Below, one piece after another: positions 1 through 64,000 of a stretch of DNA of 64,000 bases. The stretch is from Podarcis cretensis (Eukaryota), in contig OX638156.1 of the NCBI GenBank assembly GCA_951804945.1, forward strand, positions 43,896,001 through 43,960,000, given 5' to 3'. Numbering within the stretch: the first letter of the stretch is position 1; every line of letters starts with the position of its first letter. The notes beneath the pieces are model-generated. The model had not been told where the DNA came from. It searched no databases and was given only the letters and a program-made list of their open reading frames with translations. The position numbers and the translations under genes were made by a program.

Positions 1-1586
1 AAAGATATAGGGCGGTAGTTTTTGACCTGGTTCTTCTCAGTCTCTGTTTTCGGTATAAGTGAGATGAAAGCCTCTTTCCACGATTCAGGTGCCTTTTTCC
101 CCTTCAAAATTTCATTGCAAACTTCCTTCAATGGTTGTATCAGCCATTCTTTCAGCATTTTGTAGTATTTGGCCGTCAGGCCATCTGGTCCTGGTGATTT
201 TCCCAATTTCATATTTTGAATGGCACCCTCTATTTCTTGTTCTGTTATTTCCTCATTTAAGATCCTTTTACTTTGTTCTGAGATTTTTGGTAGACCGTAT
301 TTTCTGATGAATTCTTCTATTTCTTGCTCGTTGATAGGCCCTTGTGCATACAATTTCTTAAAAAAACTTTGAAAACAATTGTTAATCTCATTGGGTTTGT
401 GGATAATTTTTCCATCCATTTCTAGACTTGTTACAGTATTCATTTTCTGCCTTTTTTTCAGTTGCCATGACAGAAGTTTCCCACATTTATCCGCTGATTC
501 AAAAGTTCTTTGTCTCATTTGCTTTATCTTCCATTCTATTTGTTGGTTCATAAGCTCCATGTACTGCATCTGATAAAACTTTATTTCTCTCAAAATCTCA
601 TGGGACTTTGGTTTAGACCTCAACTTCTTCTCTCCTTCTTTTATTTTTTCTAAAATTTTTTCCTTCTTCTCATTTTGTTGCTTCCTCTTTATAGAATTTT
701 GTTGAATTAGGAAACCTCGCATCACGGCTTTGCTTGCGTCCCAGATTATTCTTTTTTCCACATCTGTTTTCCTGTTGATCTCAAAGTAATCTTTTAATGT
801 TTTAAGGGCCTTCTTGTGAATCTCTTCATCCTTAAATAGGGTGTCATTCATTCTCCATCTAAAGGATCCAGTTGTTGTTAGTTTCATCTCCATCTTCACC
901 GCATTATGGTCGGAGCACGTTTTTGGACATATTTCTACTTTTTTTGTTCTTGGCGCCAGACTACTAGAAATCCAGATTTGGTCTATTCTTGTCCATGTCA
1001 TTTTTGCCTCAGAGAAGAAGGTTCCCTCTCTCTCTAAAGGATTCTTTATTCTCCAAATATCAATCAAGTCCATTGTTTCAGTCATTTCGAAAAAGATCTT
1101 TGGTAGTCTCCCTTCTTTTGAAATCACTTGTCTCTGTGCTTTATCCATGTTTGTTGAGACAACTCCATTCATGTCTCCCATCATTAGGATTTTATAGTCT
1201 AAAAAGTCAACTAATGTCTCATGCAACTTCCTAAAGAATTCGGCCTTCCCTTCATTTGGGGCATAAACTCCCACAATTAATATCTTTTCTCCTTGAATTT
1301 GTATTTCAATTGCCAGGTATCTTCCTTGTTCATCTTTAAATATCAATTTTGGAGCCAACTTTTCCTTTGCATAGATCACCACACCTCTTTTCTTTACTTT
1401 GTCTGATGAGATAAATTCTTGACCAAGTCTCTTATTTATCAGTAATTTCCTATGTATCCTGGCAATATGGGTTTCTTGCAAACATATTATGTCTAATTGT
1501 TCTTTCCTCAAAATGTGAAAAACCTGTCGTCTTTTCCGAGGAAGGTTCAGACCGTTACAGTTCCAACTAAGGAGTTGCAGAGACAT
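1..1586 (-). CDS. L1 ORF2p, partial: APE endonuclease, linker and start of the reverse transcriptase region
   Basis: Manual translation: MSLQLLSWNCNGLN...IICLQETH (EN motifs), GVYAPN, SRIDQIW, SDHNAV, then KSPGPDG and KNYRPIS near position 1. No stop in the segments translated; its absence from the ORF track fits an ORF running off the window. Confidence 0.96.
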   Translation of the reverse strand, partial: MSLQLLSWNCNGLNLPRKRRQVFHILRKEQLDIICLQETHIARIHRKLLINKRLGQEFISSDKVKKRGVVIYAKEKLAPKLIFKDEQGRYLAIEIQIQGEKILIVGVYAPNEGKAEFFRKLHETLVDFLDYKILMMGDMNGVVSTNMDKAQRQVISKEGRLPKIFFEMTETMDLIDIWRIKNPLEREGTFFSEAKMTWTRIDQIWISSSLAPRTKKVEICPKTCSDHNAVKMEMKLTTTGSFRWRMNDTLFKDEEIHKKALKTLKDYFEINRKTDVEKRIIWDASKAVMRGFLIQQNSIKRKQQNEKKEKILEKIKEGEKKLRSKPKSHEILREIKFYQMQYMELMNQQIEWKIKQMRQRTFESADKCGKLLSWQLKKRQKMNTVTSLEMDGKIIHKPNEINNCFQSFFKKLYAQGPINEQEIEEFIRKYGLPKISEQSKRILNEEITEQEIEGAIQNMKLGKSPGPDGLTAKYYKMLKEWLIQPLKEVCNEILKGKKAPESWKEAFISLIPKTETEKNQVKNYRPIS

Positions 1587-1593
1587 TTTGTAT

Positions 1594-2586
1594 TTAGGTA
1601 GCTGTTCCTCCAACTGCTCCAAGCTTCTGCTCTTCCTCCGATGGTGGTAGTGAAAGTCCAAATGACAAATTTGCTATATCAGGTGGTTCCCTCTCCTCCA
1701 CGGTTCCTTTCTGCAGATCCTCCAGGTACTTCTCCAGAAATTGTTCTTTGTCCTGAATTGTTTTTATTTTAATCTTCCTTCCTTTAAAGTTAAAGGACAA
1801 TCCTTGTGGAAACTCCCATCTGAATGGTATAGTGTTTTTCTTCAGCAGGTCTACTAAACTTTTGTAATATGTTCTCACCTCTAAAATGTATTTAGGAATG
1901 TCCTTGAAAATCTGTATCTGACAATTTTGGATCACCAATGCCTTTTGATAATGCAAATTCAATATTCTATCTCTTTCTTCTTTTGATCTCAGTGTAATTA
2001 GACAGTCCCTTGGTTTTTTATCCTGCCTTCTACCCAGTCGAAAGGCTGATATTATCTCAAGTTCCTCATCTTCCTCCCATTCCTCCTGCCAAAAAGTTAT
2101 GATGTTCTCTGTAAGAAATTTCACAAGGTTGTCCCCTTCCCCTTCAGGCACCAATCTAAATTTTAAATTCTTCTCTTTACGTTGAAGTTCCAGTAAGGAG
2201 AGGGCTGCATCATGCTCATTCACTTTTTTAATAATAGGCCCAAATTTTTCCCTTGTCTCTTCAGCCGTTGTTTTTGCACTTTCTGCAATCTTTCGTGTTT
2301 CTGAACTTTCCTGAATTAATCTATTTATAGAATCTGTGTTCGATGTAACACTAGCTGTATTCACATCCAACCTTGTTGTCAACTCTGTTAATTTTTTAGA
2401 ATTCTCTGTCGATAGCTTTGTCAATGCTTCCAGGGATTGATTTATTTTAAGTAGTGCCTGAGTCATAGGATCCATAGAAGCTGGTGTTTTTTCCTGCACA
2501 GCTGCAGTTCCTGATATAGAGGCCCTTTTCTTGTGAGATTGTTTTGCTTTCTGCCTTGTTACTATCTCTTCTGTAGGGGCACTCAT
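1594..2586 (-). CDS. L1 ORF1p (coiled coil, RRM and CTD; Transposase_22-like), 330 aa
   Basis: Heptad-rich N-terminal half, KEKNLKFR RRM start, AFRLG..KPRDCLI, IFKDIP, FRWEFPQGL; lies directly upstream of ORF2. Confidence 0.95.
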   Translation of the reverse strand: MSAPTEEIVTRQKAKQSHKKRASISGTAAVQEKTPASMDPMTQALLKINQSLEALTKLSTENSKKLTELTTRLDVNTASVTSNTDSINRLIQESSETRKIAESAKTTAEETREKFGPIIKKVNEHDAALSLLELQRKEKNLKFRLVPEGEGDNLVKFLTENIITFWQEEWEEDEELEIISAFRLGRRQDKKPRDCLITLRSKEERDRILNLHYQKALVIQNCQIQIFKDIPKYILEVRTYYKSLVDLLKKNTIPFRWEFPQGLSFNFKGRKIKIKTIQDKEQFLEKYLEDLQKGTVEEREPPDIANLSFGLSLPPSEEEQKLGAVGGTAT

Positions 2587-3518
2587 ATCCTCAAGGTCGT
2601 TTTCACAGAGTTGATTCCCAAGTGGAAAATCCCACTGTTACTTTTCAAAGTGCAACAGTTTCACATAGAACCCTCTAGAGGGAGCATTCAATTGTATCCA
2701 AATGGCAAAGATAGAAGAAAACAAAGAGGCAAGGAAGTATAACAGTAGCCAGAAGTTTCCAATATCCAAATTGTAATGTCTCTATTTTCTATGTGGCCAA
2801 AATGCAACAAAGTACGTCTAAGGTCCGGTAACTTTGTTACAAACAAGTCCCCACTTCTCAAAGTTTGACAGTCCACGTCCCGGTGTCTTGTTTGGGCAGC
2901 CCGACCCCGGGGGATTTGGCAATGGAAGGTCTTAATTTTCCCTTAATTTTCCAGCAGGTTAACAACGTTCCAATCCCTTCCCCCCTTCTCCTGCCAATCT
3001 GGGGGGAGGTTTTAAGTCCGATGTCAGTTTGACAGCTTAAAAAAAAATTAGAAAGATTCCCTTTAAGTGCAGCTTGATTTTCGTTGCTTTATCTCTTCTG
3101 CAGTTCCGGGGAGGCAGACTTCCTTAATTTTTGCCTTTCCCGTTTTCAGCCGAATTTTTTTTTTTAATGTCCCGTTACTTTTTCAATCTTACTCACGGGT
3201 GTTGTAGTCAAATTCCAATTGCAGGAAGGAATCGGCGCTCTCCGCTCATGGCGACGCGGCTTCACTCCGCTAGCTGGGTGACGACTCTCAGCACCGCGCT
3301 TACCCCGATGCCGCTCAGAAGCCTTTAAAAAGGCTCCCTCACAGTACCGGGGGGCGCAAAGGGTGCCCACCGAATCTCCTTTGTTCACAGGCTCCGCGCC
3401 TGTGATTTTAGGGGTCCCCCGCTTGCCGTAGCGGGTGAGACCCGAACTAACGGAGCAGTCCTGCCTCGGAGCTCGAGGCTCGGACCGCCATTAAGCGCTG
3501 GCGCCGACCGGAAGTCTC

Positions 3519-3637
3519 GACCCGGAAGTGTCTTCGGACGGTGCTGGCTCCCGGCCTCTAGAGTGAGATGAGCGCACAACCCTAGAGTCTGTCAAGAGTG
3601 GCCCGTACGGGCAGGGGTACCTTTACCTTTACCTTTT
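3519..3637 (+). mobile_element. Sauria SINE (Squam1/POM-like) 3' fragment, cut by the L1 insertion
   Basis: Matches the 3' third of the SINE at 51483-51852 and ends in ggtacctttacctttacctttt. Confidence 0.9.
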
Positions 3638-3839
3638 AGTATGCCTAGGATTCTATCAGTGAAGATTCTGCCCCATCCATCCCTAAAATATAAAAGGAAA
3701 TAGAGTAATAAGCAAAAAAAGTGCCAGTTTTTTCCTATTGGTACTTCCCACTGTTTGAGATTCAGGGAATCCGGTCATTTAGGAGGCAAGAAAAATAACA
3801 AACTGTTTTCCCTCCTTCTCCACAGAAAGAAATTAATCC

Positions 3840-4175
3840 GGACTTCCGGGTTAGCGCCATCGCCTAATGGCGGATTCCCTCCGAGCTCCGGAGGGAATTG
3901 GCTCAACAGGGTTCGGGTCCTGCCGCGCCGGCGATGCGGGGACCCCTAAAAACCACAGGCGCGGATGCCTGTGGACGTGGTGACTCGGTGGGCACCATTA
4001 GCGCCCTCCCGACCTGCGAAGGAGCCTTTTTAAAGGCTACGGAACGGGGAAGGGGGAGCGGCGCGGTGCTGAGAGCCCTCTGCTTCCCCTGCTGAGTGAA
4101 GCCGCAAGCCATGGACGGAGAGCGCTGACTTTTTCCCTTGAACATTCGGACTAAAAGCAACAACCCGTGAGTAAT
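3840..4175 (+). promoter_or_regulatory. L1-type internal CpG-rich promoter/5'UTR with ETS-like (ACTTCCGG) and YY1-like (AATGGCGG) motifs
   Basis: Motifs lie within the first 35 nt and recur at equivalent positions in the L1 (3483-3518, minus) and, degenerate, at 46809-46840; function is inferred. Confidence 0.6.
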
Positions 4176-4665
4176 ACGGAAATTGGATTTAAAAAGGAAT
4201 TTTTGTATTTAAATTCGATACGACCGGGGAGGTGTAAAAAGGAAGTCCGCCCCCCCGCCTTGCAGACAACCTAAAGCAAGGACTAGAGAGCTAAAGTTGA
4301 GAGAAACATCTTTGTCCCCTGTGGAGAAAAACTATTAATTTCATGATTGGACACTACAATTAATTTTGCTGGAGGACAAGAGTCGGTTTGGAAAGTTAAA
4401 GTGCAACCCCCCGGGACCCGGGAGTGATCTGTGAGAAAGCCTGCTGAAAAGATACGGACTTTGACAGCTGTCAAACTAGCTGTCAAAGCTGGGAAATAAA
4501 AGGAAACGTTGTTTCTGGTGATTCTGCTGGTTAGATTTTCTGTAATTTGGATACAAATTGCTGGGAATAAAGAAAAATAAGTTACATTGGACTTTTGGAT
4601 TGGAACTGGAAAGATACTAAGTAAACAAAATCCCCCTAGAGGGGAGTTTTGGAATACTGCAAGAA

Positions 4666-5256
4666 ATGGCTGTAAGTGGAAAAATACTGACTGAGCTGAA
4701 TAGGACATTTCATCTCCTGGGAAAGCTCCAGGAATTACAGGGAGAGATCCAGGACCAGGGTAATATTTTGTCTACAAGGGTGACAACATTGAATGAAGCA
4801 GTAAATAAACTTGCTAGAACAGGAAGAGACTTGATACAAGCCTTTGTCATGGAACCAAAAGCCCTTGAAGTTGGAACAGAAGTTGCTGCAGCTGGGCAAA
4901 AGAAATCTGATAAATTTGAGAAAGTGGAAAAAGAGACATATGAGGATTTGGTGGAAAATTTGGTGGAAAATGAAGGTGAAGCTATAATGTGGAAGATCAA
5001 GGCAGATCAGAGGCCTGTTAGCACAAGTGAGATCAAGATGGAAGTTGGAGCTTTTGGGACATACAGTTTTAAAAAATTTAAGGAACAAAATTTGAGCTCC
5101 ACTTTTAAATTTAGAGGCCTGCTTGGAAGAAAAATGGTCATTACTGGGACAGATCTTCCCCGAGAGTTGGTGTTGAACACAAAGGATGGTCAAAAAATCC
5201 GGCAGAGTGAAAAGGAAAGAGTTTTAGGAGCCTCGGAAGTTTGGGATCCAGGCTGA
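4666..5256 (+). CDS. 196-aa ORF of the non-autonomous element; diverged ORF1p derivative (coiled coil, truncated RRM)
   Basis: Intact ATG..TGA. LSTRVTTLNEAVNKLARTGRDLIQ aligns ungapped with ORF1 LTTRLDVNTASVTSNTDSINRLIQ, and KEQNL..FKFRGL resembles ORF1 KEKNLKFRLV. Confidence 0.7.
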   Translation: MAVSGKILTELNRTFHLLGKLQELQGEIQDQGNILSTRVTTLNEAVNKLARTGRDLIQAFVMEPKALEVGTEVAAAGQKKSDKFEKVEKETYEDLVENLVENEGEAIMWKIKADQRPVSTSEIKMEVGAFGTYSFKKFKEQNLSSTFKFRGLLGRKMVITGTDLPRELVLNTKDGQKIRQSEKERVLGASEVWDPG

Positions 5257-6234
5257 GAATTGATGGACTGATGGATACTGATTTGGGGATCAAACCGGGA
5301 AAGGGAGGGTGGGATTTGAGAATCCAAAGGGTGTTAAAATATAGTTTGTTAAGTCCTTTTTTCTTTATATAACTTTTGTGATTTTTATGGAATGTGGGGA
5401 AATTGTGGAAGGGAAATTTGGGTCGACTTTAGGAAAAAGGTTTAAGATTAAGTTAAAATTGGGTTTTTTAAATTAATTAGAATAAGAACTTGTTGAGCAG
5501 ACAACATAAATTGGAATGCAAGAAGGGGAAGGGGGAGGAGGCCTGAGAAATAAGGTGAAAGAAGATAAGGTTCTTTAAATATTATGTGTTTTTAATTGTT
5601 TTTCTTTTTTGGATATTTTTTGTGTTTTTTAATTTTTGCTTTTTGTTCTGTTATTATATGGAAAATTTCAATAAATATTATATAAAAAAACAACAGAAAG
5701 AAATTAATCCAACCCTGTGTTCAAAAAGGCAAAGGAATTAAAAAAAACCCAAGCATTTTTGTCACCTAGCCAAATAAAATAGGAACTCTTGATAAATTCC
5801 CATTATGTCCTTGTACCTTTCTAATCAAGCACTTCAACTGTTCTTGGCTCCTGTTGATGCAATTAACTTCTGCTTCAATAACTTGCATTGCACCATGAAG
5901 AAAGAAATGCATTTCTCGTTCTTTATTACGGGTGTTAATATCACAGTATGGTTAAACCTGCTATACAACCGCTACAATCAAAATTAGATGGCTGTTCATT
6001 AAGCTGAAATGAATTACATTATTTCAGATATGCTGTACATCTCTTGGGAATGTCTCGTATTGAAATGATCTTTGGGAGAAAATTGAAGAGCGATTGCATG
6101 CTATAGGGCAAAGACATAATCTGTATGGCTTTTAGGGGGAGAAATCTTTAACAGGTAGGTTTTGCTCATGCACCACATGAGACAGGGTGTTAAATTATGG
6201 TTGTCTCTTTTCAAAGTAAAAACATACAAATAAC

Positions 6235-6370
6235 CAGTGCTTTTTTTTGGGGGGGGATGTTTAGGGGTACTCTTGATTTTCCTACTCATATTGAAATAAT
6301 GCTCCTCAATGAGGCCACACTTAGAGTCACAAAATATTTAGGGGTATGCATCCCCAGAAAAAAAGCACTG
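6235..6370. mobile_element. hAT-type MITE
   Basis: TIR cagtgctttttt / aaaaaagcactg; 8-bp TSD caaataac on both sides. Confidence 0.9.
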
Positions 6371-6448
6371 CAAATAACTAGGAATGGGCAGATCTATCCA
6401 TCTGTGTTCCACATCCATTTCACTTGTGTTTGTTCATAAATCCACTCT

Positions 6449-6760
6449 GGTCACATACATGTCATACATTTAAAGCACTATTATACCACTTTACCAGTCA
6501 CTGCTTCCTGCAAAGAATCCTGGGAAGTGCAGTTTGCTAAGGTTGTTAGGAGACCTCTCTTCCCCTCACAGAGCTACAGTTCTCTGGGAGTTCCTTGGGA
6601 AAAGGGGTTGGCTGTTAAACCACTCTGGAAATCGTAGTTCTTTGGTGGGAACAGGCATCTTCTAACAACACTCAGCACCCTTAAACAAACTACAGTTCCC
6701 AGCATTTGATGGAAGCCGTGACTGTATCATAGAGTTTTAATGGTATAGTGCAGATGGGGC
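6449..6760. mobile_element. Palindromic lizard MITE; partial relatives at ~29215-29375, 31340-31495, 44340-44560 and 49020-49330
   Basis: Imperfect internal inverted symmetry (ctgggaagtgcagtttg / aaactacagttcccag), recurring several times in the window. Confidence 0.7.
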
Positions 6761-9666
6761 TTTAATATACTGCAAATCAATTTGTTTGGGTGATCTCAGT
6801 TTTGGAGATGGGTCACATTCCCATGGTAAAACACAAGGCCCCAGATTCAGCCCCTGGTACTTCCTGAAAAAAGGATCTTAAGTAACGAGGGTTTTCCTTT
6901 CTTCTTGCATTTGAAAGAAAGAAAGGACTGTGCTGGCCATGTGTCCTGGAATGACAATGTCTCAGGAATGATGCCAGGCTCAGTCACATCACTCCCAAGG
7001 CATTCTGGAAAGTGTGGTTGGCAGGAAGTAGTGCAAGGCTCTCTCCAGAGCTTCCTGCTGTTCGCCTTTCAGTAACTCCCCCTACAATAATTTTTGACAA
7101 TTTTGTCACGTTCCCTTGCAAGAAAGCAGCAGAAAACAGGTCCTCATTTTCATTGTGGTATGGCAGGGGTTTGGGTTCAGGTAACTGGAGGGAGGAGATT
7201 TTGGCCCAGTCTCAGGGGGGAAATGCAACCTGTATAAATCACATCTTACATAAATAGCACTGTGGTAATGGATGGATCTGGGAAGGAGAGGGGTGCTTTG
7301 TTTTTAGTGTAATAAAATCAATAATGCATTGTATAAATGAGAGGCACAGACATGCTGGTTAATGCTCAAAGCATCTAACGCCCTTATTAAAGGAAAGGGA
7401 AAGGAAAGGTTTTAATAGGTATGCTCCAAAATGTTATCCCCACACACACCCCATCATTTTTTTTTGTCATGATATAAAACAGCTGGACCAGAAACATGAC
7501 ATCTGTTTTCAAAACAAGATTACTTTAGTAAATCAATATTGGTTGACTAGTTTTCAAGTTTGCATGTGGGTTTGAGAGGGAAAAGGTTTTCAATGGAAGG
7601 GGCAGCAGAGAAAGATTCCATCCCTGTGGTGTAAACATTCCGAGCTAGTGGTTAAAATATATACTTTTTGTATCCAAATGTCTAACTTTCCTAGGAGTAC
7701 CCAGCTTAAAACCTCAGGGAATTTTATATACTGAATGTTGTCAGTATTTTAATCATCCTCAGCTGTCAAAACGCTTGTAACCCGCCACTTCTATTTAAAA
7801 TGTGTCTTCTAGGCATAAAATAATTAAAGGTACAGGACCATAAGGTAGGTTTAGAGTCACTGCAGTGTGACAAAACCCTACATATGAAAGGCATTATTCC
7901 AGGAAGTTTTAAATATAAATTTTGTTTTGTCAGGCGGCTGCAGGGCACACATTTTCTATACTGTCAAGCTTGATAGTAACAATATTTATATTTCAAATAA
8001 AAAGATTAAATTGCAATCTTATGTGTTTCTGGTTTTTACGTGGGTTTAACCAGTGTATCATACTGTTTCACATCTGGGTGTCACCCAAACTTTTTGTGTG
8101 TGTGTGTGTTTTGCTGACACCATTTTTGCTTTTCATTGTAATATTAAGTCTCACACTGTCAGTCCCTGAATTGAAATAATGAGGCCAGGCAACAACATGG
8201 TTGCGGGGGTGAGTTATTTTATCATTCATTTCATTTGGGTTTGTTTTTGTTTCATACACGTCATTGCACTTTACTGGAAAACTCCCACCTTCTAAATCAT
8301 GACAAGCAAGCATTTGAAAACAGCTTTTAATTCCTCTTGGTATTCTCATTTTTTTAATGAGTTTGACGATTTATGTGAGATCTGCCCTGGAAGACATCAC
8401 CGTTAAATATTCTCACTGACATCACATCAGAAGTATTATTTGGTGGGCTCAAAGCTGAACAACGAGTCAATTTAAGTTGCAAAATCTGATATGCATTTAC
8501 AGACATGGGTTTTTACACGCGCACACACACATTGCTTTTTTAATGGGCACAGCAGGTTGTATCCAACTAAGTTCTCCTCAGAGTAGACCCATTGAAATGA
8601 ATGGACCAAATTTGCCATCTCCATTAATTTCAATGGGTCTGCTTGGTGTAAAGCTAACATTGGGTACACCCCAGCATAGCAAATGTTAAGCAGAATAGTC
8701 CCAGCCTTCTCATGTGTTAGCCAGAGCTGCACACTCAGAAGGGCCACAACGCAGGAGCGGAATATACCCTTTGCTGACATTAGGGCCTGGGTTCAGTCCC
8801 AAGCAGGAGAGGGGAGCAGGCTGAGCTGATTTTCATCAGAATACTTCCCCCCCCCCCAAAAAAAAATGTTTTTCTCACACTTCTAGAATATTCTACGCAC
8901 CTTCGCCACCATTTTTACTAGAAAACAGACCACCTGCCCCAGTATACACTTGGGTAAATTTTACTTGTGGCACCAAACCACACAGCGTATCTCACGCAGT
9001 GACCATAGAATCATTTCCCGCCTTTTCCCCTGCACTGTGGAATCCCTTTCCTTCTGCCATACATGAAGGCTCATCTATGAGGAGCTTCATACATGTTTTG
9101 AAAAGATCTTTTTTCATCCAGGCTTCCCCTGACCTGTGAGATTAGAGCCTGATACTTCCGAATCTGTTCCCGTTCCATTTGTTTTTATAATTCTGTTTTG
9201 CTGTCATTATGGTTTCTTACATTTTTAAAGCTGTCATCTGTTTCTACCGTGGACCGGAACACCTGGTTCCAAGGCAGTTTCCTATGTGTTTATTACAGTT
9301 GTATTTCCAGACAGCATTGTTTATATAGCCCCACATTAGAACATCCAAAGGGCCCTGTTAGATTGGCCCCAAGGCATCCTGTTCTCACAGTGGCCAGCTG
9401 GATGGATGCCTATGGAAAGCCTGCAAACAGGCCCTGAGAGACTCTCAGCAACTGGTATCCATCAGAGGAGATAGAACATAGGCATCTTGGCTGTTCATCA
9501 CTTTATCACTTGATCATGACTTAGGAAACTTTGGCAAATTTGGGCATCCTGACGGCTCCATATTTGTACACACTGCTGCAGAAGGGTCCTGTATTTCTCC
9601 CACATTTGGTGATTGAAAGCTAAATCACATGCAGATATGACTATATTTATCTAATGATGTCATAAG

Positions 9667-9840
9667 CAGTGCTTTTTTTCTTAAAAAATGTTTAGGGGTA
9701 CACTCGTTTTGACTCAAGTGAATCACCATTTTATAGTTCAGATTGGAAAAAATAAATACAGTAAATGGACAAAAGTACAAAGATTCACAAAATGTTTAGC
9801 GGTATGTGTACCCCTGCGACCCCCCTGAAAAAAAGCACTG
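9667..9840. mobile_element. hAT-type MITE, same family as 6235-6370
   Basis: TIR cagtgctttttt / aaaaaagcactg; 8-bp TSD gtcataag. Confidence 0.9.
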
Positions 9841-11207
9841 GTCATAAGTATTTGCATAATAGTATTAAGGATGACATTGTAGGGTCGAGAAATGAAAGAT
9901 GCCCTGGCAAATTTCTAAAATGAACCCAGACGGTTCAATCAATTTAAATGCAAATTGCAAAAGTCCTCTGAAAGATTTTAAATTGTGAGCACTATTAGCC
10001 ATTGTATGATATATCATAGCATAGTTCCCACTGACTGATAGAGCTGACTAGGGTGTATCCTTTTAGCTTGTGAATAAGGGTCATTTTAAGAGCTACTTTG
10101 AAACTTCAGGAATTTGGTGCCAGAGTTTGCTTGTTTTCCTCTGCCCACCTCATGCTCATTTCCTTGTGTGCTGTGCCTTTTAGGTTGCATGGTTGCGGAT
10201 AGGGGTGTTATTTTCTAATTGATCTTACATAAGATGTTCTTTTTTAGTCTTTTTGACTGAAGAGTAGGATAAAGATGATCTATGCTGTGAATCTGCGGAT
10301 GAAGGGCAACATACTACTACTACTTATTACTGTTGTTGTTGTTGTTGTTGTTATTATTATTATTATTAAACTGAAATATAAATATATATTTCCCCATACA
10401 TATTTTCATTCCCATAGCAAACTAGCATGTCACAGAGAATTTTAAGCTGAAACCCGTCATATCTAGTTTCCTATGTAGCAATGCTTTTTCTATGCAAAGA
10501 AGATGTATACAATCAGATGACTGCTGCCACCAGCAGTCTCTGAACTGGTACACAAATATGCCACTTCAGTGAGGTCTAGGCATTTTGCTTCCTTTCCTGC
10601 CTGCCATTATTTTTTGTTTGCCTGAACAAATAGATGCAGAAACCTTGGTCATTCTGTTCACCGACTTCCGTCTGATCAAGGCTGTGAGAAACATCTGGCT
10701 TTGTTCACCAGGTAGCACCTGCACAAAAAATTACACCTGTTCTGAGAGTCATTTTACAAACTTTGGTAATTAAAGTGAGGCAATGTAATCGGAGAAAAGC
10801 AGGAAGGTGAAGCGTTTAGAATATTCTGTTCCATATAAACAAACTGCTTTAGCACATTAGTACCAATTATTTCATTCAAAAAGTCTGGAAGTTTGCCTGC
10901 CCCCTCCCTAGTGGTGTGATTTCACCTTTAAAAATAATAAAAATAGTAGTAAACTTCAAACTCGGAACTGACAGTTTCCCTCTCCTGATTTCTGTAGGGA
11001 TATGATCCATAAAACTGCATATTGTTCAGCATTCCAGCTGAGCTCTATAAAGATGTTAGGTGACTCCATGTCTCTCCAAAGTTTAAGTGTGTTCATTTCC
11101 AGTTTTTCCATACATGGTAATCCATTGGATTGTTGGACAGTCTGCTGGGACTAAACATACAGACAGATTCATGAAAGTTTGGTTTGAGTGAAATGCTGCT
11201 GTTTACA

Positions 11208-11430
11208 TCATAAGAATTTAAGGAAATCCCTGTTGGAGCAGATCAATGGCCCATCTGGCTGAGCAGTGTTTCTCACAGTGACCATCCACAGGACACTGGC
11301 AAGCCCACAAACTGGACACAATGTCAATAGCCATTCTCCTGCCATTGCTTCCCAGCAATTGAGAGCTGGAGACAGTACAATGCCATCATTGATAGAGGTA
11401 TCTTCCACGAAGCCACCTTAACAATTGGCC
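11208..11430 (-). mobile_element. Old CR1-type 3' end fragment; relatives at ~9335-9500, 25225-25475, 40215-40490 and 61517-61737
   Basis: Recurrent motif gatcaatggcccatctgg..cagtgtttctcacagtg with a cataaga-like tail. Confidence 0.6.
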
Positions 11431-11792
11431 AATAACACATTTGTGGCAGCAAATCCCATCAATTCACTATTTTTTTCTATTTTAATTTTTAAGGGCATTT
11501 CTAAACCACCAACTCATGGCAGTATACAATGCACTGTTTGAAGAAGCCTTTTGCCTATCTTTCTGCCCACCACTTTCATGCCTCTCCTTCAGCAAGACAA
11601 AATGCCTCTCCTTCAGCAAGACATCACCTGTATATGCATTTTAATGCACACCTTTCCTTAATATGTACATATTTGTACACAGTATTTGGCTGCAGAGCTG
11701 CATTGTGCAATTTGTAGAAGTTCAAATTTTGAAGGATGGCTGTGTTTCATTTCATGCATTGGTTTTGGGAAGTACAAATTTGATATTGAGAG

Positions 11793-12026
11793 ATTTGATA
11801 TCCCGCTTTATCACTACCCAAAGGAGTCTAAAAGTGGCTAACATTCTCCTTTCCCTTCCTCCCCCACAACAAACACTCTGTGAGGTGAGTGAGGTTGAGA
11901 GACTTCAGAGAGAGGTGTGACTAGCCCAAGGTCACCCAGCAGCTGCATGTGGAGGAGTGGAGACGCAAACCCAGTTCCCCAGATTACGAGGCTACCGCTC
12001 TTAACCACTACACCACACTGGCTCTC
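11793..12026 (-). mobile_element. tRNA-derived CORE SINE (Squam3/MIR-like)
   Basis: Reverse complement begins gagagccagtgtggtgtagtggttaagagcgg (A box) and contains the CORE motif gggtgaccttgggctagtcac. Confidence 0.85.
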
Positions 12027-13567
12027 AAGAGGAGGTGAGGTGTAGTGTACTGGTTCTGAAGAATTTCATTAGACAATGTTTTGGGGGTCTGCTTTTGTTT
12101 GTGGACAGCGCCGGTCTGACAGACAATTAACCATTCTGGTCATTCTCCTCTGGAGAGACTCTAGGGCAGAGATGCCTGTGTGGCTCAGAGTGAGATGGAA
12201 TTGTTTCCCAGGGAGCTGGATTGTGGGGAGCAGGAGGGGGTTTGATAAGGAAGTGGAACTATGTGGCTCAGAGTTGAAGGGGAGACATGGGGGGGGGGAT
12301 CTGAAGTATGGTAGTGGTTGAGTTTCAGGGATAGGACAATCAGGGGGACAGGAATGTGTGGAGGGGGACAAGTCTGTAGCAATGGCTCAGTGTTCCATGG
12401 GGCAGTGCTTGGGGGTTAGCTCTTATGTTCCAAGTGCCAGCATTTTGCTTTAGTAAAGCCTATGTCTAAAATCCTCACAATGGTGCTCTTCTGGGTGCAC
12501 ACTTGCTTGTCAATCTCCTTCTTAAAATATGGTGTCCATATTGTTATGAGAATAAAATGAGGTGAAGGGGGAGAACCACGTACACCACTCTAATCTGCTC
12601 GGAGGATTGGTGGTGAACGTAATAAATTAATAAATGTCTAATTCTCATGGAGGTAATTTGACTAGCAGACAGCTTGTCTTTCCATATATGAATCAACCAA
12701 CTCTCAACTTCTCAACCAGTTCCCTTTCTATGGTCTTGAAATGTGATGGCAGGTTTCCTTATAACCGTCTGGTGTCTTCTGCACTTATTAGTTCAGAGAA
12801 GCATTTAGCTGACTATAACCGGGTTTCATTGCATACAGTGTTACTTGTATGTCCTGAGGGCTGAGGTTTTAATTTCTGGCAATGGAGCACAGGTGTGGTG
12901 GATCCTATTTCAGGGAACTGGATTAGATTATACTTTGAGTCCTTTCTGTCTCTCCAACTTGACTTTACTATAAATGTAATAGATCTAGACTCAGATAAGC
13001 CAACACTTGCACAAGCTTCTGGCTCCATGAGAAATAAGTTAGTGCCTGGGAAAGGATTTCTTGGGTTCTTCTTGCCCCTGCCAACATCAGCATGAATTCA
13101 CACAAGGAGAATGGACCTCCAAGCTAAGAAACCCTTGTTTAAGAATTGAATGCATAGGTGTATCTGCTACTGGGGCTTACTGAATTTGTTTGCCAGTTAC
13201 CTTCATTGGAATAGCACTATACAGCTCATCCCATACCCCTCAGCTGCCCTGATTGAATTGGGGCATGCTGTTTTTGGGAGCTGTGCTCTCAAGCAAGAGC
13301 CACAGAGCCCCAAAATGTATAAGATCACAGCATTGCACAGGAGTGTAGTCTGGAAGATGTGCATCCCGGTTTTCGGCCTCAACTTGTTGGACGGCATGCA
13401 GGGGCGGAGGTAGGGGGGTGCGGTGGATGCAGGCCACCCTGGGTATCACCACTGAGGGGAGTGACAAAATGCCGGGCGGCACTCACTGTGGGGCCTGCAG
13501 TGCGCCCGAGCCATGCATCTCTCCTGGGAGAGACACGGTGGCTTAGGCGTGCGCAGGTTCCGTGCTG

Positions 13568-13725
13568 CAGTGGCGTAGCGTGGGGGGTGCAGGGGGGGCC
13601 GGCCGCACCGGGCGCAACATCTGGGGTTAGGGCAAATCCACGGGTTAGGGGGCGCAAATCCACGGGTTAGGGGGCGCAAATTACTTGCCTTGCCCCGGGT
13701 GCTGACAACCCACGCTATGCCACTG
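13568..13725. mobile_element. Young hAT MITE nested in 13399-14089
   Basis: TIR cagtggcgtagcgtggg / cccacgctatgccactg; perfect 8-bp TSD ccgtgctg. Confidence 0.92.
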
Positions 13726-13837
13726 CCGTGCTGCCCAAGCGGTCTGCCTGCTGCCTCCCTCCCCAGCTGTAGGGCGGTTGAGTAGGAGGAGGCAGGCAGA
13801 CTCCGGAGGCCCCACGGTGTGCCCTGCCCCTATGTGC

Positions 13838-14069
13838 AGCTCACACAGCCCCTGGGCGCACTGCCCCAGGAACCCGAGCTCACACAGCCCCTGGGCACAC
13901 TGCCCCAGGAGCCCGAGCTCACACAGCCCCTTGGCGCACTGCCCCAGGAGCCCGAGCTCACAGCCCCTGGGCACACTGCCCCAGGAGCCTGAGCTCACAC
14001 AGCCCCTTGGCGCACTGCCCCAGGAGCCCGAGCTCACACAGCCCCTGAGCGCACTGCCCCAGGAGCCCG
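13838..14069. repeat. 39-bp minisatellite, 6 copies (one of 37 bp)
   Basis: Unit agctcacacagcccctgggcgcactgccccaggagcccg, directly adjacent copies with no spacers. Confidence 0.95.
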
Positions 14070-16238
14070 AGCGGCTTCCTCTGCCACTGACAGTATGTAA
14101 TCCTACTTGTAAACTGAAGCTGATAAAATTTCTTGAAGCCCCCATGTCAGTCCCTCCGAAAACCACATCACTGTTAATAGGACTAGGATATCCACATTGA
14201 TGCATAACCACAATTCATTTGAGCTGACTCCTGTGTCTGCAGGCTACATGTGCAGTTGTAGCTACTGGGCAATGGTGGGCAGAACGCACAAGAAGTATAC
14301 ATTTCCTACAATATGTGATCATACTGGAGAAATTATATATGCAAACATTAACATGAAGGTGCTGATTCACCCCAACACATTCAAGCCCTCTGGCAAAAGA
14401 AACTCATATTTAGATAATACTGAGTACATCAATTTCATTTTCTCTCATTTTCTCATTTTTCCTGTCCTTAACTTCAATCTACCACATTGTGATTTTTTAA
14501 AGTCCTCATGAAAATGCACCAACATTTTAGTGTGCATTTCACCTAACCTGAAATTTAAAAATAAAATGTAAAATCAAGCATAAAACAAAATTAGCACAGA
14601 AAATAGGTGTGAAACAGGTATGAAAAAGCAAAGCAGAGACAAAAGGGGGCTGGAAACATCAGTGATACATTCCACACCTTTGGCATAATAGAGATAATGT
14701 CTAAACATCTTAGTTCAATGCAGTGTTGTCTAATATACACATTTTTACAAGCAGTTCCACTTAGTAGAATGAAATCAGTTTCTGTCCTAGTGCAAGCAGC
14801 AGTTTCAGGAGGGGTGTTTGTGTGCACGCACATGTATGTGTATGTATGTGCTTGTCACAAAGAGCACAGAAGTGAGGAAGGGATAAACTCTCCCCCCGCC
14901 CCCACTGTGGCCCTTCTGCTGTTCACTTCCTAGGACACACATGGCTGCCATTTCTTTCTTCTTTCTTCTTCTTCTTTTTTAAAAAATGCTTGTTAATTGC
15001 ATTCATGCAATTAATGCCACATCATCATCTGGCCCAGAAAGGCTGAGGTCATGACTCCTTATTGCTCAGCATAATGTGGGATCACGACAATGCTCTTCGT
15101 TAGGGCTGGCATGGGAACTGTGGTTAGAATCCACACTGTTTTAATAATCTAATTGGCATTGTTTGCATTACAGTACTGCCCAGAGACAGAACTATATATT
15201 AAAAGATGGTGCCTTCCTCAAGAGGCTTTCCACAGTCCAGAGTGTGGAGGCAGACAAAGTGTGGGAGGCAAAACAGAGGCAAAGACAAGTGTGCATAGGA
15301 GGGCATTGGCGACAGCCAGGAATAGAGCCCCAATAGCTTTCAATCTCGTACTTTACTAGTCTCATTAGCAGCACTCCTGAATTATTATTTTCTCCTCCTC
15401 CTCCTTCTCTTCCTTCTCCCCCTGCACCTTATTCACCAGAACTTCTGAAACAGACTGGGGGGGTGGCTGATGCAATGTCCTGATGTCACATGTCACATCA
15501 CGAGGAGCTAGGGGGTGGCAGCACGGCTCCAGCGGCCGGCAGCCCCTGTCCTTCTCCTCCCCCTGCCACACAAGGGAAAGACGGGGGAAGGCACCCCCAG
15601 CCAGTGGCGGTGGCAGCAGCAGCAGGAGCTTCCGGCCACCAAAGACACACTGTGCCGCGTTCGCCCTCCTCTGCCCTCTGAACAACTGAGGGAGCTGTCC
15701 TCTGTGTGTTTGGTTGAATGCCTCTCTCTTATATACAAGGCCTGAAATAAGAAAGGAAAACCTTTCTTCTCCTTTTGCCTCAAATTATCTTCTGTTTTTC
15801 TTCAGTTATCCTCTGGTGTTATTCTAGTCAAACTGCCCAGGCTTTTAATGAACAGTAATGGTGAGGTTTAGCTGCTTCCTGTTTGGGATTTCTTGGTTTG
15901 TTTGTTTTTATTCTACTGTTTTATCCTGATGCTGATGCTGATGCCGATGCTGAGCAGTGCATTGTTTTTCCTAACAAGCTTTATAGTAAGCTGCCTTAGA
16001 ATTTTTGTATTTCTAAGACAGGAGCGAGCCCACTGAGAAGAAATATTGTGGTGCAACTGCAGCAGCACAACTGGGTGCCTTCATCTGCTCCAGCTGCAAC
16101 AAAGCATCTCTCTCCCACATCAGTCTCTACTGCCATGGCAGGTGCTGCAACCTTCCAACAGTTTGACTTCACCCCCAAAGGCACACTCTTCCATTGTCTC
16201 TGGGGACAGATGGATGCCAACAATAAAGCAGGATATAA

Positions 16239-16585
16239 GGGACACAGGTGGTGCAGTGGTGTAAACCACTGAGCCTCTTGGACTTGCTGATCAGAAGGTC
16301 GGCAGTTCAAATACCCATAACAGGGTGAGCTCCCGTTGCTTGGTCCCAGCTCCTGCCAACCTAGCAGTAGATAAATAGCTACTGCTCCGGTGGGAAGGTA
16401 AACAGCATTTCCAAGTGATGCTCTGGTGTCGCCAGAAGTGGCTTAGTCATGCTGGCCATATGACCCAGGAAAACTGTATGCGGACAAACGCCGGTTCCCT
16501 CGGCCTGTAAAGCTAGATGAGCGCCACAACCCCAGAGTTGTCTGCAACTGGACTTAACTGTCAGGGGTCCTTTACCTTTACCTTT
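16239..16585 (+). mobile_element. Sauria SINE (Squam1/POM-like), full length
   Basis: gggacacaggtggtgcagtgg tRNA-like head, B box-like gttcaaat, tail cctttacctttaccttt, flanked by tataa(ggg). Confidence 0.92.
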
Positions 16586-18119
16586 TTATAAGGGCTTTAG
16601 TTAGACAGAGAGATGCACAGTTCACTCACCCTACTGACTGAGGTGGTGCTTATGGGACAGAGACAGAGTCAGCACACATGTATCCATGCTCCTCATGTGC
16701 TCCTACCCCATTAGTTGCTTGAAAACCCCAATAGGGCTAAGATCGTCCATCAGAAAACTTTTGTGGAAAGTAGTTACAGTCTGGAGAGTCCTCTCCCTCC
16801 TGCCCCCCCCCATACATCCGCTTTTTGTTTTTCTAGCAGAGTGCAAGTTGCCAACCTACCTTCCATTCAATCTGATTGCACTCAACAGCTTTCTCTCCCA
16901 CCCCCTCCTGGCCTGCCCAACTGCTAATTAAATTTTGCTGCACTTTAGAATCAGCAATATTCCAGCAGTCAAAAAAAACCATACACACCTTTACCCCGGC
17001 GCATCTGTAACTACTCTGGAAATAAAGTGTTCCCTTGTCGTTTGCAGAGGTACACATATATTTACACAGACAAACATACACGCTCAACATTGGCAGTAAA
17101 CTTTCAGCAACCCGACTAGGATGAAGATTTAAAGGATTGACATTTTGCATTCTTCTCTCTTTCCCCTTCCTTCACCCAGCCCCGCTCATTATCTTTGCAT
17201 ATCTTTATTTTCTAAATATTTACCACTCCAGCCAAATTTACAGTTTAATTTGCTGCATAAACTCATTTATAGACTGATAAAGCTCATTACTAAGGCCTGG
17301 CCTAGGCCAGAGAGCGCCCCGACAGTTTTAATTCCTGTAGCAGCAGGTGATGGCAAGAGAAAAACAATCTTGTCACATTAGCGGCAGGGGTCTAAATTAT
17401 TCAAATACTCTAAATCCTCCCAGAATAGTTCCCCTGCTCATAATTTGTCTTTTCTTGCCAACAATTAACTAGCAAGATTTGAAGTTAACTATGCCAACTA
17501 TTCTGAAATCTCAAGGAACATAGAAGTATGCACATGCAGTCAAAAGCTCTTTGATCTGACTGCATTAGACAGACCACAAGTTTCTCTGCCTCCTGGACCT
17601 CTGATCAGCTCCCAGACACACTACCACTTTACTCTAGAGGAGCGTGAGATATTTGGGTTTGTTTGATATATGTCATGTTAATTTGTTTTATTCCTGCTCC
17701 TGCAGTGGTTGTCCTGATGACTGCCATTTTGTTTTGTTTTTTAAAGAATGCCCTAAACATTGCCTCATTCACAAACACTCAGGGTGTGTGTGTGTGGCAT
17801 GGGTGTTTGCCTTTTGGGGTGTGGCAGCCCCATAACAACACTAAGTATGGTGGAGGGGTGGCCAGCGTGGTAGCCTTCGAATGCCATTGGGCTCCAATAC
17901 CTATCAATGTCTAGTGGCACCACATAGATCAGGGTGCTAGGAGGCTTTATGGGAAAATAAGGTGGCCAGCCTCCACCTCCAGTCTGAAGCGTTACAAATC
18001 AGTCACAGTTTTTACAGTACTTGTAACAACAGACCTCCCTTCAGGACAGATTCATATGTTTCTATACACATACAGTCCTTATTCATTTCAGTAGCGTGTT
18101 TACCGAGTGACCATAATAG

Positions 18120-18295
18120 TAGGGCTGTAGTTCAGTGGCAGAGCATCTGTCTTGCCTGCAGAAGGTTCAGTCCCCAGCATCTCCAGGTAGGGCTGAGAAT
18201 GTCTCCTGCAAAGCCACTGCAAGTCAGTGTCAACAGCACTGAGCTAGATGGACCAGTGGTCTGGCTCAGTATAAGGCAGCTTCCCATATTCCTAA
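18120..18295 (+). mobile_element. tRNA-derived SINE (Squam2-like); decayed relatives near 42060-42155, 58560-58740 and 61866-62035
   Basis: Head gggctgtagttcagtggcagagcat; 3' end gagctagatggaccagtggtctggctcagtataaggcagcttcc. Confidence 0.75.
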
Positions 18296-21200
18296 GAATG
18301 GAGAGAAAGCTGTCATGGCAGCTGTAATTTTCGGAAGACTGGAGTTTTCATAATCATCATTATAGTTTTCTCAAAACTTGAGTTACTGTATGTGTTGTCG
18401 TGTGATGCATATGTTTCTTTTTGACTTTTGGGAACATTACCTAACTACACAGTTGTAATGTTGACGTGGGCCCTTAGGTACGAAGCAATAGGGATGCAAT
18501 GATGCCCTTGAAGTTTTTCCTGGGTGCCGCAAAGCCTTTGAGCCCTTCTTTCTTTCCCTCTGATCATGAGTTGGCGAATGTGGCTAATGTATTCTCTTTT
18601 GAAAAGCACTTGTTGCTGAAGGAGGAAGTTGAAAGGGTAACACATTACCCTACCTCCTCTTTCAGCTCTATATGCTTTTCTAAACTCAGATTATTTCTGC
18701 TTACCTGAATATTTCACAAAAACATGGTGTCCATGTGTGCACACATTTGTTTATGGGCGTAAAATAGATGGTGGCCACTGGTGTATCATATTGAATAAAA
18801 TTTGCTGATTCCTTATGATTCCCTAACTCATGGGTTGTGTGCTAGTGGTGACTATACCAAGTCAGAAATGAATGTGAGACACAGGCTAGGATAAAGAAAA
18901 ATAAATGCAACTGTTAAATCAAAGTTCATGACCTGTATCATTCCATTTTAAAATGCTTGCAATTTAAATGGGGTGGCTGGATAATAATTTCCAAATCCCC
19001 CCTCTCTCTGTGTGTATGTGTTGGGTACTAAAATTAGTTAATACAGTGGTAAATGTGGTTTTCTGGGACATCATAAGGTTATGTCTCATTATTTTTATTT
19101 AAAAACGCTCCCTTTGATCTTGATTCAAAAGAAGTGGGTGGGTTGCTCGCGTCTCTCTTAGCTGTGTGGCTTTTACAAATTAAAAACCTACTTGGAATTG
19201 GTTATACAATATCAGCTTGTGTTCCTCTAAAACCAAGACCACCTTTGACTCTCAGTTGCCTCCCACCCCTTCCAATTCTTCTGAGAGGGAGTATATTACC
19301 AGTACTTGGGAAAGCTAGAGGGAGCTTGTGAAGTAAAAACTGCAGTTAGTAGTCAAGGCAAAGCTCTCTAACTGAGAAGCATAAAGACAAAATAAAATCA
19401 TTGGCACCTCAGCATAAAGATGTTTACATGGAATTGTGTGCCATTCATTTTGACGTGGCGTACTTAAGAGTGCAGTCTAATGTCTCCTTGTCATAAAATC
19501 AGTAGGGTCAAAGAAGCAAATTTAACACACTTCTGCAACCCAAATTAAAGCTGGGTTTAGACATTCATAATCAAGAGAATTTACAGTGCAATACTATTCA
19601 TGTGTAGTTGGAAATAAGACCCTGTGGGTTCAATGGAATTTAGTCCCTGTGTAAGTGTGCTAAGAGTGTTTAGAACTGCAGCTGTAGTGGCAAACTGAAA
19701 TAGTTGTGTTTTTTTTTCACCCAGAGGACATTGGTTGTTATCCAGCAAAAGTTACACACTTGTGCAGAGCAATCCTATGCAGATTAACTCAGAAGTAAAT
19801 CACATGCTGATTAGTTTTTTATAGGATTGCAGCTTTAGCCTCACCAATTTCAGAAGAGAGTTGAAAACATGCTCAACCCAGTGAAATCAGTTTGCCTTAA
19901 CAGTGCTTAATTTTGCTGGACCTGACCTTACATTTCTGGATACCATTTAGCCAACGTGAATTCCTTATTCCTAAATAAAGCATTAGATGAACGACCAGTG
20001 CTCTTAACAATGGACAGTATCCATCCAACGTTAATTCCTTCTGTGTCCTATAAATACTTCTAAGCCCTGTTCATTTCCATGAGTGAGTTGAACCTATAGC
20101 TCTCTTAATGAAATCAACAGGACTTTCAAGTGCTTAACTGTTTTTGGATCACATGTAGCGTCTGCACAATTCTCTTTCTCTGTCACGTCTAGCTTAGTGC
20201 AAAATTGATGCAGGCATTTAAAGCAATGTCTGAAACTAGTTTCCTTAGTCAGTTTCTGTTTAATTCAGCAAGCAGCGACTGGATGCGGGAATCTGCATGC
20301 CCACATGCCTGCCAGCATCTGTGTCACATTTTGCACATAACTGCTGACGATGCACACTGGAAATCTGGAAGCATGGTATTCCTATCCATGCCAGAATGCA
20401 TTAGAGGAGGGGGGATGGAGACTCAGATTCAAATCCACATTTCTTAATCTAGCCTAGATGGGATTGGAATTTTGAAGTATTATTGACATATATATGAAAC
20501 TCTCAATAGATACAATTATGAATTCAAGCATTTGCCAAAGTGTACTTCCTTTACCTATTTGAATCAGGGATTGAAAATTACATGGACTGTCTCTACGCAC
20601 TGAGAAATGTAGGAAGTAGACTTGGCCTGCACATCCCATCTGCGGTAGAATCTTTTTACAGTGGCCCCTGAAAGTTAACCATAATAGGTGGTATTCAACC
20701 ATGTTTTACTCAAAGTAGAACCACTTAAATTAATTAACATGATTAAGTTGGGTCCATTAATTTAAATAGTGAAACTTGTTTGAATTCTATCAAACGGGGA
20801 AAGCAGCCCTAAGTGCAGGGCAAAAAGTATTTAAATCCCTTCTCCCTTAACAAACAAACAACAATAATGCTGTATTTTATTTTCTTTCTGCCTGAAATAT
20901 ATTTCACTTATACTGGGGAAAGAAAAAAAAAGAAAAGATGAAATATCAGTGTACATATTTATATGTAACATTAAGCCAGTGTTGGAATTTACGGGCAGTA
21001 AAGCAATTCCAGAAATATTGTTTGTTGAATTAATTCAGTACATCTGGGAAAGACTAAAAATAGCTGGGAAGCATTCCAGGTTGAATGGGTTATGTGCCAG
21101 AAAACGATTCATTTTCATGTTGGTGAGATAGCAGTACTGATGCCAACACACATGTCATTTTGCAAGGGATAACTATATACATAGAATTTTAAATGTGCAT

Positions 21201-21462
21201 GCAGTGAAATCCCTGCTTATTTGCATGTTTTCTTATGCAGATGCTGATTATCAGCGTCCACCATCACTTTTAGCCTAGGCGATTAGCATTACATATTAAC
21301 AAGCAGAACGCACTAAATAGCTGACGTGTCAGTCAACTGTTACCTGGCAGTGATACCATTCCAGCTTTTCCATTAATCAAAGGCACACATAGTCAGCAAG
21401 ACTACATCTCCCAAGCATGCTTTAAAAATAAAACTAGGGTGGTGAAAAACTGACTTTTGCTG

Positions 21463-21497
<35 letters not shown>
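21463..21497. repeat. (AT)n microsatellite
   Basis: Direct reading. Confidence 0.95.
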
Positions 21498-21500
<3 letters not shown>

Positions 21501-22456
21501 CCTTTGTGCAAGTATGTGAATGCATGTACATTCAAGCATGCATGCTCCTGCATTGTGCATACAAAGATGCAATGGGTTGTATCTTCTACTCAGAGCAGAC
21601 CCATCGAAGTTAATGGACTTACATTCATTAATTTAAATAGATCTAGTTTGAGTGGAACTTAGTTGAATACAACCCAGTGGAGTTTGGGACAGCTGTTGTT
21701 TTATTTATAACAAATAATTAAATATTGGAATTGTATTTTAATAAATCAAAGTAGTACAAAACATAAACACACACATATATCTCCTGCATAAAACAGCCAG
21801 AATTACAAATCACCAGCCAAATGTCAAAAGGGAAGTCCCCCCCACCCTTAACTGTCTGTGTAAGCTTGATAGTATAGAAAAGTTTCGTGAAGCCTTCTAT
21901 ATAGGCTTCTTTAGGGTTCTATTTTATCCCCCATGCTGTTTAACATCTATGTGAAACTGCTGAGTGGGGTCATCTAGAGTTTTGGAGTACATTGCCAGGA
22001 ATATGCTGTTGACACACAGCTCTGCTTCCCCTTTATGTCTGTAGGTGAGGAAGCAGATGTGCTGGACTGTTGTCTTGTCTCGGTAATGGACTGGATGAGA
22101 ACCACTAAACAGAAACTAAATCCAGATATGACTGAGGCACTGTTAGTGGGTGATTTCCTAGACCAGGAGGATGGGAGGTTTCTTCCTCTTCATGGGGGTA
22201 GGTATGCAGCTTGGATCCTTTGCTGTCACTCAAGGTTCAGGTGGGCTTGGTGGCACAGGGTTTCTTCCATCAGCTTTGTCTGGTGGCTCAGCTGCATCCC
22301 TATCTGCACAGGGATAGCCTAACGTATATCATATATGCTCTGGTAACCTCTGGGTTGGATTACTGCAACATGTCATATGTGGAGCTGCCCCTGAAGACTG
22401 TTTGGAAACTGCAGCTGGTGCAGAATTCAATGGCCAGATTGCTCACTGAGGCAAAA

Positions 22457-23182
22457 TGTGGTACCTCTGGTTACGAACTTAATTCTTTCTGGAGGTCCGT
22501 TCTTAACCTGAAACCATTCTTAACCTGAGGTACCACTTTAGCTAATGGGGCCTCTCACTGCCACCGCACCACCTCTGCACGATTTCTGTTCTCATAATAA
22601 TAATAATATAATTTATTATTTATACCCCACTCATCTGGCTGGGTTTCCCCAGCCACTTTCGCAGCTCCCAATAGAATATTTAAAAAATGATAAAACACCA
22701 ACATAATTTTTTTTCCTAAACAGGGCTGCCTTCAGATGTCTTTTAAAAGTCAGGTAGTTGTTTATTTCGCTGACACCTGATGGGAGGGCGTTCCACAGGG
22801 TGGACGCCACTACTGAGAAGGCCCTCTGCCTGGTTCCCTGTAACTTCACTTCTCGCAGTGAGGAAACCAGCAGAAGACCCTTGGAGGAGGACCTCAGCAT
22901 CCAGGCAGAACGATTGGGGTGGAGATGCTCCTTCAGGTATACTGGGCCGAGGCCGTTTAGGGCTTTAAGGTCAGCACCAATACTTTGAATTGTGCTCGGA
23001 AATGTACTGGGAGCCAATGTAGGTCTTTCAGGACCGGTGTTATATGGTCTCGGCAGCCGCTCCCAGTCACCAGTTCTTATCCTGAGGTAAAGTTCTTAAC
23101 CCGAGGTACTACTTCCAGGTTAGCGGAGTCTGTAACCCAAAGTGTTTGTAACCCAAGGTGTTTGTAACCGGAGGTAGCACTG
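22457..23182. mobile_element. Tc1/mariner-type MITE split by an L2 insertion
   Basis: Ends gtggtacctc... / ...gaggtagcactg+ta; same TIR family as 42440-43701. Confidence 0.8.
22596..23072 (-). mobile_element. Younger 5'-truncated L2 3' end
   Basis: Minus translation KALNGLGPVYLKEHL...LRSSS...RAFSVVASTLWNALP; (tta)n tail; TSD gttctcat / gttcttat. Confidence 0.88.
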
Positions 23183-24607
23183 TAATGCCAATCCTGGCCT
23201 GACTGCACTGGCTGCCAGTTAGTTTCTGGACCCAATTAAATTTGCTGGTTTTGAGCTATAAGGTCTTAAATGGTTATGCACTGCAATACCTCAAGGACCG
23301 CCTTTTAAACTGTGTGTGGTGGTGGTGATTGTTTTTGTTTGCGGTACGTATTTCTGTGTTTTTATCATGTAAACCATCCTGTCATCTTTGGATGAAGGTT
23401 GGAATAGAAATTTTAATAATAACTAACAACAACAACAACAACAACTCACTGAGGTTAGTCTCAATCTTTTTTCAGTTTAAGTGCGCTCATTTATTGATAG
23501 ATGTGTATAATGGCAGCAAAACCACTCGAGGTCCGGACAGGCCGGATGTCCTTGGTTGTTAACACACAGCTCTCAGCTGGAGGCACATAGAATTCAGGCC
23601 TGTCATTAGCCACATTTGGGGCGATGTGTATCTCATTCCCATGCACCACCCAGAAAATCTCTACCACCCCCACATGTGGAAGGGGGGAAAAGAGCGCTAG
23701 AGAGGAGCATTCCATTTATCCTTTTTATATGTAAATGAACCTTAAAATAATTGTTTGATAATGACATGCGTTTTTGGGGGCCTATGTTTGGAAATATCTC
23801 TTGACGATAATTTATCCTGCAATTACTGTTGCTTAGTGCTATCCTTATAATTAAGGCCAAGAAGTGTTATTCATCACCTCATTTAATATTTTCTTTGTCG
23901 GCAGTCTTGCCTCCCTTTAACACAGCCAAGAGCTGATAAAAACCGATTATATGCAGAGCCAGGCTGCCTGGAGATCTTTGATCTTCCTTTCCTCCCCTTT
24001 CCCTGATTCCAGAATATGACTTTTGTGTGAAGTGGGTTTCAGGAGCAGTTTCAGAGTGTTGTTTTAAACAGCTCAGTGGCTATAAATATGCGTTTACTTT
24101 GATTTCCAGTTGCCCTTGTGAAACAATAGCTTTCTTTGTGAAAGCTTTTGTGTTTGAATGTTGGGTTCCAGTGGAATAAGAATAGATTTCACAGTCTTGT
24201 TCTGCAATTTTATTTTATATTTTCTAAAAATTGCCAAGGAAATGTTATAAGATCTGTCCACCCTTTAAACAGGGAAATAATACACTGATCATTCATGCAA
24301 TCCTCCAGAGCAGCCTTCCCTGACCTTGGTGCCCTCCAGATATTTTGGACTCCACTGTCCACCATGTGAGGGGAATAGGGATCTTAACAAACAACAGTTC
24401 CCAGGATTCTTTGGGGCAAGCCACATCTCTTTGAAGTGGTATGCTGCTGCTTTATAGTGCAGTATCATCTTGTTTGACATCCTTGCTACAATACTGTCTT
24501 TCTTGTGCTCTTGACTCAAAACCCTCCAACATATTACAGCTAGAAACAGGGACACCCTTGTATATGGGTGACACTCCTCACAGGCATCACAAGATGCCAC
24601 AAGATGT

Positions 24608-25220
24608 AGTCATTGTATCAGAGTTGGAAGGGATCCCAAGAGTCATCTAGTCCAATCCCTGCAATGCAGGAATCTCAGCTAAAGCATCCATGACAGATGG
24701 CCATCCAACCTCTGCTTAAACACCTCCAAAGAAGGAGAGTCCACCACCTCTTGTGGGAGTCTGTTCCACTGCTGAACACTGTCAGAATGTTTTCCGAATG
24801 TTTAATTGGAATCTCCCTTCTTGCAACTTGAACATTGGTTCGCATCCTACCCTCCAGAGCAGGATAAAACAAGCAAGCTCCCTCCTCCATGTTACAGCCC
24901 TTAAGATATTTGAAGGTTTCTATCATATTTGAAGGTTTCTATCATATCTCCTCTCAGTCTCCTCTTTCCCATGCTAAAAATACACAGCTCCTTCAAGCGC
25001 TCCTCATAAGGCTTAGTTTCCAGACCCCTGATCATCTTGGTTGCCCTCCTCTGCACATGTTCCAGCTTGTCAACACCTTTCTTAAACTGTGGTGCCCAGA
25101 ATTGGACGCAGAATTCCAAGTGTATTACTTCCCTTGATCTGGACACTATACTTCTGTTGATGCAGCTTAGAATATCATTAGCTTTTTTTTTTGTGTGTGT
25201 GTTTTTTGCTGCCGCATCAC
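24608..25220 (-). mobile_element. CR1 LINE 3' fragment with an internal deletion and a 19-bp tandem duplication
   Basis: Minus translation [35 protein letters not shown]...[13 protein letters not shown]; atatttgaaggtttctatc occurs twice. Confidence 0.92.
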
Positions 25221-27624
25221 GCTCTCGATGGTGGCCAACCTAGATAACTTTAAAGGGAGGTTGGAAAAATCATGGAAGTAAAGGCTATCAATGGCTATGC
25301 GCAGTGCACCTCTGAATACCAGTCACTAGGAATTACAAATGGGGAGTGTGCTGCTGTGCTCATCTCCTGCTGTGTTCAAAGGGCTTTCCTTCACCCCTTT
25401 GAGAACAGGATATTAGACTAGGTGTGCTCTTGGTCTGATGCAGCACATCCAGCTCCTCTTATGCCATGTTCTTATCATGACTCCTATTGCACATTGAAGA
25501 TTATTATCCTCTGCCTGCTGCATTCACTTACTCTGCAGTACATTGTCCTTCAAAGAGATATCTGTAACAGGGTCATGGGGAACCTGTGGCTCTCCAGTTG
25601 TGTCTGAACTCCAGCTCCCATCATCCCTAATTGTTGGATTTGTTGGTTTGCACTGAAGGGAGTCAAACTGGAGAGCCTTAGGTTCTCTGCTCAAAATGTA
25701 AATAGTTACATTTAAGTTTTGACTTTCGCGAGGGAATATTAAGCTTGCAACAATTTATGCACATGATTTTTCAATCATTTTACTGCGTAAGTTAATGAAA
25801 GGTTTTGTTTCAGTTTGTTATTTTATATCTAACCAGCACCAATGCCGTTCTTATGCATTCAACAATGCATGCCCTGTCCTTCAGTCCAAATGTGCTCTAG
25901 CAAATTTGCATAATTTCCCCCTGAAGTTCCCAAGTTGGCACCTCCTTGTTGGGCATCCCTGATAATTGTGAAGTAATGCAACTTCTCACCTTATGTGACA
26001 TTGGCACTAGAGCCCTGAATTGCTGTCTGTATGTAGGATGAGCCTCTGAGGTTTTCAGATCGTTGTGCAATGCTTTGAGGGTTTGTTTGCAGACTGAACG
26101 AAACTAGTTTGGGTTCATGAACTTTCCTTTCTCTGTCATGCTGAAACCTGTGATTTATCCCCAGGTGATTCAATTTTTTTTTAAAAAAATGTTTTCTATC
26201 TAGCTAAAAGAAACTTGCCATGCGCATGCATTAAAGAGGCAATTGCCTTGAACTTAGAGTATCTGTCTGGCAGTTATCCACTGGCTGGCCTGAATAACAC
26301 ACATAGAAAGCATCCATTTTGCTTAGTTAGAAATTCACTCTCCTGCCCCATTCTCTGTACTTGATTTGTACTATATTCTCTCTTTGTTTAGAGGGGGCCC
26401 ACACCTCCGTTTCCTTGCGACTGTATTCTACAACATGTCACTGATGCAATAATAGTTGCCCTGCAATGCTTCCCCATTTTTGCCACCTGGAGGGGCACTT
26501 TTGCACTATAACACAACAAAAGCAGGACAAAAACAGCCCTTGGAACATTTGTAATATATAAGTTACAGGGCTTCAGCAGGAAGCTACAGGACATACAGCA
26601 ATGGGAAACAAAGCAGTTTGCCTGCCCCAAAACTTTTGCAGGAGGAAACAGTATATTGAAATTGGGATTGTGTATAATTGCTTCACTGCTATCATGAACA
26701 CAAATCATCATGAATGCACAATGAAAAGGTTGTCTGAGCTCTAATATTCAAAGTTAGCTTTTTAGAAAACCAACCTTTGCCTTATTCAGTTACATTTTTC
26801 ATAATTTAAGCATCCAGGACCACTGGGATACATTTTCAGATTGCAAAGTAGCAATAAAAGAACCCATAAGATTTCAAGAAAAGCTCTAAGATGCCAGGGG
26901 CTAGTCTAAGATAGAGATGCTCATTTGAAGAAGAGGCATGGAACACTGCAGGGAGTCCTGGCATACCTGAAGTACAGGTTAAGCAACCCAACTTGCCTGG
27001 TCACTCAGACACCATATCTGGCGCCCCTGACTATCCCCTAAACCACACTGCTTTATCTGAAAACAGGGCCCACCTTACTTATCCCTTTAATAGATCCCAT
27101 GTATCTAGTTCCACAGTGGATGCACAATTTGCTCAGGTGCGCTAAATTCATACCTAATATGGGAGTTTTTTGGCTATTGTGATGATGTCTTACCTAAGAA
27201 AGGGATTGTGCAACTTTGCAAGTATGTGTTTGGAGAGGGTGATTGCCTGAAAAGTGCACCCAAGAGCCCTGAAGCAGAAATCTAAATCTAGGTACGATAT
27301 CAGTGTATGATCAACTTTGGAAAGGAGAAGTGGAATTGTAGTGGCAGGTATGTTTGTGTACAGAATTTATGCATGCCCTTGCTTTTCCAGAGTTCTGGAA
27401 TATGCACGCAGCAGCCTCTGTAGAAAATCTTTTACCTATTTGCTTGTACCATAGTATGAAACTCTCATTCACTTAATGTAGAACAGGCTTACCCATTTTC
27501 CTTTGCCAAATTTTAGGAGGAATTGGAGCTTTGGAGTAGGATTAAAGTTGGACTTTCCACAAACTAACATGTCCCTGGGTCAAAAATAGAGTACTCCCCT
27601 TCATAAATCACACGTGAAATACAT

Positions 27625-28411
27625 ACTTGTGGTTCGAGGACCCGACCCCCGCAATGTGGAATGAATACACAAGGACACGTGATATAAGGTTAATGGGCAA
27701 CAAAAGGCTACAACTTTATTGATTACAGCAGTGAAAAGGTATTGGCTTAGGCATTGGATATCTAAAACAAGGGGGTTTATTCACCAGTAGGTGGAGCCTG
27801 TTGATGCTAATCCAACTATAGGCTCTCCCCTGATGTCACCGAGGGTCGTGCCATGGCCTCCCGCCAAGCAGGCATTGGACAGAATGCACGACCGCCAGAT
27901 TCCTTTAACGGAATACCCAAAAATTGAAGGCATAGGCGATGGCCACACCTAGCCCTTCGACACACCACAACACATTATTCCAATGCCTAACCTACCCACC
28001 AATACCACGAAAGTTGTGACGACTGCTACGAGGTAGGCAAAAAAACCAAAAAGCCTAATGCCAAATGGAAAAATTCCTACCAGGCCCCCTGGACAACCAG
28101 GGTGACTAATCTAAGGTCCATAGCAAGGCCAAGGAACTAAGACCCTGAGCTTGAAGGGAGTGGAGGGTGGGTGACTCACGACGAGACGACGGAGAGGAGA
28201 ATGAGGCCGAGGAGGGGCTGGCGCCGCAGCATATAGGCTGCTGTAAACGCCCCCTTGGAGGCACCTGGTTGGGTGCCTGCCAATGGGCGTGGGCGCCAGC
28301 CAGGTGAGTGGTGGAGGCAGGGGGCTACTGCCCCCTGCTAGGGGTGGAGCTCGGGCTCCCACCCACAACCACTCCCCTCTCTTCCAGGGAGGAGAGTCCG
28401 TATAATGCGGG
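27625..28411 (-). mobile_element. 787-bp LTR-like element without TSD; possibly a solo terminal repeat of a tyrosine-recombinase (Ngaro/DIRS-type) retrotransposon
   Basis: CpG-rich; on the minus strand CCAAT/TATA-like motifs at ~28230-28290 and AATAAA at 27720-27715; removing it restores the adjacent MITE's TSD cattaaca; homolog at ~35108-35705. Class assignment is inferred. Confidence 0.6.
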
Positions 28412-28416
28412 TAACA

Positions 28417-28549
28417 CAGGAATGGGAGTATTCTGCCTTCCAGATGTTGTTGGATTCCAATTCCCATCAGCCCAAATTGCCATGGCTGATGGTCAAGGAT
28501 GATGAGAGTTGTAGACCAACTTGTGAATGGCCACAGATCCCTATCCTTG
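28417..28549. mobile_element. Old hAT-type MITE of the cagatgttg..gactacaactcccatc family; relatives near 17845-17960, 25575-25690 and 31720-31830
   Basis: Imperfect TIR caggaatggga / tccctatccttg; right TSD cattaaca at 28550-28557. Confidence 0.75.
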
Positions 28550-30779
28550 CATTAACAAATGCACATAAATTCCTGACTATACCACCTCCTCTACAGCAAC
28601 AGAACATACAACAATAACAATAATGGTAGTCCATGGACTGGTGCTGGTTTGCAGTGACTCCACCACAGCCCACGTTGGGTGGGATGCTTCAGGGACCAGA
28701 TATGGTATTGGTCCTTAGCACACTGTGTGTGTGTGGAATAGCCAGTCCACCACATAAGATAGTTGAAAAGCACTGCTTTAAATGGTTATAAAGAAGGATG
28801 AGGAGGAGTGCTTTAAATGTATGGTGTGGATGTGACCTATAGCAGCCAGCATGTGTCTCCGTGTCACATGTATAGAACAGAAGGCAAGTGGTGTTGATCA
28901 TAAAGGCTCTGAAAGGATGCTGGGAGAAAGGAGGGAGAAGCCATGCAATAAGTGCAATTAAACCAAAGGACTTTCACAAGAGTGTAATAGAAATGGGGAA
29001 AGGTTAACTTGGGGAGAGAAAATGAGACTTCTTTCTTAATTAGCTGGGCTTTCTTAATTAGAGGGCTTGCTGAGGAAATGCTTCACAACATGGGAATGAA
29101 AATATTTCACTTGGATCTAGATGGGAACAACAGCTAGGGCAAGCTACTTGTGTGGGGTGTGTGTTTTAGGATATGAATATTTGTCTTCAGATCCAACAGG
29201 CTGTTCTATCTTAGGCCACATAGAGACCATACATTTAGAGCACATCTGAAGGATACAACTTCTCCCAAATAATTCTAGCTTCTTTGTAGTTTACTCCTCA
29301 GATAGCTACAGTTCCCAGAACCCTTAAACCATGGTTCCTAGGAATCACATGCTTTAAAAGTATGGTGCATATGCTCTCTCCAGACGTTATGATCAAGTAC
29401 TACTTTATGAGGGGATCAAGAATGATGAGCATGGTAGTGCCAAATTGTTCCGTTGCCTCCCCACTTGTGCATATCAGCTGCTCTGATAGCTCCTTGGCAG
29501 GTCAGTCACTGTTGCTTATAGGGAAGAAGAAGGGAAAAGGAGATGCAGCCGGGAGGTCAGCACAGTGCAAACATACAGTACAACCAGAAACATCAGAGTG
29601 GCTCAGCTGGTGCATCTGTACTCCCTGCCCCCTTGTTCCCAGTAAGCAACAAAAACCCAGCTGCCAGGAAGCCAGTGTAGTGGCTTGCTGTACCTGGTGA
29701 GATGCTCCAGCATGCAGTGTTTCCAGTAGAATGCACCTTTGCATGCTACTACCACTAGCATGTACATTTTTATGCACACACTTTCCCCTAATTTTTGTAC
29801 ACAGTTTGGTTGAAGACCTGAACGGCTAATTTCAGAGAAGTATGAATACAATTGATCGCTATGTTTCAGTTCACATATTGTGTTGAATTAGTGCAAATTC
29901 GGTAGGCTCTCATTAAAACGTAAACTAATACGGCTTTCTACCCCAACCTACAGAACAATAATTGAACAAAACTGGGGAATCCTTTTACCCTCGTCCATAA
30001 GTTCCTTAAGCAGCTGCTTCCATGGACAAAACTTTGACAGTCAAATACAGTGGGATCCCCATGGAAGAGGGTCCAGTGTGAAATAGATTGCTTGATGGCC
30101 ACACCTATTTTGACCATAAAAGACTGAGCTTGCTTAGGGGGGGGGAGAGAATTATGGGGGCCTCTGAGCCTCTCAGGCAGTCATCTCTTCAGGCAATTTG
30201 CTTCTGTTCAGATCCTACCACACAGTGACTGCAGAAACCACATCCCACCCCTCTTTTCATCATTAAGCGTGTGAATTGTCTGGGCTGTACGCAGGGAGGC
30301 AAGATAATGCTTTTGAACAGAGATATAAATCTCACACTGCAGTGCAAGAACTCATTAAAAGAGCCTTAGCAGTAGCGACATGGCAGTTTAAAGCTCTCAA
30401 AGACTGGTTAGAAGCATTGCTAAATGGAGTCATGTATGCCAGATGCGCAAGCACATTTTGGCATGAATGTACAGAGCACACAGAAATGTCATAATAGTCT
30501 TAGCAGTCCTATTTTTGTCAGCTCATTACTGTGTACACCTGCAATTTATTGGCAGCACAATGAAGAGTGTAGGAATGGAGATGAACAAACTTTGGGATGG
30601 GTTTTTTTCCACGTTACTATTTTCTCTTATGAAAAAATTGAAGACACTTATCTTTTTGCCTTCTATAGATTCTTAGGTTTCACTTTCTTTAGGAGTAACT
30701 GCATTTTCTTAAGTCGTGTGGGGGGGGGGTCATTTGGTGGGAAGGATGAGATATAAATTCAACAAACAAGTAAAAATTG

Positions 30780-30960
30780 TTGGACTGGGACATGAGAGAC
30801 CAAGGTTCAAATCCCCACTCACTGGGTGACCTTGGGCCAGTCACAGTCTCTCAGCCTAACCTACCTCACAGGGATGTTGTCAGGATAAAATGGAGAGGAG
30901 AGGAATCATGTCACCTTTAGTTCCTTGGATAAAAGATGGGATATAAATATAATAATAACA
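30780..30960 (+). mobile_element. Old CORE SINE (MIR/Squam3-like); another copy at ~45278-45420
   Basis: ggttcaaatccc B box, gggtgaccttgggccagtcac CORE motif, (aat)n tail. Confidence 0.8.
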
Positions 30961-33900
30961 ACTCAAAACATGTTTTGTTTAGGCAAGCCTACACAGACTT
31001 GTGATTTTTATTTTTATTATGGACATTTGTTTTTAATATCTATTAATTTCTGTCTCATAATGAAGCATGTTTATTGGAAATGCAGATGAGTTGGAGGAGC
31101 TGAATGAAGATAAACAAGGGCAGTATCATGGTCTGGTTGACCACCTGCTAACTTATTCTATTCCCCATCTATTCCTCTCATCTTGTGGATACTTCAGTGT
31201 ATACACAGATCACAGCACATTGGTGTTACAACCTTAAAACACAAATGAAGCATCCCCTTGCTTCCACTTGCATTCGTTTACTAGAAATTGTGTGGAAATT
31301 CTCATCAGCATGGGCAGACTTTCAAACCAAAGAATTATGGCTGTGTGCACACCATACATTTAAAGTACCACTAAGAATCCCGGGAACTGTAGTTAACCCC
31401 TCACAGAGCCACAATTCCCAGCCAGCCCTCTTAACAAACTACAGTTCCCAGAATTCTTTGAGGGAAGTCATGTGCTTTAAGTATGCATTAGATGTCTGGC
31501 ATAGGTGCCAACTCCCTGGGACAGTGGGTGCCCGAGCACCCACAAAATTCCCCACAAATTTCAGCATCAGGGCCATGTACGCTGCATGGCACCCACTGCC
31601 CTGGGCACCCAACGGTTGTGCGGCCAAACTGGCACCCCTGATGTATGGTGCAGATACAGCTGAAGAACTTGAAGTGAATGATACATTTGTGTATGACACA
31701 GGTGGGTCACTTGTGACCCTCCAGATGTCGGACTGTAACCAATATCAGCCCCAGTCAGCATAGTCAATGGTCAGAGGTGACAGGAGTTGTCCAAAAACAT
31801 CTGGAATAGCCACCAGTTTCCCAACCCCTGATGTAGGAGGCAACACTGTTGTAGAAACTGCAAAGAGGGGGTTGGACTTGAAAACTGCTTGAGAAGATGC
31901 TTTGGATTTGGTATACTACAAAAGAAAAAGTGCTTTAGACTGAATATTTTAATAGATTTCCCAAGAACTCCCTGCTCCCTGTTTAAAAGTTAGCTACAGC
32001 AAGGGAACTTGCAAAGCTGTAACTATCAATGCTTGTATCTGGAAAAAAAAAATGAATGTCTTCTGGCCCTTTTCCTCTTATCTTCAGTCTCTTGAATGAA
32101 AAACAAGGGCACAAAATGTCACCCCTTCTTTGGCACAACGGTACCAAGATGGAAACAAAGTAATTCAGGGAGCAGAAGTGCAGGTTTAGGTGATGATGTT
32201 GGGCAACAGCAAGACTCTGTGCACTGCAGAAACAAGCGACACTCAAGGCAGCTGTCTCTCCTGACAAGGCTAATAACGTGCACTGCATCTCATATCAAAT
32301 TCGACTGAGCATCGCAAAGGCCCTTGCTTAAAAGTCAAGAAGTTCCCACCCGCACTGTCTCACCCTCCTTAAGTCTATTAAAATTAATAGGGCTATTTAG
32401 ACACCTACCCCCATATCCATATTTATAAGCTGGGTGAATGATTATGGGTGTATTCCACCAAAGCACAGTTCCCAGGCTAGCTTCTTGGATGCCAATGGAG
32501 GACGAGGAGCAGCCGTGCTAAACAGACTAGTCTCTATGGGTTTTCTTTTTCAATCCGTCATCACCATTTGGTTTTTGGCAGTGGTGAAACATAGGATAGA
32601 TGGCTTCTCCAATCCCCTCAGAAGTGTTTCTAATTCCCTACTACATTTCTGGTTCTAATAATAATAATTAGTCAAGGGGAAAGCCCATTAACTTGAGAAG
32701 GATCTTCATTCATTGTCATCCTTCTCACTCATTCTCCAGGCCCTCTTTCTCGGTGCATAATTTTAATTTTAATTCTTTGCTATAATTTTAATTCTGCTTT
32801 TTACTTTCTCTCCTATTTATTTATTTAAATACTGCCCAGTCAACTCACAAAGCGATGGTTAAGAATATATTAATGAAATAATTAAAATTAATAACAAGTA
32901 ATAATGATACTACTACTACAACAACACTTTTCACAGAAATGGAGACATGATAAACTGAGTCACAGCTTAAATTAAAAGCTTGCTAAGCCACAACAGGCCA
33001 AGGTTAAAGTGTCTCTTTTGTGTCACACACACACACACACACACTGCTTTTATGTCTTCTAGTTCCTTTGTGTCTCTCGCCACACAATTATCAAGCTTTA
33101 GCATCTGAGGAAGGAAATTGACTTGTATCATATTCCTGTGTCCTTGCATTTTATCTATGGGCACTGGGACGCTGTGATAAATGAACTGAGGAACACAATC
33201 CTTGACAGCCTTGCAACTCTGCTGGAACCACATGCTTATGGATGGGGGGGGGGGGAAGAAGTCCAGAATATGTTACATACACATACCAGAAAGGAAGACA
33301 GCTGTGCATTCCACCTCTTGGCCCAGGTGCTGATGCTCAGCAAAGCTCCTTTTCCTGGGTGTGGTTCTCCCAGGGTCGGAAGCCATCACAAATCTTATCA
33401 TTTCGACATCCTGGGGAGGTAGATTTTAAGGGTGGCTCTCTTGAGTACAATTTGCATGACAGTCTTCTGTAGCCTGGGAAAGGTGTAGGATGTAGAACGA
33501 AAGAGGGCCTTAGGGGAAAATACCCCTTTTATTCAAAGGGCTGGAAGGGATATAGCGTTTAACTCTCAGCAGTGCTCCGCTTAGGCTATAGCCTGCCAGA
33601 TGTGACAGATGAGTGTCATTTACGGCCAGGATGCTTAGGAAGGAATTTCCCCTCGAGTAAGACTGAACAGTGAATGGCGGAGTTGGGGCATTGTTTCCTG
33701 AAAAGTGTAGCTCTGTCACACAGGCACTAAAAGTATTCATTGTTTTGATTTCTGTGTCATTCTTAAATATAAATTATCTCATGGGAATTTGTAAAACAAC
33801 ATCATACTCAACGAAATCCTAAAACACAGCACAGCAAAATTAAGAGCAAGACGAAATCTATCCTCAACCCAGAAAAAGTCCAGAGTTCATATTCAGGATC

Positions 33901-35107
33901 ACAATGCAACCAGCCTCCCAAATGTGAATAAAGGAATGTGCCTTTATGCTTTACAACTGGCACTGAAAACTAGTCATATTTTTCCACGTATAACATGCTC
34001 CCTTGTATAAGACACCCCCTTTTGGGGAGGACTCAAAATTCAGAAAATGGGGGGAAATTGCCCTGAGTTGTTGAGCTTTTTTTTTGAGAGAATTGCTCAG
34101 AGTTGTTGAGCATCTTTTTTTTTTTGGGGGGGGGGATAACGAAAATCGCTCACCAGCCTGACCAAATCACACATTGCAGAAGCCATAAATACCCTGCCCA
34201 CTCACCGTCAGCAACTGCCAGTCACCCGCTCATTGGTCACAGCAACAGCCAATCAACAGCAGCCCTTGTCACAAACAACAGTCATCAGCGCTATCGCATT
34301 TCGTTTCTATATGTGCGTAGATTTCCACCAGAGAGGGTTATGTACATGTATATAGAAACTAGCTGACTGTGCAAATGCAAAATTTAAATTAATTGCTCCA
34401 CCCACTTTTGCCTCTGGCCTCGGACACCACTATCATGTGGCCCTCAGAAGGGAATGTGGCCCTTCACCTGAAAAAGTTTCCCCAACCCTGTTGGGCCCAC
34501 CTGAATGCCTGGCCACCTTAAGGGCCACCTTAAGGGCCACCTTAATATGACTGGTACTGAATCCCAGTGGCATGGAGCCACAAGTTTGAAGTTCAAAGAT
34601 GCTTTGTGCCCACCCAGGGCAAGGACAGTGCAGCTTCTATAGTGGTGCATCTTTGGCGAAGTAAACAGCATAAAGTTGCAGCGGAAGTCTTCAGACATCT
34701 GATGTGAGACCAGTGTGAGATTTCCAAAGGAATCTGGAAAGGTCATTCAAGACAAACATGTAAATATGTTTTACATAATCCATTTTGGCATAACATATTT
34801 TTTTCCATAGTAGTAATTGAGACTTGCTAATATTGTTTTCATTCTTAGGATATAAGACATGATTTTTAAGTAGACGAGATGAAATTTCTTAGAAGATGTC
34901 TTTCTGAGAAACGTCAGAAATTCTACTTTTTCCTCCCAATCAGCCTCCCATTAGAAAAAAGGCCACTTTGCAAAATACAACCCCTCCCAATATTCTTCAC
35001 TTTCCCCCTTTTCTTCTTGTCACTGGTGGAGAATTTCTCTCCCAGTTTCTCTGCCTACAAATAGGGTTGGAGAATTTCAAAAGGTCATTTCCACTCTGCC
35101 CTGTTTA

Positions 35108-35705
35108 AGATTGCAGGGCCAGGCTCAATGAATCTGCAGGTAGTGGTTTGGGGCATGGTGAAATTGCAGTAAACAAAGGATGCCCACTTGGGATTTAATG
35201 AGGCCACCACTTTATTGATTACAGATGCCAGCAGGTTTTGGTGCAGGTGTTGGGTGTGTATTCTGAATCAACCAACCCATCTGCTGATTGCTTTCTTGGC
35301 AGGGTTAACAAAGGTTAAGGATTGCCCTATGACCCACATCAAATCAGAGTGACCGTGACCAAGATCACCATATTGGTGGTGCTATAGCCCATCAGCCCCT
35401 ATCTGGGTCAAAGCACCTCCACCCTGGATCCCTTTAACAAGATACCCTGATTCCTTGGACCTGAGGGGTGTGTGTGATCCCAACCCGCTGTTCATCCATA
35501 CTAAAGATCCAACCTAATGCCTTATCTGACATCAAGTTGTGACAATAGTTATGAGGCTGGCAAAACCCCCAGACAGGCTGAAATTATTCCCTGGCCCACT
35601 CCCTAAACTGTGCCCCCAAGCTCACCTGCAATTGGCTGCAACCATGGGCAAGCCGCAGCAGCCAGTGTGGCCAATGGAGGAGGAAGGGACGTCTTCCCCT
35701 GGCTA
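35108..35705 (-). mobile_element. Older, diverged copy of the 27625-28411 element
   Basis: Shared colinear blocks actttattgattacag, cctttaac..atacc, aagttgtgac..gagg..ggcaaaa and cacctg..ttgg.tgc..atgggc..cagccag; boundaries approximate. Confidence 0.7.
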
Positions 35706-38514
35706 CACCAAAGCTTGGAAAACCTAGCACAAAAGGAACTTTTAAACTCACCACCTTGTGCACAATTAATTTGTGGCATTTCAACCAGCCAGCTTTCAAC
35801 CATGTAAGGTTGAAATCACACAAGTTAATTGCATGCAAGATGCGATTGTACATGTCCGTGAATACTGATGTTAGAGAAACTATAACAACACGATCTAGCA
35901 GATAGTCTTTTGCCATTCACCAAAGTTGAATTGTTCTCTTATTGAATGCTTTTGGTGTCTTGTTTTGGTTTTCAACAGATCTAATATAATTTGATTGATT
36001 GCAATTGCTTTTTTACAGCTCCACCTGATGTGATAAGTCTGCCTTGGCTACTTGTGAATGGCCAAAGAGACCTCAGGAATGTAGGTGGCTATCCCAGGGC
36101 CAGTCATCCTTCCCTGAAGCCCAGAGTACTTTCTCTACTTGCGTCTCTCAGGCCGCCCAACATTTACAGCATGCCATTGTAGCAATCCCAGGCAATTACA
36201 TACAGTATTAACCGCATTCAACATGGTCTTATTTTATTTCTACATTTAACACCCAATGTAATTCGACAAGGAGAAAATTACTCAGCCCTAGAGCGAACCA
36301 TTTTAGTGTTATTTACTGCTGTAGATAAGTTTGCTTTCTAGTTGTCGGTCTTGATTTTCTTCATTGCTTTCTGTCTCTATCAAACTGTAAAGCAACAAAC
36401 TTGTCTCCACCAATCATTTAATGACCAGGCTGGTAAGGAAAGGAAAGAAAAGTCTGGGCAAGTAATGGCACTTTCCCCTTCTTGCCCTATTCTCACTGTC
36501 GGTTCTACTCTGCCCTCGTAGCTGTGATATGTCCTTTATTGCTAAAATAGACCTGATTTCTGACGGAGGGAGAGAGAAAGGAAGAAGGAAAGGGGGAGGG
36601 GAAGCTAAACAAATAAAACGTACGTCTTAAGTTGCTCAGAAACTAAAGTCCATTTCATTGCAGTTTGCTGCTAAGTGAAAATGTAGCCGCTTTATAGATT
36701 TCAGTGGAATTAAACTTAAACCTTTAGAATTGGGTTTATTAATTTCTGTCATGGCTCAATGGGGAAATAAGAGGGGCCATTCATTAAGGATACACAATTA
36801 CCACAGACAAAAATGAAGTGCGGTGCTATTAACCATAATAAAAATGTTGAACACCGAGGAAATTTTCATTAAATATAATCTATTCTTTATATGACTCCAC
36901 TTAATCCTTTCTGTCCTCCCCCCCCCTTTGTGTTCTCCAACCCATTTAATTTTTATTGCTTAACTTTTTTATAAATGTTTCTTAATATAATTATGATTAA
37001 ATATTTGCAGTGGAAGACACTGTTATTCAGTGAAATAAGCTTCCTTCTGCCTCCAGCTCCTTATCTCAATGAAAAATAGTCTTTTGAAACAACACGAGTA
37101 CTAAACATGGCTTCATTACGATTCCTTGAGCTTGTGGGTATGAATAGGAAAAAGTCAGAAATGGGAGAGGCTATTCTGTTTCAGCTACTACAGTGGAGTT
37201 CAGTGGCCTTCATGGGAGAAATTTTTTGTACAATTCAATCTGGCGTGTATCTAACACAAATCACCCCATTGAGTTCAATGGGACGTGTTGCCTTAGAGAA
37301 CGAACTGGTTTATTAGAATGTTTTGCAGGCTGTGGGATAAGTGAAATGTGTCTTCTCAGTTCACTTATGCAATTGGTGAGATGTTTTGAATATTCCCTAC
37401 CCAAGCAGTATCTGCATGCCAGGAAGATTTAAGTCAGCTTTTTCACGATTTCTTGGGTTTAAATTTATGGGGTATACTTTGTATGGAGAGGGTGAGGGGA
37501 TTTAAGACCTTCTGAAACAGTAACAGATAGATCACATAAGGCTTCTGCTCATCTATTTTAGCTCTAAGGTTGGACAGTCTTTATCAGCATGTTCCTAACT
37601 CTATAGTTCTTGTGGGTGTGAAAGATAAACTCAGTCTCATAAATACCCAGAAGATAACCTTTGTAACTCTGTATCAGTTGCTGTTAAACTAGAAGCGTCT
37701 CTGAACTTTGGAGCTCTGAGATGATGTACTTGAGAGCCCACAGCTTCATTCAGCTCTTTGATTGCACTGCCAAGGAGCTGTGTAGCTTTCCGGTTCCTAG
37801 ATGGCAGCATTGATACCAGAGGATTCTTGAGTCCACTGCTCAGTATTTTCCAGCACGGGCATCTTAATGTCAGCTGCACATATTCATTCTGTCAGTTCTG
37901 AGTCAGAGTCATGAATCTAGACATGGGCTGTGTGCTCTGCTGCTTAGGATCCCTGAGGTCAGTGGCTTGAGTGGGAAAGTGAGGCGGGGGAAGCAAAGGG
38001 GGCCCATCTGTTGACCAGGCAAAGCTAGCAGGCTGGTCTCCCACAGCTTGTCCAGTCCAGAGGCTCCAAACCGGGCTGGCACAATACTTTTGAGGCAAAA
38101 GATGAGGTAACACCTCCTCTCCTTGTTTCATGTATCTACTCTGGCAGCTTCATTACAATGGCCTCTCTATTCTGACCTTTGAGACTTCCCAGATATATAT
38201 ATATATATATTAGGCCTATCCTTATGATTATAGTTTGTTTAGAACTGTCTTTTTTGTTGCATTTTAAATTGTTGTCAAATTATTATTATTAATAATAGCA
38301 TCAAATCAGTAATAACAACAACAAAAATATCACCCCTCTCCAATGCACATGTATTCATTGATGAACCACTGTAATTTTGATATTCTCTCTCTCCCTCTTT
38401 ACTTTTATTCATACATGTCCATTGGCCACGGTGGCTGAGGTTGATGGGACTGGAGTCCAAAACAGCTAGAGGACACTACATGGGGGGGGGGGGTTACCCA
38501 ATACAGGATAATCC

Positions 38515-38830
38515 TATATATATTTATTTAAAACATTGATACCCCCATTTGTGCCCACAGAAAGTTTACACAAAACCAAAACACATCAAGTACCATTAAA
38601 GAACTTTGCAAAAGCACTTGAAAAGTCAACAATACAGCCAAGCACTTTAAATTTTTAAAAAAGAAATAATTAGAGAAACAAGGTATAGACAGCACCTCAA
38701 AGGAAAATGGCTGGGAGAAAAGTGTTTATATGCTACATGAATGAAGCCAAGGTGCCGCTAACCCTCTCTAGGGAGAATGTTCCTAAGAAGAGCACTATGA
38801 ATAACAAAATCCTGTCTCCTGTGGGGATAG
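38515..38830 (-). mobile_element. Very old L2-like 3' remnant
   Basis: tatttatt tail and decayed resemblance to the other L2 3' ends in the window. Confidence 0.45.
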
Positions 38831-41800
38831 GCAAATCTGACAGTTTCAGTTTCAGTTTCTCATTCTTCCACTCCTTAAGTTCAGTTCTCCACATCATCTT
38901 CTCAATCATTCTGAGAAGCCGGCACCTCTGTTCTGAAATGAAAGTTCTTGAAGCGGCCAAATGTCACCATTTTCAAATACTTTGGAAGCAGAAAAAAAAA
39001 AGATGGTTATCTATTAGCAGCATTCCACAAGCTCCCGACTTGGTGGAAAGGAAACACTTTAATTTCACTTTCCATTAAGTCTTAGCAAATGACAGGGCTT
39101 TTAATTTCACAAAAATGACTACTCTCCAAATGATCTGTAAGGAGGGGTTGGGGGAAGAGAAAGCTACTCAATTTCATCTAGGAATCATCAACGCCATCCG
39201 ATTGCATTTATTATTGTGGGGCTCAGAAAAAATAAACAGTTTATGTGGAAGATTAAGAGACAGTGTGGGTTTGCTTTTGACATATCTTGTCTCCAAATCT
39301 TCACTTTGGATTTATTAGAGCACTATCATGTCAAAGCTCCCTCATTTATATGATAACACGTCTGTAATGTTTTACAAGTGCAGCAGTCCTTCTGGTTCAG
39401 AATGTTGCTTTTTAAGTCCTAAATTACAGTACCTGGAGAGGTATGCATAATTATAGTACATGTTAGCAATGATAGGATGCATTTTGCCTTGGGTGATCTG
39501 CATTAATCATCACCAGAGAGGGTGCAATAAAATCATAATTGCCTCTTCAAAAGTTATAATCTAACTTATACAACTTTAAGGCCTTCATATGGCAATCTCA
39601 CATCTACTTGTCATGAAACATCCGAGATTCCTTCATTTGTTTAACCTTACGATAGACCTTGCCTCCCTGAGAAGTGTGATTGCAGAGTTATTTATTTTCC
39701 TATTTGCATTTGGGGTTGCTAAGAGTTACATCTGCAAATATGTAGAATGGGCTCCAAACGTTAAGAATCTGGGATCAGTGTTGAGGGTAAGCATGGCTGA
39801 GCACCTACCAAGGCATGAACCATTGCAGGGGCCCATTGTCAACCTATGGAGCCTACTAACCGTGGTTCTCCCCCTCCATGCTGTCACTGTCTATCACCTG
39901 ACCAACGTGAGGAGATAGAGCAGCAGCCTTGCACATTCCCTCTGGAGGTTGTACAGAATGTGCCCAAGGTTGGGAAGGGGAAGTGAATGAGCAGTGGGAA
40001 CAGAAGCAGTGAGATAGTAGGTCTACACAGTGAGCAGCGAAGTTGAACGTATCTTGCCCCAGGGGCCTCCCAAACCTGAAGCCTACCCTAGAAACATCCA
40101 ATCTTGCAGGCAACAAAGGCTATCCAACAAAGCTGAATGTTGGAAGACTCAAGGTGGACAAAGAAAACCCGGCTCATAGTTAAACTATGGAATTCGCTCA
40201 GGCACCTTTAAAAGGGGATAAGACAATTTTAGCTAGGATAAAGCTATCAATGACTGCTAGCCACGATGGCTATGTTCTATCTTCACGCTGGAGGCAGTAT
40301 GCCTCTGCACGGCAATTACAGGGAATCCCAAGTGGGGCGAGTGCTGTTGGGCTTTTGTCCTGCTTGTGGGCTTCTGGTTGGTTGGTTACTCTGGTTGGTT
40401 GGTCACTCTGAAAAAGCATGTTGTTCTAGATGAGCCTTTGGACCAATGAGTCTTTGGACCAATACAGTACAGCTTTTATATATACTTATGAATTTGTCTT
40501 CAGATCTCCAATTTTAGGATACAACTCTTTCACACATGGTACAGCAGTGTATGCCATTGTGCTTATTGGCAGGCTTGACCCACTATTATGATGAGAAGAC
40601 ATTCCTAGTTGTGGCCTCCTGGCTCTGGGATACCCTTCTCTTGAATGTTCAGACAGTAGAAACAATCTGATTATTTTAGGAGTATGGATTAAATTAGTAA
40701 CAGCTCCTTAAATTTTATGTTCTCGGGCAGCTGCTTGCTTGCTTGCTTTATTAATTGGGTTGTTCTTAATAACTGTTATATTTTATGTATTATTGTATTT
40801 GGCATCATGTTGATGAGATGGAGGGCAGCTTATGAATTGGATGAATAAATAAACATTTCACTGGTGCAAATATAAATACTCATTGTATGCTAACTGTACC
40901 TTGATTGCCAAAGCAAAATTTGCTGCCCAGGAGGCATCCTCTTTGTCTCCAACTGACCACAATACTTTCCTTTTTTGATATAATATATAATGTTACAATG
41001 GATCTGGTTGTAGTTTTAGAGCATGGCTTAGGTCCCATTTGCACTAAGTATTTAAAGCAGTTAACTCCTTCAGTCACTCCTAAGCCAACGTGCAGTTAGC
41101 TGGATCTGAAAACCACCTTCATTGTGATAAGGCTTTCCCACGTGTGAATTGGAGCTCTGATTGGCCAATGTTCTCATCCCCATATTGAAAACCCTACACA
41201 CAATGAAGGTGCCCCCCATCAGACCCGGGCATGATGGGAGATGTAGTCCAAAAGCAACAGGTTCTTCATCCCTACTGCAGATGCAGTCAGAAAACAAAAT
41301 ACTCCCATTCGTTAAAGGACTCGTTTTACAAATGACACATGTGAACTCTTCTAAGATTTCAGAAGTCAATTCTTTGCTTGAACAAGTAAAGAATTAGCTC
41401 TTTATATAATTGCCTTAATGTAGCTTTGTCAACGATGCTGATACCAAGCCTATGGCAAGAATCCAACAGCTTCAAAGGACTGGGATGGTACCTTTAAGAG
41501 GCAGATGTTATCTTCCAGAACCACCAGCCTAGGATGCTGCACTGGATTTTACAGTAGATAAAGAACGAGTTTTAACTAAGTTGACTACTGTCAATTTAGG
41601 CAAATAACTTTAAGCCTTAGAAGATCAAAATAAAATGTTTATTATTCTTTTTTTAAAAAAGTTACTGATGTACTATTCTGACATACAGCTTGAAAGGGAC
41701 AGAGAACCTTCATTTATTTCACTGCGTGCTATAGCTGTCTCTGGAATCCAGGCCACATCCTTTGAAGGCTAGCCAAATACTTTTCATGTTATTACACCAG

Positions 41801-42204
41801 CCAAACACATAAAGGCATATCCATGAAGCCTATCACAAAACACTTGCATTCCAAAGAGGCTCAGAACGGGGCTTGTACATGAAATCTGATTTTACTGCTA
41901 GATGCAACATTTCAAAGTCAAGTGCTGGAATTTCAAACGCCAATTCAAAAAGTGATTCAGCATGTCATTAGGGTGGAATCTGCCAAGTGATCCTCCTGGG
42001 CAAGCTCTGGTGATCTGACATGGAGTTGCTTGCATAGGTCTAAGCCTGGACTCTTTTCACCCTCTTTAGGATTTGCCTCATTTTGGGCAGAGTGCACATT
42101 TTGGGAAACACCTCTTCCTGAAGCCCTGGAAAGCCACTGCCAGCCAGTATAGACCAGTGGTTCCCAAACTTTTTGGAGCCACCACTTCATTGGTTCCAGA
42201 AACT

Positions 42205-42263
42205 CTATCCTATCCTATCCTGTCCTGTCCTATCCTATCCTATCCTATCATCCTATCCTATCC
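42205..42263. repeat. (TATCC)n microsatellite inside an hAT-like fragment starting ccagtggttcccaaac at ~42153
   Basis: Direct reading. Confidence 0.85.
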
Positions 42264-42439
42264 ATCATATAAAAATCATTATTCAGATAAGTGGTTTGCA
42301 CGGCCCACTAAGGAAGATAATAACACAATAAAATTAAAAACAGTAACAATTAATCACACATTTATTCCAAATCAATTAAAAACTATTTCATTCAATTAAT
42401 TCAACTAAATTACAGATTGCAGCCTTAGCATAACCAATA

Positions 42440-43701
42440 CAGTGGTACCTCAGGTTATGAACAGCCAACCAATGAACTTTTTGGATTACGACCACTTCAA
42501 ACCCGGAAATGAGTGTTCTGGGTTGTGGGGTTTTTTGTTTTGGTTTTGGTATACGAACATCCTCTGTTCGGAGGTGCACTTCTGTTTTGAGTGCCACACT
42601 TCTGTTGTGCGGCAGCGGAGAAGGGGGTTGTCACAGCATTTCCCACAGCAGCAAGGGAGGGAAGCTGTGCGCTTGCCAGCCAGCTGGCTCACGTCTCCAG
42701 AAACCACTCGGCCTTTCTATTGACATTCCACTGTGTGTATTGCTTTTGCTTTTCCCGGTTCTCTCTGAGAAGATGAGAGAGAAAGACGACATGTTTCTTT
42801 GTCCTGATTCATGATTAATAAATCTGTAGTTGTAGTATGCTTCTACAAGCCTCACACCTATTCTGTGTGCGCAGTTCGCTCTGCTGATAGTGTACCCTGG
42901 CTTTGAAGCCCTGATTTACGTTGGAGCAGATGCCAATGGTCTTCAAAGCGGGAAGACTGGAAGGAGACGGCCCAGCTGGGGCTAGCCAGCTGGCCTTCTG
43001 GCCCTCTGCATGCCAACACTTTCCATGCACCTCCATCTCCCAAGCAGCTCAGCAGCAAGAAAAAGTTCCCTCCGCCCAGCCAGGCTGCGGGAAGAAGGCA
43101 TTCTGCACACGCAATGGCGGCGGCTGCTCTCCCAGAACTACGCAGAGGCGTGCACACAGCTGCCTTGGCCATCCAGTAAGTTGGAGGGCAAGGAGGAGGT
43201 GAGTCCAGTCAGCCGGGCGGAGGGAAGAATGGCAGCCGGCTGGACTCACCTCCTCCTCGCCTTCCAACTTACTGGGGCGGCTGGCCAATGCAGCTGCGAG
43301 CACGCCTCTGCGTAGTTCCTAGGAATCGTTTTGGATCCCAGTTCAGCTACTGATTGATTGATTGATTGATTCTGTGACTGTAGAAATGGATAAAAGCCCC
43401 CCATCCAAACAATGACTATCATCAGTGCATGTAAGGGAAAAAAATTAATTTTCATTTTTATCATCTACAATACTGTTTATTTATGTTACATTGATTATTG
43501 CTTTCATTTTATGGATCAGTGGCCTTGTTTGATAGTAAAATTCATGTGAAACTGCTGTTTTAGGGGTTGCTTTTCATCGCCTGGAACGGATTAATCCATT
43601 TTCCATTACTTTCTATGGGGAAGCACGCTTTGATTTAAGTACGCTTTGGTTTTAGAATGGACTTGCGGAACAGATTAAGTTTGTAAATCAAGGTACCACT
43701 G
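42440..43701. mobile_element. Tc1/mariner-type non-autonomous element, 1.26 kb
   Basis: TIR cagtggtacct / aggtaccactg with TA TSD on both sides; no transposase ORF. Confidence 0.9.
43135..43318. repeat. Long GC-rich inverted repeat (~75-bp arms)
   Basis: gaactacgcagaggcgtgc...ggaggaggtgagtccag / ctggactcacctcctcc...gcacgcctctgcgtagttc. Confidence 0.95.
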
Positions 43702-44743
43702 TACACTGAAAATATTTTTTAAAAAAGGAAAAAGACTCAGTATTTTTCATTTCTGGAACATAATATAGAAAATGTTCCAGAAGAAAAATAATTTATACAT
43801 TTTAATGTATATTTTATATTCTTTGTAAACTGTACCAAGGCTTTATTTAGTTAAGCAGTATACAGATTTTAATAAATAATAAATATATATACCGATGTTT
43901 TGTATTAATTTTCAAAATCCGACAATTCATGAATATCTAATGACACACATGCAATCCCAACACCTTTCTCTTTGCAGCCATAAGCATCAGGCAAATCCAA
44001 TGTCAGTTGACTCTAGAATGATAACATTTAATTTTTGCTTGCAATTTATTTTGTTGTTCTGTCTGTATTGGTTTACAGCTTCTGCCAAGCCCGCCAGGCA
44101 CAAATCTGTTCTCACTTAGGCTTCAACACTGTGTGAAAGTTAGATATGTTCAAGTGTCCTTCTATAATGCATAACTGTAATTATAATTTAGATCACTTTA
44201 TTATCCTGCCCAACATGCTGCAGTCAGCAGTAGCTTACTTCTAATTAAATCAACCAGCATCACCCACTAAGCTCGTGTCATCTTTTCCTATATGGGATGA
44301 GATGGCTTAGTGGTTTTTTGCTTTGTTTAATTGCAAAGTTTGGCCACAAACACAACATACATTTGAAGCACTATCATACCACTTTAAACAGTCACGGCTT
44401 CCCACAAAGCATCCTGGGAACTGCAGTTTGCTTCTTAAGGGTGCTGAGAGTTGCTTAGGAGACCCCCTATTCCCCACAAAGATCTACAAAATACACAGAG
44501 TGGTTTAACAGTCCACCCTCTGAGAATTGGAGCCCTGTGAGGGGAATAGGGGGTCTCCATCCAGGCAAGTAAGAGATGTTATCAGAATTCAAGGGCATAT
44601 TCCAGCCAGGCAAAGTCATCTAAGGAGGGTGAGACTGAGGAGGGAGTGCAAGACAGGAGACTCCCAGATAAAAAGATCTTGAGATCGTATGAGATCACGG
44701 AGCCCCCAAACACGTTTTTTGGGGGGGCTCTATACTCTTGTGT

Positions 44744-45165
44744 GGACCATAAAGAAGGCTGATCGCTGAAGAACTGATACTTTTTAATTATGGTGCTGGA
44801 GGAGACTCTTGAGAGTCCCATGGACTGCAAGAAGATCAATCCTATCCAATCTTGAGGAAATCAGCCCTGAGTGCTCACTGGAAGGACAGATCGTGAAGCT
44901 GAGGCTCCAATACTTTGGCCACCTCATGAGAAGAGAAGACTCCCTGGAAAAGACCCTGATGTTGGGAAAGATGGAGGGCACAAGGAGAAGGGGACGACAG
45001 GATGAGATGGTTGGACAGTGTCTCGAAGCTACCAGCATGAGTTTGACCAAACTGCGGGAGGCAGTGGAAGACAGGAGTGCCTGGCGTGCTCTGGTCCATG
45101 GGGTCACGAAGAGTCGGACACGACTAAACGACTAAACAGCAGCAGCAGCAGCAGCAACAACAACA
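44744..45165 (+). mobile_element. BovB (RTE) LINE, 5'-truncated 3' end
   Basis: LRVPWTARRS...KLRLQYFGHLMRREDSLEKTLMLGK...VHGVTKSRTRLND; (cag/caa)n tail; TSD actcttgtgtgga (44734-44746 and 45166-45178). Confidence 0.96.
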
Positions 45166-46806
45166 ACTCTTGTGTGGATCATGTAACTCACCCAAGAGTA
45201 TGGCCTGAAAGACACACTGCCCAGTTTTTGGCCTGGACGTGTTGGAGGGTATGATATTGAGGTTCCCTGCCCCAGGGTTAGACTGGATCTCGGCGATGGA
45301 AGACCAGGGTTCAGATCCCTGCTTGATCGTGGAACTTACTGGGTGATTTTGGGTCTGTTGGCAACTCTCAGCCTATCCTGCCACACAGAATTGTTGTGAG
45401 GATATGAATATGGAGAGAGGCAAAAGAATATATTCATTCATTTGTTTGCTTTTGGATGATGTGTGAAGATGCCATAGCAGGTGCCATCCAAGAGGTGTTC
45501 CCTCTTTTGTGAGAGAGGGGAAGGAATGATTCTTCAAAGATGGTACCTGCCACCTTCAGTGTGTTTTGGTTTCTTTTCCTTTCTGGAGGTAAAGTGTGTC
45601 AGTGTGCTTTATTCCCAGCAGCTAAGTCCTGCCCTAACTTTGAATTAGCTTGGTAATGTTGTCGGCCTTGCTGAATCTGATTGGCTATGTGTCTGATTGG
45701 CAGTGTCATGAAGACAACTTAGAGTGAGGGCAGGAAGCAGTAGTTGTTGTTGGCTACGTGACAACACCTGGATCCCCCTACTCTGGCTAAAATCATACAA
45801 CCAGCATGAAGGAATTTTTGTTTTCTGTTTGGGGTTGGTGGCAAGAATGCCACTGAAGCAGTAACAAGGTGAGGCTGCACAGATATTGCAAAAGGCAGTG
45901 AAAAGGAGGCAAATAAGAGAATTCTTCAATATGTTCTAAGGGGGGGGGGGAAATAATTTTCAGCTCAGCAAAATGAAATGAAATGAAAACAAGTCAACTG
46001 GAGTAAGATAAGTTACCTATTGTTGCCTCTGCCTGCCTTCCTCCCTCTCCTGTTCTGTCTGAAAGGCCAGTTGGTCTGAACCTCCCAAATGTGGAAATGT
46101 TACTCAATATGTCTATCAGTCCAGATGGAGTCAGTCCAATCAGTCCATATTGTTACTCAATATGTCTATCAGTCCAGATGGAGAACATCATTTATATTTA
46201 TTACTCACTGTGACTGAAAGGTTGGCAGCAGCGCTGTGAGCAGTCAGCATGCTCTTTGAAAGGAAAACAGGGGTGATGCATCACCACATAACCACTGACA
46301 CAAAGGAAACATGAAAGGATTGAACCAATGTTGTTGTTTTCTGAATTGAAGGATCACATCTAGGATTAAGCTTGCGCTGCCATTGAAAAAGACCTCTATT
46401 GTTTTCTATGACTAGCATTTTTGCAAGGCAAGGCAAATTCATTCAGTTTTCATGGGTGAAAAATGACTTTTAGGCTTACACTGGCTGAAAGAGTCAACAA
46501 GCATTCACTGCAGGATTGTTCAGGGTGAACGGTGGCTAGAGCTTCCTGATGATGCTTAGTTTTCTTATGCAAAAATGGCAGAGATCACTCTTCTTTATTG
46601 TTATTAATAAATAAAGATCTACCAAGTTTAATGGGCAGGGCAAGAGAAAGTTTCATTGCTTCCCCCAAATCATAGATCCCCTTGCCACACCCAGACATAA
46701 GTAGGGATGAGGGGGGGGGGAATGGATTTTCTTTGCATTTTGATGTGAAACTACCTAACTCACACTTTTTGAACCGCTAAGTGAATTGAAACACAATTAT
46801 CTTTTG

Positions 46807-48841
46807 TCGGACTTCTGGGTTAGCGCCTCCGGTAATGGCTGAATTCCTCTGATCGGGAGGAATTTGCCTCATGGAAATCTGGGTCTGGCCGCCACGGTGA
46901 AGGCGGAGACCCACTAGAAATCACAGGCGGGTAAAGCCTGTGAACGTGGGATTCGGCTGGCACCTTTTGCGCCTCCCCTACTCGCGGGGAGACCCGGTTT
47001 CGGGGATCCGGAGCGACGTGGGGTGAGTGGCGCGGTGCTTCGAATTGACTGCTTCTTCCACGGAGCGAAGCCGCATAGCTGTTGCCGGAGAGCGCTGACT
47101 TTTTCCTGTGGACAATTTGATCTTAAAGCAACTACCCGTGAGTAGAGCTGAGAATTGGATTTTTAAACGTCTTAATTTGGTGCCGAAACAGGAGGTCTAA
47201 AACAGGAAGTCCACCTGCCCCTTTTGTAAATAGATTGAAGCAATGAGGATGCAAGCTGAAGTCTCGGAAAGCCTATTGTAAAGGACTAAATTTCCATCAG
47301 TAAAAAATACTAAACCCCCCTTGGTGGCAGGAGAAGAGGGGGGAAAGTTTTGGACTGAGTATACCTGCAGGAGAGAGTGAACAGAGTTAATATACCACCG
47401 CGCCGATCCTGGAAACGGGCTGCCAACAGGACTGACCATGATTAGAACGTTCACTGACAGTTAGTTAAATAAGAGGAATACATTGTTTCCATGGTCTCCG
47501 TCTGCGTTTAAAAAGGAGTAAAAGTAACAGAAAATTGAAACTTTATTGTTTGAATTGAGTTTAAAAGGACTAATACAAATAGAAACAATTTGGGACAAAA
47601 AGTGAACACCAATATAGAAACTATTCAGAAACTGACACAGGAATCTACTTTGACATGGCAAACTGCGGAGAAGGCTAGGGAGAAAGTTATTGCTGTTGAA
47701 CCTAAAGTAACACAATTGGAGAGAGAGTCCCAGCCTTACAGATGCAATTTGATGACCAAAGTTGATGCCTGCTATGATTGAATTTAACGAAAATCAGATT
47801 TCGAGGATCAGAGCCCTACCTGAACTGGAGAAGGAAAGTTTGATAGATTTCCTTACACAGGAATTTGATGACTTTTGGGACCGGGACTTGGGTCAAGAAG
47901 AGGTTAAAACTGTGAGGGCTCTCGGACTTGGAAGAGGAGGGAAAAAAGAGAAGAACAAAATAAGAGACTGTTGTAAATACCAGAGGAACTCAGAAGAACA
48001 ACAGTCAAGAGTGGAAATTTTGAAAGACGTCCTCAAATACCTTTCGGATCTTAGATTTAACTACGGAGATTTGGTTGCCCTGTCAAGAAGGAATAAAATC
48101 ATCTTTAGGTGGAGTTTCCCCGAGATCTACTCTTTAGCCTCAAAGGAAGGAAAATGAAAATAAGATCAGTGGAAGACAAAGTAAAGTTCATGTATAAATA
48201 TGAAGAAGACTCACAGAAGGGACTTGGAAAAGAGTTAAGAGCATCGGACAGAAGATCACCAGGTTGATGGACTATAGGGAATTGGCGGATATGACTGGCA
48301 GAATCCGGGACCAGGGAGAAGAGTCAGTGGAAGAAGATTGGAAAAAGTTTAAAGATTATTTATAAAAATATTGTAAAATTAATGAGTGTTAGAAAAATGT
48401 TGGAAAGGAGCTATATGGCTTTAGTAGAAATGTTACAAGGAATTAAGTACAAATAGATTATTAGAGTATTAAAGGGAAAATAAAGTTAAAATATGTTAAG
48501 ACAATTATATATTAAAGGGAAAAATAAGGTTAGAATATGCTAAGATAAATTACAGGACAGAAAACTGAGGAAGATGGAAAGGAATTGCTGAAACAGTTAA
48601 TTAAAGTGGAATACAAAAAGGGAGGTGTGAGGAGGTTGTTGAAACAAGTAAATGAAAGTTAAGATACTGAACTTATTAGATGTGTTTTAAATTGTCTTTG
48701 TTTGGTTTTGTTAATTTAATGTTTGGGGGTTGGTGTTGTGTGGTGTTTTTGTTTTTGCATTGTATTGTTTTGTTTTGTTTAATTCTTTGTCTTTCTTTTG
48801 CAGTCTTTAAAATGTTAATAAATATTATTTTTTTAAAAAAA
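46807..48841 (+). mobile_element. 'Half-L1': 5'UTR, decayed ORF1, last ~40 codons of ORF2, 3'UTR and poly(A)
   Basis: 19-bp TSD gaaacacaattatcttttg (46788-46806 and 48842-48860); 5'UTR homologous to the other two members; AATAAA at ~48817. Confidence 0.93.
47530..48260 (+). pseudogene. Frameshifted L1 ORF1 remnant
   Basis: VNTNIETIQKLTQES, RIRALPE..LIDFLTQ, ILKDVLKY, IIFRWSFPE and KGRKMKIRSVEDK match ORF1 at 1594-2586 across frameshifts. Confidence 0.9.
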
Positions 48842-49179
48842 GAAACACAATTATCTTTTGAAACTCACCTTTCTTCAAATTTTGCAATGCTGTTATCCAA
48901 TCAGTGTGTACAAAAATGATAGAGAAACTCGCTTGCAGAGAAGTGTATATTAGGCAAAACTGTATACAGCAATGTGTATATGAGGGGAAATTCATAATAA
49001 ATTCTGAAAAATTATTATGAGGATTTCTTAACCATGAATCCCTCTTCTCAGGGGACTCTGGGAATTGTAGCTCTTGGGGGGGGGGGAGAATACTCCTAAC
49101 AACCCTTAATAAGCTATAGTTCACAAGATGCCTTTGGGAGGAGCCACTACTGTTTAAAGTAGTGTGATAATGTTTAAAT

Positions 49180-49298
49180 TTATAATTTGGAAAATAATTG
49201 GACTACATAATATGTATTGTTATAATTTGGACTAATTGATTTGATGTGTTTAATTTGGTAATATGAAACTTAATAAAAATTATTTTAAAAACAAAAAT
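49180..49298 (+). mobile_element. Very short 5'-truncated L1-like 3' tail inserted into a MITE
   Basis: 13-bp TSD ataatgtttaaat (49167-49179 and 49299-49311); AATAAA plus A-rich tail. Confidence 0.75.
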
Positions 49299-49535
49299 AT
49301 AATGTTTAAATGTATAGTGCAGTGAGGTCTAGAACAGAATATTGGGGACTTCTTTCATACACACACACACACACACCATTTGGATTGGTCTTTTCTGCTG
49401 CAAAGTGAATTACCATTTGCTTCTCATTTAGCAAACCAATGTCGCTATGTTAATGTTTTTGTCCTTGACTTTTTCCATTTCTCTTTTTTTTTCAAATGTC
49501 AACCAGCAGAGAGAAGCTCATTTTATCATAATGTA

Positions 49536-49754
49536 CCGCATTGGCCCGAATATAAGCCACACCCAAATATAAGCCGCACCTTTAAAATTGATTGGGGCGG
49601 GGAGAAGAAAAGAAAAATAAATACCCAAATATCAGCTGCTCCATTCCTCGCTGCTCCTGGCTGCATACTGTAAGGTTGCAAATATAAGCCACACTTTAAC
49701 TTTTCATCATCAGAATTTGGGGGAAAAGTGAGACTGATATTCAGGCCAATACGG
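49536..49754. mobile_element. Tc1/mariner-type MITE
   Basis: TIR ccgcattggcccgaatat / atattcaggccaatacgg; TA on both sides. Confidence 0.88.
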
Positions 49755-50789
49755 TATATGTCTACTGATATTTTTTGGGGAAATAAAAAGCGTTGTATAT
49801 TTGGTCATGGTTTTCGAAGTAGTCTTCCTTTACTCTTCATATGAAATTCCAGTAGCTTCTGGTAGGGAGTCAGTCCCTTTTGGCTACTTCTGGAATTGGT
49901 CTTGGCATTCCGTGTGCCTCTGGAGAAAGGTTGCATGCCAAAAAAAAAAGCTCTAAAATAAACTTGTACATTTCAACTTGTGTTTGGGCCATACCTCCCA
50001 CTTTGTGGTATTGACTTTTGTGAGTAAAATAAATGTTTCCTTTGAGCTATCCTGGCTTCTGAAATAAGTATCATCATATTTAGCTACTGTTAATAGCAAA
50101 TCTAGATATCTTTAATTAAGGGATCCTTCTCATGTGCTCTTACCATTGCCATGTGGAGGCCTCCAGGAAGGGCAGCTGTTTACTAGGGATTGATGGATCC
50201 AATGCAGTCTGGTCCATCCTGGTTCTACATGAAAGGGGAACTAGGTCCATGCCATCCCAATTAAATGGAAATCCTTTAAAATCTGAAGTGGAAATACAAA
50301 TTTCAAAGAAAAAAAACTTAAGAAGTGGTCTGAGGACTACAGCACTGCCTCTGTCCATTTTTTTTCCATTTCACAAAGCTCCAGAAGTGATCCAGCTGCT
50401 CACATTTTGAAATGGCAAAGCACAAGGAGCTTCTGATCACCATGCATGGTGAATAAAACAGAGCAAGTCCCCCTGGGATTTATGGGACTTGACTTTCTGT
50501 TACTCTCTGAGACTCCCCAATCTTTACATGAGTCAGTCCTTTTGCTTTTTTTGTTTTTACGTACAATGTCCTCCGAGAGTGATAGAATATAATCAAGTCC
50601 CATTGCTTTAGTCTAGTGGAACTTTCTCTAATGCATAGCGACATGAAACCCTGTGTGCTAGCAACCCCAGGCTGTGAATGGATAAATTCTGGAGTTTTGC
50701 AAAAGGGACTTAATAATAATACAGAGGCTTCAGAGGTGGTGTTAGGGACCTTCTGTTCCACCTCATGGCCATTGGCCTTTAGGGTGTCT

Positions 50790-51480
50790 TAGGTTCCATC
50801 TTGACCCTTTTCCTTTTCCTTATCCACATGACATTGAGAGAAATCATCCTGAAATTTGAGCTATCATGTCATCAGTATGTGGATGATGCAGAGCTGTCCC
50901 TCTCTCTTTGACCATCTAGTTCCAGGGAGGCTATGGAGAGACTAAACTGATGCCTGGAGGTAGCACGAGAACGAATGAGAGCAAATATTGATCTGAATGA
51001 GATGGAAGAACTGTGGTTTCAGAAGTCTACCGATGTGGATAAAGGTTTGTAAGTGGCTGAAAGGTGATTGCAGTTTGACTGCATCCTGGATTTTTTAACT
51101 GGTACAGGATGCCTCTGCCAGAATGTTTGTGAGTGCCATTTGGTCACAACTTCATGGATGTTTTAGCTGAGGTTCCTGCATTGCAGGGGACTGGATAAGG
51201 TGGCCCTTGGGTCCCTTCCAACTCTTTGATTCTATAATTCTATGTTTTAATATCAAGACAAGACCAACTGTATTGGCTGCTTCAAGTAATTCCAGGCTCA
51301 TCTTAAAGTGTTGCTGTTGACCATTACAGCCATATCTAGTTTGAGATCAGCTTATCCGAAGGACTGTCTGAACCCATGCAGTCCTTTCTTCCAATTCCCA
51401 CTCACAGGTCTTCCATCAAGATCCATCAGAGTGGTGGACACTCAAGACAGAAGCTTTTTAGTAGCAGTTCCATATCTTTG
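50790..51480 (+). mobile_element. Decayed L2 RT remnant containing a CR1 3' tail at ~51150-51245
   Basis: CHQYVDDAEL (decayed YADD); CR1 tail gtcccttccaactctttgattctataattctatg. Confidence 0.7.
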
Positions 51481-51482
51481 GA

Positions 51483-51852
51483 AGGTAAAGGTAAAGGTAC
51501 CCCTGCCCGTACGGGCCAGTCTTGACAGACTCTGGGGTTGTGCGCCCATCTCACTTAAGAGGCCAGGGGCCAGCGCTGTCCGGAGACACTTCCGGGTCAC
51601 GTGGCCAGCGTGACATCGCTGCTCTGGCCAGAGCCAGAGCCAGAGCCGCACACGGAAACGCCGTTTACCTTCCCGCTGGTAAGCGGTCCCTATTTATCTA
51701 CTTGCACCCGGAGGTGCTTTCGAACTGCTAGGTTGGCAGGCGCTGGGACCGAGCAGCGGGAGCGCACCCCGCCGCAGGGATTCGAACCGCCGACCTTTCG
51801 ATCGGCAAGCCCTAGGCGCTGAGGCTTTAACCCACAGCGCCACCTGCGTCCC
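51483..51852 (-). mobile_element. Sauria SINE, young (CpG-rich) and full length
   Basis: Reverse complement starts gggacgcaggtggcgctgtggg, B box ggttcgaatccc, tail acctttaccttt; internal (gccaga)3 expansion. Confidence 0.95.
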
Positions 51853-54123
51853 TCGCCACAACTCTCCTCCAAATCATGTACGAGGACTTCATTATTAGTT
51901 TTTGAATGGACCTTATAAATGTAATTGTTCCAAACGGTATTATCTTCAAAGTTCCTGAAAATTCTTCTGGGTTCTAATTTTGGGAATGGATTCTTTAATA
52001 TTTATATATGTATACGAACATTTCTAAACCACCAATTAAATAAATTGTGGTGATGTACAATAAAATTATTAAAACATCATAAAAGTAGAAAAAAGTTGTG
52101 TGCAGTGAGGACTTGTCCTGTGCCAAGGTATATTAGGTCTAGCACATTTTCTGCTTGTCCCGTGCTTCTTAGGCACAGGTCCAAGCAGTTTTTCATTTGC
52201 CCTGCTGCTTTCCATGAGAAACCCCACGGTTTACCATGGAATTTGGAATGAACGTCAACTCGCAGAAAAAATTGATTGACATTTGTTCCGATTCAGCGGT
52301 AAATAGTGGGTTTCCCCAAGTGAAAGCAAAGGGACAAGTGGAAGTGTGGACAAGCCCTGAGTCAAATTAATTCTCTAAATATGCTAAGCAGAAGAAAAAA
52401 AAGTGCTAGGCAAAAGAAAAAAAGTGTTGGCAGGTGATGACATATCCAGATTGTAGGTGCTTGACAGATTTCCATAGGGACAGTGTTCCAAATGACTGGT
52501 GCAGCTGTGCTAAAAGACTTGGTTTTCATAGAAACTAAACAAACATAACTGTGGAACAACAATTTTGATTACCTCTGGAGATCATGATTAGTAAGATTCT
52601 GGTTAGACATAGAAGAACCTAGAGGATTTCTGAAAACCCAGCAAAACTCATTTAACCAAGACTTACTGTGAAAACCCAAAAGTTTAGTTAAGAACTAAAA
52701 GACTCAGGCCAAGTTCAGATGTTTCTGTCCACGCCTGTAGCAATTCTGCAAAACTGCTTTGTTCAAACAATGGCTGAAAACAAACAAATAAACCAAGGAC
52801 AGTTAGCCCGAATCAAATATGACAGTGATCTGCAAATAAACTGTGATCCTTTATGACTGTGATAAGACTGTGAACTTTTCAATGAGTCTGGACGAAAATG
52901 TCCAGGCACCAGAATGAGGCAGTCAGCAAAACGTGACAACAGATCACCCGGTTGCCTCTGTCACTGTTCCCCATATGTGGCAATATGGTGTGACTGTGAT
53001 GTTCATACTATAAGACCAAAGTGACACTTGACCACACTGTGACGACAATGCCAGAAAAGATTTGGCATTCGCAATTAACATTCAAAGGACACAGATGTAG
53101 GCAATGTTAGGCAGATTATATAAGCTTCATTGGCATCATGGGGGGGGGGGGGATGATGCCATGGCTGGTAACTGAAGACAGAGCACAAACTTTGTTTCTA
53201 AATGCAGTCTTGTAAACTTTTTAGGTGCTATGGAAGCTTACTTACTTAGAAGATGCCTGTGTTACCATTCAGTAAATTGCAACAAATGTTGTGCAAGCAA
53301 ATAATGAAAAGTAAGTATTGAAAAAAACACTACAACAATATATTATGAGAAGCAATTAAAGCAGCCCATTTCTATAATGCTTCCAGTCAAGTCTTGATGT
53401 AGCAGCATGAAGGGAATGCAGGGAGATGAAGGAAAACATGATTTAGGATAGTCCCTCAGAGCCATAAATAAGTCACAATCAAATCTTAACACAGCTGCCT
53501 TATTTGGAAGAATCAATATGGGAAAGTGCATTTGTGGGACCATTCAAAGTCCTGCCACAAAGCCTTAAAGCCATGAATGGCTTTGGGACAGGTGACCTGA
53601 AGGTTCCCTTTCTTCCAAATATACCTGCCTACGTTCTCAGTCCTTCTTCAGGTACACTGCCAAATGTGGTCCGATGGGTGGCTACTAGAGAGAGGACCTT
53701 TTCAGTGGCAGCAGCTCATTTGTATCCTCCTCAGAAAACTCACCTGCTGACCTTCTAACTTTATTTTATTAAGTAAAATGCCTATACCAATGAATAACAA
53801 AAATACCTCTAAGCAGTTTATATAAAATGGTGTGGCCCCTGGGCTGGTTTCAAATGGCCCCCTAGGCAATTTTGAAAAAGCAATCTCTTGCGGCCCCAAA
53901 GCGCCTGCCCACCAAAGCCATTTTCTTTTTGCGGGCTTGTCATGAGCTCTCCCATTTGCGCGGGGGGCGTGGCTAGCCCCCGCACCATTAGGGAGTCCCC
54001 GGCTGCGTCACTCCTTGGGTTGACCTTGGGACGTTGATGCTGCAACAATGGCGGTGGCAGAGGGGCAGCCACCGCCTTGACCCAGTGCCGGATTTATGTA
54101 CAGGCTAAGTCGGCTGAAGCCTA

Positions 54124-54338
54124 GGGCCTCTAAATCTAGGGGGCCTCGCCAGCCTGCCCTCTCCCCAGTGCTGCAGTCTCCCCTTCCCAAAATTGCAAAC
54201 CCAAGACTTCATGTGAGATCAGGACAACTTGGGCCTCTAAATCTAGGAGGACTTGCCAGCCTGCCCGCTCCCCAGTGCCACAGTCTCTCCTCTCCCAAAA
54301 TTGAAAACCCAAGACTTCATGCAAGGGCAGGACAACTC
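54124..54338. repeat. ~107-bp tandem duplication inside a GC-rich hAT-like region
   Basis: gggcctctaaatctagg...cccaagacttcatg...caggacaact starting at both 54124 and 54231. Confidence 0.85.
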
Positions 54339-57042
54339 AGGCCCAGCAACTATGAGACTCAGGACTCTCAGTTAGGCAGCATGAAGCCTCCCCATCAAAG
54401 CAGAATGGGCCCCGATCCCATTCCTACTTGCGTGCAAGCAGAAGGGGACAGGGATCATGCCTCAGTTCTCATGCATGTTGTAGTCTCCATCATCTGGGGC
54501 AACAGTCTGACAAAGGCTGCTGTAGAGTCTCAGGAGCTGAAGCAGCCCAGGAAAGGAGATGCCAATAATAACGGAGAGCTTGTTTCTTTGAAGTTCAACC
54601 ACAGTCACTGTTCTCTTCTGCCTCCTCAACACCTAAGTGTAAATGTAAGTTAAACCCAACAATTTCTGTGGGGAACAATCCTTAAAAAAAGCTCAATAGC
54701 TTCAATCCTAAAAAAAAAGCTCGACAACTCTCTGGCCGGCCCTCACGAATGTTCACTTCATCAAATCCGGCCCGGTTTGAAAAAAGTTTGGACACCACTG
54801 CATTAGACATAATAGAATTACCAAAATATGGGGGAAATCAACGGTTTTAATATTAAACCATGAAGTACAATCAATAAAACTGAACTTCTCATTTTACAAA
54901 TCTGAAAAAGCAATAGTGTTGATTGTTCAAAATTGGAAAGCTTTTTTTTCACCATATGGTAAAGAGTGGCTTGGTATTTGCACTCATGGCTAAATTGACA
55001 TATTATTTAAGAGCAAGAACATCACAAATTGAAAGCAACACATTTAGAGAAATACGGTCCCCATTTACAGAATTTTGTCAAAGAAATTACTGCCTCCCAA
55101 TAGCACAATATGGTTTGAATCTGTTTTAAGTAGAATGGTTAATATTTTATGTATATTCTTAGAATGTAATTGTTTAAAATATTTGTTAATTTAATTCTTT
55201 AAATTAATTTTAGCAGCAATAAGTACTTCTTACCTGGTGTATGCGATTATTTAAAGCTGATTTGAAAATGTATATGGAATATCAACTAAAATTAAATATA
55301 ATTTGGATTAATGGGGAAGGGGAGTAACATACGTAACAAAACCATGAGTGCCTAAAGAAAAATATTTTTATTAAGCCTTGAAAATAGTAAAATGAAGGCA
55401 CTTCTTCCCAGTTTTGTCAATCTTAAAATGTTTGAGTGGATTTAGATCCTATGTATTTACATTCTTTGTTATTGTCAGTTTAACTCTTATTTGATGCTAT
55501 TGCTGGTTTACTTTTCTTTTAGAGTTCCTGTTTGTGCCTTATTTCTTTGAAGGCTTTTAATTTACACAAAGAGATTTTTATCTTATTGAGCTGTATATAA
55601 ATATTGCAAATAAATTAAAATAATTCAAGGATACTTGAACCACTACAGCAACTTCCTTCATAAAAGGCAGCCGTTATTTTCTCTGCCACTTTTGCTGCTG
55701 AGAGAACATGAATCATTTCCTTAGTGCAATGACAACAACTCTATCATGCAAGTGAGCCCATTGATATTTTTAAATGTTTGTTCATCTGCTCTCAACAAGA
55801 TGGGTTGTTGTTCTTTCTTCTTGAACAAGTGTAACATGATTGCTGAAGCCGTTGAATAATTGGCAAAAACAGAGGAGCAGGTGATTTAACGGGAGGAGGG
55901 AGACATTAAGTACAGTAAATATATCTCCACAAGTATGTTATTTTTTGAGGGTTTTGTGTATGCACTTTTCTGGATTTTTGAGGCAATCAAGCTCTGCTGA
56001 ATCTTGGTTCTTATCTGATATGGCTTTAAAGGGGGAATGAACAAACTTATGGAGGAGAAATCCATTGGTGGCTGTTAGGTTTGAGAGCGAAATGGAACCT
56101 TAATATTCAGAAACAAAATACCACTGAACCTTAAGTGAAAGGTGGGCAATAAATTAAAATAATGCTACTGATAATGCAAAATCTCTTCCTGTCAGAGGAC
56201 CATTTCCAAACTATGAGCAAAGCTTAGATAGGAAAGCACACTGAGGATGCCCTAAGATGTTCTCATCTTTTGCAATAATGTCTTGCTGCTCCTACTAAAA
56301 AGGAAGGCAGTAGTGCTGAGTAGAGGCAGATGGGGATACTCCCATGGGAATTCTACCTATCAGTCCATATTTTGAGTAATTAGCTTCCGCAGATTATACA
56401 GCTCCCAATTCCCTTCTAATGCTCTCCAGTCCCATCCAATTCTGGTGCGTCAAACTGGGAAGGTGGGGTTGAGCCACAATGACTTCTGCCCTCCTCCCAA
56501 CCGATCACAAAACAGTTTAAATAGAGTCTTCTCCATTTTCTGGGAAGCTGACACACCCTTCCTGAGAAATTCAGTCAAAACATTTTTATGGGTCAACTTT
56601 GCAAGAGCCCTAAAAGTGTCACATTAGTTACTATTTTTCTGCATATGTTGTATAGAGGCATGGATTTCAATTCAGAAAACCCTGTATTTAGTGGGGAGAG
56701 TTGCTTTTCCTGAAATAGCAAAGTACACCAGTATATGTTAGCCACACAAAGGAGCATTCCCTGCATTTGTCAAATGTGGCTCAAGGTAATGTGTGAACAA
56801 ACTTTCCCTTGGATCCTTTGCTCTCTCAGAGAAAAAGTTCCGGCCAACCTAATTTATTGTGCTAATTGCTTAATAACCCTCCACTTTGTCTCAAAAAATG
56901 TTTTCTTGAAGTCAACAGAACTTTACAGAAATCAACAAGGCAGGATTAGCTTTGAGCAATCTTTCTTCAGTGAGTCAACAAAAGGAAACAGATGCCTATA
57001 GCAAACATTTTTCATGGGGGAAGTAGATGTAATACTGTCCTA

Positions 57043-57870
57043 TCATAGACTCATAGAATTATAGAGTTGGAAGCGATTCTGAGGGTCATCTACACCAACC
57101 CTTGCAATGCAGGAATCTCAGCTAAAGCATCCATGACAGATGCCCATCCAACCTCTGCTTAAAATTCTCCAAGGAAGGAGAGTCCACCACTTCCCGAGGG
57201 AGACAGTTCTGCTATCAAACAGCTCTTACTGTAGGCAGGGCTGTCTTAAGCATATCTGGCGCTGTGGTGGAAAGATCCCTCCGGTGGCCCCTCCCGGCAA
57301 CTCCAAAACAAGGGAGGGGGTGGTGGAAAATGTCATCTGCCTCCCCCAACACCCCAATCCCTGGCGTGGCGGCGGTAATCAAGCAGGAAAACATGCTGGC
57401 GGACATGCTCTCCAGTGTCGGGGCGCCCAAGAAGGCAGCCCGGGAAGGTTGCGTGCTGCCTTTCGCCAGGAAGCAGGAGGAGGACAACAACCGGGAGCAG
57501 GGCCATCTTTAGCAGATGTAGAGGCTTGGGAGGGAAGCTGCACACCCGCCAGACATATAGTTGGTGGGGCGCAGCTGGTGGGCTTGCAGGGAATGGGGAG
57601 GCTGCTGGCAAAGCCGCACAGCTCCCCCACTCGCTAGGGCGCCCCTGAGAGACCGTCGCCCTGGCGCAACAAACCACTAACACCAATGGCAAAGACGGTT
57701 CTGACTGTAGGAAAGTTTTTTCATATTGTTTAGCTGGAATCTCCTTTCTTCTCCTTTCCAGTGAAGCCATTGGTTCAAGTCTTAGCCTTCGGAGCAGGGC
57801 AAAACATCTTCCATGTGATGTTCCCTTCACATATTTGAAGATGGCTATCATATCTCCTCTCAGTCTCTTC
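57043..57870 (-). mobile_element. CR1 LINE 3' end split by an hAT MITE
   Basis: (catagaat)-type tail at the left; KRLRGDMIAIFKY at the right; same family as 24608-25220. Confidence 0.9.
57236..57703. mobile_element. hAT-type non-autonomous element nested in CR1
   Basis: 8-bp TSD actgtagg (57228-57235 and 57704-57711); TIR cagggctgtctt / aagacggttctg. Confidence 0.9.
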
Positions 57871-59755
57871 TTGTGTGGCACACTCTCAAATATAGCAAAG
57901 AGCAGGTTTGTAAACTTTTCTGAGAAACCAGATGCTGTCCTAAAGATGTATTTGTGGGCTGATGCAATTAATTATTTGGCTGCCATGGGCAAAAAGTTAA
58001 ACATAAAATGGAGTTGTGAATAGGTGTGACTACTTTTCTAGAATGTTGTGTAGTCTGCATGCTTTATTCTCCAAGACCAGCCTATTAATAGCTGTCTACA
58101 TCAAACTCTGGGGCATTACGTTTTAACTCCCATCTCTGTTTCTGCAAACGTTTGGGGAAACTCACACCTTTGCAAAATGATGCAAGCTGATTTCACAGCA
58201 TAAAATATAAAAATAAATGGCTTGCCCATCTGTTGAGTTGGTTTCTGCTCTTAGCATTATATCTACTTGGATCTAGACCTTTTGCTCATGGTGGCCTCAG
58301 GATGAACTTAGGGGGGCGAAAGACATTGCAATTTGATGTTTGCACCAAGCTCCAGTTAAATACAAAGTTCCATTGCTCCATGTGAGATTTAGTGGATTGA
58401 AATCATTACCTTTCCCAGAGAGTTTAAGATTTAGAGATATTGCGACTTTACTTTAAATAACAGTTCAAGCCAGAGTTCAGAGTTAGGTTTTCATACCTGT
58501 CGGGATATTGTATGGACCTGCCAAATCTGTTCATACGTTATCATAAACTCAGGTGTTTGAGGTGGCGCCCCCTCCCTCAGAAGGAATAGGTAGAATAGAT
58601 GAACCTGCTTTAAGTATCGGTAGCTTCCTGAGACCACATGGCAGAAAGAAACTATTGGCATGAACTGACCAATAGCAACACAAAACTCTTTGTGGGGTTT
58701 CAGGCAGGGAGTCTTTCCCAGAAACTGTGCTGCTGCCACTGTTAATGGTGAGCCCCACTCCTAGGAAACTCTTGGAGTATTTCTCCCCTTCAAGGTGAAA
58801 TTTTGTGACACGGTTCTTCTTCTCTCAAATGTTTCTGCCCACAGACAGGATGGGTAACTCTGACAGGCCACATGTGCATTGTTCTGATTTAAATATTTTT
58901 AGGGCTGAAAATGTTTTGTGGGTGCCAGCAGCAATGAAATGCTTAATTGTAATCAATTTCTGTGCCAAATAATATGACTTTATTGTGCCCCAACATCGAT
59001 TCATGTTGAAGGGCTCTCTGGTTTTCTATTCTGAAGAGCAAATGCAACTTGTTAGAATGCCAAATGTTACATATTTACACACACACACACACATATCCCT
59101 CATGCCAAGTTAATTGAATTATTGTAGGTAATACATGATACAGCATGAACTGTATTTAATGCATGGGGCACAATCAAAAACATCTCCACATGAGCCATAT
59201 GTTTTCCAGAGTTTAAAATGGAAAGATAAATACCAAAAGCAAAACCACAGTCAGGTTAGCCAACCTGAGCCAGAAGAGCCAAAATATGCACTGCCTCCTG
59301 CCTGATCTTGACTAAATGCCATACGCCCCCACACATCTCTTGCAATACTCTGGCTAAAACTCACCATTTTCTTTCCTCCTGTCTCGTTTTTTCACACGAC
59401 CCCTGGAGGCCTCCTGAAATGCTCTTGCCTCCATTTTGTTTGGCCTCCTCCATCTTGAGTTGGTCTCAGAGTGAATTCACACACTCTCTTTTGAAATGGG
59501 CTGCACAAAGTACCTTGGAGTTAAATTAGTGCTATAGATGTTCAACAGGGTTTCTGTGTAATTGGATAAGATTCCCTGGTATGGTGGGGAAGAGATTGGG
59601 CCCTTGCTCCTGCTTTCACTGCATGGAAATCAGACCACATAAATGGGTGGGAACCACTCATGACATGGCAGTACATTTTTGGTATTTAAATTTGGGTTCT
59701 TCTTCACGCGATACACACATATTTTATAGCATTTGCAGCTATATTATAGCATTAG

Positions 59756-60150
59756 ATCACAGGAAGTTGCCTTATAATGACTCAAACCATTTGTTCAAGT
59801 GGCGCCCACCTTGTGGAATGCCCTCCCATCAGATGTCAAGGAAATAAACAACTATCTGACTTTTAGAAGACATCTGAAGGCAGCCCTGTTTAGGGAAGTT
59901 GTTAATGTTTGGTGTTTTATCATATTTTTAATATTCTGTTGGAAGCCGCCCAGAGTGGCTGGGGAAACCCAGCCAGATGGGCAGGGTATAAATAACAAAT
60001 TATTATTCAAGTGTCCCCGTATTGTCTAAATCCAGCTCTCCAGGATTTCAGGCAGGTATCACTCCCAGCCCTATTTGGAGAAGCTTGGGATTGGACCTGG
60101 AAACTTTTGCATGCAAAGCATACACTGTACCACTGAGCTATGACCCCATC
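59756..60150 (-). mobile_element. Squam2-like tRNA SINE split by an L2 tail
   Basis: Right end gtaccactgagctatgacccc (tRNA head, minus); left end aggaagttgccttata. Confidence 0.7.
59802..60005 (+). mobile_element. Short L2 3' end, same young family as 22596-23072
   Basis: APTLWNALPSDVKEINNYLTFRRHLKAALF; TSD ttcaagtg (59794-59801 and 60006-60013). Confidence 0.9.
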
Positions 60151-63100
60151 CTATGATCTATAAAGCTGCAGGCTTCACTATTCCCTCAGAGTTGATCTAC
60201 ACAAAACATAGCATAAGATGTTATAAGGCACAGACTTCTGGACTGTACCGTTTTAGACAGCAGGTGGTAGTGAAATTCTTTTTTTTCAAATTCATCTCAC
60301 ATAGCAGGAAAAAAACTCTCAATGTAGAAAATTAGCACAACATAAAGAAAAGTATTTTTGCAGCATTCTACATGATATGCTAGTTTATTATTGGGTTGTT
60401 TTGTTTTTATATTGGGGTGCATTCAAAAATGTGTCTCCTATGCCCAGTCTAAAGTAGTACAGTCCACAATTCTGCTACCTCCATTCTGCTGCCTCCATCT
60501 ACCACCTCATTAAGCATAATGTGCCAAATTTGGTTGTCATCTGGTAAGAGGATTTGAAACCACCGTTTCTGTGTTATTGTATCTCTCAGAGACCCTCCTT
60601 TTGTGTTTGCACACATGGATGGAAGTAATCTTTCATATTGGTTTCCACAACGTTTTCCTGTAGGAACATTATGAGGGATTCAGTATGATTACATTGCACC
60701 TGGTCCATGCATTAAAGCTGTCTTGTAAATTGCCACCTGGCTTTAAATAAATAAATCTCCTCCCGGACAGCTTAACTATAAATGTTCAGAAATATTAAAA
60801 GGATGCTGCCAAGATAAAATTCAGATGCTGAAGCTCAATTCCACCTGTGGATGTGCATATTTTGTATTGATTGGGGAACTGCAAGGAGCATAGAAATTAG
60901 TGTGGGGGTTACATTAGACCCCTTCCCAGCTCCCAAGCACAATCATCAGTATTATTATTTTTTGTCATAAGCTAAAAGAGAAATGTATTCAGTGAGAGAG
61001 ATTTGATAAAATGAAGTTGTTTGCATGAAAGCCTGTGATCTAAATGGAAGAGTACTTACCAAAACCCCCCCACGAAAAACCTTCTTGAGATGTTTGAGAC
61101 AAATCTGAATGAAATTTAACTTCAAGTCAGTGATTATAGCTGCAAATTATATAGTCTTCCTACACTTTGAATCATTTGGCTGTGATTGCTACTTTTAGTA
61201 AGGCTGATTGATGATGTCTGCTGAATCACACTGAACCTCTGGCTGTTCTTCTAAGCTACAGGACTCGGGTTGGCTTTGCACATAGTATGTGGTTATTATG
61301 ACAAGGCCATCATAATATTTACCTGAAAATGACTGCATGGTCCAATACTGATTAAGATTCTAACGTGCTGTGGCTTTTGTCACATGACCCATGAGACTGG
61401 GAAGTCCCCAATGTTGATTGCACTGAATTACAGCTTTACTTGTGGTTGAAGCTTCAGTTACAAAGGAGGGTACGTGCCTAGGGAGGCCATGTGTACATAG
61501 AGGAAAGCCATGTATTTAAGAACATAAGACCACAAGCAGAGCCCTGCTGGATCAGACCAGACTGAGGGCCCATCTAGTCCAGCACTCTCTTCTCTCACAG
61601 TGCTCAAACAGATGCCCATGGGGAGCCTGCAAGCAGCACCTGAGGGCAAGAACACTCTCACCACCTGAGATTCCCAGCAAACGGCAAACTGCCTGCAATG
61701 GTGGAGACAGAATATAGCCATCCTGGTTAGTAGCCATTTAAAGGGCCATCAGAAGATAGTTTAGTTTGAAAAAGTTCTCTGTTTGAAGGGCTGTCTGGTC
61801 CAAGTCCAGTTTAAAGATAAAGAGGAGAGACCATGGTGGGGAGGCCTCAAAATTGCCCATTAATAGCACTTCAGTGTCAGAGCACTTGCTTTCCCAGGTT
61901 CATTTTCTGGCATCCCTAAGGTCAAGAACCTCAGGAAGAAGATGCATTTGCTTGAAACCTGGTAGAGCTGCTTCCAGCCAGAGCAGACAGTCCTGGGCTG
62001 GATGGACCAGTGGTGCAACAGGCAGCTTCATTTATCTTCCCAAAGTTGGGGGATTTGCCATCCTGGTGTCTTAATTTGCCCCTTGATGTGTCAGGGACTG
62101 TTGAGACTAGTGGTTGGAAGAACCTGTGGGTCTGAACACACTGGTGAGCCACCAGGGCTCCAGACTGCTTTCCTAAGCTGCAAAGTACGGTACATAAAGG
62201 CTCTGGTCTGGCGCTAAATTTCTAGCTGTCATAACTTCTCTTTCATCTTGAGCTCACCTCTTTTTACAGCCCTCTCCTGGAAATGGAGCGGGCACCAGGA
62301 GCATCCTTGGTGGTCCCAACACCAATTGCACAGGAACTCACTGGTGGCACCAATGATGTGATCCACTTTAGGTTGAGGCAGAACCCACTTGTTAGGCCCT
62401 GTTCACCAGCTGAAGACAAATGTGCTACTGCTAATTTCTGTCCCCATCTTGGGTGCTTTGTGTAGCCCCTAGACAAATGTATCTGATCCAGCAAGACCCC
62501 ACCAATATTGGCAGCAGTGGTAAAAAACAGGGGCTTGGTATGGCATTGGGCTGGGCAGAGAGGTTTAATCCCCCACGCCCAGCGTGGCACCCTGATGGGC
62601 ACCCACCTCTGGCATGTGGCTCTTGGGGAGCTGGCAAAGGGCAGATGCATACCTCAAGCAAAAAACAAAAACAAAAAAGGTTACACAGTCCTGTCGTTCA
62701 ACAACTAAGACACTGTTTTCCAGAAATGCACAGGAGGCTATATCCACTGTTTGATTTCTGCACCTGCTCCTCTGCCGCTCATGTTAGTATAGGTGATCTT
62801 GTTCCAGGATGCTGCCTCTAAACCTTCCACCATCACAATACAATGTTAACACTTTGTTGACGCATGAATAACATTGATTTTTAAGCATACATATACATAA
62901 GGTCTCCAATATACTTGTTTCAAACAAATTCAGGGTTGCTGTTTTTTTTTTGGGGGGGGGGAATCTGGCCCATGATAAAAATTTACTGCTTTTTAAACAG
63001 AAATAGAAATGCATTTCCCATATGGGGTTAATTTAGAATCATATTACAATCAGATGTTCTGTTAAGTGGTAGAAAGCCCAGATGGAACTCTGATGATGAC

Positions 63101-63898
63101 CTTTCCTCAGAATAACCAAATCAGACAGCTGGTCCTTGTTACCAAGTTTATCATCTCTTATAAGCCACCAGGCAAGGATAAGCCTAATAGGAAAAACCCA
63201 CTTTTTCGCTCTGCTTCATCTCTGAGTAAAGTTTCATCTGTTCAGATGCCAAAGAAAATGAAAATGAAACTTATCTGTTTGCAGTACTCAAGTATCGGTC
63301 TTAATTTAACTTTCTGCTAAATGAAAACAATACTCCTCTGACTTGAGGAGTTGCAAGGGAGTTACAGGGCATTGATTTATTGGGAGGGTCTATACAGAAT
63401 AATGGTCTCTTTTTTGATATTCTCTTTTGGTTTGAATGTGAGTTCTATTAAGTTTGCCACCCCCAGTGGCAATGCCTTGATACACGACAGACCCTGTGAT
63501 CTAATCCAGTCACCAGAGTTCACTGGAGTTTCTCTTCCAACATGACCCTGACCTTCAATTTACTCCACACATTTGCACCAGATGGAATTTGGAACACTTT
63601 CCATGCAGTTGTACAACTCTACGGGAATTGTTTGTGCTTTAGTCCATTATTAATCACCATTCCTTCTAATAGCAAACATGAGTATTCCCAGGCTTATCAG
63701 TTTGAAAGAGAAATGGGGCTTGGTTTTGCTTCTGGAAAGCCCACAAGCAGCATGAAAGTGTAACATCTAGACATGACCTTTGACATCAGAAGGCTTCAGC
63801 ACTTGTAAACTTGTATTGGCCTGTAACCCTCTACACACAGCTGCTCCAGTCTAGCTAGGGGCATTTGAACACTTGTGTACACCTCGTTGAGGGATGAA

Positions 63899-63900
<2 letters not shown>

Positions 63901-63934
<34 letters not shown>
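63901..63934. repeat. (CA)n microsatellite
   Basis: Direct reading. Confidence 0.95.
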
Positions 63935-63935
<1 letters not shown>

Positions 63936-64000
63936 AGATAGTGTGAATGTAATTCCACACACACTATGCTGAAGTAGGACTGGCCCTAGCGTCAGGCAGA

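What the first reader, a model, noticed from the sequence alone, without database searches (positions are those of the whole stretch)
3840..5692. Complete 1.85-kb L1-dependent retroposon encoding a remodelled, coiled-coil-dominated ORF1 protein
Seen: perfect 18-bp TSD, L1-family 5'UTR, one uninterrupted 196-aa ORF, a 3'UTR related to that of 46807-48841 (tggaat.caa.aaggg...gaggagg; atgtgtttt.aattgt), AATAAA and an A-rich tail, but no EN or RT. The N-terminal ~85 aa align ungapped with the coiled coil of the neighbouring ORF1p (LSTRV..V..LIQ..K..E..A vs LTTRL..V..LIQ..K..E..A). An unrelated acidic insert follows, then only the RRM entry motif (KEQNL..FKFRGL) and a novel tail ending WDPG, so the RRM core and CTD appear to be lost. 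Known: HAL1 elements are ORF1-only non-autonomous L1 derivatives, and ORF1p trimerises through its coiled coil. Inference: an ORF this diverged yet still open may be under selection, for example to co-trimerise with helper ORF1p and recruit the L1 RNP, or to act as a dominant-negative. That would be a parasite/helper retroelement system.
Basis: partly seen in the sequence, partly recalled or inferred. Interest (0 to 1): 0.82.

Follow-up and report, generated by a model that had tools for sequence, protein, structure and literature searches.

The report
Lizard half-L1 with cut-down ORF1
This is one copy of an abundant wall-lizard jumping element that descends from L1, has lost the copying enzyme, and still carries an open gene for a shrunken ORF1 protein (helical stalk kept, RNA-binding core gone), so it extends the mammalian 'half-L1' idea to reptiles in an unusually reduced form.

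Summary
The element is real. A perfect 18-bp target-site duplication flanks 3840-5692, and a contig from a related species (organism G) shows the exact empty site. The genome is Podarcis. The first ~450 nt match the 5'UTR of the neighbouring full-length L1 at about 70%. The 3' end matches the second ORF2-less element at 46807-48841. There is no EN or RT. Contigs at least 85% alike pile up 50-250 times over flank depth in four species, so this is a multi-copy family.

The 196-aa ORF has no Pfam, BLASTP or word-search match. An exhaustive HMMER search found full-length relatives of 171-212 aa at 34-46% identity, with the same start and the same ...PG stop. Profiles link this family to canonical lizard ORF1p.
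- The coiled-coil alignment is not significant on its own; it reflects heptad periodicity.
- 'FKFRGL...' is a degenerate CTD remnant, not the RRM entry.
- The 'novel' tail is shared with relatives and with 46807-48841.

A predicted 2:1 bundle with the neighbouring L1's ORF1p passed the tool's mark (0.63 against 0.00 for controls). This is only suggestive.

The scan has noted and followed up the same kind of element elsewhere in this genome. It is a new variant of the HAL1 kind.

The parts
3822..3839 (+). 5' copy of the 18-bp target-site duplication ACAGAAAGAAATTAATCC
   Evidence: It is an exact repeat of 5693-5710 and extends on neither side. The organism-G contig carries a single copy and no element (record 9).
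3840..4170 (+). Conserved L1-type 5'UTR head, the putative internal promoter. It is a CpG island that starts GGACTTCCGGG (ETS-like ACTTCCGG at 3842-3849) and ends at the donor-like CCCGTGAGTA (4164-4173).
   Evidence: It is 69-72% identical to 46809-47162 and to 3516-3181(-) of the full-length L1. GC is 0.62 and CpG o/e 0.91. The promoter function is inferred.
4171..4665 (+). Variable part of the 5'UTR. It includes the palindrome CCCCCTAGAGGGG (4632-4644), 21 nt before the ATG.
   Evidence: Block-wise similarity to the L1 5'UTR, which has CCCTCTAGAGGG at 2671-2682. Indels listed among family copies in this part are 1-2 nt.
4666..5256 (+). 196-aa ORF (stop included): a cut-down ORF1 derivative.
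   Evidence: ORF list. Full-length relatives are P0022, P0024, P0025 and P0026. The two indels listed inside the ORF are 3 and 36 nt, both in frame.
4675..4848 (+). N-terminal heptad-repeat helix (aa 4-61), the coiled-coil stalk.
   Evidence: The a/d positions read I,T,L,I,L,L,L,L / L,L,Q,G,V,V,G,F. AF2 predicts a helix at 5-61 with pLDDT 55-77. It is modelled in a parallel 3-helix bundle with ORF1p residues 41-98.
4849..5016 (+). Acidic, poorly conserved middle (aa 62-117), containing an in-frame 12-nt tandem duplication (4947-4970, LVEN LVEN).
   Evidence: Net charge is -6. The region is variable and rich in indels in alignment A3. The duplication is located. A subfamily with an in-frame 36-nt skip (4897-4934) is seen in two species.
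5017..5100 (+). Remnant of the RRM (..QRPV / IKMEVGAFGTY, equivalent to FKIVSAFRLG). The first half of the RRM, still present in longer relatives, and the second half are both deleted.
   Evidence: A3 shows a 35-residue gap in the target and P0024 relative to P0022, P0025 and P0026. The family HMM aligns that segment to the RRM of e46807 and of P0010. The ORF1p HMM aligns it to P0025 and P0033, including the PELE motif.
5101..5253 (+). Degenerate CTD remnant (FKFRGLLGRKMVITGTDLPRELVLNTKDGQ) plus the conserved basic tail ending ..GASEVWDPG.
   Evidence: In the profile-profile comparison aa 131-196 against ORF1p columns 250-323 scores 147.8, against 133.8+-2.1 for shuffles. P0025's NYGSLAYLLRRN matches the ORF1p motif NYGDLVALLRSN. 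The e46807 tail piece scores 15.5 bits against the family HMM.
5257..5692 (+). 3'UTR with the poly(A) signal AATAAA (5670-5675) and a short A-rich tail (5684-5690).
   Evidence: Element positions 1593-1842 are 70-72% identical to the 3' end of 46807-48841. The post-stop TGATGGACT is shared.
5693..5710 (+). 3' copy of the target-site duplication.

Best explanation
3840-5692 is a full-length copy of a multi-copy, non-autonomous retroposon family of Podarcis wall lizards. The family descends from L1 and has lost ORF2, so it is a reptilian analogue of mammalian HAL1.

Shown:
- The copy inserted by retroposition, after organism G's lineage split off.
- The family is abundant in at least four related species.
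- Its single ORF is a reduced ORF1. It lacks the basic N-terminal region, keeps the heptad stalk, has lost the RRM core, and keeps a degenerate CTD piece and the basic tail.
- ORFs of this design stay open in relatives only 34-46% identical.

Inferred:
- The element is transcribed from its L1-type CpG-island 5'UTR and polyadenylated at AATAAA.
- It is copied into the genome by EN/RT borrowed from an autonomous L1. The parental lineage is probably a P0010-like L1, not necessarily the neighbouring one.
- The ~22-kDa protein oligomerises through its N-terminal coiled coil as it is translated. Having no RRM of its own, it most likely helps its RNA get packaged and reach ORF2p by joining ORF1p-type trimers. 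I put about 0.35-0.4 on co-assembly with helper ORF1p; the rest is split between self-assembly and no protein function.
For: Insertion and origin:
- TSD and empty site.
- The filled site is present in organisms A and B, where contigs cross both junctions (records 1, 8, 16, 22).
- L1 origin of the 5'UTR. The neighbour is a genuine L1: its ORF1p profile hits human L1 ORF1p 2ldy at E 1.4e-6, and its ORF2 is open for 528 codons with Exo_endo_phos at E 1.5e-13.
- No EN/RT in the element.

Family abundance:
- ORF-region summed depth is 4.8k-25k against a flank depth of 75-140 in X1, with similar ratios in X3, X6 and X13.
- Near-identical contigs stand at 10-18 times single-copy depth.

ORF conservation:
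- P0022 (201 aa, E 5.5e-14, full length), P0024, P0025 and P0026. They share MAxxGK..L.R.F.LLGKLQ and ..R..G.ER.LRASD..PG.
- In the neutral simulation 0.2% of ORFs stay open at 42% identity.
- The indels listed inside the ORF are 3 and 36 nt, and contig records imply a further 12-nt in-frame gap. The 10 listed outside the ORF are 1-2 nt.

ORF1 ancestry:
- Profile-profile score 162.9 against 135.1+-2.2 for column shuffles and 135.2 reversed. The signal lies in the CTD part.
- The family HMM hits canonical ORF1p P0010 (17 bits, E 1.8e-5) and the e46807 RRM piece (20 bits).
- The ORF1p HMM hits P0025 and P0033 collinearly.

Stalk:
- Heptads and the AF2 helix at 5-61.
- Predicted 2:1 bundle with ORF1p: score 0.63, best control 0.00. 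That mark was reached by 51 of 78 solved complexes and 2 of 108 mismatched pairs. The runs agree in at least 89% of contacts and the partner pLDDT is at least 79.
Against: - There is therefore no per-copy ORF census and no dN/dS.
- The relatives come from unnamed Logan contigs of unknown species and library type, and only called ORFs are in that collection, so there is ascertainment bias.
- Of the 12 best-supported family-majority differences inside this copy's ORF, 11 are nonsynonymous. This copy itself therefore looks neutral.
- No RNA run holds the element, so expression is unknown.
- The L1 3' end lies outside the window, so the 3'UTR's L1 origin and the dependence on L1 ORF2p are inferred from TSD length, A-tail and ancestry only.
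- The summed contig depth is not a copy number, by the tool's own warning.
- The AF2 model is poor (mean pLDDT 48.6).
- Subfamily P0024 has prolines in the stalk, so a long coiled coil is not universal in the family.
- The complex controls were unrelated proteins, not other coiled coils. The matching register (offset 34) may simply follow from where I cut the chains.
Confidence: 0.75

Rival explanations
1. The protein works alone. It forms homotrimers through its own stalk, and the basic C-terminal remnant binds the element's RNA in cis, as full ORF1p does for HAL1 and L1. Only ORF2p is borrowed.
For: - The C-terminal 66 residues are net basic in all five family members (+1 to +11, with 11-16 K/R).
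- The N- and C-terminal blocks are the conserved parts.
- The stalk shows no significant sequence similarity to helper ORF1p, as expected if the lineages avoid mixing.
Against: - The RRM core and most of the CTD, which carry RNA binding in solved ORF1p, are missing.
- The C-terminal half is predicted to be unstructured.
- The heterotrimer model passed the mark.
Confidence: 0.25
2. The ORF is kept open for reasons other than its product. Translation as such may help, for example by bringing the RNA to ribosomes where ORF2p is made or by avoiding decay. Alternatively, the conserved ends may be RNA or DNA signals inherited from L1.
For: - The middle of the protein is poorly conserved and rich in indels.
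- 11 of 12 listed differences are nonsynonymous.
- The conserved tail lies next to the post-stop TGATG overlap shared with 46807-48841, which looks like a relic of the ORF1/ORF2 junction.
Against: - The conserved blocks are conserved as amino-acid motifs at 34-46% overall identity, with the same start and the same stop.
- The heptad pattern is maintained over 8 heptads.
- No DNA of relatives was available to separate the two levels of constraint.
Confidence: 0.15
3. The short protein is a poison subunit: a dominant-negative that enters helper ORF1p trimers and lowers L1 activity. It would be a competitor, or a host-favoured brake, rather than a hitch-hiker.
For: The same predicted 2:1 bundle. 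An RRM-less subunit would leave a trimer short of one RNA-binding module (inference from ORF1p trimer architecture, PMC5940361).
Against: The element needs L1 activity for its own spread, and it is abundant and recently active in several species. Nothing here measures L1 activity.
Confidence: 0.07
4. It is a one-off, internally deleted dead L1 copy whose ORF is open by chance.
For: Single-sequence searches gave nothing.
Against: - Hundreds-fold excess of look-alike contigs across the ORF and the ORF-3'UTR junction in four species.
- Diverged full-length relatives exist.
- Many similar elements have been noted elsewhere in this genome (leads only).
Confidence: 0.02

Closest known systems
HAL1 (half-L1) elements of mammals
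   Same: Non-autonomous L1 derivative that keeps the 5'UTR, an ORF1-derived ORF and the 3' end. It lacks ORF2 and amplified as a family. HAL1 is defined as encoding only ORF1p and arose several times independently (PMC5753468, citing Smit 1999 and Bao & Jurka 2010).
   Different: It has an independent origin in a lacertid lizard from a lizard L1 lineage. The ORF is not a full ORF1p: the basic N-terminus and the RRM core are deleted and the CTD is degenerate. I could not read Bao & Jurka 2010 (not held), so how far mammalian HAL1 ORF1p is reduced rests on my own knowledge.
Type II L1 ORF1p (coiled coil - RRM - CTD), e.g. human L1ORF1p
   Same: It descends from this protein. The N-terminal heptad stalk is of the kind through which ORF1p homotrimerises (PMC5940361), and the remnants are collinear.
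   Different: - The family profile has no match to solved ORF1p, whereas the canonical lizard profile hits 2ldy.
- There is no RRM.
- There is no positively charged N-terminal region, which human L1 requires (PMC5940361).
The second ORF2-less element in this window (46807-48841)
   Same: - Same 5' head and same 3' end.
- Same ORF tail (..LRASD..SPG) and the same post-stop TGATGGACT.
- It has its own 18-bp TSD.
   Different: It keeps a recognisable RRM and CTD, 53% identical to the P0010-type ORF1p, but is frameshifted. It looks like a less reduced relative or intermediate.
Alu/SVA-type L1-dependent retroposons
   Same: Trans-mobilisation by L1 ORF2p, with a TSD and an A-rich tail.
   Different: Those are non-coding. 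This element carries a conserved ORF and an L1 promoter.
L1TD1 (domesticated ORF1 gene of mammals, PMC4161310)
   Same: An ORF1-derived protein evolving outside an autonomous L1.
   Different: L1TD1 is a single-copy host gene. This ORF sits in a mobile, TSD-flanked, multi-copy element whose insertion is absent from a related species.

Membership tests
HAL1-like (ORF1-only, ORF2-less L1 derivative) | Derived from L1 (5'UTR and ORF homologous to an autonomous L1) | tested here: met
   The 5' 350-458 nt are 69-72% identical to the neighbouring full-length L1 and to e46807. ORF ancestry follows from the profile comparisons.
HAL1-like (ORF1-only, ORF2-less L1 derivative) | No endonuclease or reverse transcriptase | tested here: met
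   The element is 1853 bp with a single ORF of 196 aa. tblastn with L1 ORF2 residues 1-528 gives nothing below E 0.5. The RT part of ORF2 lies outside the window, but there is no room for it in the element.
HAL1-like (ORF1-only, ORF2-less L1 derivative) | Amplified as a family in the ORF2-less form | tested here: met
   Depth stays high across the ORF-3'UTR junction, and near-identical contigs stand at 10-18 times single-copy depth in four species. Whole other copies could not be fetched, so full-length structure in other copies was not seen directly.
HAL1-like (ORF1-only, ORF2-less L1 derivative) | Encodes a complete ORF1p | tested here: not met
   The RRM core and the N-terminal basic region are absent, and the CTD is degenerate.
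HAL1-like (ORF1-only, ORF2-less L1 derivative) | Mobilised in trans by L1 ORF2p | not testable with these tools
   The 18-bp TSD, AATAAA and A-rich tail are consistent with L1-type TPRT. There is no functional test.
Mammalian HAL1 families proper (Repbase HAL1, HAL1B, HAL1M8) | Sequence descent from the mammalian HAL1 lineages | not tested
   No Repbase or Dfam library was available. The host is a lizard and the parent is a lizard L1 lineage, so common descent is implausible.
Type II L1 ORF1p | Coiled-coil domain | tested here: met
   Eight heptads with hydrophobic a/d positions, and an AF2 helix at 5-61.
Type II L1 ORF1p | RRM domain | tested here: not met
   Only a 'GAFGT' remnant is left. 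There is a 35-residue gap relative to longer relatives, and the second half of the RRM is missing in the whole family.
Type II L1 ORF1p | C-terminal domain (CTD) | tested here: inconclusive
   A significant profile signal maps to CTD columns 250-323. However, about 20 residues are deleted, the segment is predicted to be unstructured, and there is no PDB match.

The most novel reading that the evidence does not exclude
A retroposon family survives by encoding only the trimerisation stalk and a basic tail of ORF1p. The nascent short protein co-assembles with the helper L1's ORF1p on the parasite's own polysome. This loads the helper's RNA-binding modules, and with them ORF2p, onto the parasite RNA. 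That would be molecular mimicry of a subunit, rather than of an RNA structure as in Alu. It would also put selective pressure on L1 coiled coils to escape, offering one cause for their notoriously fast evolution.
Probability: 0.3. Interest if true: 0.75.

Novelty: new variant of a known kind. Interest (0 to 1): 0.55.

Why it matters
Half-L1 elements are known from mammals and encode a whole ORF1p. Here a reptile has a recently active, abundant family in which the protein has been whittled down to a stalk plus remnants, yet it is kept open across deep divergence.

If the protein matters, it shows which part of ORF1p a parasite of L1 really needs. It also gives a natural system for asking whether ORF1p subunits from different elements mix. 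That question bears on cis-preference, on competition between L1 lineages (many coexist in squamates), and on why ORF1p coiled coils evolve so fast.

For annotation, such 1.8-2.2-kb elements should be classed as their own non-autonomous family, not as broken L1 fragments or lizard genes.

Tried and rejected
Searches that gave nothing:
- Pfam on the 196-aa ORF: nothing.
- BLASTP against the neighbouring ORF1p and against the translated pieces of 46807-48841: nothing.
- Word-based search of 5.8 billion proteins with the single ORF: none. With the family alignment it added only P0033.
- ESM Atlas: no usable hit.
- Sensitive blastn of the ORF region against both L1-type neighbours: no significant match.
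- ORF1p HMM against the single ORF: 2.6 bits, reached by 23 of 500 shuffles.
- Rfam on 3500-5900: none.
- PDB sequence search with the family profile: only spurious coiled coils.

Tool problems:
- Protein comparison with an alignment failed. Local hhalign with realignment crashed and its -glob mode gave nonsense. I therefore used Viterbi scores with column-shuffled and reversed controls.
No DNA of relatives could be had, so there is no dN/dS and no organism names for P0022-P0033.
- Bao & Jurka 2010 is not held.

Not pursued:
- The AF2 model was too poor (pLDDT 48.6) to justify a fold search.
- I built, printed or saved no family consensus. In one search the 12 listed majority letters were applied only to count stops (none); no sequence was printed or saved.

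Rejected readings:
- Chance ORF in a dead L1 fragment.
- Host gene or domesticated ORF1.
- 'RRM entry motif'.
- 'Novel tail'.
Full report
**The observation**

The 18-mer ACAGAAAGAAATTAATCC stands at 3822-3839 and 5693-5710 and nowhere else nearby. Neither copy extends by a single base. About 4e-5 such repeats are expected by chance in this span.

Laying Logan contigs of four public runs on 3600-5900 gave the strongest confirmation.
- In run X13 (organism G), one 863-nt contig covers 3613-3821 and continues directly at 5693-5900. This is the empty site with a single TSD copy.
- In X1 (organism A), contigs cross both junctions with 0 differences.
- In X3 (organism B), the 5'-junction contig has 6 differences in 282 nt and the 3'-junction contig has 2.

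The element therefore inserted by retroposition in a lineage that includes A and B but not G.

- There is one ORF of 196 aa at 4666-5256.
- AATAAA lies at 5670-5675, followed by seven A.
- There is no similarity to the endonuclease or ORF2 of the adjacent L1.

**The surroundings**

On the minus strand, from about 3517 to the window's left edge, lies a full-length L1.
- Its 330-aa ORF1 is intact. Its relatives are annotated in Podarcis muralis and P. lilfordi, one of them as 'L1 transposable element RRM domain-containing protein'.
- A profile of 19 such proteins (A2) hits the solved RRM-CTD of human L1 ORF1p (2ldy, E 1.4e-6).
- ORF2 starts at 1586, is open for all 528 codons up to the edge, and has an Exo_endo_phos domain (E 1.5e-13).

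The genome is therefore a wall lizard, and an apparently intact autonomous L1 sits 320 bp away.

A second ~2-kb ORF2-less element lies at 46807-48841. It has its own 18-bp TSD and a frameshifted ORF1 with recognisable RRM and CTD. That ORF1 is closest to the P0010 type of ORF1p (53% identity).

**L1 ancestry of the non-coding parts**

- The first 351-458 nt of the target are 69-72% identical to the heads of both other elements.
- All three start with GGACTTCCGGG-like sequence, and the conserved module ends at an invariant CCCGTGAGTA.
- This head is a CpG island (GC 0.62, CpG o/e 0.91).
- The last ~250 nt match the 3' end of 46807-48841 (E 1.6e-10 and weaker collinear hits), and both share TGATGGACT right at or after the stop.
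- The 3' end of the autonomous L1 lies outside the window. That the tail is an L1 tail is therefore an inference.

**Is it a family?**

In all four runs, contigs at least 85% alike pile up over the element but not over the flanks. In X1 the flanks stand at 75-140, while the ORF bins sum to 4.8k-25k. The ratios are similar in X3, X6 and X13.

The tool warns that this is not a copy number. However, single near-identical contigs (143 nt at 5035-5177, 1 difference) stand at 1344, against about 100 for single-copy sequence. Depth does not drop at the ORF-3'UTR junction. The ORF2-less arrangement itself is therefore repeated, on the order of tens to a few hundred copies.

Indels among these look-alikes point to a preserved reading frame.
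- Of the indels the tool listed, the two inside the ORF are +3 nt (4987) and -36 nt (4897-4934, seen in two species).
- Two X3 contigs imply a further 12-nt gap within 4642-4904.
- The ten indels listed outside the ORF are all 1-2 nt.
- The list is partial, but the pattern is what frame preservation predicts.

**What the ORF is**

Taken alone, the ORF matches nothing.
- Pfam: no match.
- BLASTP against the neighbouring ORF1p: no match.
- Word-based search: none.
- ESM Atlas: none.
- ORF1p HMM: 2.6 bits, reached by 23 of 500 shuffles.

109 of 1000 shuffles do as well, and the register shifted by one heptad scores 8. It shows heptad periodicity, not demonstrable homology.

The exhaustive HMMER search changed the picture.
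- P0022: 201 aa, 39% identical over the full length, E 5.5e-14.
- P0026: 201 aa.
- P0025: 212 aa.
- P0024: 171 aa, in a cluster of five.
- P0033: a 154-aa fragment.

All come from unnamed Logan contigs of 0.9-1.4 kb. In alignment A3 they share these features:
- the start MAxxGK..L.R.F.LLGKLQ;
- a G.FG motif;
- the end ..R(D)L.FN.KD.Q..R..G.ER.LRASD..PG followed by the stop.

The middle is variable and full of indels.

Starting from this ORF and mutating neutrally to about 42% identity leaves 0.2% of frames open, with substitutions only. Several independent open relatives with the same ends therefore argue for selection on the frame in the active lineages. The caveat is that only called ORFs enter that collection.

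**Link to ORF1p**

- P0025 reads NYGSLAYLLRRN where canonical ORF1p reads NYGDLVALLRSN. P0033 reads WPELENE where ORF1p has VPELEKDN.
- The ORF1p HMM aligns both collinearly (10 and 8.6 bits).
- An HMM of the short family hits canonical P0010 (17 bits, E 1.8e-5), the RRM piece of 46807-48841 (20 bits, E 2.5e-6) and its tail piece (15.5 bits), in a set of 70 sequences.
- The profile-profile Viterbi score of family against ORF1p is 162.9. Column shuffles give 135.1+-2.2 (max 141.1) and the reversed alignment gives 135.2.
- The separable signal lies in aa 131-196 against the CTD columns (147.8 against 133.8+-2.1). The first 60 residues alone are not significant.

My reading of the ORF is as follows.
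- Met1 corresponds to about residue 35-38 of ORF1p, so the basic N-terminal region is gone.
- aa 4-61 are the stalk.
- aa 62-117 are an acidic, fast-changing stretch with a 12-nt in-frame duplication.
- Of the RRM only 'IKMEVGAFGTY' (FKIVSAFRLG) remains. Its first half is still present in P0022, P0025 and P0026. Its second half is missing in the whole family.
- 'FKFRGLLGRKMVITGTDLPRELVLNTKDGQ' is the CTD segment.
- The tail is the family's LRASD..PG end and is not novel.

AF2 with the shallow alignment gives only the long helix 5-61 (pLDDT 55-77) and an otherwise unstructured chain (mean pLDDT 48.6). I did not search folds with it.

**This copy against its family**

Twelve best-supported positions in the ORF where most look-alike contigs differ from this copy are 11 nonsynonymous and 1 synonymous, and none creates a stop. 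That is what neutral decay of an inserted copy looks like. It says nothing about selection on master copies. Several of the majority residues are more ORF1p-like, for example S36T, which gives LTTRV.

**How it probably works**

Shown: retroposition, abundance, ORF1 descent, and long-term openness of the frame.

Inferred:
- transcription from the L1-type head;
- polyadenylation at AATAAA;
- reverse transcription by ORF2p of an autonomous L1, based on the 18-bp TSD, the A-rich tail and the ancestry.

For the protein, the stalk has eight clean heptads, and the C-terminal 66 residues are net basic in every member.

It used two copies of the neighbour's ORF1p residues 36-135 with target residues 1-66 as the partner.
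- Score 0.63 against a best control of 0.00.
- That mark was reached by 51 of 78 solved complexes and 2 of 108 mismatched pairs.
- The runs agree in at least 89% of contacts, and the partner pLDDT is at least 79.
- The model is a parallel three-helix bundle.

I weigh this as suggestive only, for four reasons.
- The controls were unrelated proteins, not other coiled coils.
- The calibration is for other kinds of pairs.
- The register (offset 34) may follow from where I cut the chains.
- The parental lineage looks P0010-like rather than neighbour-like.

The P0024 subfamily has prolines in the stalk, so a long coiled coil is not universal.

**Comparison with what is known**

HAL1 is defined as a non-autonomous L1 derivative encoding only ORF1p, and it arose repeatedly in mammals (PMC5753468). 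This element works like a HAL1 and meets the criteria for structure and amplification. It is an independent reptilian lineage, and its protein fails the 'complete ORF1p' criterion.

ORF1p trimerises through its coiled coil, and human L1 needs the positively charged N-terminus (PMC5940361). Both the RRM and that N-terminus are absent here.

I found no paper describing ORF1-only L1 derivatives in squamates. Repbase and Dfam could not be consulted.

The scan itself has noted many such 1.6-2.4-kb elements in this genome. Two follow-ups on other copies (s1-842333, s1-836300) reached a similar reading. I treated these as leads only and tested the claims on this copy myself.

**Verdict**

This is a real, well-delimited member of a lizard half-L1-like family with a strongly reduced, apparently selected ORF1 derivative. 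It is a new variant of a known kind and of moderate interest. The interest would rise if subunit mimicry of helper ORF1p were shown.

Noticed in passing
window 1-3517 (- strand): Apparently intact full-length L1. It has an L1-type CpG-island 5'UTR, a 330-aa ORF1 (1594-2586), and an ORF2 that starts at 1586 and is open for all 528 codons to the window edge, with an EN domain. It is a candidate active autonomous element 320 bp from the target.
   Followed up: partly
window 46807-48841 (+): Second ORF2-less L1 derivative, with its own 18-bp TSD (AAACACAATTATCTTTTG) and a frameshifted ORF1 of the P0010 type. It shares the ..LRASD..SPG tail and the post-stop TGATGGACT with the target family, so the two ORF2-less elements may descend from one ORF2-less ancestor rather than being independent.
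   Followed up: partly
window 4164-4173; also 47135-47144 and about 3193-3184 (-): CCCGTGAGTA, a 5' splice-donor-like motif, is invariant in all three L1-type 5'UTRs, exactly where the conserved 330-nt head ends. It could be a real donor (a spliced 5'UTR) or a U1-binding site.
   Followed up: no
window 3842-3849, 46811-46818, about 3515-3508 (-): All three elements begin with (G)GACTTC(C/T)GG, an ETS-like ACTTCCGG motif at position +3. It is possibly the start-site-fixing factor site of these lizard L1 promoters. The flanking SINE fragment also carries CACTTCCGGGTC.
   Followed up: no
window 4632-4644 and 2671-2682: Palindrome CCCCCTAGAGGGG (target) and CCCTCTAGAGGG (L1), lying about 20 nt and about 85 nt upstream of the respective ORF starts. 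It is a conserved 5'UTR block that MAFFT did not align.
   Followed up: no
window about 3520-3660: Fragment of a very high-copy repeat (GGTAAAGGTAAAGGTACCCCTGCCCGTACGGGCC... on the minus strand). From memory it resembles the Squam1/Sauria SINE head. Summed contig depth there is 5.7 million in X1. Many contigs join it to other places.
   Followed up: no
P0013, P0014 (Podarcis muralis, UniRef): Two annotated 'TRIM39-like' proteins combine RING and B-box Pfam domains with a region 48-51% identical to 75-82% of the L1 ORF1p query. This is either a gene model that ran into an L1, or a TRIM-ORF1 fusion worth a look.
   Followed up: no
window 4283-4708 (-) and 4735-5193 (-): Antisense ORFs of 141 and 152 aa run inside the element, opposite the 5'UTR and the ORF. 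They are probably a by-product of the purine-rich sense strand.
   Followed up: no
P0001, P0003, P0004, P0009, P0020 (Logan contigs of 1.88-1.93 kb): Several canonical-looking ORF1p relatives sit on contigs of only about 1.9 kb, the size of ORF1-only elements, and P0020 is an N-terminally short 182-aa form. They could be further half-L1 lineages or transcripts.
   Followed up: no

What the first reader, a model, noticed from the sequence alone, without database searches (positions are those of the whole stretch)
3855..4040. Covarying multi-hairpin RNA structure shared by three diverged L1-family 5'UTRs
Seen by comparing A (L1, minus 3518-3320), B (3840+) and C (46807+). H1: A GCCTCG-agctc-CGAGGC, B ATTCCCTCCG-agctc-CGGAGGGAAT (3874-3898), C AATTCCTC-tgatcgg-GAGGAATT. 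H2, a bulged stem: A gggtc..CCCGCT/AGCGGG..gaccc, B GGGTCC-tg-CCGC/GCGG-GGACCC (3915-3945), C TGGGTCT-gg-CCGCC/GGCGG-AGACCCA. H3: A and C TCACAGGC/GCCTGTGA, B CCACAGGC/GCCTGTGG (3953-3974). There is also a 5' CGCCA/TGGCG stem, and AGCCTT/AAGGCT in A and B. Stem sequences differ while pairing is kept, which indicates compensatory change. Inference: a functional cis-acting RNA element retained even by ORF2-less derivatives, such as an RNP-assembly signal, IRES-like leader or ribozyme. I cannot assign it to a known ribozyme fold.
Basis: partly seen in the sequence, partly recalled or inferred. Interest (0 to 1): 0.78.

Follow-up and report, generated by a model that had tools for sequence, protein, structure and literature searches.

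The report
Folded RNA leader of lizard L1
The first 300-400 bases of a lizard jumping gene (L1) and of two short derivatives keep the same set of RNA stems although many of the paired letters differ between copies, so the shape of the RNA, and not only its promoter sequence, appears to be under selection.

Summary
Copy A (minus strand, RNA 5' end near 3517/3518) is a true L1 with ORF1 and an endonuclease-bearing ORF2. B (3840-5692, 18-bp target-site duplication) and C (from 46809) are derivatives. All three start at the same GACTTC motif.

The first ~205 nt fold below dinucleotide shuffles in every copy (z -3.1 to -3.6); the next ~205 nt do not. On a structure-blind alignment, 12 of 48 local pairs changed on both sides and stayed paired (0 of 500 shuffles reach this). 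Most of that signal is in H1.

The structure is larger than reported. RNAalifold on ~430 nt adds long-range helices that join nt 1-33 and the variable H1-H2 linker to conserved blocks at about +250-300 and +400.

Observed consensus energy is -132.9 kcal/mol, against -102.2 +/- 5.6 when substitution sites are kept but their letters randomised. The antisense strand gives -100.8.

Limits: only three copies, no confirmed RNA data, no function shown. No Rfam family matches, so a ribozyme is not supported. The conserved 5' motifs are already published for Anolis L1; my searches found no paper describing the fold.

An unverified note (s1-837408) reports the same idea on another piece of this genome.

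The parts
3840..5692 (+). Copy B: complete retroposed ORF2-less L1 derivative. G3840 is the RNA 5' end.
   Evidence: 18-bp target-site duplication at 3822-3839 and 5693-5710, with AATAAA and an A-run before it. The leader is homologous to A and C.
3840..4248 (+). Copy B: folded 5' leader domain, containing all helices listed below for B
   Evidence: RNAalifold consensus of ~430 nt and the mapping of its helices to window coordinates; pair counts
3873..3899 (+). B H1: 10-11 bp hairpin with apical loop AGCTC. This is the helix with the most covariation.
   Evidence: 7 of 11 pairs changed on both sides. Arm swap: cognate -15.5 against non-cognate -7.6 kcal/mol.
3914..3945 (+). B H2: bulged hairpin
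   Evidence: Present in all three copies. 3 of 11 pairs changed on both sides on the MAFFT alignment, partly a register artefact. The arm swap shows no cognate advantage.
3953..3974 (+). B H3: 8-bp hairpin. Loop length is 5, 6 and 7 nt in A, B and C.
   Evidence: 7 pairs are invariant and the closing pair is U-A in A and C, C-G in B.
3849..3872 (+). B: 5' strand of long-range helices L2-L4.
   Evidence: 21 pairs, 95.2% paired, 3 changed on both sides, 6 changed on one side and still paired. Arm swap -33.1 against -26.2 kcal/mol.
4107..4130 (+). B: 3' strand of L2-L4 (conserved GCCAT and GGAGAGCGCTGAC blocks)
3901..3911 (+). B: 5' strand of long-range helix L5 (the variable H1-H2 linker). It pairs with 4087-4097.
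   Evidence: 5 of 10 pairs changed on both sides. In A and B the homologous site is the best partner of 148 windows; in C, 24 windows are better. Arm swap -13.0 against -6.1 kcal/mol.
4087..4097 (+). B: 3' strand of L5
3840..3847 (+). B: 5'-terminal 8 nt, 5' strand of helix L1. It pairs with 4241-4248.
   Evidence: 8 pairs, 100% paired, one G-C/A-U exchange and one wobble. The helix is also in the single-sequence minimum-energy fold of each copy.
4241..4248 (+). B: 3' strand of L1 (conserved GGAAGTC block about 400 nt downstream)
4021..4040 (+). B H5: the AGCCTT/AAGGCT hairpin. C has a CCCG/CGGG hairpin at the same place.
3116..3517 (-). Copy A: the same leader domain in the full L1. ORF1 is at 2586-1594 and ORF2 runs from 1586 off the window start.
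   Evidence: The 5' limit comes from the high-copy repeat that starts at 3519.
46809..47212 (+). Copy C: the same leader domain in a second ORF2-less derivative
4163..4173 (+). Splice-donor-like ACCCGTGAGTA, invariant in all three copies (also 3190-3200 minus and 47134-47144 plus). It lies in a large unpaired stretch of the consensus fold.
   Evidence: No GT..AG joint at this site among the joints listed.

Best explanation
The first roughly 300-420 nt of the sense-strand L1 transcript fold into one closed, multi-helix RNA domain, and selection keeps the base pairs.

**Architecture.**
- Local hairpins H1, H2, H3 and H5 sit inside long-range helices.
- Those helices zip the capped 5' end (nt 1-33) and the H1-H2 linker to conserved blocks at about +250-300 and +400.
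- The same DNA also carries the internal promoter motifs (a GACTTCCGG-type start, ATGGCG) and the CpG-rich island, so the stretch has two jobs.

**What is shown.**
- The helices exist in three diverged copies.
- The substitutions that occurred are biased towards keeping pairs.
- The bias is stronger on the sense strand.

**What is inferred.** The fold acts after transcription on full-length L1 RNA. My best guess is that it sequesters the cap-proximal end and presents a defined scaffold. That scaffold would govern whether the RNA is translated or is taken up by the L1 proteins as a template, in the way structured 5' leaders work in R2 elements and retroviruses. This comparison is recalled, not tested here.
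For: **Fold stability.** The first ~205 nt have z -3.1 to -3.6 in all three copies, while the next ~205 nt show no excess. The ~430-nt sense stretches have z -5.9 (A), -2.4 (B) and -6.0 (C).

**Pair conservation.**
- Local helices: 12-13 of 48 pairs changed on both sides, 0 of 500 shuffles reach this, slid controls 0-8.
- Long-range helices: 94.0% of 117 cells paired, 9 of 39 pairs changed on both sides, 1 of 500 shuffles reaches this, slid controls 0-5.
- Whole consensus: 108 pairs, 92.6% paired, 28 changed on both sides against 12.5 +/- 2.5 in shuffles.

**Position-preserving null (same sites changed, letters randomised).**
- Consensus energy -102.2 +/- 5.6 (minimum -117.7 of 200) against -132.9 observed.
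- Paired fraction 0.828 (maximum 0.861) against 0.926 observed.

**Arm swaps.** Cognate arms pair much better than arms from another copy for H1, L5 and L2-L4.

**Linker partner.** In A and B the linker's best partner in its own 760-nt leader is the homologous site.

**Strand.**
- Consensus energy -132.9 sense against -100.8 antisense.
- z against the position-preserving null is about -5.5 sense and -3.1 antisense.
- 41 G.U cells against 8 A.C cells.

**Not a plain binding site.** Paired columns diverge as much as unpaired ones. H3 loop length varies between 5 and 7 nt. Neither fits a fixed dimeric binding site.
Against: **Sample.**
The metagenome scan gave only chance matches, 0 of 30 loci homologous.
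- The consensus structure was derived from the same three sequences.

**Weak or contrary numbers.**
- Under a uniform neutral-drift null, RNAalifold itself finds 20 +/- 4 'both-sides-changed' pairs (maximum 34). The observed 28 is therefore not exceptional by that count; only the energy and the paired fraction are.
- B's own sense z over 431 nt is only -2.4, weaker than its antisense z of -3.2.
- In C the L5 helix is weak, with 24 of 148 windows pairing better.
- H2 shows no cognate advantage in the arm swap.
- The 5' stem, H4 and the internal helices at A5 columns 156-161/231-236 and 166-170/226-230 have no pair changed on both sides, and nearly all their pairs are invariant.

**Alternative reading of the long-range partners.** The partners of nt 1-8 and of ATGGCG are also inverted copies of promoter-like motifs (GGAAGT, GCCAT). 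They could therefore be conserved as DNA sites.

**No RNA evidence.** All four runs laid are contigs, and the RNA label of two of them is a guess. Function is entirely inferred.
Confidence: 0.5

Rival explanations
1. DNA-level promoter only. The conserved blocks and inverted repeats are transcription-factor sites in both orientations inside the CpG-island internal promoter, and RNA pairing is incidental.
For: - Anolis clade-1 L1 families share a conserved GACTTCCGG...ATGGCG 5' end. Zebrafish L1 starts with GGACTTCCGGTT. Frog L1 families share GAGCTCCG about 40 bp from the start. The paper relates mammalian, zebrafish, frog and clade-2 lizard start motifs to transcription factors (PMC5381506, passages).
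- Copies A and B carry GAGCTCCG at about +44 to +51.
- The long-range partners of nt 1-8 and of ATGGCG are inverted copies of the same motifs.
- The folded part coincides with the CpG-rich first ~300-350 nt.
- Several helices are invariant.
Against: - H1 and L5 changed most of their letters yet kept complementarity. Paired columns diverge as much as unpaired ones.
- Loop and spacer lengths vary between copies.
- One-sided changes are mostly G.U-compatible on the sense strand: 27 pair columns mix Watson-Crick with G.U, against 8 with A.C.
- Sense beats antisense by 32 kcal/mol in consensus energy.
Confidence: 0.17
2. Mutational origin without function. Template switching during replication or reverse transcription repeatedly re-copies one arm from the other, so inverted repeats persist and look compensatory.
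For: - Template switching is reported to create and maintain RNA hairpins (10.1101/2021.04.15.439925, title and start of the abstract in the listing).
- H1 in B is a perfect 10-bp stem.
- The A and B versions of H1 differ by what looks like a paired insertion. One-step arm copying would give that.
Against: - Helices L1, L2-L4 and L5 have arms 190-400 nt apart and many G.U pairs. Arm copying would not produce those.
- The same 15 helices persist at homologous places in three lineages that differ at 29-42% of aligned sites.
Confidence: 0.1
3. The selected structure belongs to the antisense transcript, or to single-stranded first-strand cDNA at the end of reverse transcription, and not to the sense RNA.
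For: - For the first ~205 nt, antisense z-scores are as strong or stronger in B and C (-4.5 each).
- The antisense consensus is also below its position-preserving null (z -3.1).
Against: - Sense consensus energy is lower on every alignment tried: -81.8 against -73.3, -67.5 against -55.4, and -132.9 against -100.8.
- G.U exceeds A.C by 41 to 8 cells.
- The long-range helices are lost in the antisense consensus.
Confidence: 0.07
4. A self-cleaving ribozyme at the 5' end (HDV-like or twister-sister-like), as in R2, L1Tc or the human L1 5'UTR.
For: 5' ribozymes exist in other non-LTR elements (PMC3185411 and PMC3383444, abstracts) and in the human L1 5'UTR (PMC11620745, start of the abstract).
Against: - Rfam shows no match to any ribozyme family, even at E <= 10.
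- The complement of nt 1-8 lies about 400 nt downstream, not within a compact HDV-like core.
- B's target-site duplication abuts nt 1, as expected for a transcription start from an internal promoter.
Confidence: 0.03

Closest known systems
Long 5'UTR of Anolis 'clade 1' L1 families (Boissinot & Sookdeo 2016, PMC5381506; passages read)
   Same: - The 5' end carries GACTTCCGG followed by ATGGCG.
- The leader is long (931 nt in A).
- The 5' leader is alignable between diverged copies, here three in one genome (in Anolis, across families), and the first part is the most conserved.
- The start is CpG-rich.
- It is followed by L1 ORF1 and ORF2.
   Different: - In the passages I read, that paper treats the conservation as motifs and reports RNA folding only for the ORF1-ORF2 spacer. 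No 5'UTR fold or covariation is described there.
- The spacing between the two motifs is longer here.
- Its Figure 8 alignment and its supplements could not be seen, so no base-by-base comparison was made.
Pr77 / L1TcRz of Trypanosoma cruzi L1Tc (PMC3383444 and PMC3185411; abstracts in the listing)
   Same: The first nucleotides of a LINE serve both as an internal promoter at DNA level and as a structured RNA at the transcript's 5' end. Non-autonomous derivatives share it.
   Different: L1TcRz is a 77-nt HDV-like ribozyme. Here the domain is 300-420 nt, has no Rfam ribozyme match, and its 5' end pairs with a site about 400 nt away.
R2 retrotransposon 5' RNA structure (recalled, not read here; the listing shows R2 papers on RNA determinants and a 5' ribozyme)
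   Same: A conserved folded RNA at the 5' end of a non-LTR element is thought to act on the element's own protein and on later integration steps. This is the model for my functional guess.
   Different: - R2 is site-specific, belongs to a different clade and has a single ORF.
- No sequence or fold similarity was tested.
- No L1 protein binding has been shown here.
Retroviral 5' leaders such as HIV-1 (recalled)
   Same: A long structured leader has long-range pairing of the 5' end and a conserved splice donor inside it. One hairpin has a palindromic apical loop (here AGCT, AGCT and GATC in H1).
   Different: No homology. Dimerisation, packaging and splicing are all untested here, and L1 is not known to need a packaging signal.
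Human L1 5'UTR self-cleaving ribozyme (PMC11620745; start of the abstract)
   Same: An RNA element inside an L1 5'UTR that was defined with covariance analysis.
   Different: It is a minimal motif of about 35 nt in a non-homologous mammalian 5'UTR. No related Rfam family matches here.

Membership tests
L1 (LINE-1) element with a lizard 'clade 1'-type 5'UTR | ORF1 followed by an ORF2 with an APE-type endonuclease | tested here: met
   - ORF1 (330 aa) has 21 homologues at E <= 0.001 among 3609 candidates. The named ones come from Podarcis, and one is called an L1 RRM-domain protein.
- The first 528 aa of ORF2 match Exo_endo_phos at 1.5e-13.
- The reverse-transcriptase part lies outside the window.
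L1 (LINE-1) element with a lizard 'clade 1'-type 5'UTR | 5' end of the GACTTCCGG...ATGGCG type | tested here: met
   All three copies begin (A/G)GACTTC(C/T)GG and carry TAATGGC at about +26 to +32. The published consensus was read. The spacer between the motifs is longer here.
L1 (LINE-1) element with a lizard 'clade 1'-type 5'UTR | Long 5'UTR (about 1.3 kb in Anolis) with two CpG islands 300-400 bp apart | tested here: inconclusive
   The leader is 931 nt in A. There is one clear CpG-rich part at nt 1 to ~350 and only a weak second rise near nt 550-650.
HDV-like 5' ribozyme of non-LTR elements | Match to an HDV-like covariance model | tested here: not met
   0 matches at gathering score in the whole window. 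No ribozyme family at E <= 10 in 3150-4700, apart from a GIR1 chance hit at E 9.5 that lies in the spacer outside the leader.
HDV-like 5' ribozyme of non-LTR elements | P1 helix formed by nt 1-7 with a strand inside a compact core of about 70-100 nt | tested here: not met
   The only conserved complement of nt 1-8 is about 400 nt downstream.
HDV-like 5' ribozyme of non-LTR elements | Self-cleavage immediately upstream of nt 1 | not testable with these tools
   This needs in-vitro transcription.
Conserved structured RNA (general criterion: significant covariation) | Base pairs kept through changes on both sides beyond phylogenetic expectation | tested here: inconclusive
   It passes the shuffle, slide and position-preserving controls. 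But there are only three sequences, and the raw count is not exceptional under a uniform-drift null. R-scape on a deep alignment was not possible.
IRES-like leader | Cap-independent initiation conferred on a downstream ORF | not testable with these tools
   No computation here bears on it.
Kissing-loop dimerisation hairpin (retroviral DIS type) | Self-complementary apical loop kept across variants | tested here: met
   The H1 loops contain AGCT (A, B) and GATC (C), read. The chance of this is roughly a few percent by my estimate, which was not computed in a call.
Kissing-loop dimerisation hairpin (retroviral DIS type) | RNA dimer formation that depends on the loop | not testable with these tools
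   This needs native gels or crosslinking.

The most novel reading that the evidence does not exclude
The lizard L1 leader works like a retroviral leader.

- In the unspliced, full-length RNA the capped 5' end is locked by pairing with sequence downstream of a conserved splice-donor-like site. This marks that RNA as the retrotransposition template and damps its translation.
- Loss or opening of that pairing, by splicing or by helicases, frees the cap for ORF1 translation.
- The palindromic H1 loop lets L1 RNAs pair with each other, or with the ORF2-less derivatives, in the RNP. That would explain how the derivatives hitch a ride.
Probability: 0.1. Interest if true: 0.85.

Novelty: new variant of a known kind. 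Interest (0 to 1): 0.6.

Why it matters
Vertebrate L1 5'UTRs are usually treated as fast-changing promoters. No cis-acting RNA signal is known that would explain cis-preference or how non-autonomous elements are chosen.

A leader whose base pairs, including helices that lock the 5' end, are kept across diverged active lineages and their ORF2-less parasites would suggest an RNA-level step in the L1 cycle. It would also supply a compact, mutable element (H1, L5, L2-L4) for testing that step.

It would further explain why lizard L1 5'UTRs stay alignable across families, an observation already published for Anolis (PMC5381506, passages).

The evidence here rests on three copies. The finding is a well-motivated lead, not an established structure.

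Tried and rejected
**More copies of the leader.**
- A gapped-pattern scan of metagenome contigs returned 30 loci. None is homologous to the leader: nhmmer gave 0 of 30 at E <= 1e-3.
- Within the window, nhmmer and the covariance model find only A, B and C.

**Reads.**
- Read laying (4 runs, all contigs, 80% likeness) confirmed that the family is very abundant, with 24,308 contigs laid in X1. It also showed that A's 5' limit abuts another repeat.
- Its table of differences listed only three sites inside a leader (3437, 3450, 3453), all in unpaired positions. 266 rows were not shown, so it gave no usable covariation.
- It gave no proof of transcription and no GT..AG joint at the donor-like site.

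**Rfam.** Nothing at gathering scores. Only chance-level hits at E <= 10. Ribozyme rejected.

**Helices rejected or downgraded.**
- An HDV-like P1 was checked by eye and rejected.
- A short closing helix between nt 4-9 and about nt 178-183, from the 220-nt consensus, was dropped. It has no covariation, and the 430-nt fold replaces it.

**Pfam.** No family was found for ORF1, B's ORF or C's ORF.

**Literature.** Searches for a described fold in a lizard or other vertebrate L1 5'UTR found none. These searches cover open-access text only. Figure 8 and the supplements of PMC5381506 were not seen.
Full report
**What is there**

The window comes from a lacertid lizard. The 330-aa ORF at 2586-1594 (minus strand) has 21 homologues at E <= 0.001 among 3609 candidates. 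The named ones are from Podarcis muralis and P. lilfordi, and one is called an L1 RRM-domain protein. Directly downstream an open frame begins at 1586 and runs off the window start. Its first 528 aa match the Exo_endo_phos endonuclease family at 1.5e-13. Copy A is therefore a genuine L1.

- **Copy A.** Read laying shows that 3519-3658 belongs to a different repeat of extremely high copy number. Loose ends lie 'before 3519' in all four runs. This puts A's 5' end at about 3517/3518.
- **Copy B.** It runs from 3840 to 5692. An 18-bp target-site duplication flanks it (3822-3839 and 5693-5710), and it ends in AATAAA plus an A-run. G3840 is therefore the 5' end of the retroposed RNA.
- **Copy C.** It starts at 46809 with the same letters.

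The three leaders align at 74% mean column identity over ~360 nt, and at 61% further downstream. No other copy lies in the window.

**Check of the observation**

The 5' CGCCA/TGGCG stem is intact in A and B but keeps only 3 of 5 pairs in C.

The first ~205 nt fold more stably than 200 dinucleotide shuffles in every copy:
- Sense z is -3.61, -3.38 and -3.11, with 0 of 200 shuffles as low in each.
- The next ~205 nt show no excess (z +1.10, -0.82, +1.70).

I fixed six local helices (48 pairs) from copy B and counted them on two alignments.

| Measure | Structure-blind MAFFT | Model-fitted |
|---|---|---|
| Cells paired | 87.4% of 143 | 94.4% |
| Pairs changed on both sides | 12 | 13 |
| Shuffles reaching that | 0 of 500 (mean 4.3 +/- 1.7) | 0 of 500 |
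| Slid controls | 1-8 pairs | 0-4 pairs |

A neutral star simulation from B gives 12 or more such pairs in 8 of 5000 runs. It never reaches the observed paired fraction (0.74 +/- 0.03 against 0.874). Paired columns differ between copies about as often as unpaired ones (A-B: 30 of 95 against 33 of 89). What is conserved is therefore pairing, not sequence.

The signal is uneven across helices: H1 7 of 11 pairs, H2 3 of 11, H3 1 of 8, H5 1 of 6, 5' stem 0 of 5, H4 0 of 7. Two caveats come from reading the alignments:
- A's outer H2 arm is one column out of register in both alignments, which creates about two spurious double changes.
- Two of the H1 changes between A and B can be read as one inserted C-G pair.

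**The structure is larger than reported**

Folding ~430 nt of each copy alone, and RNAalifold on their MAFFT alignment, both predict long-range helices. The consensus has 108 pairs and an energy of -132.86 kcal/mol.

- **L1.** nt 1-8 pair with a conserved GGAAGTC block about 400 nt downstream (B: 3840-3847 with 4241-4248).
- **L2-L4.** nt 10-33 pair with the conserved GCCAT and GGAGAGCGCTGAC blocks (B: 3849-3872 with 4107-4130).
- **L5.** The poorly conserved linker between H1 and H2 pairs with an equally variable stretch about 190 nt downstream (B: 3901-3911 with 4087-4097).

Counted alone, the long-range helices have 39 pairs:
- 94.0% of 117 cells are paired.
- 9 pairs changed on both sides, which 1 of 500 shuffles reaches.
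- Slid controls give 0-5 such pairs and 36-45% paired cells.

In A and B the linker's best duplex partner anywhere in its own leader is the homologous site, with 0 of 148 other windows better. In C the homologous duplex is weak (-8.4 kcal/mol, 24 windows better).

Swapping arms between copies gave these mean duplex energies in kcal/mol:

| Helix | Cognate arms | Arms from another copy |
|---|---|---|
| H1 | -15.5 | -7.6 |
| L5 | -13.0 | -6.1 |
| L2-L4 | -33.1 | -26.2 |
| H2 | -16.5 | -16.5 |
| H3 | -12.7 | -11.9 |
| L1 | -11.4 | -10.6 |

The conserved GGCGCGGTGCT block pairs with the H4 region. Those two local stems have no covariation and are at best alternatives.

**How far the statistics can be trusted**

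The consensus structure was predicted from the same three sequences, so I ran two further nulls.

1. **Uniform neutral drift from a structured root.**
   - Consensus energy is -72 to -75 kcal/mol (sd 7-8, minimum -96.2), against -132.9 observed.
   - RNAalifold also finds 20 +/- 4 'both-sides-changed' pairs in these neutral sets (maximum 34). The observed 28 is therefore not remarkable on that count.
2. **Position-preserving null: the same sites change, but to random letters.**
   - Consensus energy is -102.2 +/- 5.6 (minimum -117.7 of 200).
   - Re-predicted structures hold 18.0 +/- 3.6 double changes (maximum 27).
   - The paired fraction on the observed structure is 0.828 (maximum 0.861), against 0.926 observed.

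The letters chosen by evolution are therefore biased towards keeping pairs. With three sequences this is good evidence, not proof.

**Which strand**

- Consensus energy favours the sense strand on every alignment: -81.8 against -73.3, -67.5 against -55.4, and -132.9 against -100.8.
- Against the position-preserving null, sense z is about -5.5 and antisense z is -3.1.
- In the consensus there are 41 G.U cells against 8 A.C cells. 27 pair columns mix Watson-Crick with G.U, against 8 with A.C. This count is biased, because the predictor accepts G.U.
- Against this: single-sequence z-scores for the first 205 nt are stronger on the antisense strand in B and C. B's 431-nt sense z is only -2.4.

**What it is not**

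Rfam gives nothing at gathering scores in the window. On 3150-4700 at E <= 10 it gives only six chance-level hits. No compact HDV-like core can form, because the complement of nt 1-8 is 400 nt away.

**Relation to what is known**

Passages of Boissinot & Sookdeo 2016 (PMC5381506) report several relevant points:
- Anolis 'clade 1' L1 families have long 5'UTRs that can be aligned across families.
- There are two CpG islands.
- Zebrafish L1 starts with GGACTTCCGGTT.
- Frog L1 families share GAGCTCCG about 40 bp from the start.

The leader here clearly belongs to that kind. It has the same start motif, and GAGCTCCG sits at about +44 to +51 in A and B, where it forms the H1 loop and 3' arm. The first ~350 nt are CpG-rich. 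In the passages I read, RNA folding was examined only for the ORF1-ORF2 spacer. My four literature searches found no description of a covarying fold in a vertebrate L1 5'UTR.

The nearest functional parallels are:
- The Pr77/L1TcRz dual promoter-ribozyme of trypanosome L1Tc (abstracts).
- The R2 5' RNA (recalled).
- Retroviral leaders (recalled).

**Mechanism**

*Shown:* a set of helices is kept by biased substitution, more strongly on the sense strand. It overlaps the internal promoter and the CpG island.

*Inferred:* the fold acts on the full-length transcript. Because helices L1 and L2 begin at nt 1 and nt 10, they would bury the cap-proximal end. My preferred reading is a scaffold that governs translation versus use as a template, or recruitment into the L1 RNP.

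Rivals are a purely DNA-level promoter, template-switch maintenance of inverted repeats (start of the abstract), an antisense or cDNA structure, and a ribozyme. Their evidence is set out in the Rival explanations section.

**Limits**

- There are three copies from one window.
- The metagenome scan gave only chance hits.
- All sequencing runs were contigs, the RNA status of two was a guess, and no transcription start or splicing could be seen.
- Earlier first-reader notes on other pieces of this genome report the same kind of L1 5'UTR structure (s1-837408) and a putative 5'UTR intron (s1-842421). They are unverified and are not counted as support.

Noticed in passing
window 4163-4173 (+), 47134-47144 (+), 3190-3200 (-): - An 11-nt splice-donor-like motif (ACCCGTGAGTA) is invariant in all three leaders, inside a stretch that is otherwise about 61% identical. 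These are its only three occurrences in the window.
- It lies in a large unpaired region of the consensus fold, between the 3' strands of L2 and L1.
- No GT..AG joint at this site is among the joints listed by read laying (contigs only, 2 joints not shown).
- An earlier unverified note (s1-842421) proposes a 542-nt intron in L1 5'UTRs of this genome.
- It could be a real intron, or a U1-binding site that protects the A-rich element from premature polyadenylation. The second idea is recalled, not tested.
   Followed up: partly
window 3519-3658: A separate repeat of extremely high copy number abuts A's 5' end. Summed contig depth is about 1e6-1e7 in run X1, against about 1e5 for the leaders. All four runs show loose ends 'before 3519'. 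It ends in TACCTT-like short repeats and carries its own CCGGAAGT. It was not classified.
   Followed up: no
window 3884-3888 (B), 3469-3473 minus (A), about 46851-46855 (C): - The apical loop of H1 holds a 4-nt self-complementary sequence in all three copies: AGCT, AGCT and GATC. With the closing pair it is GAGCTC in A and B.
- The same GAGCTCCG motif is reported about 40 bp from the start of frog L1 families (PMC5381506 passage).
- This could be a kissing-loop site or a palindromic DNA site. Neither was tested.
   Followed up: no
window 3517-3840: The full L1 (A) and the ORF2-less derivative (B) lie head to head. Their 5' ends are about 320 bp apart, so two internal promoters face away from each other across the other repeat and a single-copy spacer (3659-3811; low depth).
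   Followed up: no
proteins P0013, P0014: Two Podarcis muralis proteins named TRIM39-like E3 ligase or uncharacterised (422 and 454 aa, with RING and B-box Pfam domains) match the L1 ORF1 protein at 48-51% identity over 75-82% of its length. They could be gene-model chimeras or a TRIM-ORF1 fusion.
   Followed up: no
window 1594-2586 (-), 4666-5256 (+), 47762-48157 (+): None of the three ORF1-type proteins matches any Pfam family at E <= 0.01, although A's ORF1 has clear L1 ORF1 homologues. The lizard ORF1 lineage seems too diverged for the Pfam L1 ORF1 models.
   Followed up: partly
loci L001-L030: The gapped start-motif pattern hit 30 metagenome contigs. None is related to the leader. For a GC-rich pattern of this kind with variable gaps, exact-pattern hits in that collection are chance.
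   Followed up: yes
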